From Fistulifera solaris (Eukaryota), in contig AP026162.1 of the NCBI GenBank assembly GCA_030295235.1, positions 1,860,001-1,924,000 on the forward strand: 64,000 bases of DNA, written 5' to 3'. A program made the translations under genes and the position numbers. Under the pieces are notes generated by a model, which had not been told where the DNA came from, ran no database searches, and was given only the letters and a program-made list of their open reading frames with translations. Below are positions 1 through 64,000 of the stretch, piece by piece (the stretch's first letter is position 1; each line of letters begins with the position of its first letter).

Positions 1-363
1 CACCATGATGTGATTCGACGCAAAATACGATGTGCTGGGGAGATGCCTGGATCGAGCCAGGATTCGACCTAGTTCTTCGGCAGCATCAGTAATACTTCGC
101 GGATCTTCCGGATCTGAAACTAGTAAAGGAACATTCCTATTGTGGTCATGGGAGTCGGAAGGCCTCCAATTTGATGGCGAGTAAATTCCAATTGAACTTT
201 GCGATGAGGATAATGATTCGTAGCATGTAGTTGCAATTGACTTTGTGCTTACGAAAACCCCGCCCAAGATGTCTTTTGGCTTTACAAGCAGGACTTTATC
301 CTGTTGTTGTGCTCTCTTATTTCTTCGACTTATTCTTTGTCGAAGAGAAGGGAAAATGGCCAT
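1..363 (-). CDS. Partial CDS running off the window; probably a diatom CAP/SCP-like domain protein
   Basis: Not in the ORF track. ATG at 363 opens an uninterrupted frame to position 1: MAIFPSLRQRISRR...ELGRILARSRHLPSTSYFASNHIMV. The last residues resemble the lead-in to diatom CAP-domain proteins; the domain itself would lie outside the window. Confidence 0.5.
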   Translation of the reverse strand, partial: MAIFPSLRQRISRRNKRAQQQDKVLLVKPKDILGGVFVSTKSIATTCYESLSSSQSSIGIYSPSNWRPSDSHDHNRNVPLLVSDPEDPRSITDAAEELGRILARSRHLPSTSYFASNHIMV

Positions 364-833
364 TTGATATCGTTTCATTCGTTGTTGGAGTGAAGTTGGA
401 TTTTGTGACCATGAGAGCGATGATCGCCAATTTGCTTGTTGTTCGAGGAGGTTCCGAGTGGACGAACTTCCGAGAAAAATGGACATGCACGAATCAGAAG
501 TGACTGGATGAAATAGTACAAAGATCACTGCTGGTGCGACACAACGCTTTCAACGCTCGCCATCTTTTACATTTTTCAGCGCAAATAACGTGCGCCGACG
601 TTGTTTGCCGTGTTATTTCCCTTGATTGTTTGTAGATGGATGATGGAGGATGAATGATGAGATAGATCATCCGATAGTAATTTGGAGGCGAGCCAACAAA
701 CGACGAAAGTTGTCTGTGTATTCCTAGCAAACGATACGAAAGCCGGATCAGCAATAGAGTGTGACAGCGGCGATCGCCTCGTCTAGAGTCTATGCGAGTT
801 TCTCATTTCACAAGATATATTCTCGCATTCCTT

Positions 834-1271
834 ATGTCGACTTACTCAGAACTTGATCTATTTTGGGAAGAGGCTGCTCGAACTGTTGCGACAGGAGATT
901 TTAGCGCTTATTCGGCTCTATATCACCCCGATGCTGTAGTAGTAGATACTGTCACCGCACCAAATGGAACTAAACCAATCGCTGAAGCTTTGCGTCAGTG
1001 GAAAGCTAGCTTTGATGAGACCGCCTCAAGCACTCGCGAAACGACTCTCGCATTCCGATTTTCAAGACGACTGCACAACTCTGAAACAGCACATGAGTCA
1101 GGAATTTTTCAATATACTTCCAGTAGCAACACGGAACCTGTAAAGACAATTTATGTGAAGTTTGAGGCTCTCATGGTAAAGAAGGATACAAAATGGATGT
1201 GGCTGATGGAATACCAGCGGGAACTAACAAGCAAAGATGAATGGGATTCACTTCCGGGTTTTCGGAACTAG
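834..1271 (+). CDS. SnoaL/NTF2-like (DUF4440-type) protein
   Basis: Intronless. ELDLFWEEAARTVATGDFSAYSALYHPDAVVV...FRFSRRLHNSETAHESGIF...FEALMVKKDTKWMWLMEYQ fits an NTF2-fold family common in aquatic bacteria. Alternative start at 792. Confidence 0.7.
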   Translation: MSTYSELDLFWEEAARTVATGDFSAYSALYHPDAVVVDTVTAPNGTKPIAEALRQWKASFDETASSTRETTLAFRFSRRLHNSETAHESGIFQYTSSSNTEPVKTIYVKFEALMVKKDTKWMWLMEYQRELTSKDEWDSLPGFRN

Positions 1272-1479
1272 CTTGCTTTTTCAAGTTCAGTATTGCATGA
1301 GCTTTCTACGCTTTACTGGACAAAACACAGGACTCTATTTACAGACTTTGTTTATCAAATATTTACGGGGAGTACAATCGAATTACACCGTTAAATAGAG
1401 AAATAATGTTCAATGACAAAGAATACATGTTTCATTTTCAAGGTGATACAGTCTAATCAAAACTCAGTCATGAAGCATC

Positions 1480-2457
1480 TTAGAGCTCAATGGTCCTTTC
1501 TTCCTCGGCACCAGATGTGGAAAACGCATGTTGCCATGCAAACATCGGGTTCATCATAAATGACTGCATACCAAGCTGCTGACCCGCTGTGGTTGTGGCA
1601 GCTTGTTGCATCGCCATTGCTGTCATTGCGTCGGTGTAAGCTTGTTGAGCGTTCGCTCCGACAGGAGTCGCCGCCAGCTGGCTCATGTTCAAACCAGGGA
1701 TAGCATGACTAATACCTTGCATGGCAGCTTCCATCGCCGCAGTTGCCGCTTGTTGAAAACTTGCCATTGCTTGCATTGTCGCACCAGTTTGCACATCGGG
1801 GATAGCTGAATCAACATTTCCAATTTTCGACCCAGTCCCTTTCATCGTCTGGGCGACTTCTCTCGCAGCTGCTGCAGAAAAACCCTGGCTTGCATAGAGA
1901 GGCTTGAGTAGCAACGGCTTCAGCCTCGACTTGTTCCATCGAGTCTTTCATGCCGTTACTAGCTATCGGGTCATGCACGTGAGCACTGGGTTTCTGTTCT
2001 CCGTTTGGAGAAATCATCGATTGTGCTTGAATGAGCAGCTGCATCAGTTCGTCATTGTGTTGCTTCAAAGCTCCATTCGCGCGAGAGAAGAAGATAACCT
2101 GTTTGGCGTCGCTCGTTAGAAGTTGGGGAGCATTATGGAACGAATGAAAAAAAAAGAAAATAAGATGATACTTACACTGCGCTGAAGTTCCTCGATCATT
2201 ATCTTCTTTCTACGCCTGGACTCCTTTGCAGCCTTCCGGTTCTGTTCTAAACGAAGTTTTCGTGTGATCATAGCTTTCTCTTTCTCCATTTCTTTGGTAA
2301 GTCCATCACTACTTGCGAGCGGTGCAGATTGAGGTGCGGCCGATTTCATAACCTTTGACGGCGGTTCTTCATCCACAGCATCTTCTAGTTCGCGTTTGAT
2401 CGAAAGGTTCGCTCCTCCGGCGGCGTCCGCACATGTGGAGAGTATTTCCGTGGTCAT
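1480..2457 (-). CDS. bZIP transcription factor (paralog A)
   Basis: Basic region RLEQNRKAAKESRRRKKIMIEELQRS, GT-AG intron 2175..2099, zipper VIFFSRANGALKQHNDELMQLL. One-base frameshift near 1900, then an Ala/Gln/Met-rich C-terminus. Confidence 0.85.
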
Positions 2458-2536
2458 GGTCGCTATTATCAAAAAGTGAGGCTAAGCAATGATGGCTTCT
2501 TTGCACATCAAAGGAAAATTATGCGTGACGGCTTCG

Positions 2537-2969
2537 TGACGTTGATCGTGATGTAACCGTTTCCTCAAAAGATCGCTGCGAGCATGCCGAGAAACGACGT
2601 ACATTTCTACGTCAGAAATGTACTGGCAAGACGCAAACGCTTCTCCAGCCGCTCGTCACTTCGTCACTGTCGGGAAAAGACTGCGTGCTTTGTCGCGTCA
2701 CATTGATGCACTCTGCGAAAAAAGTACCCTTTTTACTATGCCGTGCACTGTTTACCTTCTTTCTGGTACGCATTCTACATAGATACGTCTGTCGAGCTGC
2801 CGTATCATCTGGCAAACGTCAGCATTGAACACCGTTTTTGAGCAAGTATGTAAAGTAAGGAAAATAGCCTACACATTATGTCAGAGTGAAAAAGACGCAC
2901 TAAAAATCGGTGTGAGAACACGTGGCGATAACCGTGAATGACGTCGCAATGACGTAACCTCTATGACGT
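2537..2969. promoter_or_regulatory. TGACGT/ACGTCA and G-box cluster upstream of bZIP A
   Basis: TGACGT at 2537, 2939, 2950, 2964; ACGTCA at 2609, 2816; CACGTG at 2919. Confidence 0.6.
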
Positions 2970-3145
2970 CTCTAGGTCCTCTCTAGCTTACCTGTTGCAC
3001 TTGCACATTACTCGTGGTGGTGTGAGTTCATTTTTGTTTTCTTTTTTTTATTTAAATAGGTTGTCAGATGATTCTTTACTTTGTAAGCTAAACAATCAGC
3101 CTCATTCAAAAATTTGTTTTACATCAAGAGAGTTCGGCTTTACTA

Positions 3146-3902
3146 TTAGACACTTTCAAAGTCTGTATTGTGGTTTCCGTCTCCAAATTTTACTCTTTGT
3201 TCTTGACCTTCTTCGTTTGTGTCAGTGAATATTGGGCACGGTTCCCTAGAGGCCGCTAATATGATAGGTGCTCCTTCATCTGTCAGTTTGCCGATGTGAT
3301 GAGCATTGATACTTGCAAGACCCTTCATAGCTGATTGCATAGCCACAGAAGCTGCCTCCTGAAAGCTCGCCATGGCCTTCATTGTTGCTCCAATCCTCAT
3401 AGACGGCGATTTACCGGACGACTCGGACACCTGTTGCGAGCTACTGTCGTTATCTGTTCCGTTTCCCGATGCCTCTAGTCTAGCGAACTCGTGAGCAGTT
3501 ACGATTCTCTGAGCCTCGCTTATACGAGTGAGTAAATCGGTGTTTTGTTGTCTGAGTAGTGCATTGGCTCGGGTGAAAAGATGACACTGCGCTGCAGTTC
3601 GTCAACCATCAACTTTTTCCGACGTCGAGACTCACGCGCTGCTTTCCTGTTTTGTTCGAGTCTGTTTTTGCGAGACAATTCTTTCCGTTCCAATTCGTGA
3701 TCATCGATTCCATTTGCAGCTAACATCGCGTTATGGAAAAGCGAGATGGATGAAGACCCGTCTGTTGGGGGCATCATTGGAAAAACCATTCCGAATGAGC
3801 CCGAATCGGTTTCCTTCGCGATCGAAGAAGACCCCCACACCCTTCAGCGCTCATTTTGTAGCGAATAGGTACTTCTTGGCTGCGTGAATCATGGGAATCC
3901 AT
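3146..3902 (-). CDS. bZIP transcription factor (paralog B)
   Basis: RLEQNRKAARESRRRKKLMVDELQRSVIF(F)TRANALLRQQN after correcting homopolymer frameshifts near 3833 and 3578. Shares the GATMxAMASFQxAA block with paralog A; no intron at the position used by A. Confidence 0.8.
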
Positions 3903-4034
3903 CCTCAAACCTCAGAATTGTTTACATGTCATGCCGATGAATTATATTTTGGTTTATTACCAGGTTTTGTGAACGCGATCAAAATCTTCGGAAGTTTTGC
4001 GAGGAGTTGCGATGATTTTTTGTGATGCAGGCTT

Positions 4035-4167
4035 ACGTCACAGATTTGACTTTCGACAAACCCGCGAAGGCTTCGGTTTCTGGACTGTGTTTTAGAAACT
4101 AGCATTACTGCACTTCAATGAATGACCGTGACGTTGCTCCTCTGGTGCCACGTCATTACTGTGACGT
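4035..4167. promoter_or_regulatory. TGACGT/ACGTCA cluster upstream of bZIP B
   Basis: ACGTCA at 4035 and 4150; TGACGT at 4129 and 4162. Confidence 0.55.
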
Positions 4168-4251
4168 ATTTACTTCTTTGGTCCAACCTTTTCTCTTTTC
4201 TTAGCCTAGTGCCTCACAGCTTGCTGCGACAAAAACTCGGACTCCAAAACG

Positions 4252-4528
4252 CTCCAAAAATGGAGTTGGGTACACTAAAGCAGATACTAAATAAATAGCG
4301 TACTTTAAAGACGTATACTAATATTTGTTTTTGGCGATCGTCGAGAAATTTTGAAGTGAAGCAAGTTCATGGTTTATGATATCATTTGACATTACAATTT
4401 TCATCATAGATCGTCCTTACAGCGGTTACAGGCGTTTCCTAACTATCGTATATAATGTAGCCCACTCCAGAAATGGAGTCCGTTGGCATGAATACTTATA
4501 TGTCGCACGACACTCCATTTTTGGAGTG
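4252..4528. repeat. Three palindromic CTCCA-N4-TGGAG sites; the outer two form a 15-bp inverted repeat (MITE-like or operator-like)
   Basis: CTCCAAAAATGGAGT (4252-4266), ACTCCAGAAATGGAGT (4464-4479), CACTCCATTTTTGGAGTG (4511-4528). Confidence 0.55.
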
Positions 4529-4863
4529 CAAAGCCGTGAGGCACTAGATCGTGACTCAAATAAGTCCCTGGTCGTTCGATTTTCTCTATACTACGTAGTA
4601 CTTGTATTATAAAACATCAAAACAGTCGGCACGATGAGCGAAGGAGATGGATCATAATGACTTCCTCGATTCTGCGTCGGTACTCGTGCATGGCGCCCAC
4701 TTACTTGTATTTTACTTGAGGAGACCTAGGGCTAACGACGATAATTATTGAAGGTTATTAAGCAGTTCAAAGGGGACTCTTTTGACTACTCCGTATCAAA
4801 GGAAGCTTTCGAAATTCATCAAACAGGAGAATCAGATCAAGAGGAAATTACATCGTTTACACC

Positions 4864-6132
4864 ATGGCCGACGATTTGCCAAATGAAGGAGACTCATGTT
4901 CTGATTACAGTGATGACGACTCGTCTTTTGACTCGGAAGCATCTTCTGACGAGACTTTTAGTGAAGGTGCTGGCCGAGGCACGACAAGCTCTGATTTGTT
5001 TCGAGCGTTTCTATCACAAATACCCCCCGACCATGCCGAGCCTGTTCCTGTCGAAACCCGGACTCCACAGGAGCTTTGGAACGACTTTATTGAAGAAGTC
5101 AGTACATCCCAAACAAAAGTTCTCAAAATAACAGATAGCTGTGTTGCAAAGTACGCTTTAGAAGCGACTGGACAAAGCGAGATGCTGAACAGTCAACTTT
5201 CAGCTGCCATAGCCTCTGCAAGAGGAATCACTCACGTCATTCTCGGCAATTCGTTGCTAAAGCATTTCAAGGAAACTGGCCAGCAAAAGAATCTTCTGTC
5301 CTCCCTTGTCAGGCAACATCAGGAATCGTTAACTTATATAAAATTGGGATCGGATAACATGACAGAATCTTCTCTGTTTGGTCTCGTCGCGTCAGCCATT
5401 CTGGATCCGCTGTACGAGTACCGAAATAGGCTGAAATTAAGTGAGATTGAAATCAGAGGTCTGGAAATCTTGAGTCAAGAGGATGTCAAGATTTTCTCCG
5501 AGATTCTTTTGGGCGGAAAAGATTCTATTCGTCAACTCAACTTACTGTGTATCGATACAGATAAAGCAGGTCCAGTCTCGTTTGATCTGTTAATCGATGC
5601 TGCTCGTCAATCCACGTGCTTGGACGAACTTCGCATTGAGAGGATTGGATGCTTTACACGAAACAACCTTGTCAGTGCAGAGAGCTTGAATAATTTGCTA
5701 TTTGAAAAAAAGAAATGGTGGAGACTTGCGCTTTGTGGTTTGGGACTTACGGACTCTCATTGTCGCATAATGGCGAGCCTTTTCTCCAGAGACAGCACGT
5801 GCAAAGTTGGAGATCTGTTATCCTTGAAGAATAATCCTTCTATAAGCGAGGCAGGATATGCTGACATTTTTAGAGTTTTCTTCAACAAGCAGCGGATGGG
5901 TCTGATAAAAGTTGATGACCTGGAATGGGAAAAGAAGTTTGATCTCGTTCGGTCCATGAATAATCTTCACGGACGGCTTCAGTTTGTCGAGGAAGGGGCT
6001 CTCGAGGATCGTGTAAAATGGGTTGAGTGGCTGGCAAAGCTGGGCAACCTTGGCTGGGAAGATGATAAGCACAAAATCAATTATCTATGGTTTACGATCT
6101 TAGAGAAGCCGGACTTTGTCAGAGGTGCGTAA
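4864..6132 (+). CDS. Hypothetical protein, possibly RNI-like/LRR-like, with acidic N-terminus
   Basis: Intact 422-aa ORF with periodic LxxLxL segments (IRQLNLL, LDELRI, WRLALCGLGLTDSHC). Confidence 0.6.
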   Translation: MADDLPNEGDSCSDYSDDDSSFDSEASSDETFSEGAGRGTTSSDLFRAFLSQIPPDHAEPVPVETRTPQELWNDFIEEVSTSQTKVLKITDSCVAKYALEATGQSEMLNSQLSAAIASARGITHVILGNSLLKHFKETGQQKNLLSSLVRQHQESLTYIKLGSDNMTESSLFGLVASAILDPLYEYRNRLKLSEIEIRGLEILSQEDVKIFSEILLGGKDSIRQLNLLCIDTDKAGPVSFDLLIDAARQSTCLDELRIERIGCFTRNNLVSAESLNNLLFEKKKWWRLALCGLGLTDSHCRIMASLFSRDSTCKVGDLLSLKNNPSISEAGYADIFRVFFNKQRMGLIKVDDLEWEKKFDLVRSMNNLHGRLQFVEEGALEDRVKWVEWLAKLGNLGWEDDKHKINYLWFTILEKPDFVRGA

Positions 6133-6142
6133 AATAATATTA

Positions 6143-6760
6143 TTAAGGAAATAGTGTTTCCAAGAACGTCATCGACGCATTCTTGGTTCTAGCTTCAGCA
6201 ATGTCCTCGTACCGGATCGTATTTCGACCGCGGAGTTTTGCGCTGTGGAAACTTTCCTTTGCTAATCGTTTCAAGAATAGCTCTGCAGCAATTGTTGTCA
6301 TTATTGCCGCTTCATTTTGTACGATGGGCGTATCGGGGTCAAGTTTCATCGCCTTCTTGACAGTTCGAAATGGGATTGTAAGTCCTGCAACAGAAGGTGT
6401 TCGTCCCCTCCGGCCTGATTTGCTAGCTGAAACGGGAGACGACTTCTTGTGCTTTTCATGGCTGTCACCGCCTTCCGATGTCGCTGGAGTTCCGGTCGAG
6501 GCTCCATCTCCCTCCGACTCCTCAACGGTGTCCACTTCATCTCCATCTTCGGCTTCCGCCATGACGCTAACATCATCGTTGTCTTCATCGCCATTAGTAT
6601 CGGAATCTTCAACATTGGCGCTTTCTCTCGTTTCTTCATCTTGTAAGCTTTGATCTTCGTTATCGTCAGCCCCTTCTTTGTTCTCTTCGTCTTCGCTGTA
6701 AGCTTCTACGTTGCGGGCGTGCTGGTCAACGCTGCTTTCGAGCTCGTCATCGTCCGGCAT
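6143..6760 (-). CDS. Histone-fold protein (NF-YC/POLE4/CHRAC1-like) with long acidic N-terminus
   Basis: LTIPFRTVKKAMKLDPDTPIVQNEAAIMTTIAAELFLKRLAKES...RNTIRYEDIAEA...FLETLFP is an H2A-like histone fold. Likely start MPDDDE at 6760. Confidence 0.85.
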   Translation of the reverse strand: MPDDDELESSVDQHARNVEAYSEDEENKEGADDNEDQSLQDEETRESANVEDSDTNGDEDNDDVSVMAEAEDGDEVDTVEESEGDGASTGTPATSEGGDSHEKHKKSSPVSASKSGRRGRTPSVAGLTIPFRTVKKAMKLDPDTPIVQNEAAIMTTIAAELFLKRLAKESFHSAKLRGRNTIRYEDIAEARTKNASMTFLETLFP

Positions 6761-7016
6761 ATTCACCAAAGTAATTCTTTGAGAGGATACTAGTCTATCA
6801 ATGACTTGCTGCTCCTGTAGACAGACGTCAGAACAATAATGCGCGATCATGGTCGAAGTTGCAGCGGGCAGCGGTGAATGCCGATGGTGGGCGAATGAAT
6901 CATGGAGCGACACGAACATCATACGGTCGCTATAAAGAACAGATCCAGTCCCGATATCGTGATAGCAAGGTTTAGACAAGCGTTCAGGTACCCGGTACCT
7001 TTTCAGCCTTGTGTAT

Positions 7017-7360
7017 TGCTGCTTATAACAGCGGTAATCATGCCAAGAAGCAACGTAAGCTTACAAAACGCGTTGAAGAAGCGAAGGATGCACTCATAGG
7101 GTCGCATCATTGTTCCGGACTCATGACTGAAGTGCAGTCGTGGTGAAAACGGACAACACTCTGACCTATAGTAGAATGTAAGGTGAACGAATGAACGAAT
7201 AGCATCGATCTGCGCACTGAAAATGCTGCTTGTAACAGCGGTAACATGTCAAGAAGCAGCGCAAGCTTACAAATCGCGGTGAATAAACGAAGGATGCACT
7301 CGTAGGATCACACCGTTTGCAGTCGTGGTAAGATACGGACATCACTCTGGCCTATAGTAG
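7017..7360. repeat. Diverged tandem duplication of about 140-160 bp
   Basis: 7017-7174 and 7224-7360 align from TGCTGCTT.TAACAGCGGTAA through CGAAGGATGCACTC to CACTCTG.CCTATAGTAG, with substitutions and one indel of about 20 bp. Confidence 0.85.
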
Positions 7361-7826
7361 GTTCACGAGAACCTCAGTTTGGTGTCTTTGCCGACTACTT
7401 TGCGTCTAAAAGAAAGTCTCGGAGATAATAATAAAAAAGCTAAGCTCTAGATCCTATCCATACTTCCTATCGACGACCTCTTTGCAAGGTGTTAGCCCGC
7501 GTGCTAAGTATGTTGAATTTGTTTGAGCAACGCGTCAATACTTGGATCTTCCCTCTTCTGAAAGATAACAGGTCTCAAACACCCCTTACCCATTCATTTA
7601 GAGTGTTTAGAATGTTTCATGATCGTGTGCATTTTTTACGATCATCAGCTGAAAAAAATGGAAATACCTTTATCATGCCGAATCATCTGTTCGCAACTGT
7701 AGCGTTATCCTCTACAAAGCAATCGATTCAATAATTCCGAAGAACATACTCTAAGATTAAGCTTATGATAAAAAACGAAAGCCTGAATCGAAAACAATAC
7801 CAGATGCAAACTGCAGCCTTCGACAG

Positions 7827-8543
7827 TTAGCATTCTTCTTGGCTTTTTCGAACAACCTGTCGCACTTTCTTTTTGAAAGCCGCCCGATCGTTGCGCCACA
7901 TGACCGCAGCATCCAGGTTGGCCGGACTCTCGTCATTGGGGTCGGATAGCATGGAAATCACCGAAACGAGAATCTGCTCCACGCCCAGAATCGGTCGCCA
8001 GCGCTCTTCCGCAGATTCTTGCTGATTGAACTCATCCTCGCCGGGAGGATGCAAAATAGAGATGCAAACCCTTCCGTCCGTATATACATTGGGATGCCAC
8101 ATTTCCGACGTGAACGTCATAGTTGGGGGCATGTTGGGAAAGTCCGGGGGAAACACGAGCTTTGCCTTGAAAAAGCCTCCTTCATACAAAGTCCCATCCG
8201 GTCCCATAATAAGAATTTCCCATTCGTACACATTGCTATCATCTACGAGGCCGACAGACACCAAATCGATCGGGTTTTTGGCCAGGTCTTTGTGTCCGCA
8301 GAAAACGAGGTGAGTCTGATGTCTCAAGCTGAGCGAGCTACATTCTCATCAACTCATTCATCCACGACGGTCATTGATGATATTCACTACTTTGATTTAT
8401 AAGAAACAAATGATAACGACTAAATAATGCTCGACGAACACAATAGCCGCGGCAAAATAAAAACATTATTCACGACTATTGAAAATGACGCTCTACCTAC
8501 CTGTGAGTTGCCGCCGCAACAGTTCCGTTCCATAATCCGACAT
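7827..8543 (-). CDS. UBC7: Ubiquitin-conjugating enzyme E2 of the UBC7/UBE2G class
   Basis: Exon 1 8543..8501 (MSDYGTELLRRQLT), intron 8500..8288. HPNVYTDGRVCISILHPPG with the acidic loop insertion (EDEFNQQESAEERW) typical of this class. Confidence 0.92.
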
Positions 8544-9395
8544 TCTGTCTCGATGATCGATGAGCACACTCAGTAAGTAAAACAGGCAAGCACCGATTTA
8601 TCGACTCGCCAGGTATTGATGTCTGTATAGCCGGAGACCTTCGACCTTTTGCCGCGTTTGTTGTGGTTGAGTGCAGTGACTGCTTTTGCGTCGTTTCGAA
8701 GGCCGTCGGCCGTCGTGTTTTTTGCCTCGCATTTTTCTCCCTCCTTCCACCTTCGAAACGAAACCGCTGCGTCGATCGTCCGTTTCAAACTCAACTTTAT
8801 AGCCGCTGATAGTGTAGATTTGAGAAAGGCCAAAGTACATTCTAAACTACAGTCGAGCTTCAATGACTCGTGACTCATCTCGTTGGTGATACAGTTCTGT
8901 ACGTTAATGGGTCGCGTCTGAAAGGTAGTGTAGACAAAAGTGTAGCACCGACCACGACCACGGATTTTCGAAGCATGCGCGGACGAAAAACAAACGTGAG
9001 GAGGCCAGCAAACCGCAAACTCAACTTATTTCAACAAGCAGCACAACCAGTCGAAACGAATCTCTGCCATTTGAATAGTACTATTTCAATTGCTGTTAGC
9101 ATAATCACAAGTTTTTGTGTCAGTTTTTTGAATCCAGTTCACAAGAAGTTTTTGCAATCATTACGGTCCCCGTGATAACTACCCATCTTGACTCTTCAGC
9201 AGCTCCCTGTCGCTGCTCGCAATTTACCGAATCATCATCTATATCGATACCGCTTCTCAGCACTTGTTATCCGGCGCAAAAGTGTCGGATTACAACATCA
9301 TCAAAACGACTTCTTTCACGAATAATCGAGAGATTTGGCTATTTGCCAAAGGTTTATATTTTATACGATAAGCGGTGACAAAACGGATTTGAAAA

Positions 9396-10673
9396 ATGGT
9401 AGTCCGCGGAGGCACCATCATTAATATTGCTGGAACTACGCCAGTGGACGATCCTGCGTACCGTTACAAGATGCCAGCTGTTTTCGGAAAGATTGAAGGT
9501 TCGGGAAATGGTATTAAAACGGTGCTTGTGAACGTGCTGGATGTTGCGAACTCACTTCATCGCGAGCCGGGCGAAGTCAGCAAGTTCTTTGGCACGGAGA
9601 TGGGAGCCCAATCTCGCTACAGTGCGGATACGGATCGTGCCATTGTCAACGGAGCACATACGGATGCTACTCTTCAAGAGCTCATGCATCGTTACATTGA
9701 GAAATTTGTTCTGTGCCCCACTTGCCGATTGCCCGAGACCAAGTACAAGATCAAGAGCGACACCATCTACCATTCCTGTGCGGCGTGCGGTGCAAAGGAT
9801 ATGGTCGACATGAGTCACAAGCTTTGTAACTACATCTTGGCAGAAAACAAGAAGGCTAAGAAGGATAAAGGCAAGGACAAAAAAGTCGAAAAAGGAGAAA
9901 GATGACGATTCGGATGGCAAGAAGAAGAAAGACAAGAAAGCCAAAAAGGATAAGAAGGACAAGAAAAAGGACAAGAAAGACAAAGGTAAGATCCATTTCT
10001 GCTTGTTACCAGTTGTTGGGTCTCGCTCTACGGACTAAACGATACCTTACCTGATATTATAGAAAACGGAGACAAGAACTACATCAAGGATGCTCTTTCT
10101 GGCAAGAAAGACGATGAATTTGATGAAGATGACGATGAAGATGATAGCTCTGATGCCACCGAAGTTGTCGACGATGATAGTGCTTTCCAGCTTGCTGTTG
10201 ACGCCACGAAGACGTTCATCAAGGAGAACGCTAATGCCACAGACGACCAGCTCATCGAGTATGTCACCAACCAGCAGATGGCTTCGGCTCTGAAGTCTCA
10301 TGACAAGATTCGAATCCTCATTCTCGCTGCTTTCACGTCCGACTTCTACAAGAACAAGGAGGTTGAAAAGTATGCTCCTGTCATCGCGCGGATCGCCAAC
10401 TCGAACCGAATCATGGAACGTCATATCATTTCTGCATTGGAAGCGTTCTGTGTCGAGAAAACGAAGAACTTTCCTGTTTTGCTCAAGCAACTGTATGACG
10501 AAGATGCTTTGGACGAAGAGACGATCTTGGAGTGGGCCGATCAGGGCCGTAGCGAGTTCACTCTACCGTCAGTCGACGAAGACTCGCGTGCGATCCTTCG
10601 CGGTGAAGCTGAACCCGTTGTCGTTTGGCTCCAGGAAGCTGAGAGCGAGGATGAAAGCTCCGATGAGGAATAG
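9396..10673 (+). CDS. eIF5: Eukaryotic translation initiation factor 5
   Basis: DDPAYRYKMP...KIEGSGNGIKT GAP domain, CPTC/CAAC zinc ribbon, Lys-rich boxes, W2 domain ending WLQEAESEDESSDEE. Intron 9986..10062; one extra A in the run near 9880. Confidence 0.95.
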
Positions 10674-11088
10674 CTTGCTTTTATAGTATGGGGACCAGAC
10701 CGACGAGCGCAATTTGAAAACAAGGGATCTTCTGGCTATTGCCCCTTACACATTATTGGTTTTAATGCAAAAAGTTTATGTGACACAATGCTTTTTTTAC
10801 TTTAGTAGTGCAGCTTACCAGCGATGTCCATAGTTCAGCCGATGTCTAAAGGAGTCTTTGGAAGGAGCAAGACGTGTAGAGGGTCAAAATAGTACATGCC
10901 AAGTTCAAATAGCTTCGACGACGGATGGTACCGATAAAAGCTTAAATGAGTGTTCAAGATAAATCATTTTTATGTTAAGAGCATATAGTATCGTCCGGTT
11001 TACTAAAGTCCACCAGGTTAAGTCGGAAGAAAACCGACGCAGCAATCTATGTGTATGAGGAATTCGTCAATCAGTGCGCTCGTTGTTC

Positions 11089-11885
11089 TTAAAAAACATC
11101 CGGTGGAAGATTGTTTAGGAAATCGTTTCCGTTATTTGAGTGATGCTGTGCTTGCAGATGGTAGCGGAGTGATAAAACCAGATGTTCCAACTTCCTCATC
11201 TTTTCTTCCGCATCATCGCGATATTTATGTGCAGCTTTGAGTTCACTTTCGGCATGGTTCTGTCGCTCCTGTTGAATATTTACCGCCTTTCTCAAGATTT
11301 GGTTTTCTTTGGTCACTCTGTCGTGCTCATTTTGTAAAGACTGAAGGGACGATACCAAAACTGATTTATCTTTCTTCAACGACTCGATGATACTTGCCTG
11401 TTCCTCGACGACGCGCGAAAGCTCCTTTTGGCTGTTGCAAGTTGTATTTTCGGGTCTGGACCGCCTTAAACCTAAGAGCGTGTTCGCAAAAGGTAAGTAA
11501 TCAGTAATAAAAGAAAAGTTTCGCTTGCATCTTGCAAATTAACAAGATAAACAGATTTGATTCCAGGTAGGTCCGCTGAACGGAGGATGACCAGACTACA
11601 GCGTAGCCATCAGTACTGCGTCTACTACGATTGCAACAAAATCGTTTCTTACCTGGCGAAGCAGTAAATATGCTCTTGTTGTTGTGAAAAGAAGGCCCGA
11701 AATGCGATACTCTAGGAGAAGTGTTGTCTGTTACTACCTCATGAAAACGACGGCGCTTGTACCGCGGTTCATCGCCAATCTCCATCTCATGACTGCCGGA
11801 TTCGATCAGTTGCGGGGAACAAGAAAGGGGGACGCTTTGCGCCGCCCGTTGGGTCAGCGAATGCTAGAGGCGAAGCTACTTCCAT
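11089..11885 (-). CDS. Coiled-coil protein with a C-terminus like the plant Cue-domain family ending PDVF
   Basis: ATG 11885, frameshift in the G run near 11829, intron 11652..11472. ENQILRKAVNIQQERQ...LEHLVLSLRYHLQ...PPDVF. Confidence 0.65.
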
Positions 11886-12355
11886 CTTTGTAAAAGCTTA
11901 TCAAACTTGATCAATTGTATCTCTTGCCTGATTGCTTTTTTTTATAAATCTCCGTTTATGAAGCGAAAGCTCGGGGAGCGATACAAGCAAGCTGCAATGT
12001 TCTTTCGATGGGTCGGTCGCGTCGCATTCATGTTCGTCGTGGAGAGGAGCTTTTACACTTTGGTGGACACTAATTTAACGTGACTCGCAAGATGGACCGC
12101 AATTAGAGATTGAATTACGCCGAAGAAATAAATCAACACTCTTATCGATAGTTCAAATACCGTGTCCGGCACTATGGCGGTCTTATTCGTACGTCGTGTT
12201 GCTCAGTGTTGCTCAACTCTCACCTCCGGGGCTAAGGCGACATCGGACTAAAGGCGTTCCTAGTAAATTGAAGCGGCGCTCTGGCACAGCTGAATAGTCT
12301 CTCATGGACTAAAATGTTTACAGAGTTTATACAAAGTTTCTATTTTTGGTTACGT

Positions 12356-15300
12356 CTATTTGCTTGTTGAGGGTTTTCTTTGTGCCTTTTTCCCTGAAAA
12401 GGCTGCACCGATTCCTTTACCTGCATTTTTAACTCCTGAGAAGAGGCCCTGTCCGACTGAAAGTACGCCATCTGCTGTTCCACTTACAACTGACTCCACG
12501 CCACGACCAACGCCGTTCCCGATCGATGACAGCCCACTTGTGATTCCTGAGGCGGCAGCTTTTCCATCCCCCTTCAGGACCCCCCTGGCCAATACCTTTT
12601 CCAATCAGCATGGCACCTCCAGAAACTATTCGCCTGTCAGTTCATGTCGTAATTATATTCTTGCTTCTAAGAACAAATTTGTTACTTACCTCCACCAAAA
12701 ACGTGACCGACGCTTTGTCCTGCGCCCTTCAACACAGAACCTGCTCCTTTTCCGACTAATGGATTGTGTACGATTAAAGAATGAGCACATGCTTGACAAG
12801 CGTTATGAGATTCATACGGACTCACCTCCCGTTAAGGTCTCTGAGACGCCTGAACCAACCCCGGAAATAACACTGTTGGCTCCGGCTCCAAGAGATCTCG
12901 CGCCGACTGCACCAGCTACGTTCTCAATCCCTGCACCTAGCTTCTCTGTCGCAAAGCTCACACCCTTCCCCAGACCACGTCCGGCCTTTGCGAAAACTAA
13001 ATTAGCTGTGTTTCCGGCTATATTTCCTGTCACACGAAGAATATCTCCCTCCATATAAGCATCGTCACCGCCATCACGATCGGCTAGGCGCTTCCAATCC
13101 TCGAAACTAGCCGCTGTCATGATGTTGAATATTTTCAACTTCATCCTCGACAAGTAAACTGTTGAGATTAATTCAAGAAGTCGATCCGGGGGTCCTTTAA
13201 CATTTTGAACTTCGTAGCGGGAGAATTTTAGCTCAGCCCTGTCGATTTTAAACTTTAGATGCTGAGTGAAGTAATTCATCAGATTGGCTCCGCGAACCCC
13301 GCGGAGAACAGCATAGCGAGACGCTTGAGGAGCCCGGTTGAAGCTAAGCAATACTTTGAATGGCGATACTCGCGCTCGCTTCACATCGTACAACATTTCA
13401 CTTTGCGGTGGTGTGTAGACGCTTCTGCTTGCGTCACGCAATGTTGACTTGTCAAGGACTACAACTTTGTATTCGTCGTGTTTTTCGTCCCAGTGAAGCT
13501 CTATTTCCAACCCAGCAAACTCCCCGGCTGCGGCCACAATGCGATCAGCAAGATCCAAAAACTTCCAAGCGAATTCCTCGCTTGTGTTCACAATGATTTT
13601 CTCCGATGCACCGTTCGCATGGGCAAGGTTAAGATCGAACAAGTCGATTGTTGTCAAGTCGGCGCCGAGTGGACCTCGAAGGCGGATACAAAGGTCGAAA
13701 AAGTTCGCTTGGTTAGTTGAATCCAAGACAACGGGATAAGGCGAATTTGGTGTGTCATCTTTGATCTGGATCGCGTTGATTATAATAGACAGCTGGGCGC
13801 GTTCAGCCGAACGATAAGCAAGTTGTTCTGGAGTAACATCGTCTTTGAAAACGCGCTGCCAGTCCACAGTGAATCGATGAAAAATTACCGTGCATACCGG
13901 CCCTGACATCCCTTCAGACTTCTGGTCGAAACGGGCTTGTCGAGCAGACATCCAGGACTTCGTCGATCGCGTGTCGTTCTGTTCATATCCTGCGCGTCTA
14001 ACCTTGTCCATGGCAGACTCCAGATACAGATTTTTGGTATCCTCTACAGGACGAGCTTCGTAGAGAGACATCCTGAGCTCAGTCCATTGAACGCGTAAGC
14101 GAAGGTGATCACTCTGAAGTATTGATCCCGTCAATAAACTCTGTTCCGCGCCTTCCAAATGGCTTCTTTTCAGCTCTCCGACTTTCACTACTAAACGAGA
14201 ATCAAATGCCCCTGTCGTAGTTTGCAAGGCAAGGCTCCCAAGTGGTTCCCCGTCTAACGACCGAACAACAGCAATACGAAGACCAAGGCCCTCGACATTA
14301 AGGGCGGCAGTATGTCCTCGGCTGTTTAAACATTCAACTGAAATAATGGCACCTTGTTTAGACGCAGTGCGCAAAGGTGCGATTGAACCTGGACCGATAA
14401 CAACCTCCAGCCCACCGGGTTGTTTGACGCAGATTCGTTCATGAGAACTTCCGTTAAATACAATATACTCTGGAACCACGTGAATTTCCGACTGATAAGG
14501 GCTTATGAGTCGCCGGTAAGCGTAAAATCCTGAATCAGATCCATCTTCCCATTTAACAGCTGTGGACTCGACTCCGCCTGAGGATATCATAATATCCTGA
14601 AGGCAGAAGGGTGATGACCTGACAATACCTTCATCACCTTCCATTGTTAGATGCAACAGCCTAATTGGTTTGCTAGAGAGGGGTAGAGGGGTTAGCCGGC
14701 CGACATGCTGTCGAGTGGAAAATGCAGCCAACGTGACACCTCCACGATCAGTAACAAAGTGCTCCGATAATCCCGACATGCTTTGACGGAAAGATTTTCG
14801 ACTCGACTGCTCAACTTCCTCGAAAAGGACTTCACCTGTATGATCAACAGCGAAATTGCATGAAGTTATAGAGAAAACAATGTGGTTGGCAAATGACCCG
14901 TTGGTCAACTCTATTTCCTGATCAGAAGGGATGCTTCCTTCAAATGAATCTTCGGATAAATTCAGGTCACCTTGGACAATAAACATTTCGACGCCACGGA
15001 TAGAAGATCCGATCATTGCACCATGCCTCGCAAACGGCAAGACAAATCGCAGTGGTTCCATGAGCATAAAATCGGGGTTTAAGGGGAGATCAAGCCATTC
15101 TCCTTCAATCCATCCCGTTTCTGTTCCGCAAACAGGCTTGTCGGTGCATTTGATTGCTAGTGCAATAGAAGGGCCTGGGGTGAAAAATTCCAGCCGAGAG
15201 AGGTGATCTAGAATGAACGTATCGTTGCCTTCACCTTGGATTTTGACCTCTTTAAATATATACGGCATTGGGGATCGAATAGTCATCGTGATAGGCAAGG

Positions 15301-18300
15301 CATTCACAAGGACCGCGCGTGGCTCCAAAAAGATATCTAAAGCAGGTAAATGGCCATCGACTTCCTCAGCCGAAAGATCGTATTTCAACACAAATGGTGG
15401 GTTGGCCGGCTGCTTGGGTCCAGGACATTCGTCGCGACAAGACACATCTACGCGTCGCCGAATTCGTGAGCTGATGTCCGTTTCGTCCAAAGCAATGTCT
15501 ATAAAACCAGCTGGCATTGCTTCAGATGGCAGGCCGTCAATAAGGGGCGCGATCTGGAAACGAAGCGTCGCTCTACCGTGCAATGACCAGCCCCTTCTAA
15601 AGTTCCGTAATAGTTCCGCCGGAACACTAAAACAAGTTGAACTCTTCTGGGTCTTTCTCTCCCTAAATTTTAGCTTGGACACGTTGCATGCAGTGTCCCC
15701 TTCACATATCCCTAAATGGATTATTTTATCTTCATCCACAAGGCCGAGCATGAAAGGAATACTCGTGGTGTTGAAAATTTCAACACCACTCGTTAAAAGA
15801 ATTACCTTTTGAACGAAAAGTTTAGAGATATTCCCAGATAAGCAATGAATTCTCATTCACTTACAACCGTTTTTCCCTCTTTCCTCACATCAACTACAAT
15901 AACTAATCCGTTTAAGAGGACATGGGAGCGTCGTCCCGTCCCAATCGCAGCATCAACGTTTCCTACCGTTATCTCAGAGCCACCTATGAGCATGGTTATT
16001 GTTTTTCCTGCTTTGACGTCTTGACCATAAACACGGAGACCAGCTGAGCCAGACCCCGTTGGTGGTTTGAACATGAAATAATCAATTGAACCGCTTTCAC
16101 AATTCCGTGGCATTGTTGTCTCGTTGTCTATCAAATATTCAACTATTAGCCCAGTTTGGTTTTCGACTGCATATGGTAGAGAAGTAACGAACTTTCTTGC
16201 CGCGCTTGCTGCAAGGCTTCTCCTGAGAGTCTTCGACACGTTTGCGTCGATGTTGACTGAATCAGTTGCAGCGCAGTACACGTTCCACATCCGGTTCGCT
16301 GATGCGAGCCCCATTAAAAATTGCTCCGAAAATGACAGGAAACAAACTTGGCATTCAAGATCAATCGCAGTACTTGGTCGGGGACCTTCATATCGGTCAG
16401 TGGGCCCCTCGACCCTTTCGAGGAAATTTCCCAGTTCCTTAACAAGAGCTGTTTCCATATATTGCTTGTAACATCGAAAAAATCAGCCCCAATCGACATC
16501 GTAGTGTGAAAGTCGAATCCGTCGTAAGCATTGCTTCGATCTTTTATTAAAACTCCGTGTCGCACTTTTCCGTTAAAAACAGAATTGTGCAATGATATCC
16601 TGAATAGAGGCTCGTCGAGGCCTTGAAAGTCATTGATTAAGGTAAAACGAACTTGCGGTAAAGTGAACTGCATTGCTGTAAATGCTGTCGATGCACCATC
16701 ACCTTCATAATGCTCCTCCGTCGAAGATAAAGCCTTCGAAAGGCTATCAACTCGCTGGCTTTGAAAGCTAGAGTCTGTACGATCAGCAGCGAGCTCCATG
16801 GCTAGCTTCTCAATTCGTTTCGTTTCGTCGTCACCTAAAACTCCAAGAGATGCTGAGCCACCATCTCCTAGAAGGTTCGAAGATAAGTTTGCTAGTATTG
16901 CATTCATGAGGGCAATGTTTCTCATTGAGAGAATCACTTCTAAATGCTCCATCGCAGCGCCTCTAATGTCAACAACTTTGCTGTCAAAATCGTCTTTCAT
17001 GTTCAAGTATAAAGACAACTTAGTCGGTTCAATAAGCTGCATTGCACTTTCTACGGTCTTTCCAAATGCAGTGTAGCTTTCGAGCTCCTCGCCATGAACA
17101 TGACCTTGAAAATTTCTGGTCTCTCCAGTAGAAAAATCGCCTGTCATCGTAAGAAGCGCCTCGAATTTGCCTTCGAATGCGATGGTTTCAGTATCCGAAG
17201 CGATAGTAGACGAGGCACGAGAGGATCCGCTTCCCCACGGTGCCTCCGTCCCGAGATCTACGAGAATAATACTGCATTTTGAAGTTGTTAACCGGAACTC
17301 AAAAGCGGAGAGATTTTCTTCGCTAATTCGTGAATCAGGGACGGACATCGTACCAAGTTCTGTTTCGATCATAACAAGTGGATCAGTTTTAAGGTGCAAG
17401 TCGATGTCGTCATCAAGACTTTGCGAGTTGTCACTTTTGAGGTAGTCCAGTATTTCCGCTAACGCATCTGGTATCAGAACGAGACGCGGAGATCCAATGA
17501 CAACGCTCACGGAAGTGTTTAAATTTCCCGTTGTTTCGTACGATAGCGTGAAAAGGTCTTGTGCTTCAGTAGTGGTGGGCTGGTACACCAAAGAACGGTA
17601 TTGCCGCGTTAATGATCGAAGGCGGAGATCGTCGCAATTTAGATTTTTCAGTTTTACTTCGGCAGTGGTCCTTACTGTATCTGGGTACATGTTGTAAAGT
17701 ATAACGGTATTCGAAGCTGAAAGGCGAACAATGGGATCTTCTTTATCTTTCCCATTTAACTCCAGTGACATTTCAAAAATTGTCAAACTTATAAAAATCC
17801 TCCTTTGGGAGTCCACAAAAGATTTCCTGCGTGCGTTATGTTTGCAACTTCGGAAGTCGACAAGGAAGCCCCCGACTGAAGTGGACCTTTATAATGCTCA
17901 TTTTCTCTCAAGTATAAATCTGCGTCGCCAACGTTCTGAACTAGAGTAAAAAGAAGCTGTGAATAATTCTTTTTGGAACCACAAGTCCGGCCTTTGGTAT
18001 CTCGATCGAGACTCGCATGGCCTGATCGTCACTGGTATGCATTCCATCTGGTGGAACAAGAACTTGTATCTTCATCTCAAAAGGACTATCTTGCAACGCA
18101 ACTTCATCGGAATCAAAAGTTCAGTTTTCGTAAGAGCAACATTCGCAACCCAGCTTCCGTTCGTCTTCGCCGTATAATCCACGCATAATGTACCGGCGTA
18201 CAGATTAAAAATGTCGATTTATAGGCTGCCTGGGGAAGTACGATTTCGATTCCGGTGGCATTGACCCTAAAGAATTTCGAGGATCCCGTAGGCGTCGACA

Positions 18301-21300
18301 AATCGACGGCGGCTGCTACTGCCGACGATGCAGCTTGAGCAGCGAGCGCCCCAAGGATCCCCTCACTTGCGTATTCCGCGATAGCAAGAATTTGTGAGTG
18401 AATGTAGACTATACGAACAGGCGAAAGCTCAATGAGACCACATGCTTCTACATCGTCAGAAACATTAAATGGCAAAGCCGCCATTGTCTCACGTTTCTCA
18501 GTGTATCTCACTTTCAGCAAAGTTTGCGTTTTTCCAGGGATGAGTCCTAGTATGGTCCTGTACGACGACTCGGTCCTGCCCAAATTAGGTGTAGAAATGG
18601 TCAGATCACCAAGATGAACAGAAATGTCATTTTCATTCATTCCACACGAAATATACGACACCGATGTGTCTTTCATCAGGAGAAGGAAAAGCGGAAAGTC
18701 ATCCTTAGCTGAATTCAAATTGAGTTGAAAATTGTCAACCAGAATCGTAACTTCGATAGTTTCTACGACGTTTTCATTGTTTATTTTGTCAACTCCGTTC
18801 TCTTGGACAGAAGGCGCAAGAATTTCTCCCGACTTGATATTCAATGCAAGTAAATTTGAAAGCTCTACAGTAAGCTCTTTCATCACTAAAGGATTCCAAT
18901 TCACTGTCAACCCAGAAAACTCAGCTTTGATGTCTGTACGAGCCACGGGTCCACTATCTTTCGAGCCAGAATTAATAAAACGTTTTCGAAATGATACGTC
19001 GGCAAGACACCGATCAAAAATCTTAGAACCTGAACCTTTCATTTTCGAAGAGTCGCCAAGCTGGTGAAGTTTTTGGATCATCTCTTGTGTAGACTCATTT
19101 CTTGTGACCGACTGAGGGAGCGGGGAGTGCACCAAAAGCCTATTTTCTCGCGAAATAGTGCTCTCAATGTTCTCGACCACCCAGAAGTGACCCATTGACA
19201 ATTGAGACTGTAAGGATTTATCTGAAAACATCGTAAGTGCCGTCCCTGCAGATACCAAATGAGCTTCAATTATGTTCGCTGGACTGAAATCATTTTTCAC
19301 AAAAACGGAAAATCGTCCCAGCTTTGCACTAGCATAAACTTTGGGTACAGGAGAAATTTCGTAGGAGATTTTTTCAGCATTCTCGTTGTGTGACCCAACC
19401 AATCGAGGGAGCTCGGTCAAGACAGTTGGAGTGCCATGACTTAGCTCCTTCGCAGGCATTATATCCTCAAATACATTTTTCCATGTAGCTGACATAGCAA
19501 CAATTCGCGATAGTTTGTCCTTCGAAAAAGCAAGCGTGATTGAGGGCATGTTGGCGAAACAGCAAAAGCGAGGGACCAAGTCACTGGAGCAACTTTCAAC
19601 ACCGAAGCCAACGGAAACAGTAACTGGTTCTAGGATAGCGTAATCACCGGCCACACCCTCAGAAGATGATCGATTTCGGGTACATGAGTCTGATCGGACA
19701 AGAGAGAAACTCATATGATTGATCTCAATGGTACCGAAATCCAGAATAGTAATAGTAGATTCAGCAGCATCTCGCGGATTGTCGCCAAACCAACGCGAAA
19801 CATCTTGGCTACCATCAGAGAGTCCATACTGCAAGCGAAAATGACCGAGGTCAAACATAAGAACGCTAGAAAAAGGGTCAACACAGGTCTCTGGAATAAG
19901 TATAATAGGAGCATGAAGGTCCAAATCAACTCTCAGGTCTGACTTGTCTTTCGTCTTTTCTTTCCATGCGTCAACGAGCGCGGACGAGAAATCCGTGACT
20001 CCCGAACTCAATATGTTTGACGCAGCCTCCGTTTCAACGGCCTTCTCCCCTTCGGTAGTATCGTAAAACAAATCGACAGATCCAGATAACGACTGCGCGA
20101 GGATTGGATTGAGTTTGAACTTCTTCGAACCAGTGCGTAAGGGAGGTGCTATGAATCGAGCGGCTTCTGTAAGAAGGACTGGTGAAGCGACTGCCTCGAA
20201 GGTGTGCAATTTTACTTTTAAATCTTGATCGCCACGTGCAGTTTTGTGAAAATGTATAGAAAATGCTTCTCCAATGTCTTCAATTCCTCTATTACGTAGG
20301 ACGATTGGAAACAGACTGTTGACGGTAATCATATCCCGAATTTCAAGACTTCTCAATTGAAAATCAAAACTGTATGACCCGTCAGAGTTCGCTGCAAATA
20401 AAAATGTTACTTTTCCCATTTCTAAGCCTGCCAGCTGTCTCAGATTATAGGAAGTGAGGTGAACTCGCATAGACCCCATGGTAAAACTTATTTGGCAAAA
20501 CTTTGAATTGGAATCAAGGTCGTCATTTGTAGCTTGCGTCATAAATGCGGATTCTAACTCCTTCATCTCTTCGGCGGACAACTGAATCGGAGGGTCGTCG
20601 CGATCTGAGGAAATAGGACTAGACTTCACCGAAGATCCAAATAAAGATGTGAACAAACTGGGTTTTGATTCAGCCCGTTTGGCATCGTCCTTTTCACGCT
20701 CCTTCTCAAGCTGCGCGTCCGCCACATTCCGCCACATCATCAAGCCATCCACCGCGATCGAACGATCACCTTCAATTTTAAGCAGCTCAGATAATTCCTC
20801 TATACTCAGCGGCTGCAACCACGAGCACGATTCATGATTCGCGTGTCGTTTGTACAACCCTATATACATCTTGCGCTTTTGGTAAGCTCGAAAGAACTCC
20901 CACCACAACGACCTGCCGCTCAGACGCCGAATACAACGACATGCATATTTCCACCAACTGAGCGCCGTTTGTCTCGTAACACGGGAAAGTGGGCGATATT
21001 CGGGGAATAAAGGTCTTGATATATCAATGGCCGGGCGAATCCTATCTGTGATTTCCCATCCCATCTCAAGTTGGGACCGAGAAACGATGATGGAGAGAGC
21101 ACTAAGCTCACTTTCTAGCGAATACTTCGGAAAATCTGCACAGTGACCGGAGTCTGCTTGTCGGAGCTTTGCTGTAAAAGACAGAGGCGAGAGAATGTAA
21201 CTGCGTTCTGGCTGACCTTCTTCTCTGATAGACGGCATTCCCCGTCCCGCATTCTCATCCAAATAGACGCCCAATCCATTAATCTGTAGGCCCTTGTAAA

Positions 21301-21988
21301 GGAAATTTTGGTCTCCTATAGTGCGGTCAACAAACGCTCTCTGGCCATTTTGGTCCGTAGTCACGAGCTGAAACGACTCGAGTTCGACACCGGCAGCAGC
21401 AGTTTCACTCTTTAGCGATATGTGCACATCTGATATGTCCACTTGTATGTTTTCGATGATCCGACGGACCAACCTGGAACTAAAGGTAGACGAAGGCGCA
21501 CTTTTCTTCGAAGCCGTAGTGTCGATATCTTGTTCCGCAATCTTCTTTAATGCATTTGAACGGATTCGAAATGTGTCTTCCTGTTGTATTGCCGCCATGC
21601 GTGCTTCTTGTAGCTGTTGTGCTCGTATTAGTTCATTTTCAGCTACCGCATAAAGATGATCCAAAGATTCCGTCCGATCGTACGGTTCTACCGTGATCTC
21701 TAAGCCTTGCGCTCTCAGAACTACCGAGCGGCTCATCAAGTTCGCCCACGGCACATCGACCTGAAAACTTCGAAACTGACCCGACGTGAATCGAAAAGGG
21801 ATCGCTAGATTCGGAGTCAAGGCAGCCTGTCGATCTAGTTCCGCATTGACAGCGTCAACGTCGAGTTCTAAGCCATGGAGCTCGATCTTTCCGCTCCACA
21901 CCGCAAGATTCAGTGAATTGGCGTCTAAATTGCGTACATATTTCCCAATGGTCTGCTCGAGAACATCTAATAGTGCTTGTTTCGCCAT
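12356..21988 (-). CDS. VPS13: VPS13-family bridge-like lipid transfer protein (about 3000 aa)
   Basis: Chorein_N start (LEQTIGKYVRNLDANSLNLAVWSGKIELHGLEL), WWKYACRCI and LDLHAPIILIP motifs, Gly-rich amphipathic ATG2_C-like end. Split across ORFs by introns near 15870-15810, 12820-12775 and 12690-12636 and by several 1-nt frameshifts (17800-18200, about 16400, about 12585). Confidence 0.9.
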
Positions 21989-22461
21989 CTTCAATGTCTT
22001 CTAACGTAACATTATTGTTTCTCAACTGAATACTGGGAATGCAGCAACAATGCCCTTGTCACTTGTGGATTTCTTTCGTGCGGGTGGAAGCAGATTTTGA
22101 CGCTCGAGGATGCTCCACAGGCGTCGTGTCACAGCGAAGCCGGTCCGATCCGCATCACACTAGCATTTAATGTAGAAAGTACGAACTACTTCTACTATGA
22201 AAAATCTTTACCTGCTTATAATAATATCCATCCCTTTGGAATCTCAAAATTATGTAAAAAACGTAATATCTGGTATCTACAAGGATTTTGAAAACCAGAC
22301 GGTACCCAGCGCAACTATTATATAGAAAACTTAACGCATTCAGCGATGTTGAAAGCGACGGTTCCAATTTACGAAATGTTGACGCGCGACGGAAGTTAGG
22401 CTGAAACAAAGTCAATTGAAAACTTGAAGAATCCTTCCGGCAAACCATTCCAGATAAGACA

Positions 22462-22944
22462 ATGGAAGCTTACGCGGACGATAGGAATGACTTCGCTGTA
22501 GAGGATAGAGATGATCACAAAGACCACTACTGCCGGCCGTATCGGACTCTGCGATACTCCTTTTTCGAAAGCTTGAGCGATATCTCAGAGCGTATTCTTG
22601 GCCCGTCCGACGTCTTCTGTGATCCAAGAATCAAAGCAGAAATAAAAAGTGCTACAGAAAAGCCGCGTCTTCTCGAAGAAGTTCCCCCGGCCCGCGTGCC
22701 ATCCGTTCCCTCGACTCCTGAACCAGCTAAAACCGAAGTCTCTCTTGTCGTCACAACATCGAAACGAGAGCTGGCGGAAGTCTTAGGAAAAGTAGTCGAT
22801 GTTGTTGTCGCAGCAGAACGCCGGGGCTCGAGCTCTTACGATTACTCCGCGTTGAACAAGCTCTTCTTGAAAAGCAAAGACAGGGAGCATTGTGATGATG
22901 CAGAAGAAGTTTCTCTGACGTATCAAGAGCTACAAAAATTGTAA
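22462..22944 (+). CDS. Hypothetical protein
   Basis: 160-aa ATG-initiated ORF in a gap between genes; no recognisable motif. Confidence 0.45.
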   Translation: MEAYADDRNDFAVEDRDDHKDHYCRPYRTLRYSFFESLSDISERILGPSDVFCDPRIKAEIKSATEKPRLLEEVPPARVPSVPSTPEPAKTEVSLVVTTSKRELAEVLGKVVDVVVAAERRGSSSYDYSALNKLFLKSKDREHCDDAEEVSLTYQELQKL

Positions 22945-23156
22945 CACAAATTGTTCTGAGCTCAAGAGAGTCTGTCAAAGAGAGAATCGGTATACCAGGA
23001 GGTATTGTTATCTCGAATCTCGGTCCCAACAAGAGAACTGTTGATCTTAGTTGGGCATGCTAATGAAGCTGCAGCGTTTCTAGCTGCTATTGTTTTACAT
23101 CATAGAAGCTTAATTATTTATCTGTTGTAAAGGAAAAACCATTGCATCTTAAATCA

Positions 23157-24101
23157 TTATCTTTTAAGCTTAGATTTTGTTCCGACCAAAACGCCAACCG
23201 ATAGGCCTACCATTAGAGGAAGTATCCCCTGCCACAATAACACAGAAGCTGTACCACCTTCTTCCTCACTATCAGATCCGGAAATCCACGACAAAGCGGG
23301 CATCAAGGAAAATGGGAATTTTGACGCCAAGTCACTCCCGAAGAATGAAGATTTTCGCAATGTAGACGGCCGCTTTTTCAACACGGCCTTGCTCGCAAAG
23401 TCATCCGAATCTTGAATTTCTTCAAGCCACCGAACAGCCTCCTCCGCTGTCTCGACAAAGTGAATCACTTCGTCTGGTGTTTGTTCCAATAATCGGTCTT
23501 CATACGCACGTTGCATCATTTCCACAAAAGGCTGATAAAAATGATCCACGTTGACACAAACGATTGGTAAGGAGTTGTGCAATCCTAGTTTCCGAGCACA
23601 TGCCATCTCCCAGAGTTCATCCCACGTTCCAGGACCTCCTGGTAACACCACTAGCGCGTGTGCTCCTTCTACCAACAGCCGCTTTCGCTCCTGCAAATCC
23701 GGTCCATCCGCAATCAGCATTTCTCGAATCGGTCCTTCCTTGTTCGATGCTTTGTCAAACACCGAATGAGCGCCGCCGTCACGCAACGTCTTGCCTGTCG
23801 GTGTCGACGCCCAATCCCCCTGATCGACCAGCCACATTTTGTGAATGACACCCACAATGTGACCATTTCCTTCCACGGCACCATCGTTCATGGCGGCCAT
23901 GCAACCAAAACTCCCTGCTCCATTGACACAGGTGTGCCCTCGTTTCGCTAAAATGTAACCCAGATTTCGGGCTTCTTTCAAATATTTCTCGGGAGTTTTG
24001 GAAGAAGACGAACCGTAGCAAGTGACCCGCAAGGATCTCGAGGCGGGTTGTCGAATAAAAGCAGATTGGAGGACGTGGTCGTCGATGGTAATGCTGGTCA
24101 T
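23157..24101 (-). CDS. LOG: LOG family nucleotide phosphoribohydrolase (so-called lysine decarboxylase family) with C-terminal hydrophobic tail
   Basis: CYGSSS, ARNLGYILAKRG, GAGSFGCMAAM, ERKRLL and the PGGPGTWDE signature (PGGxGTxxE). Confidence 0.88.
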   Translation of the reverse strand: MTSITIDDHVLQSAFIRQPASRSLRVTCYGSSSSKTPEKYLKEARNLGYILAKRGHTCVNGAGSFGCMAAMNDGAVEGNGHIVGVIHKMWLVDQGDWASTPTGKTLRDGGAHSVFDKASNKEGPIREMLIADGPDLQERKRLLVEGAHALVVLPGGPGTWDELWEMACARKLGLHNSLPIVCVNVDHFYQPFVEMMQRAYEDRLLEQTPDEVIHFVETAEEAVRWLEEIQDSDDFASKAVLKKRPSTLRKSSFFGSDLASKFPFSLMPALSWISGSDSEEEGGTASVLLWQGILPLMVGLSVGVLVGTKSKLKR

Positions 24102-24864
24102 GTTTGAGAACTCAGTCGTATTAACAATGAGAGATTGATTTGGCAGCAACTGTTGCTTTTTTTATTGTTATCGTTTCAGTTTCCCGTCTTCTACTGGGTA
24201 TTACGGAGTATTTGTTTTCTTTTTGCGGCGGTTGGCAAGTGCGAAACCCGTTGTGAAAAGAGCGCGAGCGGCGGAATTTCAAATGTCGTCGTATCCGTGA
24301 CTGGTAGTTCATTTCCATGACTCAGTGGATTAGTAGTGTTGTGGACTTACTTTTCCCGTAGTTTTCCGCCTGCGACATCAACCTAAAGCGCACAACGCGT
24401 AGTCGTCCATAACAGCAAAAAAGTTTTTTTTATGGACTCTTAATGTCTTGTCGGGAGCTGGCTCGCATCGAAGCATGGCCATTTGATTTGATTCGCAAAA
24501 ATATTGCGACGACAAGTGCCGTGACTGCAAGTGAGTTGAGACCCATAATTCGGAAATCAAAAACGACGGCTCTTCTAGTCTATCCAATATCCAGTTCAAC
24601 AACACTAATGACAGCAACTGCAATAGTTTGTCAAGACTTGGGCAAGAATCTGCAAGATGAGCACCCTTACACTATGATTACGTAAGCTACTTGACAAAAA
24701 TCAATACCCAGATGCAATCCGGCTGGTTCCCGCCCCTATCCGATCGAAAGAATGATAGCACCGTTTTACTCAGCAATGAGCTATGAAAGCAGAAAACACT
24801 AAACGTTTCATCGGCCATCGGCCATCGAGCTATCGGCTATCGAGCCCTCTTTGCTCCACGCTCC

Positions 24865-25301
24865 ACGTCACATCCACTCACATTTGAAGAAAATTATGCA
24901 GTCCTTCATAGAGTCTAAAGGAGTAAGTAGGTGTCGCAGTTGAAGTAATAGAATTATGAACGACCCAGACGCCACGTCATAAAAGTGACGTAACCATGTC
25001 GTCACCCTGCACCTTGTTACTGTACTACGTTAAGCAACGTGCGAGGTCCGAGGTGGAGGTCCGAAGTCCGAACAAAAGTGCCACGTCGAGTGAAAATTTA
25101 TCATGTAAGAAATGTACCATAACCAGAATCGCTCTTACGTGGACTTGAAGCTGCAGAATAGTCACTGAAAAGTACGACTACAATCAAACTCAGACTCAGC
25201 AATCACGAAAAGTGACGTAATCATGTCGTCATAAACGATGACGTAACCAAGTCGTCACCTTTTTCTTCGACTGTTTGGAAGATTGCCACGTAGGATGACG
25301 T
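24865..25301. promoter_or_regulatory. Dense bZIP-type element cluster with three TGACG-N9-CGTCA inverted modules upstream of the ABCC gene
   Basis: ACGTCA at 24865 and 24974; TGACGT at 24986, 25213, 25239, 25296; several GCCACGT half sites. Confidence 0.7.
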
Positions 25302-25488
25302 GACCGCTCGTACCAGTTTACGTAGCGGGTGCGGCAAACATTCGCAAACAACAATCTCATCCTTTTTGATGATTTATTCGGCCCCTCACAATTCTCTCGA
25401 GACGTCGACTTCATTGACACCATCTCAAGTTTTCTGATCAAAATCGTTTCTATCGAGAGTATAAACGGTTGATTATCACGTTATCATC

Positions 25489-28400
25489 ATGCCCGGTCCA
25501 TTTGCCCCGATTACTGGAGGACGCGTTTCCGAGGTGGTCAACCAGGAGGCCGCCTTGTGCAAGTCCTCCTCCTGCCTTCCGACGTCGAACAAAGAGAACA
25601 AGGTCGACAAGTTCTGCAAGGATTACGAAGACTTTATCAGTGTTTCAGATGCACACAAGACTTTCATCAGCAACTGGGAACAGGAAAAGAAAAAGACTGA
25701 GCAGCCGGACGAGAAACCGTACAAGATGCTCTTGCGCTGTTTGTGGACGTCCTTCCGTTACGATTTCTTCAAGGCATTTTTCTCCAAACTCACGTGGTCG
25801 GTGCTTGTCATCTTTTCGATCTACTACTTCGTTTTCGATATCCTCGACTTCATCAACAAGCGCGACAAGGAAATCCCCATCAACAGGGGTGAGTACTACG
25901 AGTTCTACCTCTGTGGAGGTTTCTTCGCTGCCATGTTCGTGCTGTCGATTGGTATCCAGCAAATGGGTATCTACTCGTCTATTTTGGGCTCTAAAGTCAA
26001 GGCAGCACTGACGACCGAGATCTACAAGAAGATGATTGTTCGTGATCCGTACGGATCCAAGGCGGATGTCGTAGCGCTCGTTGCCAAGGATGTCGAGAAG
26101 CTCGCTGAAGCCTGTTTGAGTTTGCAGTACTTGTGGTCTGGTATCTTCGAGACACTCGCTGCGTTGGCGGTCACGCTTATCTTGTTGGGTGCCACGATTC
26201 TTCCCGGCGTCGCTCTCATGGCAATCTTCATGCCGCTTCAGTACTACATGGGCATGGTCGTCGCCTACCGTAAGAAGGATTTGGCCAAAGTCTCAGACAA
26301 GCGCATCTCCCTCATGGAAGAAATCATGCGCAGTATCAAGCTCATCAAGATCTACGGCTGGGAAGCGTCTTTTTTCAAAAATCTCAACGAAATTCGCGCC
26401 GAAGAGAGTCGCTTGGTTGATGGAATCAACAACTACAAATCAACTATTCTCGGTTTGATCTTCTGCTTGCCTCCTATGTTGTGCGTTGTCATTTTCGGAA
26501 CAAAGGAAGCGATGGGTGAGATCGAGTCGGTTGTCGTGTTTACCGCCATGTCCTTCTTCAACACGCTGCGTGTGCCCTTCTCCAAGTTGCCCAAGAGTCT
26601 CCGCGATGTGCTCGACGCCTTGTCCAGCATGGAACGTATCCAAGCCTTCTTGCTCGAGCCAGAATTGAGTGTCGCCGAGAAAAAGAACGACGCGCCTTCC
26701 AATCACCAAGGCATTACCTTCCGCAATGCTTGCCTGTCGTACGGAATGGACGGAGCCATCTTGTTGAAATATGTGAACTTGAACATCCCGCAAGGCGCGC
26801 TCATGATGGTGGCTGGATCGGTTGCTTCAGGAAAGTCCAACTTGTTGAAATCTATCCTCGGAGACATGACCATGCGCAGCGGCCAGTGTCTCACGCCGGC
26901 ATCGAAAGCTTACGTTCCACAGACTCCTTGGACCGCTTTGGGTACCGTGCGAGACAACATTGTTTTTGGCTTGCCCTTCGATGAAGCTTTCTACCGCAAG
27001 GTCATCTTCGCTTGCGCCTTGGAACCCGATTTGAAGATGATGCCCCTCGGAGACCAGACCTGGATCGGAGAACGAGGAGGTAACTTGTCCGGTGGCCAGA
27101 AGCAGCGTATTGCCCTCGCCCGTGCCGCTTACAGTCGCGCCAAGCTCTACGTGTTGGACTCCCCCTTGTCGGCCGTCGACATGTACACTTGTCAGCACAT
27201 CTTCAAGCTCTGCATCAAGGACATCATGATTGCTGGTGGCGGCACTGTCGTCTTGGCCACCCATCAGACGGAATTGTTCTACATGTCGGATCATTTGGTC
27301 GTGATGAAGGAGAACAACGTCGTGTACAACGACAAGTACTCCTTCAAGGGCATTAAGCATCTTTTCCCCAACTTTTGCGGTGACGAAGTCGCCGAGAGCA
27401 CCTAAGCTGGTTCTTCCCAAAAGTCGAACATCCCGCTCCCTCGGACCCACACACCGACCCGCAAGATATTTTGGAACACCCCGAACATGGCGTCAAGGTA
27501 ACACACGATGCCTTGGTCCCTCTCAAGCGTCACCCACCCATGACCCCGTCGCCGTCGACAAAGAAAATCATAACCAAGCCACACGCAGAGAGCGAAGGAA
27601 GCATTTACTGGTGGTACATCCAGAAGATCGGCGTTTGCTTGTTCACCACCGCGACTTTGATCTTCATCATCGGCCAGATCTTCCGCGTGTACAGTGACAA
27701 CTGGGTTTCAGTCTGGACCAAGCGCAAGTACGAGCCGGAACGCACCGCCGATTCTTTCTATGCCGGTCTCTACGGCTTGTTGGTCTTTGTCTTTTGTGCA
27801 TGTCCTTCTTGCGTGCCTTCTTCTACTACCGCACGGGCAAAGTTGGCGCCATGAACATTCACGATGCGGCATTTGGTGCCGCCCTCAAGGCACCCATGCA
27901 CTTCTTCCATGTCACACCAGTCGGTAAATTGTTGGCCTTCTTCTCCAAGGATGTCGAAATCATTGACGATCAGTTGGTCGACAACATCCTCATGTTCCAA
28001 ATCATGTTCTGGATCTTTATCATGGCTTGCGGTGTTGTTGCCTATAACTTGGTCTTCTTTTTGGTCATTGTCGCTGGTTTGGCCGTCGTGTACATCTACA
28101 CCGTGTACAACTACATCCAAGCCTCCGTCCCTCTCATGCGCGCCGCGGAAGAGTCTGGTAGTCATGTCGTCGCTCACACGGCCGAGACATTGAGTGGATT
28201 GGCTGTGGTCCGTGCTTTCCGCATGGAAGACCGATTTGTAAACGAGAACGTCGGATTGCAAGCCAAGTCGGCCGTCGCTACCTTTTCCATCGCCAACCTA
28301 TCCTTGTGGTTGGCCTACCGCGTCGACTTGATCGGTGCCCTTTTGGTGTTGGGTTGCTGTCTGTTGGCCGTTGTCGACACCTCCATGGACGCTCCTATTG

Positions 28401-29359
28401 CCGGGTTGATTGTCAGTAACTCATTCCAAATTCTCTTGTTCTTCAGTATCATGTCTCGCTTGATGGGTGACTTCCACGACAACATGAAGTCCGTCAACAT
28501 GGCCCGCGAGCTCTGCGACTTGGAAGCCGAGCAAGAACCCGAACAAGAAGTCGAACCCCCGGCTCAGTGGCCGTCCAAAGGAGAAATCCGATTTGAAGGT
28601 GTTGTCATGCCCTACTTGCCCGGTCAACCACCCACGCTCAAGGGTATCAATTTCAGCATCGGGGAAGGTGAAAAAATCGGTGTCGTTGGACGTACGGGTG
28701 CCGGCAAGAGTTCTTTGATTGTCGCTTTGTACCGTTTGGCTGAAATCTCCGAAGGAAGCATCCACGTCGACAACATTAATTGCGCGAACGTCAACCTGCA
28801 CAAGCTTCGCAGCAGCATGGCCATCATTCCCCAAGAACCTGTCATGTTCTCTGGTACGCTCCGTTATAACTTGGATCCCTTCAACCAACACACCGACGAG
28901 GCACTCTGGGATGTTTTGAGAAAGTGCTTGTTGGGCCCTGTCATCGAAAGCAACAAGGACGGCCTGAATACCAAAGTCGAACTTATGGGCTCCAACTTCT
29001 CGCTCGGCACCCAGCAACTGATTTGCTTGGCCCGTGCCATGTTGAATCCATCCCGCATCTTGTTGTTGGACGAAGCGACCGCGGCCCTCGACTCCGATAC
29101 GAACGCGGCCGTGCAACAGGTCTTGCAGAAGCACTTCTCGCACCGAACCATTTTTACCATTGCGCACCGTTTGGACACTATCATTGATTCTGATCGCATT
29201 TTGGTAATGAATGCTGGTGTGGTTGCCGAGTTCGACACACCGCACAATTTGTTGGAAGACCACGATTCGATCTTCCATGAGTTGTGTATGAACACTGGTA
29301 AGGCACAGTTCGAAGTCCTCGCCGCCCGAGCCCGTGCTCTTGCCAATGAGAGGAAGTAA
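25489..29359 (+). CDS. ABCC/MRP-type full ABC transporter (TMD-NBD-TMD-NBD, no TMD0)
   Basis: NBD1: GSVASGKS, LSGGQKQRIALARA, LDSPLSAVD. NBD2: GRTGAGKS, FSLGTQQLICLARA, LLDEATAALD, IAHRL. No introns seen; indels near 27400-27420 and 27795 split it across three ORFs. Confidence 0.93.
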
Positions 29360-30025
29360 AACAAAGAAGCGAACAAGCTTTGAAACGTTGATTGCATGAA
29401 AAGAGTCAGATATTCTCGTTTGACGTTAGAATAAGAAAATAGTAGTGAAATGCGGCTTACATTTAGCACCCTATCGTTCTTCTCTAGAGTCAATGCATCG
29501 GAAGAGTTGCTTGCCGATGGTCAGTTAGAAGAATCACTAAGAGTACAGGGACCCAGAGATTCGTAACCATTGCAACTCCAAACGCCTCTCACGGAATGTC
29601 AACAACAAGAAGCTCGTAGTTCGAGTGCTAATGTATTGATAATTCTTCAAAGTGAGCACTGGAATCGTTTTCGTTATCTTCAAAGTAATTTTATTGCGTT
29701 GACTGTTGACTGTCGGAGGAAGCATGACTGAAACAAATTTGTTCACGAAACCATGCAGCACGCCCTTCCCTCAGCAGTCTGTACAGGCGACTGAAGCTCT
29801 TAGGTCGCTTACTATCGATCTCATCATCAGAATAACTGCATGAAATCTACTACGCACTGCCGAACTATGGTGTCTTTACGTTGAGCTATTCTTCTTCTCT
29901 AAGGATACTTGTTGTTATAACTTCTAAATTAGTCAGTTTCTTATATTTTATTTTTATGTTATCGTATCGATACTTGTCTATTCCTGGCCTATTCAATCTG
30001 TTCGAATTCCTCTTGTACATGTACT

Positions 30026-32166
30026 TCAAATAAAATACCGCTTTACTCGCAGTTTATCTAGTCCGCAAGTCATAGCAGAAAGTGTTGTCTTCAATTCCTC
30101 AGCTATATCTTGTAAGCGAACCATCCCTTGGTCCTCTTCTTCACCCGCGGGTCCCCATAAAATAGCCGTGTCTCCTACGCAAACGGAAGCGCCAACCTGG
30201 TCTTCTTTGTCTCCGACAGGTCCAAGGTCTACCATCATCATGTCCATACAAATATTACCAGCAACGGGGAACACCTTCCCGCGAATTTGGACTTTGCCAA
30301 CCCCGTTTCCCAGTGCCCGAGGGTACCCATCCGCAAACCCAATCGTCAACGTACCTATCCTGACATCATGCGGAGCAACGTAGGCGCGGTCGTAACCGAC
30401 GCTATCGCCAGTCTTTAGGATTGCAACATGCCGTATAGATGCACAAAGTGTTGATACCGCTTTTAGTTGCGGAAAAGCAGGACGCTGTCCAAAGATGGCA
30501 CCTCCGACCCGGACAAATCCTCTCGTGTTAGAGCCGTCTTGGCTAAGAATTTTCTCCGCGTCGAAATGTGTAAGAGACGTCGTAAGTAGTGCTGCCGAGT
30601 TATCTGTGCTCACAGTAGGAATATTGATCCCAGCAGCTCTAACTCGATTTAAAAGCCAGATAAACTTCTCCATCTGGGAATGAGAATATGTTGACGTTGC
30701 GTTGGCTTCGGCCATGTGGGTGCACATGCCGAAAAATTCAATCGGAGCATTGGAGAGAATCTCTGCGTCCACCAATTCTTTCAATATCTCAATCGTATCG
30801 CGTCGATGTTCATTTTCATCGGGCTTGTCGACTTTAAAACCAAGTCTTCCCATTCCTGTATCAACTGAAGCGTGCCATCGCAACCTTTTTCGTACTGCCA
30901 TGGAGAGCGCGGCCGAACTCGTCGTTGTGTTTCCGCCATCCATTTTACCAAAAGTTCCCATATTTTGATTGTTGTTCATCTTTGCTAGTTCGCGAGCCCT
31001 AGCGTTGCGTGCTTCCGCGTCAATGCCCGCAAAAACGGAACACGTCTTACGAGTTTGGGAATCTGAGAGAGGCGCCGGCACAAATACTTGTCTTTCTGTA
31101 TCATGGGAATCCGTCGAGGAGTTATCAGTTGACACTGGATTTGATGCAAGGGCTTTTCCCTGACGCTCCTCGAGTTGACTTGCCGCTTCTTTGGCGGCTC
31201 TTTGACCCAAAAGGAGTGCCCTTACTTCTTTTGCGAGATCCTGGCCTTGAACATTGCCGAGCGTACTAGACGGGTAAATGAGTGATTGTCGACTAATTGG
31301 GCGACTATCCTCCGTCCCAGAATCCTGGGGATTCCAAAGCGAATTTTGTGTAAGGTTGTCTTTCAAAACGTTTGGCAAGTCCAGATTTACCGGTACTTTA
31401 AAGTTGTTGTGTAGGACCTGTTCAGCATCCCGTGGACCAAGCGGTGCAAACAGAGCTTTCGCTTTAGCTTCATTCGCCGCCTGTTCCACTTCAACACATT
31501 TTCTTTCCTTTGAATTTCTCACCCATGCCAGTAGTTGCTCCGCTACTTCGGGACCTGACACCATCAGTTCGATTCCATGATACAAGTATTCATCAAAGCA
31601 CCGTGGAAAATTAACAGGTGGTCCCAAAACGATGATACGAATCCGAGAAGGTCTCATACTCGGATTTTTCACAGAAACCTGTTCCCCTCCGTTAGTTTGG
31701 GTTGATGATGCTACATTTTCCCAGAAAGAGGGATGACTGCTATCCAGCGCTACGGGAAAATGCGAGGCAAGCTGTTTCGACCAACGGCCTGGAGGGTTAT
31801 TTTCAAACGCCCGACGCAATTGGATGGCTTCTTCAAGGGTCGCGACTGCAAAGCATCCGCCCCGCAGCAATCCGCGAGATGCAAGGCGGTCGCAATGGCG
31901 CCGTGGCCGTAACCATCGGCTTTGACCACGGTAATAACCGAGCAACTCTGTTCATTCGCGGCTGCTTCGACGCACGCGTAGTTGTGCTCCAGTGCCGACA
32001 AACGAATACGATGTACAACCCTCTGTTCTCCCTCTTTTGATTTTGTAGTCTTGCTGAGTTGCGCTTGCTCATCTACAGCAATGCCTTTCGTTCGACCCTC
32101 CGCCTCGGGTGTCGGTAAATTTGACGTACTGCAATGATAGCTTGAAAACGGCCTGAGATGCGTCAT
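30026..32166 (-). CDS. alr: Bacterial-type (fold type III PLP) alanine racemase with large insertions
   Basis: VVKADGYGHG (PLP lysine), FAVATLEEAIQLR, DTGMGRLG, NSAALL, VGYDRAY (catalytic Tyr), GFADGYPR, GNICMDM. One-base frameshift near 31850. Confidence 0.9.
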
Positions 32167-32735
32167 ATTTGCCGCAGATGAGCGCCCGTTGAACTGCTAT
32201 GTCAAGGGAGGATAGAGAGCAAAGACAATTGTGCATTTTGTAACGGAAAGTTGCTTTTTGAGGTCAATCAAAGAAGTCAAGCGTCACATCTTTCCAACGA
32301 AATCCATGTGTTTTGGCGTTTTTGCAAGCAAAAAAGGACCTTGATCTTGATCACACTGGTCTGCTACTTTAAGTGGTATAGTGCAAAGTGTCCTTATGGT
32401 ACTGTAATAAATGTCCGTATTTCGCCACGACTCAAATTTCAGTCATGAATCAATATTCTTTTGAGCTAAGGACGTTCGAGCGACAGTGTTACCGGTAACT
32501 AAAATTCGCTCGTTCAGCAAATCTTCTTGAAATCCATTTATCGTTGTTGCAATCAGGTGTTTTTAGCAGCGTTTGCATTTAAACGTCGTTGTGACTTCTT
32601 GTCTGCTCTAAGCAAATGGATGGCGACCGCATATCGCATAGGGGTACTCCTACGGCAATGGAATGATCGACAGTAGCATCACTCTAACCAACAATTATCT
32701 GATTTTAGTCATTTGGCAAGTAAAGTTATAATATT

Positions 32736-34363
32736 TTATTCAGTAGCCACATCCCAATTTTGTACTATTTTGTAGTGAGGACCTTGATCTGAATACTTCT
32801 CCAATTGCTTGACAAGCTCTTCGGACAAGAGACCGTTGAGGGGACTCGAAAGTATGGATTGAATGATCGCGTACTTCGCTTCACGACCCTCTTTGGTCGG
32901 TTCCATATCGCGCGACAGCATCATGGGAAAGAATTCACCATGATTCCAAAGAACTTGTCCTGCTGTAGGCATTTTCGCCACAGCCCGCAACAGCTCATAC
33001 ACACCGAGACGGACTTCGGGAATGGGGGACCGCACCAGAGATAGAAGAAGTTCCATTGTATCACCCCGAAAGGTACTTGAATTCGCTTCACCAATACACG
33101 CGAACAATTTCATAGTCATTGCGTCGGATGGTGGTCTGGGCGTCCAGCTGTCTGTATTCTCTACAACAACCATGCTTGGATCCAACACGTGTGCAACGGA
33201 TATCAGAATAGCCGCCTTTAGTTTCGATCGCGCCGCGGACTGAAACGATAGCCACGCGTACCGAGTCACTGGATCACTGATAATCAACTCCAATGCTTCA
33301 TCCGAGGCCGAGGCAAACGCGGAGATGGCATCAATCATGGTAAAACGATCGACTTCGGAGCCACTCGTTTGTTCATCCCAATGATGCAAAGCTTTATGAA
33401 AGGACGTCAGCAAAAGTGACTGTCGTGTCCGGCTACCGCACTGGTTGTGTCCCAGTGCAAAAGCTTACAGAGTCTGGCCACGACACGGAGTGCGGAACCT
33501 CCCAAGAGAGCGTCCGGTATTCCGGAAGATGAATCATCGGCTGACACACCCGCCATGCTTAGAATTGTCCGCAGTGGAAAACCTTCTTGTGACGTCAAGA
33601 GCCATTGGGTCCGCGATGGATGAAATGGTTGTGTCGAGGCAAGACGCTCAAACAAGTCCAAGGCCGATAGTTGTAACAGAGGGTCAGCGTCGTATGTCAA
33701 CATGGTCGTTACGCTACTCATGGCGCCGGCTGCGAGTGCTACACGCATGAACGTATCTTCCATCAAGACTAATTCGACCATCGCAGTGCCGCACCGTACA
33801 CAGGTAGTACTCGCATGAACTGCAGTCGGACCGGAAGATGAAGTGAGTTGCTGCCAACTTTCCCTCCACAAATGCTGCAACACTGGCATGACTTGTTCGA
33901 CAAAGACCGAACCCTGTCGTCGGGCTATACAGACGAGAACGGTCGTGGCGTTGTCGGCTACTTGAACATCTTCCCCGCGTAGTTGGGAAACGATTACCAG
34001 CAGCAATTCCGAAGATACACAGAGAGGTTCGGTCGTGCTTTGACTCAGACGAGTCACTTCTTCAAGTACGGCTTGCGATGTCGGTTTGAGAAAGAGAGTT
34101 GGTTCCGATGCTACCAAAGCGCCCATGAGCGACAAAGCCTCACTGCTGGATAGTATACTGTTCTCTTGGACGTCTCGAAACAAGAATGGCACCAAGACGC
34201 TCATCGTATTTGCTGGAGAAACATGATCATTCAGTTCCTTTATCATTTGCGGATCTAACGACTGGGATGTTGCCAGTCCCTGACATAATTGCTGTAACCG
34301 AGATAACACTTTCTCATTTGCTGAAGTATCGACCGACATTTCATTGTTTTTTATTCTAGGCAT
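32736..34363 (-). CDS. PSMD5: 26S proteasome assembly chaperone PSMD5/Hsm3-like ARM-repeat protein
   Basis: DPLLQLSALDLFERLA and C-terminal REAKYAII...LEKYSDQGPHY resemble PSMD5. Frameshift near 33413 joins the two ORFs. Confidence 0.7.
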
Positions 34364-35078
34364 AATGCATTCATCAATCAATATTTAGTTATCATCGTTG
34401 TGTTTGCGCGCAAGGAGCAAGGAAATCATTTTTCGTCCGTGTTCGAAAAAGATCCATCTTCGTGGATGTCGCCTCGATACTCAATCACTATACCTTCGAA
34501 GTGTATATTACTTTTTTCGACTGAAACCATCTCGCCGGTCCCGTAAAAATTGACACCCTCCATTTCAATGAAACTCACACGGAGTCTTCAACATAGACGA
34601 TGAGGAAGCACGTAACTTTAGTCCAAAGCTTGACTTTATGAAAGAATCGCTATGACAATTTCTAGGAAAAGCCTTCTCTTCTATCAACGTGCAATTTTTG
34701 TCCCGAACTCTTGTTTTGTCCTTAACCCTAATTTGACTAGCCGGCGGAGGAGTTTTCCGAGGCGCTGACTCCGTTTCGCATTTTCTGACTTTGTTCATTG
34801 TGATGTTTCGATCCAATTTCGATGTAATCAAGGGCTCACAAATAATGTAAAGACGTATGCTTCTTTGACGCGTAGAGAGATCCTTCGAGAGCGCTATCAT
34901 TGTCTTTCATTACTTCGCAGTGCAGTGAACGGCGAACACACAATTGATCATTCGTGACCTTTCTCATTATTTCATCATTGTCGGGTGGGTCCTGCTGCAC
35001 CAGTTCCTCCCATCGGTTCGGGGATTTGTTTACTACAAGAGACGCTCTTTCAGTTCTACCACTTCTACGCTGCTCAAC

Positions 35079-36945
35079 ATGCACGACGTCAGTATCCACT
35101 GGTATCGAAATGGTCTCCGATTTCATGACAATCCGACCTTGCTCGATGCTTGTCAGCAATCGAAAACCATGCTACCACTCTATGTAATCGATCCAGAAGT
35201 TCCCTTTGCACAGACACAAGGCCTCCGACCCGCATGTATTCGTGCTAATTTCGTTATGGAATCTATTCAAGAAGTCGATAAAAAATTACGAAACATGAAC
35301 AGTCAAATGATCGTCATCTTGGGGAAACCGAAGCAGGTAATTCCGGAAGTTGTGGCGCTTTTCGGTGCTTCGGCATTGTACTATGAGCAGGAAGCGGCCG
35401 CCCCGATTCGCAAAGCGGACGCAGAAATCTTGCAGGAGCTCAAAAGCAAGGTGGGGAAGGATTGTGATTGCAAGGGTTACCCCACTCATTCGTTGCATCC
35501 GATGGAACTGTATCTATCCAAATGCAAAGGCAATGTCGCGCCATCCTCGTACGGGGCGTTCACGAAGATTTTTAACAACCTCAAAGTACCGAAAGAAGTG
35601 GAGGAAGTGACACAAGTGCCTCCATTACCGGAGGATGCATTGCGTAAGCTGAAGGACAAATTTGGAGAGCAATTTCGGATGCCGACGTTAGAAGACTTGG
35701 GTTATGAGAATACCAAAGAGAAGCTGAAGAATCGTGCAAAAGGTGGGATTGATTTTATTGGAGGAGAAGACGCTGGTTTGAAACTGCTTCGATATATGAT
35801 GAGTCGCAAACAGTGGGTTGCCACCTTTGAAAAACCGAACACCAGCCCAAATGCTCTTAAGGTCGATACAACTGGATTGAGTCCTTGTAAGTTTGTTTTG
35901 GATCATGCTTGAAAGGATTTTGCGTATGACTAACATGACATATAGATGTGAAGCACGGATGTGTATCGCCTCGGACATTCTACCACGAATTATCAAAAGT
36001 CTACGCCCAGTTCAACTCGAAGGAAATCTCGAAGCCACCTGTATCCTTGCATGGGCAGTTGATGTGGCGAGAATACAATTATCTGATGGGCTACAGCACT
36101 CCAAACTTTCATCAAATGGCGGATAATCCTGTCATGCGACAAATCCCATGGGACGACGATCCTCAGCTTTTGAGTGTATGGGAAAACTCGCAGACGGGAT
36201 ATCCTTTTATCGACGCACTCATGACCCAGTTTCGCGAAACAGGATTTCTTCATCATCTCGGACGACACGCAGTAGCTTGCTTCTTAACAAGAGGCGACCT
36301 TTGGCAGAGTTGGGAGAAAGGTGCGGAAGTCTTCGAGTATTATTTGGTTGATGCCGATTGGTCGATTAACAATTTCAACTGGCAATGTAAGTTTTGGTTG
36401 TTTCAGAAAGCATCATTCTTCATCTAAAAAGCTCCTTTCTCTGACTTATGTGGTTATTTACAGGGTTGTCTTGCTCGGCGCACTTTTACCAGTATTTTCG
36501 ATGCTATAGTCCGGTGGCGTTCGGTACGTGCCTTGCTTCTCGTGTCGCTATGACTGCCGCCGCGTGTGGACCTTCCTAACACAGTCGTATCGTTTCAATA
36601 GGCAAGAAGACTGATCCTGATGGCACTTATATCAGGAAGTGGCTTCCCATGTTCAAGGATATGCCGTCGAAATTTATTTACGAGCCATGGGAGGCTCCCT
36701 TGGCGGTGCAGGAGAAATGCGGTGTCATCATCGGAAAGGATTACCCTTATCCGATCGTTGATCATAAGATCGTTAGCAAAGATAACATGAGTAGAATGAA
36801 GGAAGCGTACGATTCTCAGAAAAACGGTCTGCCCATGCCGGAATCACAACCTGTGGAAACGAATGAAAAGCGTATCACTTTCGCCGATTCTTCCAACTCG
36901 GACGACGCGTCACATGAACCAGATAGCAAGCGCAGGAAGAAATAA
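35079..36945 (+). CDS. CPF1: Cryptochrome/(6-4) photolyase CPF1
   Basis: HWYRNGLRFHDNP, TTGLSPYVKHGCVS, GQLMWRE, HHLGRHAVACFLTRGDLW (both (6-4) catalytic His), WLSCSA. Introns 35887..35945, 36387..36463, 36524..36601; ends SKRRKK. Confidence 0.93.
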
Positions 36946-37091
36946 GAAGGCATTGCTCACTCCGCTAAGCACGTGATTTACTTATATTTATAGATAAATT
37001 TCATTAGCAATTATCTTGTCAGTTTGGCATTTCAATATCCTAGTCTCCTTCTTTGTGAACTAAAAATGTATGTTGTAATACAGCAAACAGC

Positions 37092-37511
37092 TCACCAGCC
37101 GTCATCGGCATCTTCTAACGCCTTTCTCTTGGCTTCTTCTGATACTTCAAACGACTCCCCTGTTTTACCCGTTTGCCTCAAAGCATTTTCCAGCTGTGCG
37201 GTTAGAGAACCTAGATCGTCGACGGAAGACACTTCGACATCTTCCAACAGCCCTCCAGCGATTCGAGTACTCATAGACTCCGAAAGACCGCCTCCTCGTT
37301 CTTTCGCTCGTTCACCTTGCTGTTCCGTGAATGCAACCAAGCCGATCCCAAATGCCAATCCCCCAACACCGACTGCCGCTCCGAGAAGAACGTTTTGGTC
37401 GACCATGTGCAAAGAAGTGGTCGATCGAGGCGACGGGGACGGAAGAACGGCGTAACCCGACGCACTGGAAATAAAGGCGCATACTGTGATAACTTTTCCC
37501 ACGAGAGTCAT
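37092..37511 (-). CDS. Small plastid-targeted single-TM protein of unknown function
   Basis: Signal peptide ending ASG-Y, Ser/Thr/Pro-rich transit peptide ending TSLHM, one TM helix (LLGAAVGVGGLAFGIGLVAF). Confidence 0.75.
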   Translation of the reverse strand: MTLVGKVITVCAFISSASGYAVLPSPSPRSTTSLHMVDQNVLLGAAVGVGGLAFGIGLVAFTEQQGERAKERGGGLSESMSTRIAGGLLEDVEVSSVDDLGSLTAQLENALRQTGKTGESFEVSEEAKRKALEDADDGW

Positions 37512-38002
37512 AATTGCGTGTTTATTGCTCGGCGATTTTGAAACACAGCTTTTGTTTTGAAAGAAAGGGCTCGTCCGGCTTTTTGTTGTTATCATGGTTG
37601 CGGTTTGCGGCTATGTCGATTTTACATACGTGTTTCAATACTGCGAGACTGCGAGACTGCGAGTGAGTCAGTCACCAAAATGAGATGCGGTACCTATGCG
37701 ACATGAAGGTAAAGGACAACAACGTCCTTGATTAGAATAGGGACGTTCGTACCAGGTAATAAACTTTGGCGCTCCAGTCTTTCTTTAGTCTACTCTAGAA
37801 CATTCTTCTCAAAATCGTAAAACCATTTTTCTTCACCCATAAAGGAGTGATACAACCTCAACTGATGAACATCATTTTACATGCTCCCAGTGCACAAGTT
37901 CGACGACCTAAGACGCAGCCATGACAATTAAGACAGCTAATGTTACTATTTCTTATATCAAACAATAGAAGGACAAAGCTAAGCATGTGCGACAACGGAG
38001 AC

Positions 38003-38869
38003 TCACTCGACGTACAGAACTCTCCCTCCACTCATGGTAATTGTTTGACTGATCTGATCTCGCCTCCATCGTTCTGGTTTGTGACTCACAATCGCGACGA
38101 GCGCTCCCGTCGCTTGTACTAGTGTCCATAAACCTTGCTGTACGGCTTGTATAACTGTTGAAGTCTCGGTATCCATCCACTCGTCTAGCAATAAAATCGG
38201 TGCTGGAAGAAGAATTTTATCATCCTCAGTCCGTCGAATGTCGCTAGAGCAGCTACTCTGGAAACAGGCCAAAAGTAGTGCGAAACGGTACGTTTCCGAA
38301 GGCGAAAGCTCCGAGGGCTTTCTTTGAAGCCAGTCGTCGGCTTGGCCATCTTGTAAACCCAAGTAGTTAGCGAAGAACGAGGTGATTTCTGCACGAATAG
38401 TCTTATCAATCGGATCTCCATTCAAAGACCACTGTCGATCAATTACTTCTTTTATTCGCAGACGATCTTCATACGGAGGTTTTTGATCGAGATAGATGGG
38501 TTTTGCAGGTGGACAATCCGGTCTTGATACTAGTGTAACAGTTCCAGTGGCGGTTCCACCAGTCGTAGCTGATTGTCCTCTTTGATTCAAAATAGCCTTG
38601 AGTAACGTCGACTTCCCACTTGAAGAAGCCCCTCGAATGAAGCAGAACTCCCTCAAAGATACATTAATGTTGTCGAGCGCTCTTTCTCGGTATGGAACCG
38701 ACGAAAGAAATCGGCGTTGCCATGTGAGAGGGAACGAGAGGGTGAAATTCTCGATCTCGACAGGAGAAGGATGAAATTGGACGCGGGCGCGTACAGTGGA
38801 AAGAGCCTTGCCAAGAGAGACTAAAGCAAAGAGATATATGCTTGCACTTAAAACGAAGATCCTCTTCAT
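38003..38869 (-). CDS. Stand-alone degenerate ABC ATPase with N-terminal signal peptide
   Basis: Walker A GASSSGKST, Walker B ILLLDEW, H-loop IVSHK; signature degenerate (LSPSET). Confidence 0.75.
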   Translation of the reverse strand: MKRIFVLSASIYLFALVSLGKALSTVRARVQFHPSPVEIENFTLSFPLTWQRRFLSSVPYRERALDNINVSLREFCFIRGASSSGKSTLLKAILNQRGQSATTGGTATGTVTLVSRPDCPPAKPIYLDQKPPYEDRLRIKEVIDRQWSLNGDPIDKTIRAEITSFFANYLGLQDGQADDWLQRKPSELSPSETYRFALLLACFQSSCSSDIRRTEDDKILLPAPILLLDEWMDTETSTVIQAVQQGLWTLVQATGALVAIVSHKPERWRRDQISQTITMSGGRVLYVE

Positions 38870-39616
38870 CCCATTAATTTGTTGCTGATGTTAACCAAAA
38901 CTGCCCCTCTTTTTTCTATTTTTTGAAGTGCGGCCATTTTTACTATAGACCTGAATTGTTGGTTCAACGACGCCACGACTGCATTTCAGTCATGAGTAAT
39001 GAGTTATTAATTTTGAATATTAGTAGACTTCTACTCACCTTTCATTCGTTTTCCTCTCATGGTCAATGCATAGTCGTTATGGCGATGCAACTACCGCTAC
39101 AGTAGAAGCATTTTGCAATGTACACGTCGTATCCTTACAACGAAAAACGATGCGGATTGTCTTCTCTCATAACTACTATAGATCCGGATGTAGGCGACCT
39201 TTTATCATGACTGCATTTCATGCATGAGTTGTGATTTATTCAAGTTAACATCCTTTCGTTCTCTTTTGGTCGTATTTGTGATGCAACTGCCATCAGTAGC
39301 ATGCACAATACACGCCTTTAATCCTTACGGCAAAATACGGTGCAAATTGTCCTCTTCCAATACTGCATGTAGTAGCTAGGGACCAAAGTCGCAGTCCAGT
39401 AAATTTCTTCTCTCCGACGAATGACGAAGTGACATTGACGTCATTACCTGGTACTGACCGTTGCGACCCGAGGAGGAAAAAAAGGCGACGATGATGAATG
39501 AACACGCAGAATGATGACTATAAATTAATACTCGTTAGGCTTGTAAAGGTGCTAGCAAACACACTGTTGCTTCTCCGTTTCCTATTCCTGGATTACTCTG
39601 CCGACGACGCAAAAGA

Positions 39617-42414
39617 ATGAAAAGCGACGAGGAAATTCTCTTGTTTGGTCTGTTCTCGTTGTCCACACATCGAGACCATCACATCATAGATGCGCCAACG
39701 TACTTTCATTATGAGGCAGAGATTGCAGCTATATCAATCTTCTTCTTTCGATCAACTGTTGTTCACTCGCGGGAGAATCGATTCATAAGCTATTTGATAG
39801 CCATCTTTTTGGCTTGCCTGGCTTACTCAAAAAAGCCTTTCAGCTTGATTCTGGCAGCCGAGACTTTTTCCTACGCAGCCTCATGGTTGCTACTGTACAA
39901 GCCCAAATGGCTGCAAAACAAAAACATTCTGATCAAAGCGCTAGCTCTCATAGCGAGTGCTGTGCTATCGTGGCTTCTTTCAAAAATCGTACTGGAGTTC
40001 ATATCCCTGCCCGATGTTCCAGCAAAGGAGGCAAATGATGGAATTGTCATGAATTTGATTAATTCGTGGTTCCCTGTAGACGAACTGCGAGCGGCTTACA
40101 ACATCATGCTCGCCTTTGCACATCCCAAAGTTCTGCAGTCGCAGCTAGCGCACCTATTCTTTGTGACCTTTCATATCCAAGTCGGAATGGGATTTCTCGG
40201 TATCGGCTTCTTACTTGAGGAACAATCAAGAAGAAACATGTTGATTCGTCTGGATGTAGAGCCATCGACGAAAAGCGATGGCGCCAAAATCAAAGAGTCA
40301 AAGCCGGAAAACGGTTCACCCGATGGCAAAGTCGATACAGCCAAGATGGCTCGGGCGCGTCGCTATCAGAAAGGAGCTGGGCCCTTTATTCTGTTCATTG
40401 CGCTTCCCTATATGTTCCAAATAATTGTGTATGGGAACATTAACCGATTTGCATTCACTTGTTTGGAACAAGATCTGCATCGCACTGTGCGTCTCAACGA
40501 TTTGTTCGACAATGACAGCAACTTGGCAGCCATGGCTCAGTCTGACAATGCCGTTTCTCCAGAGAGTAAGCGAGATAGCAGGTTTGTTATCGACTTAATA
40601 ACGCTGCGCTAACAATTTTTCTTTCGATCTGCAGCCTTCGCAAATTCCATGACGTCGGTCGTTGATAAGGCTTACGATATTATCAACCGCAAGCTTTTTA
40701 GTCTACCGAAAGTGTTGCTGTTGCCGGGCGTTATGACCAGACAACCAATGCTGATGGTACAAGTGTTCCCCTTCATTTTCCTTTCTGACTGGATCAAAGC
40801 GTCATTGGTTTCGTACATGACTTCCGCCATTGAATCGCTAAGGAAGGAAACGATGGAAATTCGAGCAGTACGAACCAAAGTTGAATCGTTTGATCTCAAA
40901 AATGCTGAGTTACTTCAACGATCTGGGCCGGGCGCATCAGCTTTCACGCAGAGTCGTTGGGAAGAGCTTACCGTAAGAATTCAGAAACGCGATAATGTCG
41001 CTGATCTGATTAGCCGCTCGAAAGCCTTCTTCGCGTTCATGCAGCGCAACTTCGTCTTTACCGTACTAATCGACTGCGCTTTGGCATCACTAATGGCGGT
41101 CGGAAAAATCATTTCGGCGGAAATATTCGTGTTTTCTCGTGCTATTGAAGATGCTGTTGACATGGTACTTATTCGAAGCCGCAGCGAAGCTGAATTGGCT
41201 CAAATGTCAACCGACACTGATAAGTTGAAAGAATTGGCTGATCTTTGGGCGAAGCACAGCCACGAAAAAACTCTTTTACCGTGCTCGCTTGCAAGCGCAA
41301 CCGAAGAAAGGAAGCTAATTCTTCGTAACGTACACTACACTCGCGGAACTGCGTCTGTTCGGGCCGATCACGTGGAGCTGGGTCCAGGAGTCTATGCATG
41401 TACGTACTTTCAAGTGCTCTTCCTCTGTCCTCATTCTGTTCAACTCATTTGTTGTTTTATCTGAATCCAGTGACTGGTTCGAATGGCAGTGGAAAGTCGA
41501 CTCTCTTTCGTGTGTTAATGAGTTGCCGTTCGAACGATCAGCCAATTGAACTCCCTACGAGCATCAACTTACTCACCCCCATGGAACCCCTATTGGAAGA
41601 AGACGACGTAATACGGGAAATAAGCTGCACCGAGGCTGACCACGACACTGAAAATGAAGACAATGTGAATGCCACTATTACCGATTCCACCGACGAGTCA
41701 GAATGTGAATACGTCATCGATGCGGCTACAGGAGAGGTGTCCGAAGATACAAAGGCATGTCGCCGCCTTTCCGAAATCCGACCGAACTCTGAGATTCAAC
41801 CTCACCCTCGACTTTCGATTACCATGCCATCCTCGCATGTCGCTGAAATCAGTCAGACATTTTACTGGCCTTTGTACGCCAAGCCAATTGAATGGATTTT
41901 TCACCAGTCTTTTACCGGTGAAGAGAAGGATGCATTGGAAGAGAAAACACGACTTGTGGCAGAGCATCTTCACTCTCTTGACTTCTTCCAGCCAGTTATG
42001 CCGGAGGATCTGAAAGACGACGAAGAGCCTTCCCAAGAAGCGATAACGGAGGCAACTATTCGGCATATTCAAAAAGAACTTCAGGACGAAAAAGAAGATT
42101 GGTTCAGCGATCTCTCTGGAGGACAGAAAAGTAAAGTAGAGCTGGTGAGGAAAGTGTTTCTCCAACAGACTTGTCCCGACTTGCTGTTGATCGACGAAAC
42201 GATGGCTCCCTTGGATCCATCATCCAAAGCACACGTAATGGCAAAACTCAAAGAGTTTTGTAGAAACAGCGTGGTTTTGGTCATTTACCACACGGACGTT
42301 GGACGTGAAGTTGGAGAAGCTGGAAATTCAGTTGAATGTGTTCCATCAAACAATTTCTTCGATTACAATATTCATCTTGACAAAGGAGTTATTCAGATCA
42401 AATCTACATGCTGA
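39617..42414 (+). CDS. Atypical half-size ABC transporter (multi-TM region plus NBD with acidic insertions)
   Basis: Introns 40566..40634 and 41400..41470; GSNGSGKST, LSGGQKSKVELVR, LLLIDE, VIYH. Confidence 0.8.
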
Positions 42415-42930
42415 TTTGAGAAGTTATCTGCTTTCAAATAAGTCGATTAGTAGAAAACTTGATTTAGCTAAGTCTTCATTTCTTGTTGGGACTTCAAACA
42501 TCTAGCTAAACTGGTCGTTTACCAAAATCTTTAGTGCGACCGTGCGACTAACTAATTGTGTCGTGTTTGAGCGTGAGTGAGTCGTACTCCGACTAAGACT
42601 CATTCAACATAATACTAAAACTCAATCGTGTCTGCGCCTAAAGGTTCTTTTTAGATGTATTGTCAAATATGACTATAGTCTTTGTAGTCGAAAGGTCATT
42701 TCCGTTGCGTCTTACATGCTTATGTCTCTAATGTAGTATCAATGATTGTGTTGGCGTTAGCTGACCGTTGGGGAGGGCAATAGATTTCTTATGACTTCTC
42801 GTCTCCTTGTCTTTTGCGTCTCGATCGCGCGGAGCAAAATCTTCGACGCGATCCCATTGACTGCATTGACTTTCAACCTTATTACAATATTTTGTGGCGA
42901 AGCTCATAAAATAAACAGACACAGAAGAGA

Positions 42931-44897
42931 ATGGCGAGTCATATTGATGAAGATGCTGTTGCAGCCGCAGATAAAGAGATGGAGGAGCGCGCCAACCGCG
43001 CAAAGGAGCTCCTTTCACAGCGTTACGAGGGGCTGAAGAAGAAGCAGGTACGTTTGTCAGCTGAGATTCCAGTGACTTTCTAGTAATCAAACCCGGTATT
43101 CTAACAAAGTCGTTTATGAAGGATCAAAAAAAGCACCGCAAGATGCTGCTGGAGCGTGAAATGGTCGGACTTCCCGAAAACCAAAAGCATGAGCTGCGCA
43201 GCGCTTTGGAGCAGGAGGAAGTTTTAATCGACAAAGAATCCCGGAAAAAGATGTCTGTAGCAGATTTCGAATCACTTGCAGTAATCGGTAGAGGAGCTTT
43301 TGGCGAGGTTCGCTTGGTTCGCCGTAGGGGCAAAATAGATGATCCGCACTTTGGTGAAATTTTCGCGCTAAAGAGCATGAAGAAGGAGATGATGGTCATG
43401 AAGAATCAAGTCCATCACGTGAAAGCGGAACGAGATGTTTTATCCAAAGCAGACACATCTAATCGCTGGCTAACTGTCCTACATTCGAGCTTCTTTGATG
43501 AGACGCACATTTACATGGCTATGGAATTCATGCCGGGCGGTGATTTGATGAGTTTGCTGATCAAAGAAGATACTTTTTCCGAGGAGGTAACTCGATTCTT
43601 CATGGCTGAAGCCGCCTCTGCAATCAGCAGTGTTCATGCTCTCGGCTACATCCATCGCGACATCAAACCGGGTACGTAACGATTCTATTGCATTGTTTCT
43701 GTTAGTTAATGATGCCATTTCTCATACAAATCTCGTCACGTCACGCTCCTTAGACAATATGCTATTGGATGGTAAGTACTGGCAGTAGTCCGTGGGATAG
43801 GGGACGACCTTCTCTGACTCCTTTGTTCTACAATATTAGCTCGTGGGCACTTGAAACTGACAGATTTAGGATTGTGTAAAAGGTAGGAGAAGTCAGTCCC
43901 TCCGAATCACCCGAGAAAGTCCTAGACAGTCTACGAAAAGAGTTGCATGGTGGAGGAGGAATGATTTCCATGGGAGATGTACCAGAGGGTGGAACGGGTC
44001 CGAAGAAGCATCGCTCACAAGGCGATGAGATGGCCATGTCAATCGACGATGGCGACGGAACTCGTCCTGAACCGAGAGACCCAAAATTACGCCGTGAGGT
44101 AAGTTATTTGGATCTTTTGAGAAACGTAGAAGCCGATCTTTCTTATGTCTTTTTGGTTGCGCTTTACAGCTTGCATATTCGACTGTTGGAACGCCTGACT
44201 ACATTGCACCCGAGGTTCTTGCTGCGCAGAATGGTGCATCGGGATATTCGTACACGAGCGCTGTCGACTGGTGGTCCTTAGGAGTCATTATGTTCGAATG
44301 CTTGGTGGGATACACCCCGTTCTACGCCGACGACCCAGTGTCGACCTGCCGAAAGATTCTTCGATGGCGAAAGAGTTTAGAGATGCCAGCAGAGACGAAG
44401 GCGCAATTGTCACCCGAGTGCATTGATTTCTTATCTTGCTTGTTGACCGGGCCGGAATCACGAATCGGTGCTTCGAGAGATGGCACTGAGTTTGAGAATG
44501 GTTTCAAGCGCGTGGTACAGCATCCCTGGTTCCGATCATTCGACTGGGACAATATGCACGAGCGGGAAGGTCCGTTGCTCCCCAGCGGAACCCGTGAGTT
44601 TCCCGAATTGTTGGAGTATCTCAAGTAAGTGGACCACTCAGCTCATGATATTTTTTGTCACGCCATTACACGATTCTCACATGCTAATTTTGTTAAAGAA
44701 CTTGCCCAAAGTCTGATCCCCGTTTCAAGCCTCTAGTTGATCGAGCAACGCAAAACTTTGATACATTTGAAGACTTTGGTTCGGCGATGGACGAGTCCAA
44801 GTCGTTGCGTGTCTTCAAGCACACGCAGTTGGACCAATTCTACAACTACGAGTTTAGACGTGTGCGGAAGCCTCGACTTCCACTACCTGAGATCTGA
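42931..44897 (+). CDS. NDR/LATS-type AGC Ser/Thr protein kinase
   Basis: [61 protein letters not shown], hydrophobic motif FYNYEF. About five GT-AG introns and minor indels. Confidence 0.9.
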
Positions 44898-45119
44898 TGA
44901 GAAACGTATGCTACGTAGCGTAAATTTAGATTGACCAAGTCTAGTACCTCACTAATTTCAACTAATTTATCACCGTATCCCGCGCTGACGTAACTTTTGG
45001 TAGATTGTCATTTCGAAATTCGACCATCAAGGCGTTCTATATTTATAGAGGAAGAAATTTATGATTAGATAACACGCTACGCGGTCTCCGACGGACTCGT
45101 AGCACCACGTTTTGTAAGA

Positions 45120-45831
45120 CTAGAAGCGTTTCTCTGGTGGACCTTCTGGCGTAGGATAAACGAGCATTTCATCCGCAAGTGGGTTGGCGTGCACGGTGAC
45201 GCTTAGTAACACAGGAGGGTCGATCGGTCGGTGTGCATTTTTGGGTTTCGGCGCTTTGTCTCCAAGAACGGGAAGCTGCTCGAACTTATCTAGCGTATCC
45301 CAGCCATCTAGTACCTTTCCAAAGACTGTGTGCAAATTGTTAAGATGAGGCTGTCGTTCGTAACATATGAAGAACTGCGACCGGTTTGTGTTGGGTCCTT
45401 TGTTGGCCATACTTAAGACTCCGCGCTTGTCGTGTAGATTCGTCGGGTGAAACTCATCTGGAAAGGCAACAGGTCTAAGCAGCTTTGAAATGAGCATCAC
45501 TCGTGCAAGGACGAAAGGATGAAAGTACAAAGCAATGGTACCAGTACGTACCCCCAAATGGATTCCCCTCCCTTCGAGCCCGTTTTCTCCGCCGTATCTC
45601 CGCCTTGAATCATAAATCCCTGTATACAGCAGGCTTTGTGAGGAAAAAAATTGCATCAAGAGCATCTATCAGCTGCTACTAGAAACTAACCTTGATGTTC
45701 CGATGGAATATTGTTCCATCGTAAGCACCACTGGTGCACAATGCCAAGAAGTTGAAAGCAGTTCGAGGCGCTGTATCGCAATAGATCTCGAGCTTAATAT
45801 CGCCAATCGATGTGTGCAAAGTGACCGACAT
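45120..45831 (-). CDS. PPIL3: Cyclophilin-type peptidyl-prolyl isomerase, PPIL3-like
   Basis: [19 protein letters not shown]...FHRNIK / GFMIQGGD...GGESIWG / [33 protein letters not shown]; two introns. Confidence 0.9.
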
Positions 45832-46041
45832 GCTCTGGCGTTTCTCTCTTTGTCGACAGCAGCAATTGGAAAAATGATAAAGTTCAATAATAAATTATTG
45901 GAGACAAGTTACAATGCTGAGGTGCACGGTGCACGCAAGAGGGGTGCACGCTTGAAACAAGAACCAAAGCAAGACGTTCACGACGTCGCCCCAAGGATTT
46001 TTCCTTGCGTCGCCCAAGAAAAATCATCGCGGGGCGTGTGA

Positions 46042-46193
46042 TGTTTTCACGTCCGCAGAAAATCTGGGGGTTTGGAAAGTATGGGAGTGTGGAGAGTGGT
46101 GTTTTTTATACGTCTCCAGAAAATCTGGGAGATTGGTATTCTAACGTATCCAGAAATTATGGGCGATTGGTGTTTTCACGTCTCCAGAAAATC
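46042..46193. repeat. Four degenerate copies of a ~34-bp unit (TTGGTGTTTTCACGTCTCCAGAAAATCTGGGAGA)
   Basis: Copies start near 46042, 46097, 46133 and 46167, in the divergent PPIL3/BRCT intergenic region. Confidence 0.8.
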
Positions 46194-46281
46194 AAATGAA
46201 CAAAAACAAAATGGCAGCGCTGCGTTCTATCTGATGAGTTAAATCGTATTTTAGCACCCCTTCCTTGATTACTATTGTATA

Positions 46282-46842
46282 ATGCCTAAGCCGCTTAATG
46301 TTCAAAAAGCTCTTCAAGGGACTCTCACGCAACAGAAGAAAAGAGAAGAAAGCGTGAATAGAAATAAACGCGCTCGACCGACAAAACAACCCTTGGCGGG
46401 GAAAGTCATTGCTGTCTCAACTCTCACACAAGGAGACTCTTCTGTAGAGAGTTCCGGTACCGTCATTGAACTTTGTAAAGCCGCGGGTGCCCAATACACG
46501 GCTCAAGTTCACCGAAAGGTCTACTGTCTGGTAGCATCGTCCAGTGCGGTGCGAGGGTCGACACAACGAGTCCGAAAGGCTTGGAGAAGAAGAATACCTA
46601 TCGTAACGATAGACTGGGTCAAGCAATGTGTCGAAACCGGTAAATTACTGGACATGGATGAATTTCGTATAGAAGAGAAACCAGAAAGCAAAGAATGTGA
46701 TAAAGCTGTTGCTTCGGACAGCAGCGTCGCGGACGCTGTAATCGAGGAGCGAACAATTGAATTGGGTTGCTGTTGTGTCTGCCATGAATTAGACGATGCA
46801 ATGAATTGCGAATGGTGTACCGATTGTGTAGTGAATCGTTAA
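46282..46842 (+). CDS. Single-BRCT-domain protein with Cys-rich C-terminus
   Basis: PLAGKVIAVS...CKAAGAQYTAQVHRKVYCLVA...KAWRRRIPIVTIDWVKQCVETGKLL is a BRCT pattern; ends GCCCVCH...CEWCTDC. Confidence 0.8.
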   Translation: MPKPLNVQKALQGTLTQQKKREESVNRNKRARPTKQPLAGKVIAVSTLTQGDSSVESSGTVIELCKAAGAQYTAQVHRKVYCLVASSSAVRGSTQRVRKAWRRRIPIVTIDWVKQCVETGKLLDMDEFRIEEKPESKECDKAVASDSSVADAVIEERTIELGCCCVCHELDDAMNCEWCTDCVVNR

Positions 46843-47009
46843 TTTATTTTTGTCACGATGCACACAAACGTCATTTATTTCTATTACTTCGTAGTCGTTT
46901 TATTTCGTTATACACCACACACACAACATCCATCTACTGGTGATTACAAAGGAAGCCTTATTAATTTTAGCCAGCAGAACATTTCACACATTTATACAAA
47001 TCGCGTTCA

Positions 47010-47831
47010 TTAGTCATCGTGCGGAAGAAGATCGTGATTCGTTTCCGACAAAGATTCACCCGCGGCCGATAGCTGTTCTTGCGCAGCTCGCTGCTGCATT
47101 ATGCACTTCGATACTGAATAAAATAAGCCGATGACATGGCTTATTGACATCCCCAGCGGTGACTTGCGTTCTTCCTCCGTTAGCACAGGAAAAGGAACCG
47201 AAGCACCGGTAGAAGCAATGGAAGAAAAATATTCACCGACGTTCTGAGTCGTAGCGCGTTCGGAGCACCCATTCGACTCATTCTGGTCTTCGTACATGGC
47301 GGCATATGATAGAAATGAAGCCATTTCACCACCTAGAAAACTTCCATTTCCCATCATGCTCATGATCGCCGCAGGAGATGCCAAATTAGTGCTCTCACCG
47401 TCGCTGGCGGCACCAACCGTCAACGCCTTTTGCATCCAAGCGTCAAATTCTGCAAAAAACTCCTGCTTCGATTTCTCTTTGTTATTTCTGTACTTTTGAA
47501 GATGACTTTTAACACGCTCGCTCGTAATTGAATCATCCACCATGCTCATATGCTCCATGATGACAGCCGGAGAAGCATTCTTGACCCCGATATCATAAAT
47601 CGCTTCAACGAACGATCGATGTATGGATTCGGACCACGGTCGATCATGTTTCGCCTGTTTGCCATTTCCCTGAGAGCTACTAGCATTCTCTTGCGTTCTC
47701 CTCCGCTTGCGCTTGGCCGCCGCGTCTTCCACCGCCGGTTCGTTGCGGGTATTCGCCATGCTACCGTTCCGTACGAACAAATCAGTCTCCTCTCGCGCCT
47801 GGAAGTTGTTATACGGGAAGTTCGAATCCAT
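47010..47831 (-). CDS. Myb-like SHAQKYF/GARP-class transcription factor
   Basis: WSESIHRSFVEAIYDIGVKNASPAVIMEHM...ITSERVKSHLQKYR. Confidence 0.88.
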   Translation of the reverse strand: MDSNFPYNNFQAREETDLFVRNGSMANTRNEPAVEDAAAKRKRRRTQENASSSQGNGKQAKHDRPWSESIHRSFVEAIYDIGVKNASPAVIMEHMSMVDDSITSERVKSHLQKYRNNKEKSKQEFFAEFDAWMQKALTVGAASDGESTNLASPAAIMSMMGNGSFLGGEMASFLSYAAMYEDQNESNGCSERATTQNVGEYFSSIASTGASVPFPVLTEEERKSPLGMSISHVIGLFYSVSKCIMQQRAAQEQLSAAGESLSETNHDLLPHDD

Positions 47832-48406
47832 TTAAAATACAGTAATTGCAGACGATAATATTATTATGTTCTCAAAGCAAAGGCTGAATGGTAAATCAAT
47901 ACATTACCATGTCGTGTTATTATTGGTCTTGAAGCGCGGAGCAGACGGATGGATCCGTGATCGTGATCCGTGGTGACAAACAGAATGTGTCGTAAGGGTG
48001 CTCGAAAGACATTGGGCATTATGTCGAACAGGTTTTTGCATTAGCAGCTTGTTGTGACATCGAAAACCAGTATTATATAATATGTAGTGATCTTCCTGTT
48101 ACGACATTTCAATTTCAAAAATCTCACTCCAACAACCAACAACCAACAACAGCAAACTGCAACGCGATACCAGGTAAATGAAGCATTATCATGATACATG
48201 TTTTTAGAATAACAAGCATTCAAGTTCCAACTTCAAATTCCTGATCTTCGTTTATAGGCACCGGGAACAATTTGCTACCTCTTGGACGGAATGCAGAAGC
48301 ACCAGGACGCTGATAAATTTCCATGAGACTAATAGGACTTCACCCGATCCTTTTGCTTGCCAATTCGTTAACTCATTCTCACATCCGCAGACGAATTCTT
48401 TGCAAA

Positions 48407-50188
48407 ATGCCAACCCAAAGGTCTTCAGCAGTATCGACGTGGATACCAGGAGACCCTGATCAGGAAAAGGAAGCCAAGGAAAAGTTAGAGATTTGGCCTT
48501 TAGACGAGTACAATGCAGCTTTGTTGAATGAGGTTCATCCCTATAATTATATTCAATCTACAGATACACCCCATGAGATATACGATTTAATTGCAATCGG
48601 ATCCGGTGCTGGTGGACTGGTTTCGTCAAAGCAATCGGCTCGACGTGGAGCGAAAAGGTACGAATTGCTTCTTTTGCTTTCACTTATCGAATGTGTGAAG
48701 AAGGATGATGCCATCTTACGCTTATGCACTACTCGTCGATTCTATCAGTGCCCTCATCAGCGCCCATCTGGCGGGTGGAGATTGTTTAAATGTGGGATGT
48801 GTCCCGTCAAAGGGGCTGTTGAGTGTTGCCAAGGCAGTTTCGCAAATCCGTCGCGCTTCGGACTATGGAATCGATTTACCCGGAGGATATCAAGTAAATT
48901 TCAAAAAAAGTGATGGAGCGAATGCGTCGTTTGCGTACCAAGATTTCCCCCGCTGACGGTCATGCCGGTACGTGATAACTTTTAGAAGATCAATGCACTC
49001 GGTGCCATCGTTGATTCTCATGTTCGCTGTTGGTGAATATTAGGAACGTCACAGACAGGCGCTCACGTTTATCAGGGTTTCGGAAGATTTACGGGCCCGG
49101 ATACCATTGAAGTGCATCATAGCAATGGTGCGAAGACAACACTCAAATTTCGAAAAGCTGTTATCGCCACTGGCGGGCGTCCGAGCATCCCATCGTTACC
49201 TGGGCTATCCGAGGCACCATATACTACTAATGAAAATCTATTTAATTTGGAGGTGTTGCCTCCGAGAATGGTTGTTTTGGGGTCTGGTGTGATTGCTCTG
49301 GAAATGGCGCAGTCATTTGCGCTGTTGGGGTCTTCTGTCACTGTTTTAGTACGCAACGAGCACTTTCTCAAATCCAAACATGGCGATGACGAAGCAGCAC
49401 AAATTTTACAAACCGCTCTAGAAGAAAGCGGCGTGACCTTTGTTACGGGAAGTGCTAAACGAGTGACAACAATTCGCCAAAGAGGGGATGATCCCAAAGA
49501 GCAACCGCTGATGAAAGTCACCGTAGGATCAGATTCAGCAGATGATATTGACTTGGAGTGTGAATGTCTCCTTGTAGCCACTGGAAGAGAGGCAAACGTT
49601 GAAAATCTAGGTTTGGAAGAAGCTGGTGTTCAGTATCAAGCAAGAGAGGGTATTCAAGTCAATGACTTGGCACAAACAACAGGCAATCCGAACGTCTATG
49701 CTGTCGGTGACTGTGTAGCTGGTGTTCCGAGATTGACGCACGTGAGTGGTGAAATGGCGAAGCTGGTGGTACAAAATAGTCTTTTTGATGACAATTGGAA
49801 GATCAGCAGTTTAGTCGTACCAGCAGTCATGTACACAGAGCCAGAGTACGCCACGGTTGGACTCCACTCTGCCAGCGCAGCTGAGAAGGAGGGCGTCGAA
49901 GTTGATACATACAGGGCTGGATTAGAGCACAACGATCGAGCAATCTTAGAAGGCACTAACGTGGGTTTTTGCAAGATCTTTTGCCGCAAAGGGACGGACG
50001 AAATAGTAGGAGCAACGATTGTAGCAGAAAGGGCGGGCGAAATGATAAACGAAATATCACTAGCAATGAAGAATAGTATCGGTCTGCGAGCGATTGGACG
50101 AAACATTCATGCCTACCCGACAACGGGCGAGGCCGTTATGGGATGCGGTATTCAGTACATAAACTTGAAATGGAAACGCCTGGACTGA
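48407..50188 (+). CDS. Class I pyridine nucleotide-disulfide oxidoreductase (mercuric reductase-like / LPD family)
   Basis: YDLIAIGSGAGG, GGDCLNVGCVPSK redox disulfide, GSGVIALE, ATGREANV, YAVGDC, HAYPTTGE. Introns near 48658-48748 and 48968-49042; indel near 48905. Confidence 0.88.
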
Positions 50189-50281
50189 TCCTCAATAAAC
50201 AATACAAAGAACGACATAGTTGTGATATTTTTTTATGCTAGTCTACAGATTCTTCAAAACAAAAAGATGGCAAGTGACTCA

Positions 50282-51426
50282 TCATCTTGCTGTAAGACGG
50301 ACCACTTCACCCAATTTGGCAGACCTCTGCGCTGCATCCACAATACTTTGTACGTATAAACATTGGTCACGGGAGACGGGCCAAGGTTCATCCAACAGCA
50401 CTGTATTCACAAAAGCATCAAGCTCGTTGGCAAATGCGTGCTCAAAACGTTGAGGAAACGAATGCTGCCAAAGGGCTCCGTGAGAACCCTTCTTGTTGCG
50501 AATGGTTGTTGAATGTTCCGGGATGTTTCCTATCGACACAAGTCCCTCGGTCCCAAATAGTTCACAACGTTGATCATAACCATACACCGAAGAGCGACTT
50601 AGGAACAAGGTTGCCACGGCGCCTGCAGATGCAGTCAAATGAGGTATCATGCCGTTTCGATAAGTGCATTGATTGACTTACCTCCCTCAAACTGAAGCAA
50701 GACAGTCGCATGGTTTTGTACTCCCGCTTCTGCCAGCTGGGGTGACGAGGCGGAGGCTACGGCAAACACAGATTCGACTCGATCATCTTTCCATACATGA
50801 GTTATGTAGTCCACATCATGGGCTGCCAGATCCATAAATATGTCCCCGCCAGTCAGCAAGAACTCGATCGGCGGAACGGGATGATCCCCGAAGAATATTC
50901 GAGCCGTAATGGGCTTTCCGAACGCCGCGCTCGTCATTGCAGCTTGGTACGAAGGATCAAATCGTCGTTGAAAGCCGCAACACAAAGCAACAGGCCGTGG
51001 TCGAGTGGAGTGCGAAACTTGTGATACGCTTTCAAAAAGATCTTCAATGGCGCTTGCCGATTCAGCAACCGGTTTTTCCACAAATGTATCTAAGCCGTAA
51101 CTAGCGGCAAGCAAAATAACCTCCGAGTGAGAATGCGTCGGGGTGCAAACGACTACAGCATCTAGGGGACGTGCTTGATTTTCACAAGCCTCCTCTAGAG
51201 ACTGATACTCTGGAATCCGGTACATGCTGGCCAGATGACCTCCCTTCCCTGCTGTATCCGCGACACCACAAAGATCCACGCGTGGATTTGAATGCAGTAT
51301 TTTGGCGCGAATTTGGCCCATGCGGCCGGCGCCTACCAGTAAGATTTGCGCACGAGGCTCCTTCTGCGTCGAGTATCGGGCGAAAAAACGCGTCCATCTA
51401 TTTCTTAATGAGGTTAGTTTCATCAT
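50282..51426 (-). CDS. Gfo/Idh/MocA oxidoreductase, myo-inositol 2-dehydrogenase-like
   Basis: LVGAGRMG, VCTPTHSH, FVEKP, GFQRRFDPSY, DLAAHDVD, YGYDQRCELFG; intron 50681..50623. Confidence 0.88.
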
Positions 51427-52200
51427 GATCACTGTCAATCAAGATTTTACATTTCTGCATCATCATGGTCGTGAAATAAATATTGCGTGCCCATGTTTTT
51501 ACAGTTTGGGCATATAGTAAATACTGAAAGCAACAACTTTTTCACAAGTTTTATCGACATTAGGCTACAAATCAAAACATGTAGTCTAGACCTAATAAAA
51601 ATGCTACCTAAAACACTTACACCGTAAGAAAACCCATGAATCTCAATAAGCTGGCCGTGCAGAGGAAGGTTTTAGGTGGCAGCAAATGCAGTCGTGTACC
51701 CGTAAACCAACACTTTGGGCATATAGTAAAACCAGAGACGACGATCCGCACGGATGTTCAACGTTATAAGAAGCGAGATAAGCTTTTCAAATGCAGCTTA
51801 GGGCAATTACATCGTTATGCGAACCAATACAGCTTGCCATGCTATCATAAGAACATGGTTAGGCAGCAGTCTGTTTCGAAATCCCAAGCCTCATTTGATT
51901 CGCGAGTGAATACCATTCGCAGTCACGAGCGACATTGGAGGGAGCTTTCCGTTTGACACGCCGGCGCGCAAGCGCGCACCTCCGCGAAGATTTCCCTCCA
52001 CGCATTTTTGGCAGCACAAAATGCATTGCTGCCGGTAACAAAACTGGCAACGCCGTGAAGATTCATTCTTTGCAAAGTCACAAGAGAGAAGTTTTGAACG
52101 ATTTTTGAACGACTAAGGCACTTAACTCTTTCAAAGAGAGGGTATTCAAGAAGTAGAATAAGCGTTTCATTTTACTGGACTGGCATTTCCTTTCGCGAAC

Positions 52201-55200
52201 ATGTCGACTCGACGCTCATCTCGATCGCGTCGTCAAGCGCACACAATCTATGACGATGCGAAAGCGAACCTCGAGAGCTCTTCTGCTCGGTAAGTAAGCT
52301 TTTGCTACCTGTATGTATGTCGCGTAACAGAGCAGCGTCTAATGAAGTCTGTACTTCTTCTTTGCAGGAAAAAGCAACGAATCATGGATGACGACTCGGA
52401 AATGGAAAGTCAACGTGATGATCAGAGCCAGCGGGAACTCGAACCATCTGAAGACGAGCAGCAGAACGACGAATCGGAAGAAGAGGACACATCGGATACG
52501 GACGAACCCTTTGAAAAGCCCAAACGAAAGTCTCCCGCAAAAGCTCGAAATTCGACATCACGGCCGGTCCGAGTCACTCCCGCCAAACAACCCAAGCAAG
52601 GCAAGTCCAAGAAAGGGACCGTGCCTTCCCGCCGAACTGTGCTTAACACAATGGCTACAACGCGAAAAAAGATTCTAAAAGAGAACGAAACGGCCGAAAA
52701 CTCGATCCTAGCCGGACTCCTTGAAGCACAAGCCTCGCCATCAAAAGTGGCCCGACGTGCTGCACAGGAGTTTGCCGTAGATCCATCCAATGCAGTCGAT
52801 GAGCTGGCGCAGTTGATATTCCGATCGGTTGGTGGCGGCACAGAGATTCCTTTACCGATTGGGAGCATTGTTCGGAAGACGAGCTATCGCAACTACTCAG
52901 CGATGTCGTGAAAGGGATGGAAGCAACCCCTCCCGATCAGGTCTTGTTACATTTGACTTTGGCCGATACCAACAGCCGTGCGGCGGCAGTGAGCAAAGAA
53001 TATCGAAAGCTCTACGAAGAATTCTGGCGACAATTAACGTCTCTGATTGTCATTGAAGGGCTTGGCGCCGATGACGAAGATGAAGAGGCTAGCGGCCCCG
53101 AAGCTGTCAAAACGATTATGGAGCGATTGATGAACTTGGCGCATGTCGGTGTCACGGATATTCGCGCAGCTGCGACGTTGGCTCTCTATCAAATGGGTCT
53201 CGCGCTGGTCGAGCGATCGGTCGATCTCGACAATAAATTGACAACTGCCCGGCGTCAGCTCCAAGCCGCTAGCAATCAAGCTCGCAAGAAAGCGGCCTTG
53301 ACGACACAGATCGAGTCGTACGAGCAAGAAAAGGAGCTACTAGATGAGATGGTTCAAGGCATTGTGATCAGTGCGGTTTTCATGAAGCGATACAAAGACA
53401 TCAATCCTCATATCAGAGCCACTTCCATCGAAGTACTTTCACAGTTTATGATCCTCAGTCCAGAAGTTTTTCTGAAGAATATTTTTCTCAAGTACATCGG
53501 CTGGTTGCTGAGTGACAAGAATGCCACTGTCCGAGACTGCGCTGTACAATGCTTTAAAGCGCCCATCGTCTCTGATCTCGACAGCGACGACGTGAAGCAG
53601 GCCATGGAAGGCGCTATAACGAAGTTCTTGCCTCGACTATGCGACTGTGTTCTTGATGTGGACTCCAAAGTTCAGGAATCTACCATGGAGCTTTTTGTGA
53701 TTCTGATGAAGAAAGGCTATCTCGACAGTCTCGACGATGATTCGAAATGGGATCAGCTTAACCTTCGCGCGTTGGCCGCCGATGCTAGCCCCAAGGTACG
53801 ATACCATGCCCTCATGTTCGTCATCGAGCAACTAGAACCTTTCGATAAGGCCAATTCACGCGATTCAGACCGTAGTGCTGTTGAGAAAATTAAAGCGTTG
53901 GTGCAATGGTAAGGAATTTGTCCCCTGTTCGTCAATTGCCGAGCATTATTTTCTGACTAAATATCATTTCACAGGATTGTTCATATGCTCGGTGACGGAG
54001 ATATTCCCTTGAAATTCATTCGCTATGAGCTCGTAGACTTTTGTGTGACATCTTTGAGATCGTCCCCCGACTACAAGAGTTTGATATGCAACTGGTCAGC
54101 GATGCTGAAAGTCCTGGAGACAGAGACGACGCGGGTGTTGCAAAGTTCTGAAGACATCGACGAGCAGAGCGATCGACGTGTAGACTCGATAACGCAGCGA
54201 GTAATCCTACGCATGTTAGCGACGGCTATTGAAATGGAAGTCTCATCCTACTCTTCTTCGGCTAGTAAACTCCTCGACGGAACTATCGATGGGGACCTGG
54301 CCGCGGCTCGAAAAAGCTTTACAGACGGAGATCAAAGCGCCGACAAAAAAGAAGAACAATGAAGAGTCCTCTTCGCACGAAAAACTTACATCGGAACTGC
54401 TTTTGGCTCTTCCAGACCTGCTGATTGCTTACAAAGCAGATTCGAGTGTCGTTTCTGGGCTAGTCGCCTTGCCGCAGTACTTTGGTAAGTTACCTCGCAT
54501 GTTAATTTATTTCATTTTCTTTGGCTCACACCACTACAGATCACGGTGCTTTCAATCTTGCTAGTCGTCGTAAACACTTTTTGAAGCTTGTCGATGTCAT
54601 ATCCGATATTTTCTTGGAGTCCACCGAGACTTCTGTCCTGAGCAGCTGTGTCCTTACTCTAACAAGTCTTTGTTCCCAAGAACACTCCCGTTTTGAAGAT
54701 GTTCAACTTCGCCTGAAGAGAGTCGCAAGATCTCTTCAAGATCGCTTGTTAGAGTTGCTTTTGTTGAAAAGTAACCTTGCGGGGAAGAAAAGAATAGGGA
54801 CAAAAGAGGTTCCGAAGGGTCCACGGATTCGGCGGCAGATATTGAGCAATCTATCTGTCTTTGTCTTCGTCGGTTACAGACAATGTCACAGCGATTATCT
54901 ATAGTTGATCTTCTGATTGACGAGAAAGACGACGCGGAAGAGATGGACAAAATAACGGACGATTTGTTCACACACGTTTCTGAATACGTCGCAAAAGAAC
55001 TTCAATCGCGAAAGATTATCCCTGTAGAAGACGATGAAGATGACAGAGTCAGCGAGGTGCCAAAGATCTGGGAGGAAGTAGACAGCCGCATACATCAAAC
55101 AATCGCAAATAGTATCCAAGAAGCCATAACGTTTCTACTCACAGTTTTGGCATGGCGTCTTCAGAAGGAAATAGCTGACAGTGAGAAACAAGATGCCAGT

Positions 55201-56685
55201 CAGGATGACTACAGAGAACATATTGTGGTTCGAATGCGGGATCGTCTTCTAAAACTACTTTCACTTTGTTTTGAGCAGTATCTCGATGCCGAGGAGAGCA
55301 CATATTCCATCGTTCACACTGAATTCTCCATAAAAGTTCAGACGGTTGCGTGTCGCATAGCCGGTGATGTTCGGGCACTTTTTCCTAAAGCATGGCAACG
55401 CAGCTCGTCGCCTTTTCTTGCCGCTTGTGCCTTGATTGAAGACGACTCTTTGATTGGTGGTACAGTTCGATTCCTGCAGTCGCAAGAAGCCAAGGTAAGT
55501 CTCCATTGTACGCCGTACCCTTCTAACACGAACTAACACGTATGAAAAACACAGTCGCTCGATATCACTAAGGGTTGCGATGTCCCGCATGACATTCTAC
55601 TATCTATGGCCCGAGGATTGGCGGTAAACTGGAAGACTTGCAACCGTAGAGAAGCTGGTATGGTTTTTGCGCACTTGAACGACGAAAGCGACGAGACGAA
55701 AGGTATCATATCCTCGTTGTCGTCCGTAGCCAAGACGGTACGTTGATACGTTAATATCTGAAAATTAACTTGTTGCGGAAAGATAACCTTACCCATTTGT
55801 TTTTTTGTTTAGATTGATCCTTATCGTTTGCTGGAAGCGCACTTGGCTTGTCTCACGCAATCGTTTGACGGCTGGCTCAACGCAGAACCTGAAGAGCCTG
55901 AAAGCGATCGACCTTCGGAGGAAGAGATGGAAGCATACGATGAGGCATGTGCGAGTCATCGAACAATGTTCAAGAATCTAGATGAACTATCGGGGCGTCT
56001 ATCTGCAACGCTCGGTAAAGCAAAACTCAGCAAAACGATGGTTTTAGCATTACGTGGGTTCTTTCGTGCGGGAGTCGAGTACGCTTTCTTAGCCGAAGAT
56101 CCTTTTAATGAAGGCGAACATGTTGTTGGAATGCGTTTAGCGTTTCTACGAATAATCGCAAAGTAAGTGTTGCATCTTTATGTTCCCTCCTCCTTACCTC
56201 TTGGTTCTCATTCTTTTCTTTATGTAACTTTCAGATATCTGAGCCACATCAAGGGTGATAGCGACGGGAAAAAGAGATTGCTCCATGACTTGAACGCTCG
56301 CGAGGAAGAACTGCGTCAGCATCCTGATTTTGACCAGATATTGGACGAGGATCGTGAAGCGCTTTCCGCCTTTCGAAAAGCGGCAGGATTCAAATCCATT
56401 CGGGTTGAGACCCAAGAAACTAGAGATGTTGAAAGTGACGGCGAAAGTGACGCGGTTGATGATGGCAGCGAAGAGAAGGAACGAGAAACACAGGATGGAT
56501 CATTCCGAAAGCGCGGCCGAACTGATGCTGACAGCCCCGCGTCGAAGCAGTCCTTCCAGAGCCAGTCGTCTCGTTCTTATTCCATGGAGAAAGATGAGAG
56601 TGTAACTCAGCATGAGGAGTCGTTGACACCTCGCGGACTTCGACAAATGACTGCCACCGATGATTCGATGAACGATTCACTTTAG
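52201..56685 (+). CDS. SCC3: Cohesin subunit SA/Scc3 (stromalin, STAG family)
   Basis: FMKRYKDINPHIRATSIEVLSQFMILSPEVFLKNIFLKYIGWLLSDKNATVR is the stromalin conserved domain. Acidic termini, about six introns and several homopolymer indels. Confidence 0.88.
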
Positions 56686-56752
56686 GCCCTAGCTTATGTT
56701 GATAGAAGTCTTATTTTGGTACTGAAGTAGTTAATCTGAACTATTTATGAAT

Positions 56753-57896
56753 TTATTTCGCGTAAACGTCCCAGCGACTCACCGGTCCGTCCAAAGCGTA
56801 CATTGGATTTGGAGTTGCGTAGGAAGGAGCGGATGACGATTCTCGTCCAAGTGTAGGAGCATTCTTGGGACGTTTGACCACTACTCGCTGCCGAGTAGCT
56901 TCCAACGACAACAACAGAAGGTCCTGTTCCTGCTTCAAGCGCTCATCTAGTTCTACATCTTGCGATCCCAGAAGCCCATGCAGTATTTGCATATTTTTCT
57001 TCACCGATGCGCTCTTCTTTCTTTGGAAACATTTAGAGCAGGACTCTCTTTTCTGGGACACGACATTGCCGTTCACTTACCTCTCAGGAAACATTGGGTC
57101 GAGATATATTATCTCAGGACGACTTTCAATGTCGGCTGTCAACAAAGCGTTGGCTACGTTGAGACCATCATCGTGTATCAAGTGCAGTCTATCCGCCAAA
57201 TCAGACGCTTCCCTACGAATTGGATCACGGATGCAATTTGCTTCCGTTAAAACGACAAGGCGACGCAAAGCATCTTTTAATAAGCAGGTCAAAACTGGAT
57301 TGCGTTCCACCATATATACTTTTCCTGCTCCGCTTTTCGCCATCAAAAGCGAATCTTGTCCAAACCCGGCCGTCAAGTCATAAATCGTGACGTCTGACAT
57401 ACATCGATTCGGCAAACCCACGGCCTTGATCAGTAAGTCACGCCCCGATTCCCCCCGAAGCTCGTTTCCCCAATCGACTTTTCGCAGGGGGAAAGAAATC
57501 GACAAAAAATGGATTCATGTTCATTTTCGGCTTGTTATTCTTTCCGCTTCGATCCAAGGTCGCGATAGCGAGAGCATAGTCTTGCAACTGGTCGTACTGA
57601 TACGGCACCCACGTCAAAAAGTGCGTGTAGACGCAATCATTTTGCGACAAGAGTTCTTCTTTGGAGAATGTTGCTAAGTTCAGGTGTGACGTAAGGGTTG
57701 AAGTGATTGTCTCAGAAGTGCCGAACTCATTTTCCAGAATACAGCAGGCACTGGATGCCGATAAATACAGAGATGGTTGTGACGACAATCTCAGAGTCTC
57801 AAAAGGTTGAAGGATAAAGCCGTAACTCTCCTTCCGTAACAACAGAATTATCAAAACAATTATAATCCTCACTGACTTATTGCTGGAATGCTGCAT
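56753..57896 (-). CDS. rsmJ: RsmJ-like 16S rRNA m2G1516 methyltransferase with bipartite plastid presequence
   Basis: YDLTAGFGQDS, MVERNP, IYLDPMFPE|RKKSASVKKNMQ, RVVVKRP. Signal peptide ending SYG-F; intron 57080..57021; indel near 57480. Confidence 0.85.
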
Positions 57897-58285
57897 TGCG
57901 GTTTTATGGATGAAATAGGACTTATTATTCGAAAGGGTAAATACGTTCTTGCTTTTTTTGTGCATGAACGAGGGTGGAGAAATGGGAGCTTATATATAAT
58001 GCAAGATGCGTGTCCTACAAGCACTGCTTCGTATTGTAGATAATTAGATGAGAACCGCTTCACATACAGGAGAAATTCATCCCACGAATGCAGGAGCACC
58101 CTAGACCTATAGGACGAGAAAATGCGACAATGAGGAAATACGGAGTAATTTTTTTGCTTTAGAATAATATTTGAGCTTGTACATTATATGCTAATATCTG
58201 ATCGACAGGAAGAAAAGCATCCGATTGCTTTGCATATGGTGAAACGAGGTTTGCAGAGACGCTTGCAGTGATAAGGTTATCAAGC

Positions 58286-59815
58286 ATGATCAAAAATTTA
58301 CTTCGTCGGAACCTTAAGCAATCTTCGTCACTTCATGATAGTGATGATGCGTGGGATTCGGATCCAAGCGAGAGTGCAAGCGATTCTTCCGGAGACGATA
58401 GCTATGACAGTGAAATTGCATCACCGCTACATCTGAAATCGTCTTTCATGAGACGACGAATTCCCGAACGTACTACAACCAAAGATGTCATTAGGGGGAG
58501 TTCGATTCCTCCAACCAGAGGTGCGCGAAGAAGAAGAGTTTGGGTGAGCCGAGGAAAAGATTGTGCACTTTTACTGGGATGTTTTGCGACCTATGTGTTG
58601 TGTTTCAGCATATTATTATGGCTCGCGGCCTTATGTTATATTTACGTCAGAAATACTTTTGGTCCTTACGATCGACCGGATCACCGCCACAAATCGATGG
58701 CTCGTCGAGGACCCACTTCCGTGCACAATCGTCAAAAAGATGCTGGAATTTTAGGTCATGTTTCGAATTCTATAGCTCATACATGGAATGAAATGACCAA
58801 ACCAATCCATCCGCCGCCGAGAAAACGAATTAAAGGATCCGAAGAACTGGCTGAAGGATGTGTTCGACCCCAATGGCAAGAGCGCGCTTTTCCAAATTGC
58901 AATGAGATGCACGAAATCGATCTCTTGTCAACTTTGATACGTAGCGAGACTGGAGATACCGCAACGGATGGAATAGGATTTCTCGACAGTGGTCTTTGGA
59001 GGTCTGTTTGGGCGGTAGATCCACGTCCCGTCATGCGGACACCAGTGGTCTTGAAAATGATGAAACAAAAGCATGCCGTCGATGAGCGGAATTTTGATCG
59101 ACATCGCAGAGATGCGCTCGTCATGGAGCAACTGACGTCTTCCCCCAACGTCGTGGATATTTACAGCTATTGTGGAAACAGCGTGCTGACAGAATTCATT
59201 CCAGTGCCTTTAGATGCCCTTATCAGTGCGGAGGAAAAGATTGACGCAGCTGAATCTGGAGGCTTGAGCAGAGACACTCCTGACGGAAGATTACGTCTGG
59301 CTTTGGATGTTGCCAGGGGAATGAAGGCGCTGCATGAGATTCCCGGAGGACCGATTATTCACGCCGACATTCAGCCTCGGCAATTTCTAGTTTCTTCTAG
59401 TGGAGTGTTAAAGGTCAATGACTTTAATCGATGCCGTTTCATGGGTCAAGATGCCAGAGGTATACCGTGTAAGTTGATGATCCCCTCGGCACCTGGTAAG
59501 GCACGATCACCGGAGGAATACGAGGGCGAACAACTCGACGAGAAACTAGACATTTATTCGATTGCCAATGTTTACTTCGAAATTCTGACCGGTGTGAATC
59601 CTTGGAGAACGAAAACAGCAGACGAAACACAGAGATTGGTGAAACAGGGTGTCAAACCTCTCATTCGTGATGAGTTCCGTAAGCCTGGAACTTCAGACGA
59701 ACTCTTAGCTGATTTGACATTGAAGGCTTACTCGTTGTCACCAAACGATCGGCCTAGTGCAGCTCAGCTTGTCGATGCAATAGAGAGTTATCTGAACGAA
59801 AAGAGAATTGAATAG
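58286..59815 (+). CDS. Type II membrane protein kinase, atypical (PKDCC/secretory-like)
   Basis: TM helix (ALLLGCFATYVLCFSILLWLAALCYIYV) precedes a kinase domain with GLWRSVW, VLKMMK, HADIQPRQF, NDFNRCRF, RSPEE, DIYS. Confidence 0.85.
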   Translation: MIKNLLRRNLKQSSSLHDSDDAWDSDPSESASDSSGDDSYDSEIASPLHLKSSFMRRRIPERTTTKDVIRGSSIPPTRGARRRRVWVSRGKDCALLLGCFATYVLCFSILLWLAALCYIYVRNTFGPYDRPDHRHKSMARRGPTSVHNRQKDAGILGHVSNSIAHTWNEMTKPIHPPPRKRIKGSEELAEGCVRPQWQERAFPNCNEMHEIDLLSTLIRSETGDTATDGIGFLDSGLWRSVWAVDPRPVMRTPVVLKMMKQKHAVDERNFDRHRRDALVMEQLTSSPNVVDIYSYCGNSVLTEFIPVPLDALISAEEKIDAAESGGLSRDTPDGRLRLALDVARGMKALHEIPGGPIIHADIQPRQFLVSSSGVLKVNDFNRCRFMGQDARGIPCKLMIPSAPGKARSPEEYEGEQLDEKLDIYSIANVYFEILTGVNPWRTKTADETQRLVKQGVKPLIRDEFRKPGTSDELLADLTLKAYSLSPNDRPSAAQLVDAIESYLNEKRIE

Positions 59816-60031
59816 GCGAAATGACGAAAGACGGAAGACCCGAAGACCTAGCGATGGTCTAACCGTCATCCGCGCTGTCAATTATTCTCTCGTCGCCCTC
59901 GCAAAAAAGTCCCTGAAAGAATAACGACGATGCGATGAGCCTTTATTATCCCCATTTTTCTTTAATAAAAGCTAGTATACAGCTCAGCTGAACAATATCT
60001 CTCGCAATTAAAAAGATTAAAAACGTCTAAG

Positions 60032-61990
60032 ATGTTTCAAGTAGGAAGATACGATCCAAGTGAGCGGGAAAGGCCGCGGGCTGCGGAACTAAAGCTACCC
60101 CACAAGGACAACGGCGACAAAAAGCGTACACACGACGAGTCAAAGAAGCATGCAAGAGGATTGCGTGTGATTGCACCCGATGAATCTGCCAACAATAAGA
60201 GGCAACGGCAGATGGATAATCTTGCCAAGAACCATGATCCTGTGCTTAGTGAAGCTATCGACGATCTCGATTTGCTTTTCGTCGATGGCGATGATGTACG
60301 AGCCGACGAAGATCAGGATATAGTCGCAGAGCACCAGCTTGATAGTATCACAGCAACTGAATTAGACAGCGCTCTCAAATGGTCGAAGCGACCTCTGAAA
60401 GAAGCTGCTACAGCTTTCAAAATGGCTCCATTTCTGATTGAGAAATTACAAGCGAAGTATGAAAGCTTCTTTGCCGTGCAAGCCTGGTCGATTCTACAAG
60501 TTTTATGGCAGTTTTCTGCTTTGCAACAGCAGCTGGAATCAGATATTTGTATTACAGCACCAACAGGATCAGGGAAAACTTTAGCTTACGGGTTACCCAT
60601 ATTACATTCCTTAGCGTCGAGACCTCGTCCCAAGCGACAATTGCGGGCACTGATTGTGCTCCCAAGCCGAGACCTTGCCCAGCAAGTCTACCGAGTGTTT
60701 CAAGATTACTGTGACACAGATTCCAAGCTTCGGGTCGGCTTGGCGATAGGACAGTCAAATTTCAAAGCGGAGCAAGTTGCACTAACTGTTGACGAAGATG
60801 CCAAGGAGGACATGGAAATGTTGAGACATCGGTTACAGTTTGAACCGGGAAATCTTGAGCTGGCTCTGGAAATTTTTCGTCGACCTGTTGAAGTCAAACA
60901 ATCATTGTTGTCATCGTCAAAAAGTAATGTCGATATTCTTGTTTGTACGCCTGGTCGCTTGGTTGATCACCTGGACAGGACACCTGGTTTCTCTTTGCAG
61001 TACTTGGAATTTCTTGTCGTGGACGAAGCAGACAGGTTGTTGAACCAACGTTACCATAACTGGATGGACCGAGTTTTCGAATCCGTGGAGAATCCCTTGC
61101 GTCTTCGTAAGTTCTTAGTATCAGCCACCATGACACGCGATCCACGTAAACTAGCCCCCTTGCGGCTGTGCAACCCAAAGCACTTTGACGGACACAACAA
61201 CACGCTCAACGCCAGTTTGGCAGAGAAGGATAAACTGTATTCTATGCCGGACTCACTGCAGGAATCCACCATTGAATGCACGGCGGAGCAGAAGCCCCTG
61301 GTCCTGCTGGCCTTATTACTTGAGATACTACCACAAAAGATTAGTAAAAAACGGCATCTCGTTATTGTCTTCACATCGAGCGTTGATTCAACTCATCGAC
61401 TAACGCGCTTGCTGCAACTACTCTGGACTACCGTTGGTCGATCACCGAGTGCAGTGGTGGAATTTTCCGGTGCTGCGAAAGGTCCTGACCGGGCTAAGCT
61501 GCTGCAACAATGCAATGAAGATGCGTCGATACAAGTTCTAGTTTGCTCGGACGGTTTGTCACGTGGGATGGATATCAAAGATGTGGGTACTGTAATTCAT
61601 TACGATGTACCGTCTTTGGCGAAGACGTATGTGCACCGCTGTGGACGAACTGCGAGAGCTGGGCAAAGTGGGTCGGCCATTGCTCTTTTGAAAGGACAAG
61701 GTCAGGCCGGGCAGTTTTGGAATCTTCGCAGAAAGCTAGTGCAAGGCGCAGATAGGGTCGTGAAGAACCGAAGCCTCCACAAACATCTTGTACGTAATGT
61801 TCCTTATCAGCAATGCCTGAGCGCTCTCAAGGAAGTGTTACAAGCAGAAGACGAGGGCGAACTTCGGCCTTACGATCTCCTTGGAGAGGAGTATTATCCT
61901 CGGACCGTGGGCGTCTCTCGAGCGACACCAACTGTCCGTGAAAGTGAAAATACCACCAGTGGGTCGGATGTTGAAAGCGATAGCGATTAA
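60032..61990 (+). CDS. DBP6: DEAD-box RNA helicase DDX51/Dbp6
   Basis: APTGSGKTLAY, PSRDLA, TPGRLVDHL, DEADRLL, SAT, SRGMD, YVHRCGRTARAG. Confidence 0.9.
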   Translation: MFQVGRYDPSERERPRAAELKLPHKDNGDKKRTHDESKKHARGLRVIAPDESANNKRQRQMDNLAKNHDPVLSEAIDDLDLLFVDGDDVRADEDQDIVAEHQLDSITATELDSALKWSKRPLKEAATAFKMAPFLIEKLQAKYESFFAVQAWSILQVLWQFSALQQQLESDICITAPTGSGKTLAYGLPILHSLASRPRPKRQLRALIVLPSRDLAQQVYRVFQDYCDTDSKLRVGLAIGQSNFKAEQVALTVDEDAKEDMEMLRHRLQFEPGNLELALEIFRRPVEVKQSLLSSSKSNVDILVCTPGRLVDHLDRTPGFSLQYLEFLVVDEADRLLNQRYHNWMDRVFESVENPLRLRKFLVSATMTRDPRKLAPLRLCNPKHFDGHNNTLNASLAEKDKLYSMPDSLQESTIECTAEQKPLVLLALLLEILPQKISKKRHLVIVFTSSVDSTHRLTRLLQLLWTTVGRSPSAVVEFSGAAKGPDRAKLLQQCNEDASIQVLVCSDGLSRGMDIKDVGTVIHYDVPSLAKTYVHRCGRTARAGQSGSAIALLKGQGQAGQFWNLRRKLVQGADRVVKNRSLHKHLVRNVPYQQCLSALKEVLQAEDEGELRPYDLLGEEYYPRTVGVSRATPTVRESENTTSGSDVESDSD

Positions 61991-62036
61991 AAATAGCTAC
62001 TGAAAGAATCTACCTTTGAATGGAGTATTTTATTGT

Positions 62037-63070
62037 TTAAGCCGATGTGACAGCATAGACACGGATCTTGTTGTCCGTGTAACCAGCAAAGAGGGTCGAG
62101 CCATCCGCCGACCAGGCGAGGCACGTGCAAGCCGGGGTTTTGCCATTTTCGGTTTCCTCCGGACGCAAGGTATCGACGACGACCTTGGATTCCAGATCCC
62201 AAATCTTGATCGAGTCATCGGTGGCGGCGCACAACCAATATCGGTTTGGTGAGAACACCAATCCGTGAATAATTTCACCGGCATCGAGAGAGTACAAGCG
62301 CTTGCCCTCGTTGAGGTCCCAAAGCATGGCGGTATTGTCCTTTCCTCCACTGGCGGCCAAGGAACCATCCGGGGAAACACAGACGGTATTCAAGTATCCG
62401 GTGTGTCCAACGAGGTCGTTGCGGAGTTCACAGTTGGTGAGGTTCCAGACCTTGACAAGTCGATCCCAACCAGCCGAAACAATAAGAGGGACCGACTGCG
62501 AAGGAGAGAATCGTACGCAAGAAACCCACTCGCTGTGGCCCTTGGAGTCTCCGCTGATAGTGTACTTGCATTCACCGAGAGTGTTCCAGAGACGGATGGT
62601 TTTGTCACGAGAACCTGAAAAAGAAGATAAAAATCGGTTAGGACAACTTGTATTCTCTTGTGATACCTCAGTTCGTTCGTAACGCTTCAAAGTGACATAC
62701 CGGATACAATCTGACGGTTATCTACCGAGAAAGCGACCGACAAGACATCTTTCTCGTGTCCTACAAATCGGCGAGTCGTCTTTCCTGTGCTAATATCCCA
62801 CAATCGCAATTCGGAGTCCCAACTGGCACTGAGAGCAAAAGCACCGTCCGAAGAGAGCACAACATCCGACACGAAGTGATTGTGTCCACGAAGGGCGCGG
62901 CGAGCATAGCCGTACTCTTCACTGCTGTGGGTCAAGTGCCACACAACAATGGACTTGTCTCGTGAAGACGAAACCAAGAGGTTGGGATCTTCCGGAGTGG
63001 TGGCAAGGCTGGTAACCCAGTCACCGTGAGTGGCAAGAACGCCGCGCAGAACCAAAGTATCAGATGACAT
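62037..63070 (-). CDS. RACK1: RACK1 (ribosome-associated WD40 protein)
   Basis: [20 protein letters not shown]...[15 protein letters not shown]...[10 protein letters not shown]; intron 62700..62615. Confidence 0.97.
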
Positions 63071-63323
63071 TGCTAAATAGTGATGACTTGACAGAAAATT
63101 GCTATTGCAGTCGTCTGGATTTCGTGATGTCGAACAGGCAAAGGACGTTCACTCTTTCCAGCAGGTGGACGAGAAACGCTCGTTTACGCAGTCCACCGCG
63201 TACACACAATTTTTTACTTCTTCTCGATTTACTAAACCGTCAGTAGCCCGGGTCGCGGACAGGAAACATGGTGTTTTACAATGTGACTTTTGTACTTAAG
63301 TCAAAACCACTTTGCACACACAA

Positions 63324-63414
63324 CTCTCGATAGCTCAGTTGGCAGAGCGGCAGACTGTAGAAGGTTTACTATGCATTTATCTGTAGGTCACTGGTTCGAT
63401 TCCAGTTCGAGAGA
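63324..63414 (+). tRNA. tRNA-Tyr(GTA) with 18-nt intron
   Basis: Acceptor stem CTCTCGA/TCGAGAG, D arm TAGCTCAGTTGGCAGAGC, anticodon GTA 63357-63359, intron 63361..63378 at the canonical 37/38 position, T loop GGTTCGATTCC; 73 nt spliced. Confidence 0.96.
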
Positions 63415-63521
63415 TTGTTTCTGCTTTTTGTCAATATCATCTTTTTTCAAAGAAAATGAAGCACTTTTTTCCGCAACCGCAACAAGCAAGCATTCTTCAT
63501 TTACTACTTCACTCAAACAAC

Positions 63522-64000
63522 ATGGCGGCTCCTCCAGAACAAAAAAAATCCGAAGCCTGCTCCGATTCCAGAAAGGAAAGAGACGGGAGAGAAACAGGTC
63601 CGCTTTTCGGAAAACACAAAAACCGACGCATCCGCGAAACAACAACCGTACTCGAGAAGAATTGTACTTGCTGGTAAAGGCAAGGGTAAAGCGAAACCTA
63701 TCCGCGATGTAGGAATTTTTATTGCAATATTTGCGGTACTTATGTTCATAACACGAGATTTTGAAAAGTCGGTTGTCACCAATCCAGACGAAGATGAAGA
63801 TGCAATTGTTCCGCAAGATCCGATTGCTGATAAGCTAAATAAACTTGCCAATGCATTCGTCAAATTGGCACAATCAGATATGGATTCAAAGCCATTTAGA
63901 AAGGAGCCGTGCGATATATTTCTACGGCTGGGGACGATTCCCAAAACAGGCTACAGTTTATTTGCCGGAAGAAATTATACCCAGGATGAAATGATCCCCA
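63522..64000 (+). CDS. Partial CDS: single-TM protein entering a probable diatom SET-like domain
   Basis: After removing one A from the run near 63545 the frame is open to the window end: ...VGIFIAIFAVLMFI (TM)...PCDIFLRLGTIPKTGYSLFAGRNYTQDEMIP, resembling the CxxxLxxSxIPxxGxGxFAG start of SET domains. Confidence 0.55.

Follow-up and report, generated by a model that had tools for sequence, protein, structure and literature searches.

The window, a stretch of 64,000 nucleotides from Fistulifera solaris, carries an intronless gene (FisN_12Lh325) for a short ABCC transporter which is very probably intact and a member of the subfamily that contains HLA3 and CrMRP2 of Chlamydomonas. The best explanation of this gene as a whole, with a probability of about 0.4, is that it encodes a low-CO2-induced and abundant anion pump of the plasma membrane, most likely a sodium-independent bicarbonate importer. 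FisN_12Lh325 is thus a named, testable uptake candidate in an oil-producing diatom and, even with a cargo other than bicarbonate, would stand out as an ABCC that combines very strong codon bias and a conserved promoter of the bZIP type.

Reviews contrast HLA3 (Chlamydomonas) with SLC4 (diatoms) as separate solutions for bicarbonate uptake, as the initial annotation had it, and one review allows additional routes in diatoms, which sodium might drive. Among diatom SLC4 proteins, the characterised PtSLC4-2 requires >100 mM Na+ and, in consequence, bicarbonate uptake by diatoms of dilute waters calls for an explanation. In the literature searched, which leaves most subscription papers outside its coverage, a transporter of the HLA3 type was not found reported for diatoms, and a codon-biased diatom ABCC with a bZIP-type promoter was found undescribed.

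Gene structure and integrity

FisN_12Lh325 extends on the forward strand from its ATG at 25489 to its stop at 29359. The description of this gene as a full ABCC (MRP) transporter without TMD0 and without introns was confirmed: three reading frames tile the intact public protein of 1290 amino acids (P0123), Pfam recognises TMD1-NBD1-TMD2-NBD2 in one chain, and the intact protein has no match to the TMD0 family. On the forward strand, the following domains can be distinguished: (i) TMD1 (25894..26577), a Pfam ABC_membrane match at amino acids 136-363, with helix 1 beginning at about amino acid 92; (ii) NBD1 (26764..27168), with Walker A GSVASGKS and signature LSGGQ, in which the ATP site is degenerate, as Ser replaces the catalytic Glu after Walker B; (iii) TMD2 (27600..28490, ends approximate); and (iv) NBD2 (28637..29083), with Walker A GRTGAGKS, Q loop PQEP, signature FSLGTQQ, Walker B LLDE and an H loop. 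The pump would hydrolyse ATP chiefly at its single canonical site. Judged by eye, the N-terminus appears hydrophilic and has no obvious targeting peptide, which is consistent with a location at the plasma membrane. The ESM Atlas returns generic ABCC clusters only.

The gene has three breaks in the window. Two of them are frameshifts, as had been suspected, namely a single base lost in an A run at 27418 and another at 27791-27793 (in a T run of TMD2, at about 27791). The third is instead an in-frame TAA at 27403, which lies with the first loss in the NBD1-TMD2 linker (27403..27418, forward strand). The extra base at 27418 is present in contigs of runs X1, X2 and X5, and that at 27791 or 27793 in contigs of runs X1, X2, X3 and X5; both one-base losses are assembly errors, corrected in independent contigs. 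The TAA, at whose position P0123 has Gln, is not among the contig-comparison rows listed and is probably an assembly error too. This stop codon is what favours regarding the window copy as a pseudogene, a reading that is very improbable given that (i) P0123 is intact and, in the regions that were compared away from the breaks, has the same amino acids as the three frames; (ii) both indels are put right in independent contigs; and (iii) all four copies of the gene in the F. solaris assembly are broken in frame, whereas the four proteins named in public databases are uninterrupted.

Phylogenetic position

FisN_12Lh325 falls within the HLA3 and CrMRP2 subfamily, apart from classical MRPs, with support of 100/100 under LG+G4 (22 rows) and again under a C20 mixture (30 rows). 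HLA3 (P0477 in the trees, where CrMRP2 is P0471) was found via a TMD1 search and a Volvox protein, and was not among the matches listed when the diatom protein and its profile served as queries in word-based searches. Two sequences, Cladochytrium (presumed outgroup) and P0416 (presumed HLA3-like), were placed elsewhere by the tree and omitted from later trees, while two of the seven other ABC loci (L054 and L056) give partial proteins and were kept out of the trees. A CFTR-like channel was rejected, as CFTR, a long branch used as root, falls outside the subfamily. Subfamily membership is also reflected in the residues of FisN_12Lh325, which agree at 29 of 62 subfamily-diagnostic columns and at 10 of 59 classical-diagnostic columns.

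An ordinary glutathione-conjugate pump of the MRP1/YCF1 type could be suggested by the identity of about 30-32% to MRP1, YCF1-like proteins and plant ABCCs, and by the best solved-structure matches (ABCC4, MRP1 and ABCC3). Nevertheless, a grouping with MRP1, YCF1 and plant ABCCs, which the initial annotation had named among the outcomes contrary to its proposal, is rejected (AU p=8e-64), and the protein keeps 3 of the 14 residues of the MRP1 pocket (LTC4), whereas a separate, MRP1-like ABCC of F. solaris keeps 11. It is, hence, highly unlikely that FisN_12Lh325 is such a pump.

The term "HLA3-like" stands for the subfamily and falls for orthology: a clade of FisN_12Lh325 with HLA3 that leaves CrMRP2 outside is rejected (AU p=5e-11). 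In the trees, the sister of HLA3 is CrMRP2, and the diatom group as sister to both has a low support of 50/43. At the columns splitting HLA3 from CrMRP2, the diatom proteins have 13 HLA3-like, 13 CrMRP2-like and 40 other residues; they are as near to CrMRP2 as to HLA3 and lack the HLA3-specific pattern. Besides, the subfamily includes non-photosynthetic organisms such as, for instance, Capsaspora and Andalucia and, in consequence, its members do not serve carbon uptake in general.

Codon usage

The codon index of FisN_12Lh325 is 0.71 and 0.69, compared to 0.61 for the better WD40/RACK1 frame, 0.53-0.60 for eIF5 and 0.36 for VPS13, which bears out the reported likeness to RACK1 and eIF5 and unlikeness to VPS13. 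In a sample of 137 random ORFs (mean 0.39, sd 0.07), a single one attains 0.60, so that the gene belongs to the top 1% among sampled genes; six other F. solaris ABCC frames range from 0.22 to 0.46, and one environmental orthologue is weakly biased (0.37). Such codon use suggests that the protein is abundant. As for expression, no RNA run was among the records listed; the four runs compared (X1, X2, X3 and X5, the small-share runs X4 and X6 being left aside) consist of contigs, and X1, guessed to be RNA, evenly covers intergenic DNA and, hence, says nothing for or against expression.

These values bear on a further alternative, i.e., a metal-tolerance or detoxifying pump acting like CrMRP2. The diatom protein scores higher in BLAST against CrMRP2 (719 bits) than against HLA3 (662 bits), and the literature describes CrMRP2 as giving cadmium tolerance, with a predicted location at the vacuole. 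But a table in the same CrMRP2 paper predicts the cell membrane, and the paper found no CrMRP2 induction at 12 uM Cd; most residues of the MRP1 glutathione pocket are missing from the diatom protein; and its gene, with extreme codon bias and retention in four copies, differs from the other F. solaris ABCCs. A role of this kind is improbable.

Promoter elements

Six TGACGT/ACGTCA sites (four + two) were located by motif scan on both strands at 24865..25301 (positions 24865, 24974, 24986, 25213, 25239 and 25296), that is, 190-625 bp ahead of the ATG; the six sites previously noted within 630 bp upstream are all there. Shuffled upstream sequences have a mean of 0.94 sites and reach six in 1 of 5000 cases. 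Within this region, the inverted pair TGACG-N9-CGTCA occurs in three copies, the first at 24986..25004 and the other two in tandem at 25213..25257 (retained in gene copy C2). Its 9-base spacer is not special genome-wide (90 matches, compared to 86 and 66 with spacers of 8 and 10 bases, respectively) and the pair is, therefore, taken as a local repeat. Closer to the gene, a proximal module with two ACGT cores (25285..25353, forward strand) is conserved in all four gene copies and duplicated upstream of copy C2; a search of 51.7 Mb for the 17-base core of this module gives 5 occurrences, always at the four gene copies, and 0 for the control.

The best 630-bp windows of the four gene copies contain 6, 5, 5 and 4 sites, while none of 234 random 1500-bp pieces has at least 4 and five other F. 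solaris ABCCs have 0-1 each. Four SLC4 loci (of 12) and four bestrophin loci (of 10) have counts of 3-4, some reaching 4; in a set of 17 bestrophin loci, the maxima are 0-3. The upstream regions of six environmental orthologues, a count that omits L125 and L131 (upstream DNA not located) and L133 and L134 (30-32% identity), contain 11 sites vs 2.46 expected (0 of 1000 shuffles), two of the six being unenriched individually (p 0.34 and 0.42). In the window, clusters of these sites precede two bZIP genes, one of them a second six-site cluster at 2537-2964. A beta-carbonic-anhydrase candidate was not found in genome G000, which does not establish its absence, and a classic CCRE gene was thus unusable as control.

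By its both-strand cluster, the promoter of FisN_12Lh325 is of the CCRE type, and the promoter argument is firmer after the controls. Both-strand TGACGT clusters have been linked to the low-CO2 genes PtCA1, PtCA2 and PtBST1. The hexamer is also the aureo box, bound by aureochromes, and the motif lies upstream of diatom photorespiration genes. Judging from the motif clusters and the company in which they occur, low CO2 would act through bZIP factors on these sites to switch the gene on, as in diatom carbon-concentrating genes; induction of FisN_12Lh325 by low CO2 is, on this basis, rather likely.

Possible function and cargo

A pump from HLA3's subfamily under a low-CO2-type promoter may be an ATP-driven carbon uptake route. 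Intact and abundantly made, FisN_12Lh325 would then import bicarbonate without sodium, alongside the sodium-coupled SLC4 route. This last step, by analogy with HLA3, is the least certain, and bicarbonate import is put forward tentatively. The proposal of an unrecognised ABC-type uptake component for inorganic carbon or another anion gains from the subfamily placement and the promoter controls, and loses from the rejected orthology with HLA3 and the partly non-photosynthetic subfamily. As counterpoints, F. solaris retains about 12 SLC4 loci, and ABCC proteins are normally exporters.

The usual export direction of the ABCC fold would suit an exporter, induced by low CO2 or high light, of a small organic anion (e.g., glycolate) that eases photorespiratory overflow. 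The TGACGT motif of diatom photorespiration genes points the same way, and the basic residues K100, K366, K369, R945 and R991, invariant across 16 close homologues, suit any anion. On the other hand, HLA3, the best-studied member of the subfamily, imports bicarbonate, and the parts of the literature covered describe no organic-acid exporter among HLA3/CrMRP2 subfamily members; export of this kind is unlikely. Equally to be weighed is an ATP-driven carrier of chloride, phosphate or sulfate, or a protein for ion balance in dilute water, regulated through bZIP factors that would respond to light, salt or nutrients. The binding of aureochromes to TGACGT, the non-photosynthetic protists of the subfamily, the freshwater species among the named diatoms having the gene, and the window-matching contigs in a run labelled wetland metagenome are compatible with it. 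However, the site clusters found in F. solaris are at SLC4, bestrophin and bZIP loci, and the non-marine bias suggested for the gene's range is based on four named species; this alternative, too, is unlikely.

If bicarbonate is the cargo, a group of diatoms with a bias to fresh and brackish water, where sodium-coupled SLC4 performs poorly, might on its own have turned an ABCC of the HLA3 subfamily into a bicarbonate importer that is driven by ATP, needs no sodium and is governed by the diatom CO2/cAMP promoter code. This broader scenario is doubtful; if true, the recruited ABCC would be a third carbon-uptake route of diatoms, paralleling green-algal HLA3.

Comparison with known systems

Like CCRE1-3 of PtCA1, PtCA2 and PtBST1, the diatom ABCC promoter has TGACGT and ACGTCA clustered upstream on both strands, but at a distance of 190-625 bp from the ATG, arranged in an inverted pair that is present three times and in a conserved module with two cores. 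Diatom SLC4 transporters share the TGACGT cluster (3-4 sites) and a raised codon bias (0.59-0.64) at four F. solaris loci, while their fold is unrelated and their transport sodium-coupled. MRP1/ABCC1, YCF1 and plant ABCC pumps have in common the ABCC architecture with one degenerate ATP site; they form, however, a separate clade, from which the diatom protein differs in lacking TMD0 and keeping 3 of 14 pocket residues. CrMRP2 (CrABCC10, Cre17.g734612) belongs to the same subfamily, with 35% identity to the diatom protein, but it is by description a cadmium-tolerance protein and the sister of HLA3, not of the diatom group.

HLA3 itself (CrABCC1, Cre02.g097800) is controlled by CIA5/CAS, not by a known CCRE. 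Its location, induction and transport have been measured, while those proposed for the diatom gene are predictions; the two are non-orthologous and differ in the cavity (e.g., K366, and Ile for W1246). Both are, nevertheless, short ABCCs without TMD0 from one subfamily (100/100), with 35% identity (455/1283) and common signatures such as K..W in helix 1, PQEP, SLG, and Leu at MRP1 R1197. FisN_12Lh325 thus offers a second branch of the subfamily for comparison with the unusual inward transport of HLA3.

Gene structure and copies

The gene FisN_12Lh325 (25489-29359, forward strand) encodes a full ABCC transporter that spans three frames, and each of its halves has a TMD and an NBD by Pfam. Its top named matches are Fistulifera solaris proteins; apart from the breaks, the stretches compared show 0 amino-acid differences from the intact public protein (P0123, 1290 aa). 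These domains and this match confirm the initial annotation of a full ABCC without TMD0 and without introns. Intronlessness is not a family-wide trait, since two environmental orthologues (L129 and L132) come in separate pieces, a pattern that introns would give. The F. solaris genome contains four copies of the gene, i.e., the window copy (C1), C2 (94% DNA identity), and C13 and C14 (85%), which correspond to four named, complete proteins (1286-1290 aa).

Frame breaks occur in all four copies of this assembly. On the forward strand of the window copy, these are: (i) an in-frame TAA at 27403; (ii) a single missing base at 27418; and (iii) a single missing base near 27791. The second base is present in contigs of three sequencing runs and the third in contigs of four; both indels are assembly errors. 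The TAA is probably an assembly error too, because P0123 has Gln there; the 40 listed of 522 contig substitutions lie at other positions. The frameshift repair that had been called for is supplied by independent contigs.

Directly 3' of the ABCC lies an alanine racemase gene (30026-31951, reverse strand) with Pfam N and C domains and a long insertion; this enzyme is unusual in a eukaryote. A photolyase/cryptochrome family gene lies at 34929-36427 (forward strand). Upstream of C13, Pro/Thr-rich repeat genes with ALPTP-like tandem units are found (L057:6729-9387, reverse strand).

Family placement and transport cavity

When 1.84 billion representatives were searched with TMD1, the matches ranked below the close homologues came from Apocalathium, Andalucia, Gloeochaete, Volvox, Lapot and Cyanophora. 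Chlamydomonas Cre02.g097800 and Cre17.g734612, listed as CrHLA3 and CrMRP2 in a supplementary table (PMC9605142), were reached through the Volvox protein. Three trees rooted on an outgroup (55 rows, quick; 22 rows, LG+G4; 30 rows, C20 mixture) concur in placing the diatom proteins, with full support, in one subfamily with HLA3 and CrMRP2, separate from MRP1, YCF1-like proteins, plant ABCCs, CFTR and other ABCCs of F. solaris. In the phylogeny that the initial annotation had proposed, grouping of the diatom rows with classical, glutathione-conjugate-type MRPs is rejected (p=8e-64, 22-row tree). The term HLA3-like stands at the level of the subfamily but not in a stricter sense: the topology test rejects HLA3 as the sole partner of the clade that contains the diatom rows (p=5e-11), and neither supports nor rejects grouping of this clade with HLA3 plus CrMRP2. 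The closest named non-diatom relative is from the dinoflagellate Apocalathium (44% identity). Within the wider family, Edaphochlamys debaryana carries HLA3-like genes in a long tandem array (P0389 and P0398 clusters), and the metagenomic orthologues P0009 and P0012 bear a C-terminal HSP20-family domain, either a fusion or a gene-calling artefact.

The 14 MRP1 pocket residues, as listed in PMC8267652, were mapped via alignments to solved MRP1 and a fish MRP1 row. The F. solaris ABCC retains three of them (K332, M1093, R1249), HLA3 five, CrMRP2 six, and an MRP1-like gene of F. solaris 11; at the position of MRP1 R1197, the diatom proteins share a Leu with HLA3 and CrMRP2. In the membrane part, several Lys/Arg are invariant across 16 close homologues, which fits an anion cargo without pointing to a particular anion.

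Codon use

Codon bias was expressed as TTC+ATC+GTC+TAC+AAG+AAC+GAC+CAC as a share of the total codons for these eight residues. The window ABCC reaches 0.71 and 0.69, the highest among the 45 frames scored in the window, and the strong bias initially described is borne out. Only one of 137 background ORFs (at least 250 aa, from 390 kb of the genome chosen regardless of content) attains 0.60 or more. The index is 0.65 in C2, 0.67 in C13 and 0.47 in a short C14 frame; in six other ABCC frames, it is 0.22-0.46. This bias suggests that the gene is highly expressed.

Promoter

A motif count verifies six TGACGT/ACGTCA hexamers (CO2/cAMP-responsive type) within 630 bp 5' of the ATG. Three belong, as left arms, to an inverted pair that is repeated here, TGACG-N9-CGTCA, and whose spacing was discarded as a special arrangement, as it is not favoured genome-wide. 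The four copies have 6, 3, 3 and 4 distinct sites in the first 630 bp (6, 5, 5 and 4 in the best 630-bp window). Upstream regions of random ORFs hold at most two (n=144); among 234 random 1500-bp pieces, mostly coding, none has four or more and five have three. Five other F. solaris ABCCs have 0-1 sites. All four copies share a conserved proximal module (25285-25353), whereas farther upstream C13 and C14 do not align to C1 and C2; the core of the module is present five times in 51.7 Mb, in each case 5' of these copies. The six of 10 metagenome loci with upstream DNA contain 11 sites vs. 2.46 expected, with at least one in each, and downstream DNA two vs. about 1.5, expected counts being those of shuffled sequence rather than of those species' other promoters. 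A LOG/lysine-decarboxylase-like (SLOG) gene (23157-24161, reverse strand), divergent from the ABCC, shares its 1.4-kb intergenic region, with the motif cluster on the ABCC side.

Two tandem bZIP transcription-factor genes (1480-2481 and 3146-3843, reverse strand), each with an apparent intron in the bZIP region, lie 22 kb from the ABCC. They are preceded by six and four sites, possibly reflecting bZIP self-regulation; because they also carry clusters, such a cluster points to a bZIP regulon rather than to carbon uptake only. Three to four sites also occur at four of 12 SLC4 loci (the remainder have one) and at four of 10 bestrophin loci, both sets being counted as families, whether or not orthologous to the low-CO2-induced Phaeodactylum genes. 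The near-identical, locally clustered SLC4 genes L077, L080, L092 and L078 (C30:29094-40026 and C31:43671-48182), with raised codon bias and 3-4 sites, are likely the low-CO2 SLC4 set of F. solaris. No PF00484 candidate for beta-carbonic anhydrase, the classic pyrenoid enzyme of Phaeodactylum, was found in the whole genome.

Range and habitat

The 120 matches listed include at least 60 clusters whose identity is 54% or higher, most of them metagenomic. Named holders among the 14 of 60 clusters examined are F. solaris, Gedaniella sp. CCMP2646, Fragilaria crotonensis and Cyclostephanos tholiformis; Phaeodactylum, Thalassiosira and other model marine diatom names are absent from those 14. F. crotonensis is a freshwater species and Apocalathium hangoei a brackish one, and a run labelled wetland metagenome (X2) yields contigs with zero substitutions vs. 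the window. C. tholiformis is described as freshwater (PMC12044402). Five putative HLA3 proteins are reported from the marine seaweed Ulva (preprint, bioRxiv 10.64898/2026.07.16.738900).

Comparison with known systems

The ABCC feature is well supported as real: an intact, short transporter of the HLA3/CrMRP2-type subfamily, with extreme codon bias and conserved, clustered ACGT-core sites. PtCA1, PtCA2 and probably PtBST1 respond to low CO2 through both-strand TGACGT-type clusters (PMC11142338, PMC4915529, PMC7378808), and the aureo box is the same hexamer (PMC4937327). There are good indirect signs of low-CO2 control. The gene would be induced at low CO2, and its product would reside at the plasma membrane and import bicarbonate independently of sodium; to this whole chain, a probability of roughly 0.4 is given. 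Bicarbonate is an unproven cargo, suggested by analogy with HLA3.

In passages from the literature cited here, as well as from PMC5948301, PMC13159521 and PMC5983714, and among the papers listed by literature searches, no report of an HLA3-type transporter in a diatom was found, and the ABCC is apparently an undescribed diatom branch of a known subfamily. As to known systems, HLA3 is a plasma-membrane bicarbonate transporter (PMC10096703), PtSLC4-2 requires >100 mM Na+ (PMC5853789), and ABC transporters of Nannochloropsis are induced at very low CO2 (PMC6599299). Any function common to HLA3 and the diatom ABCC would point to parallel recruitment and not inheritance, since the subfamily predates carbon uptake and the sister of HLA3 has another described role.
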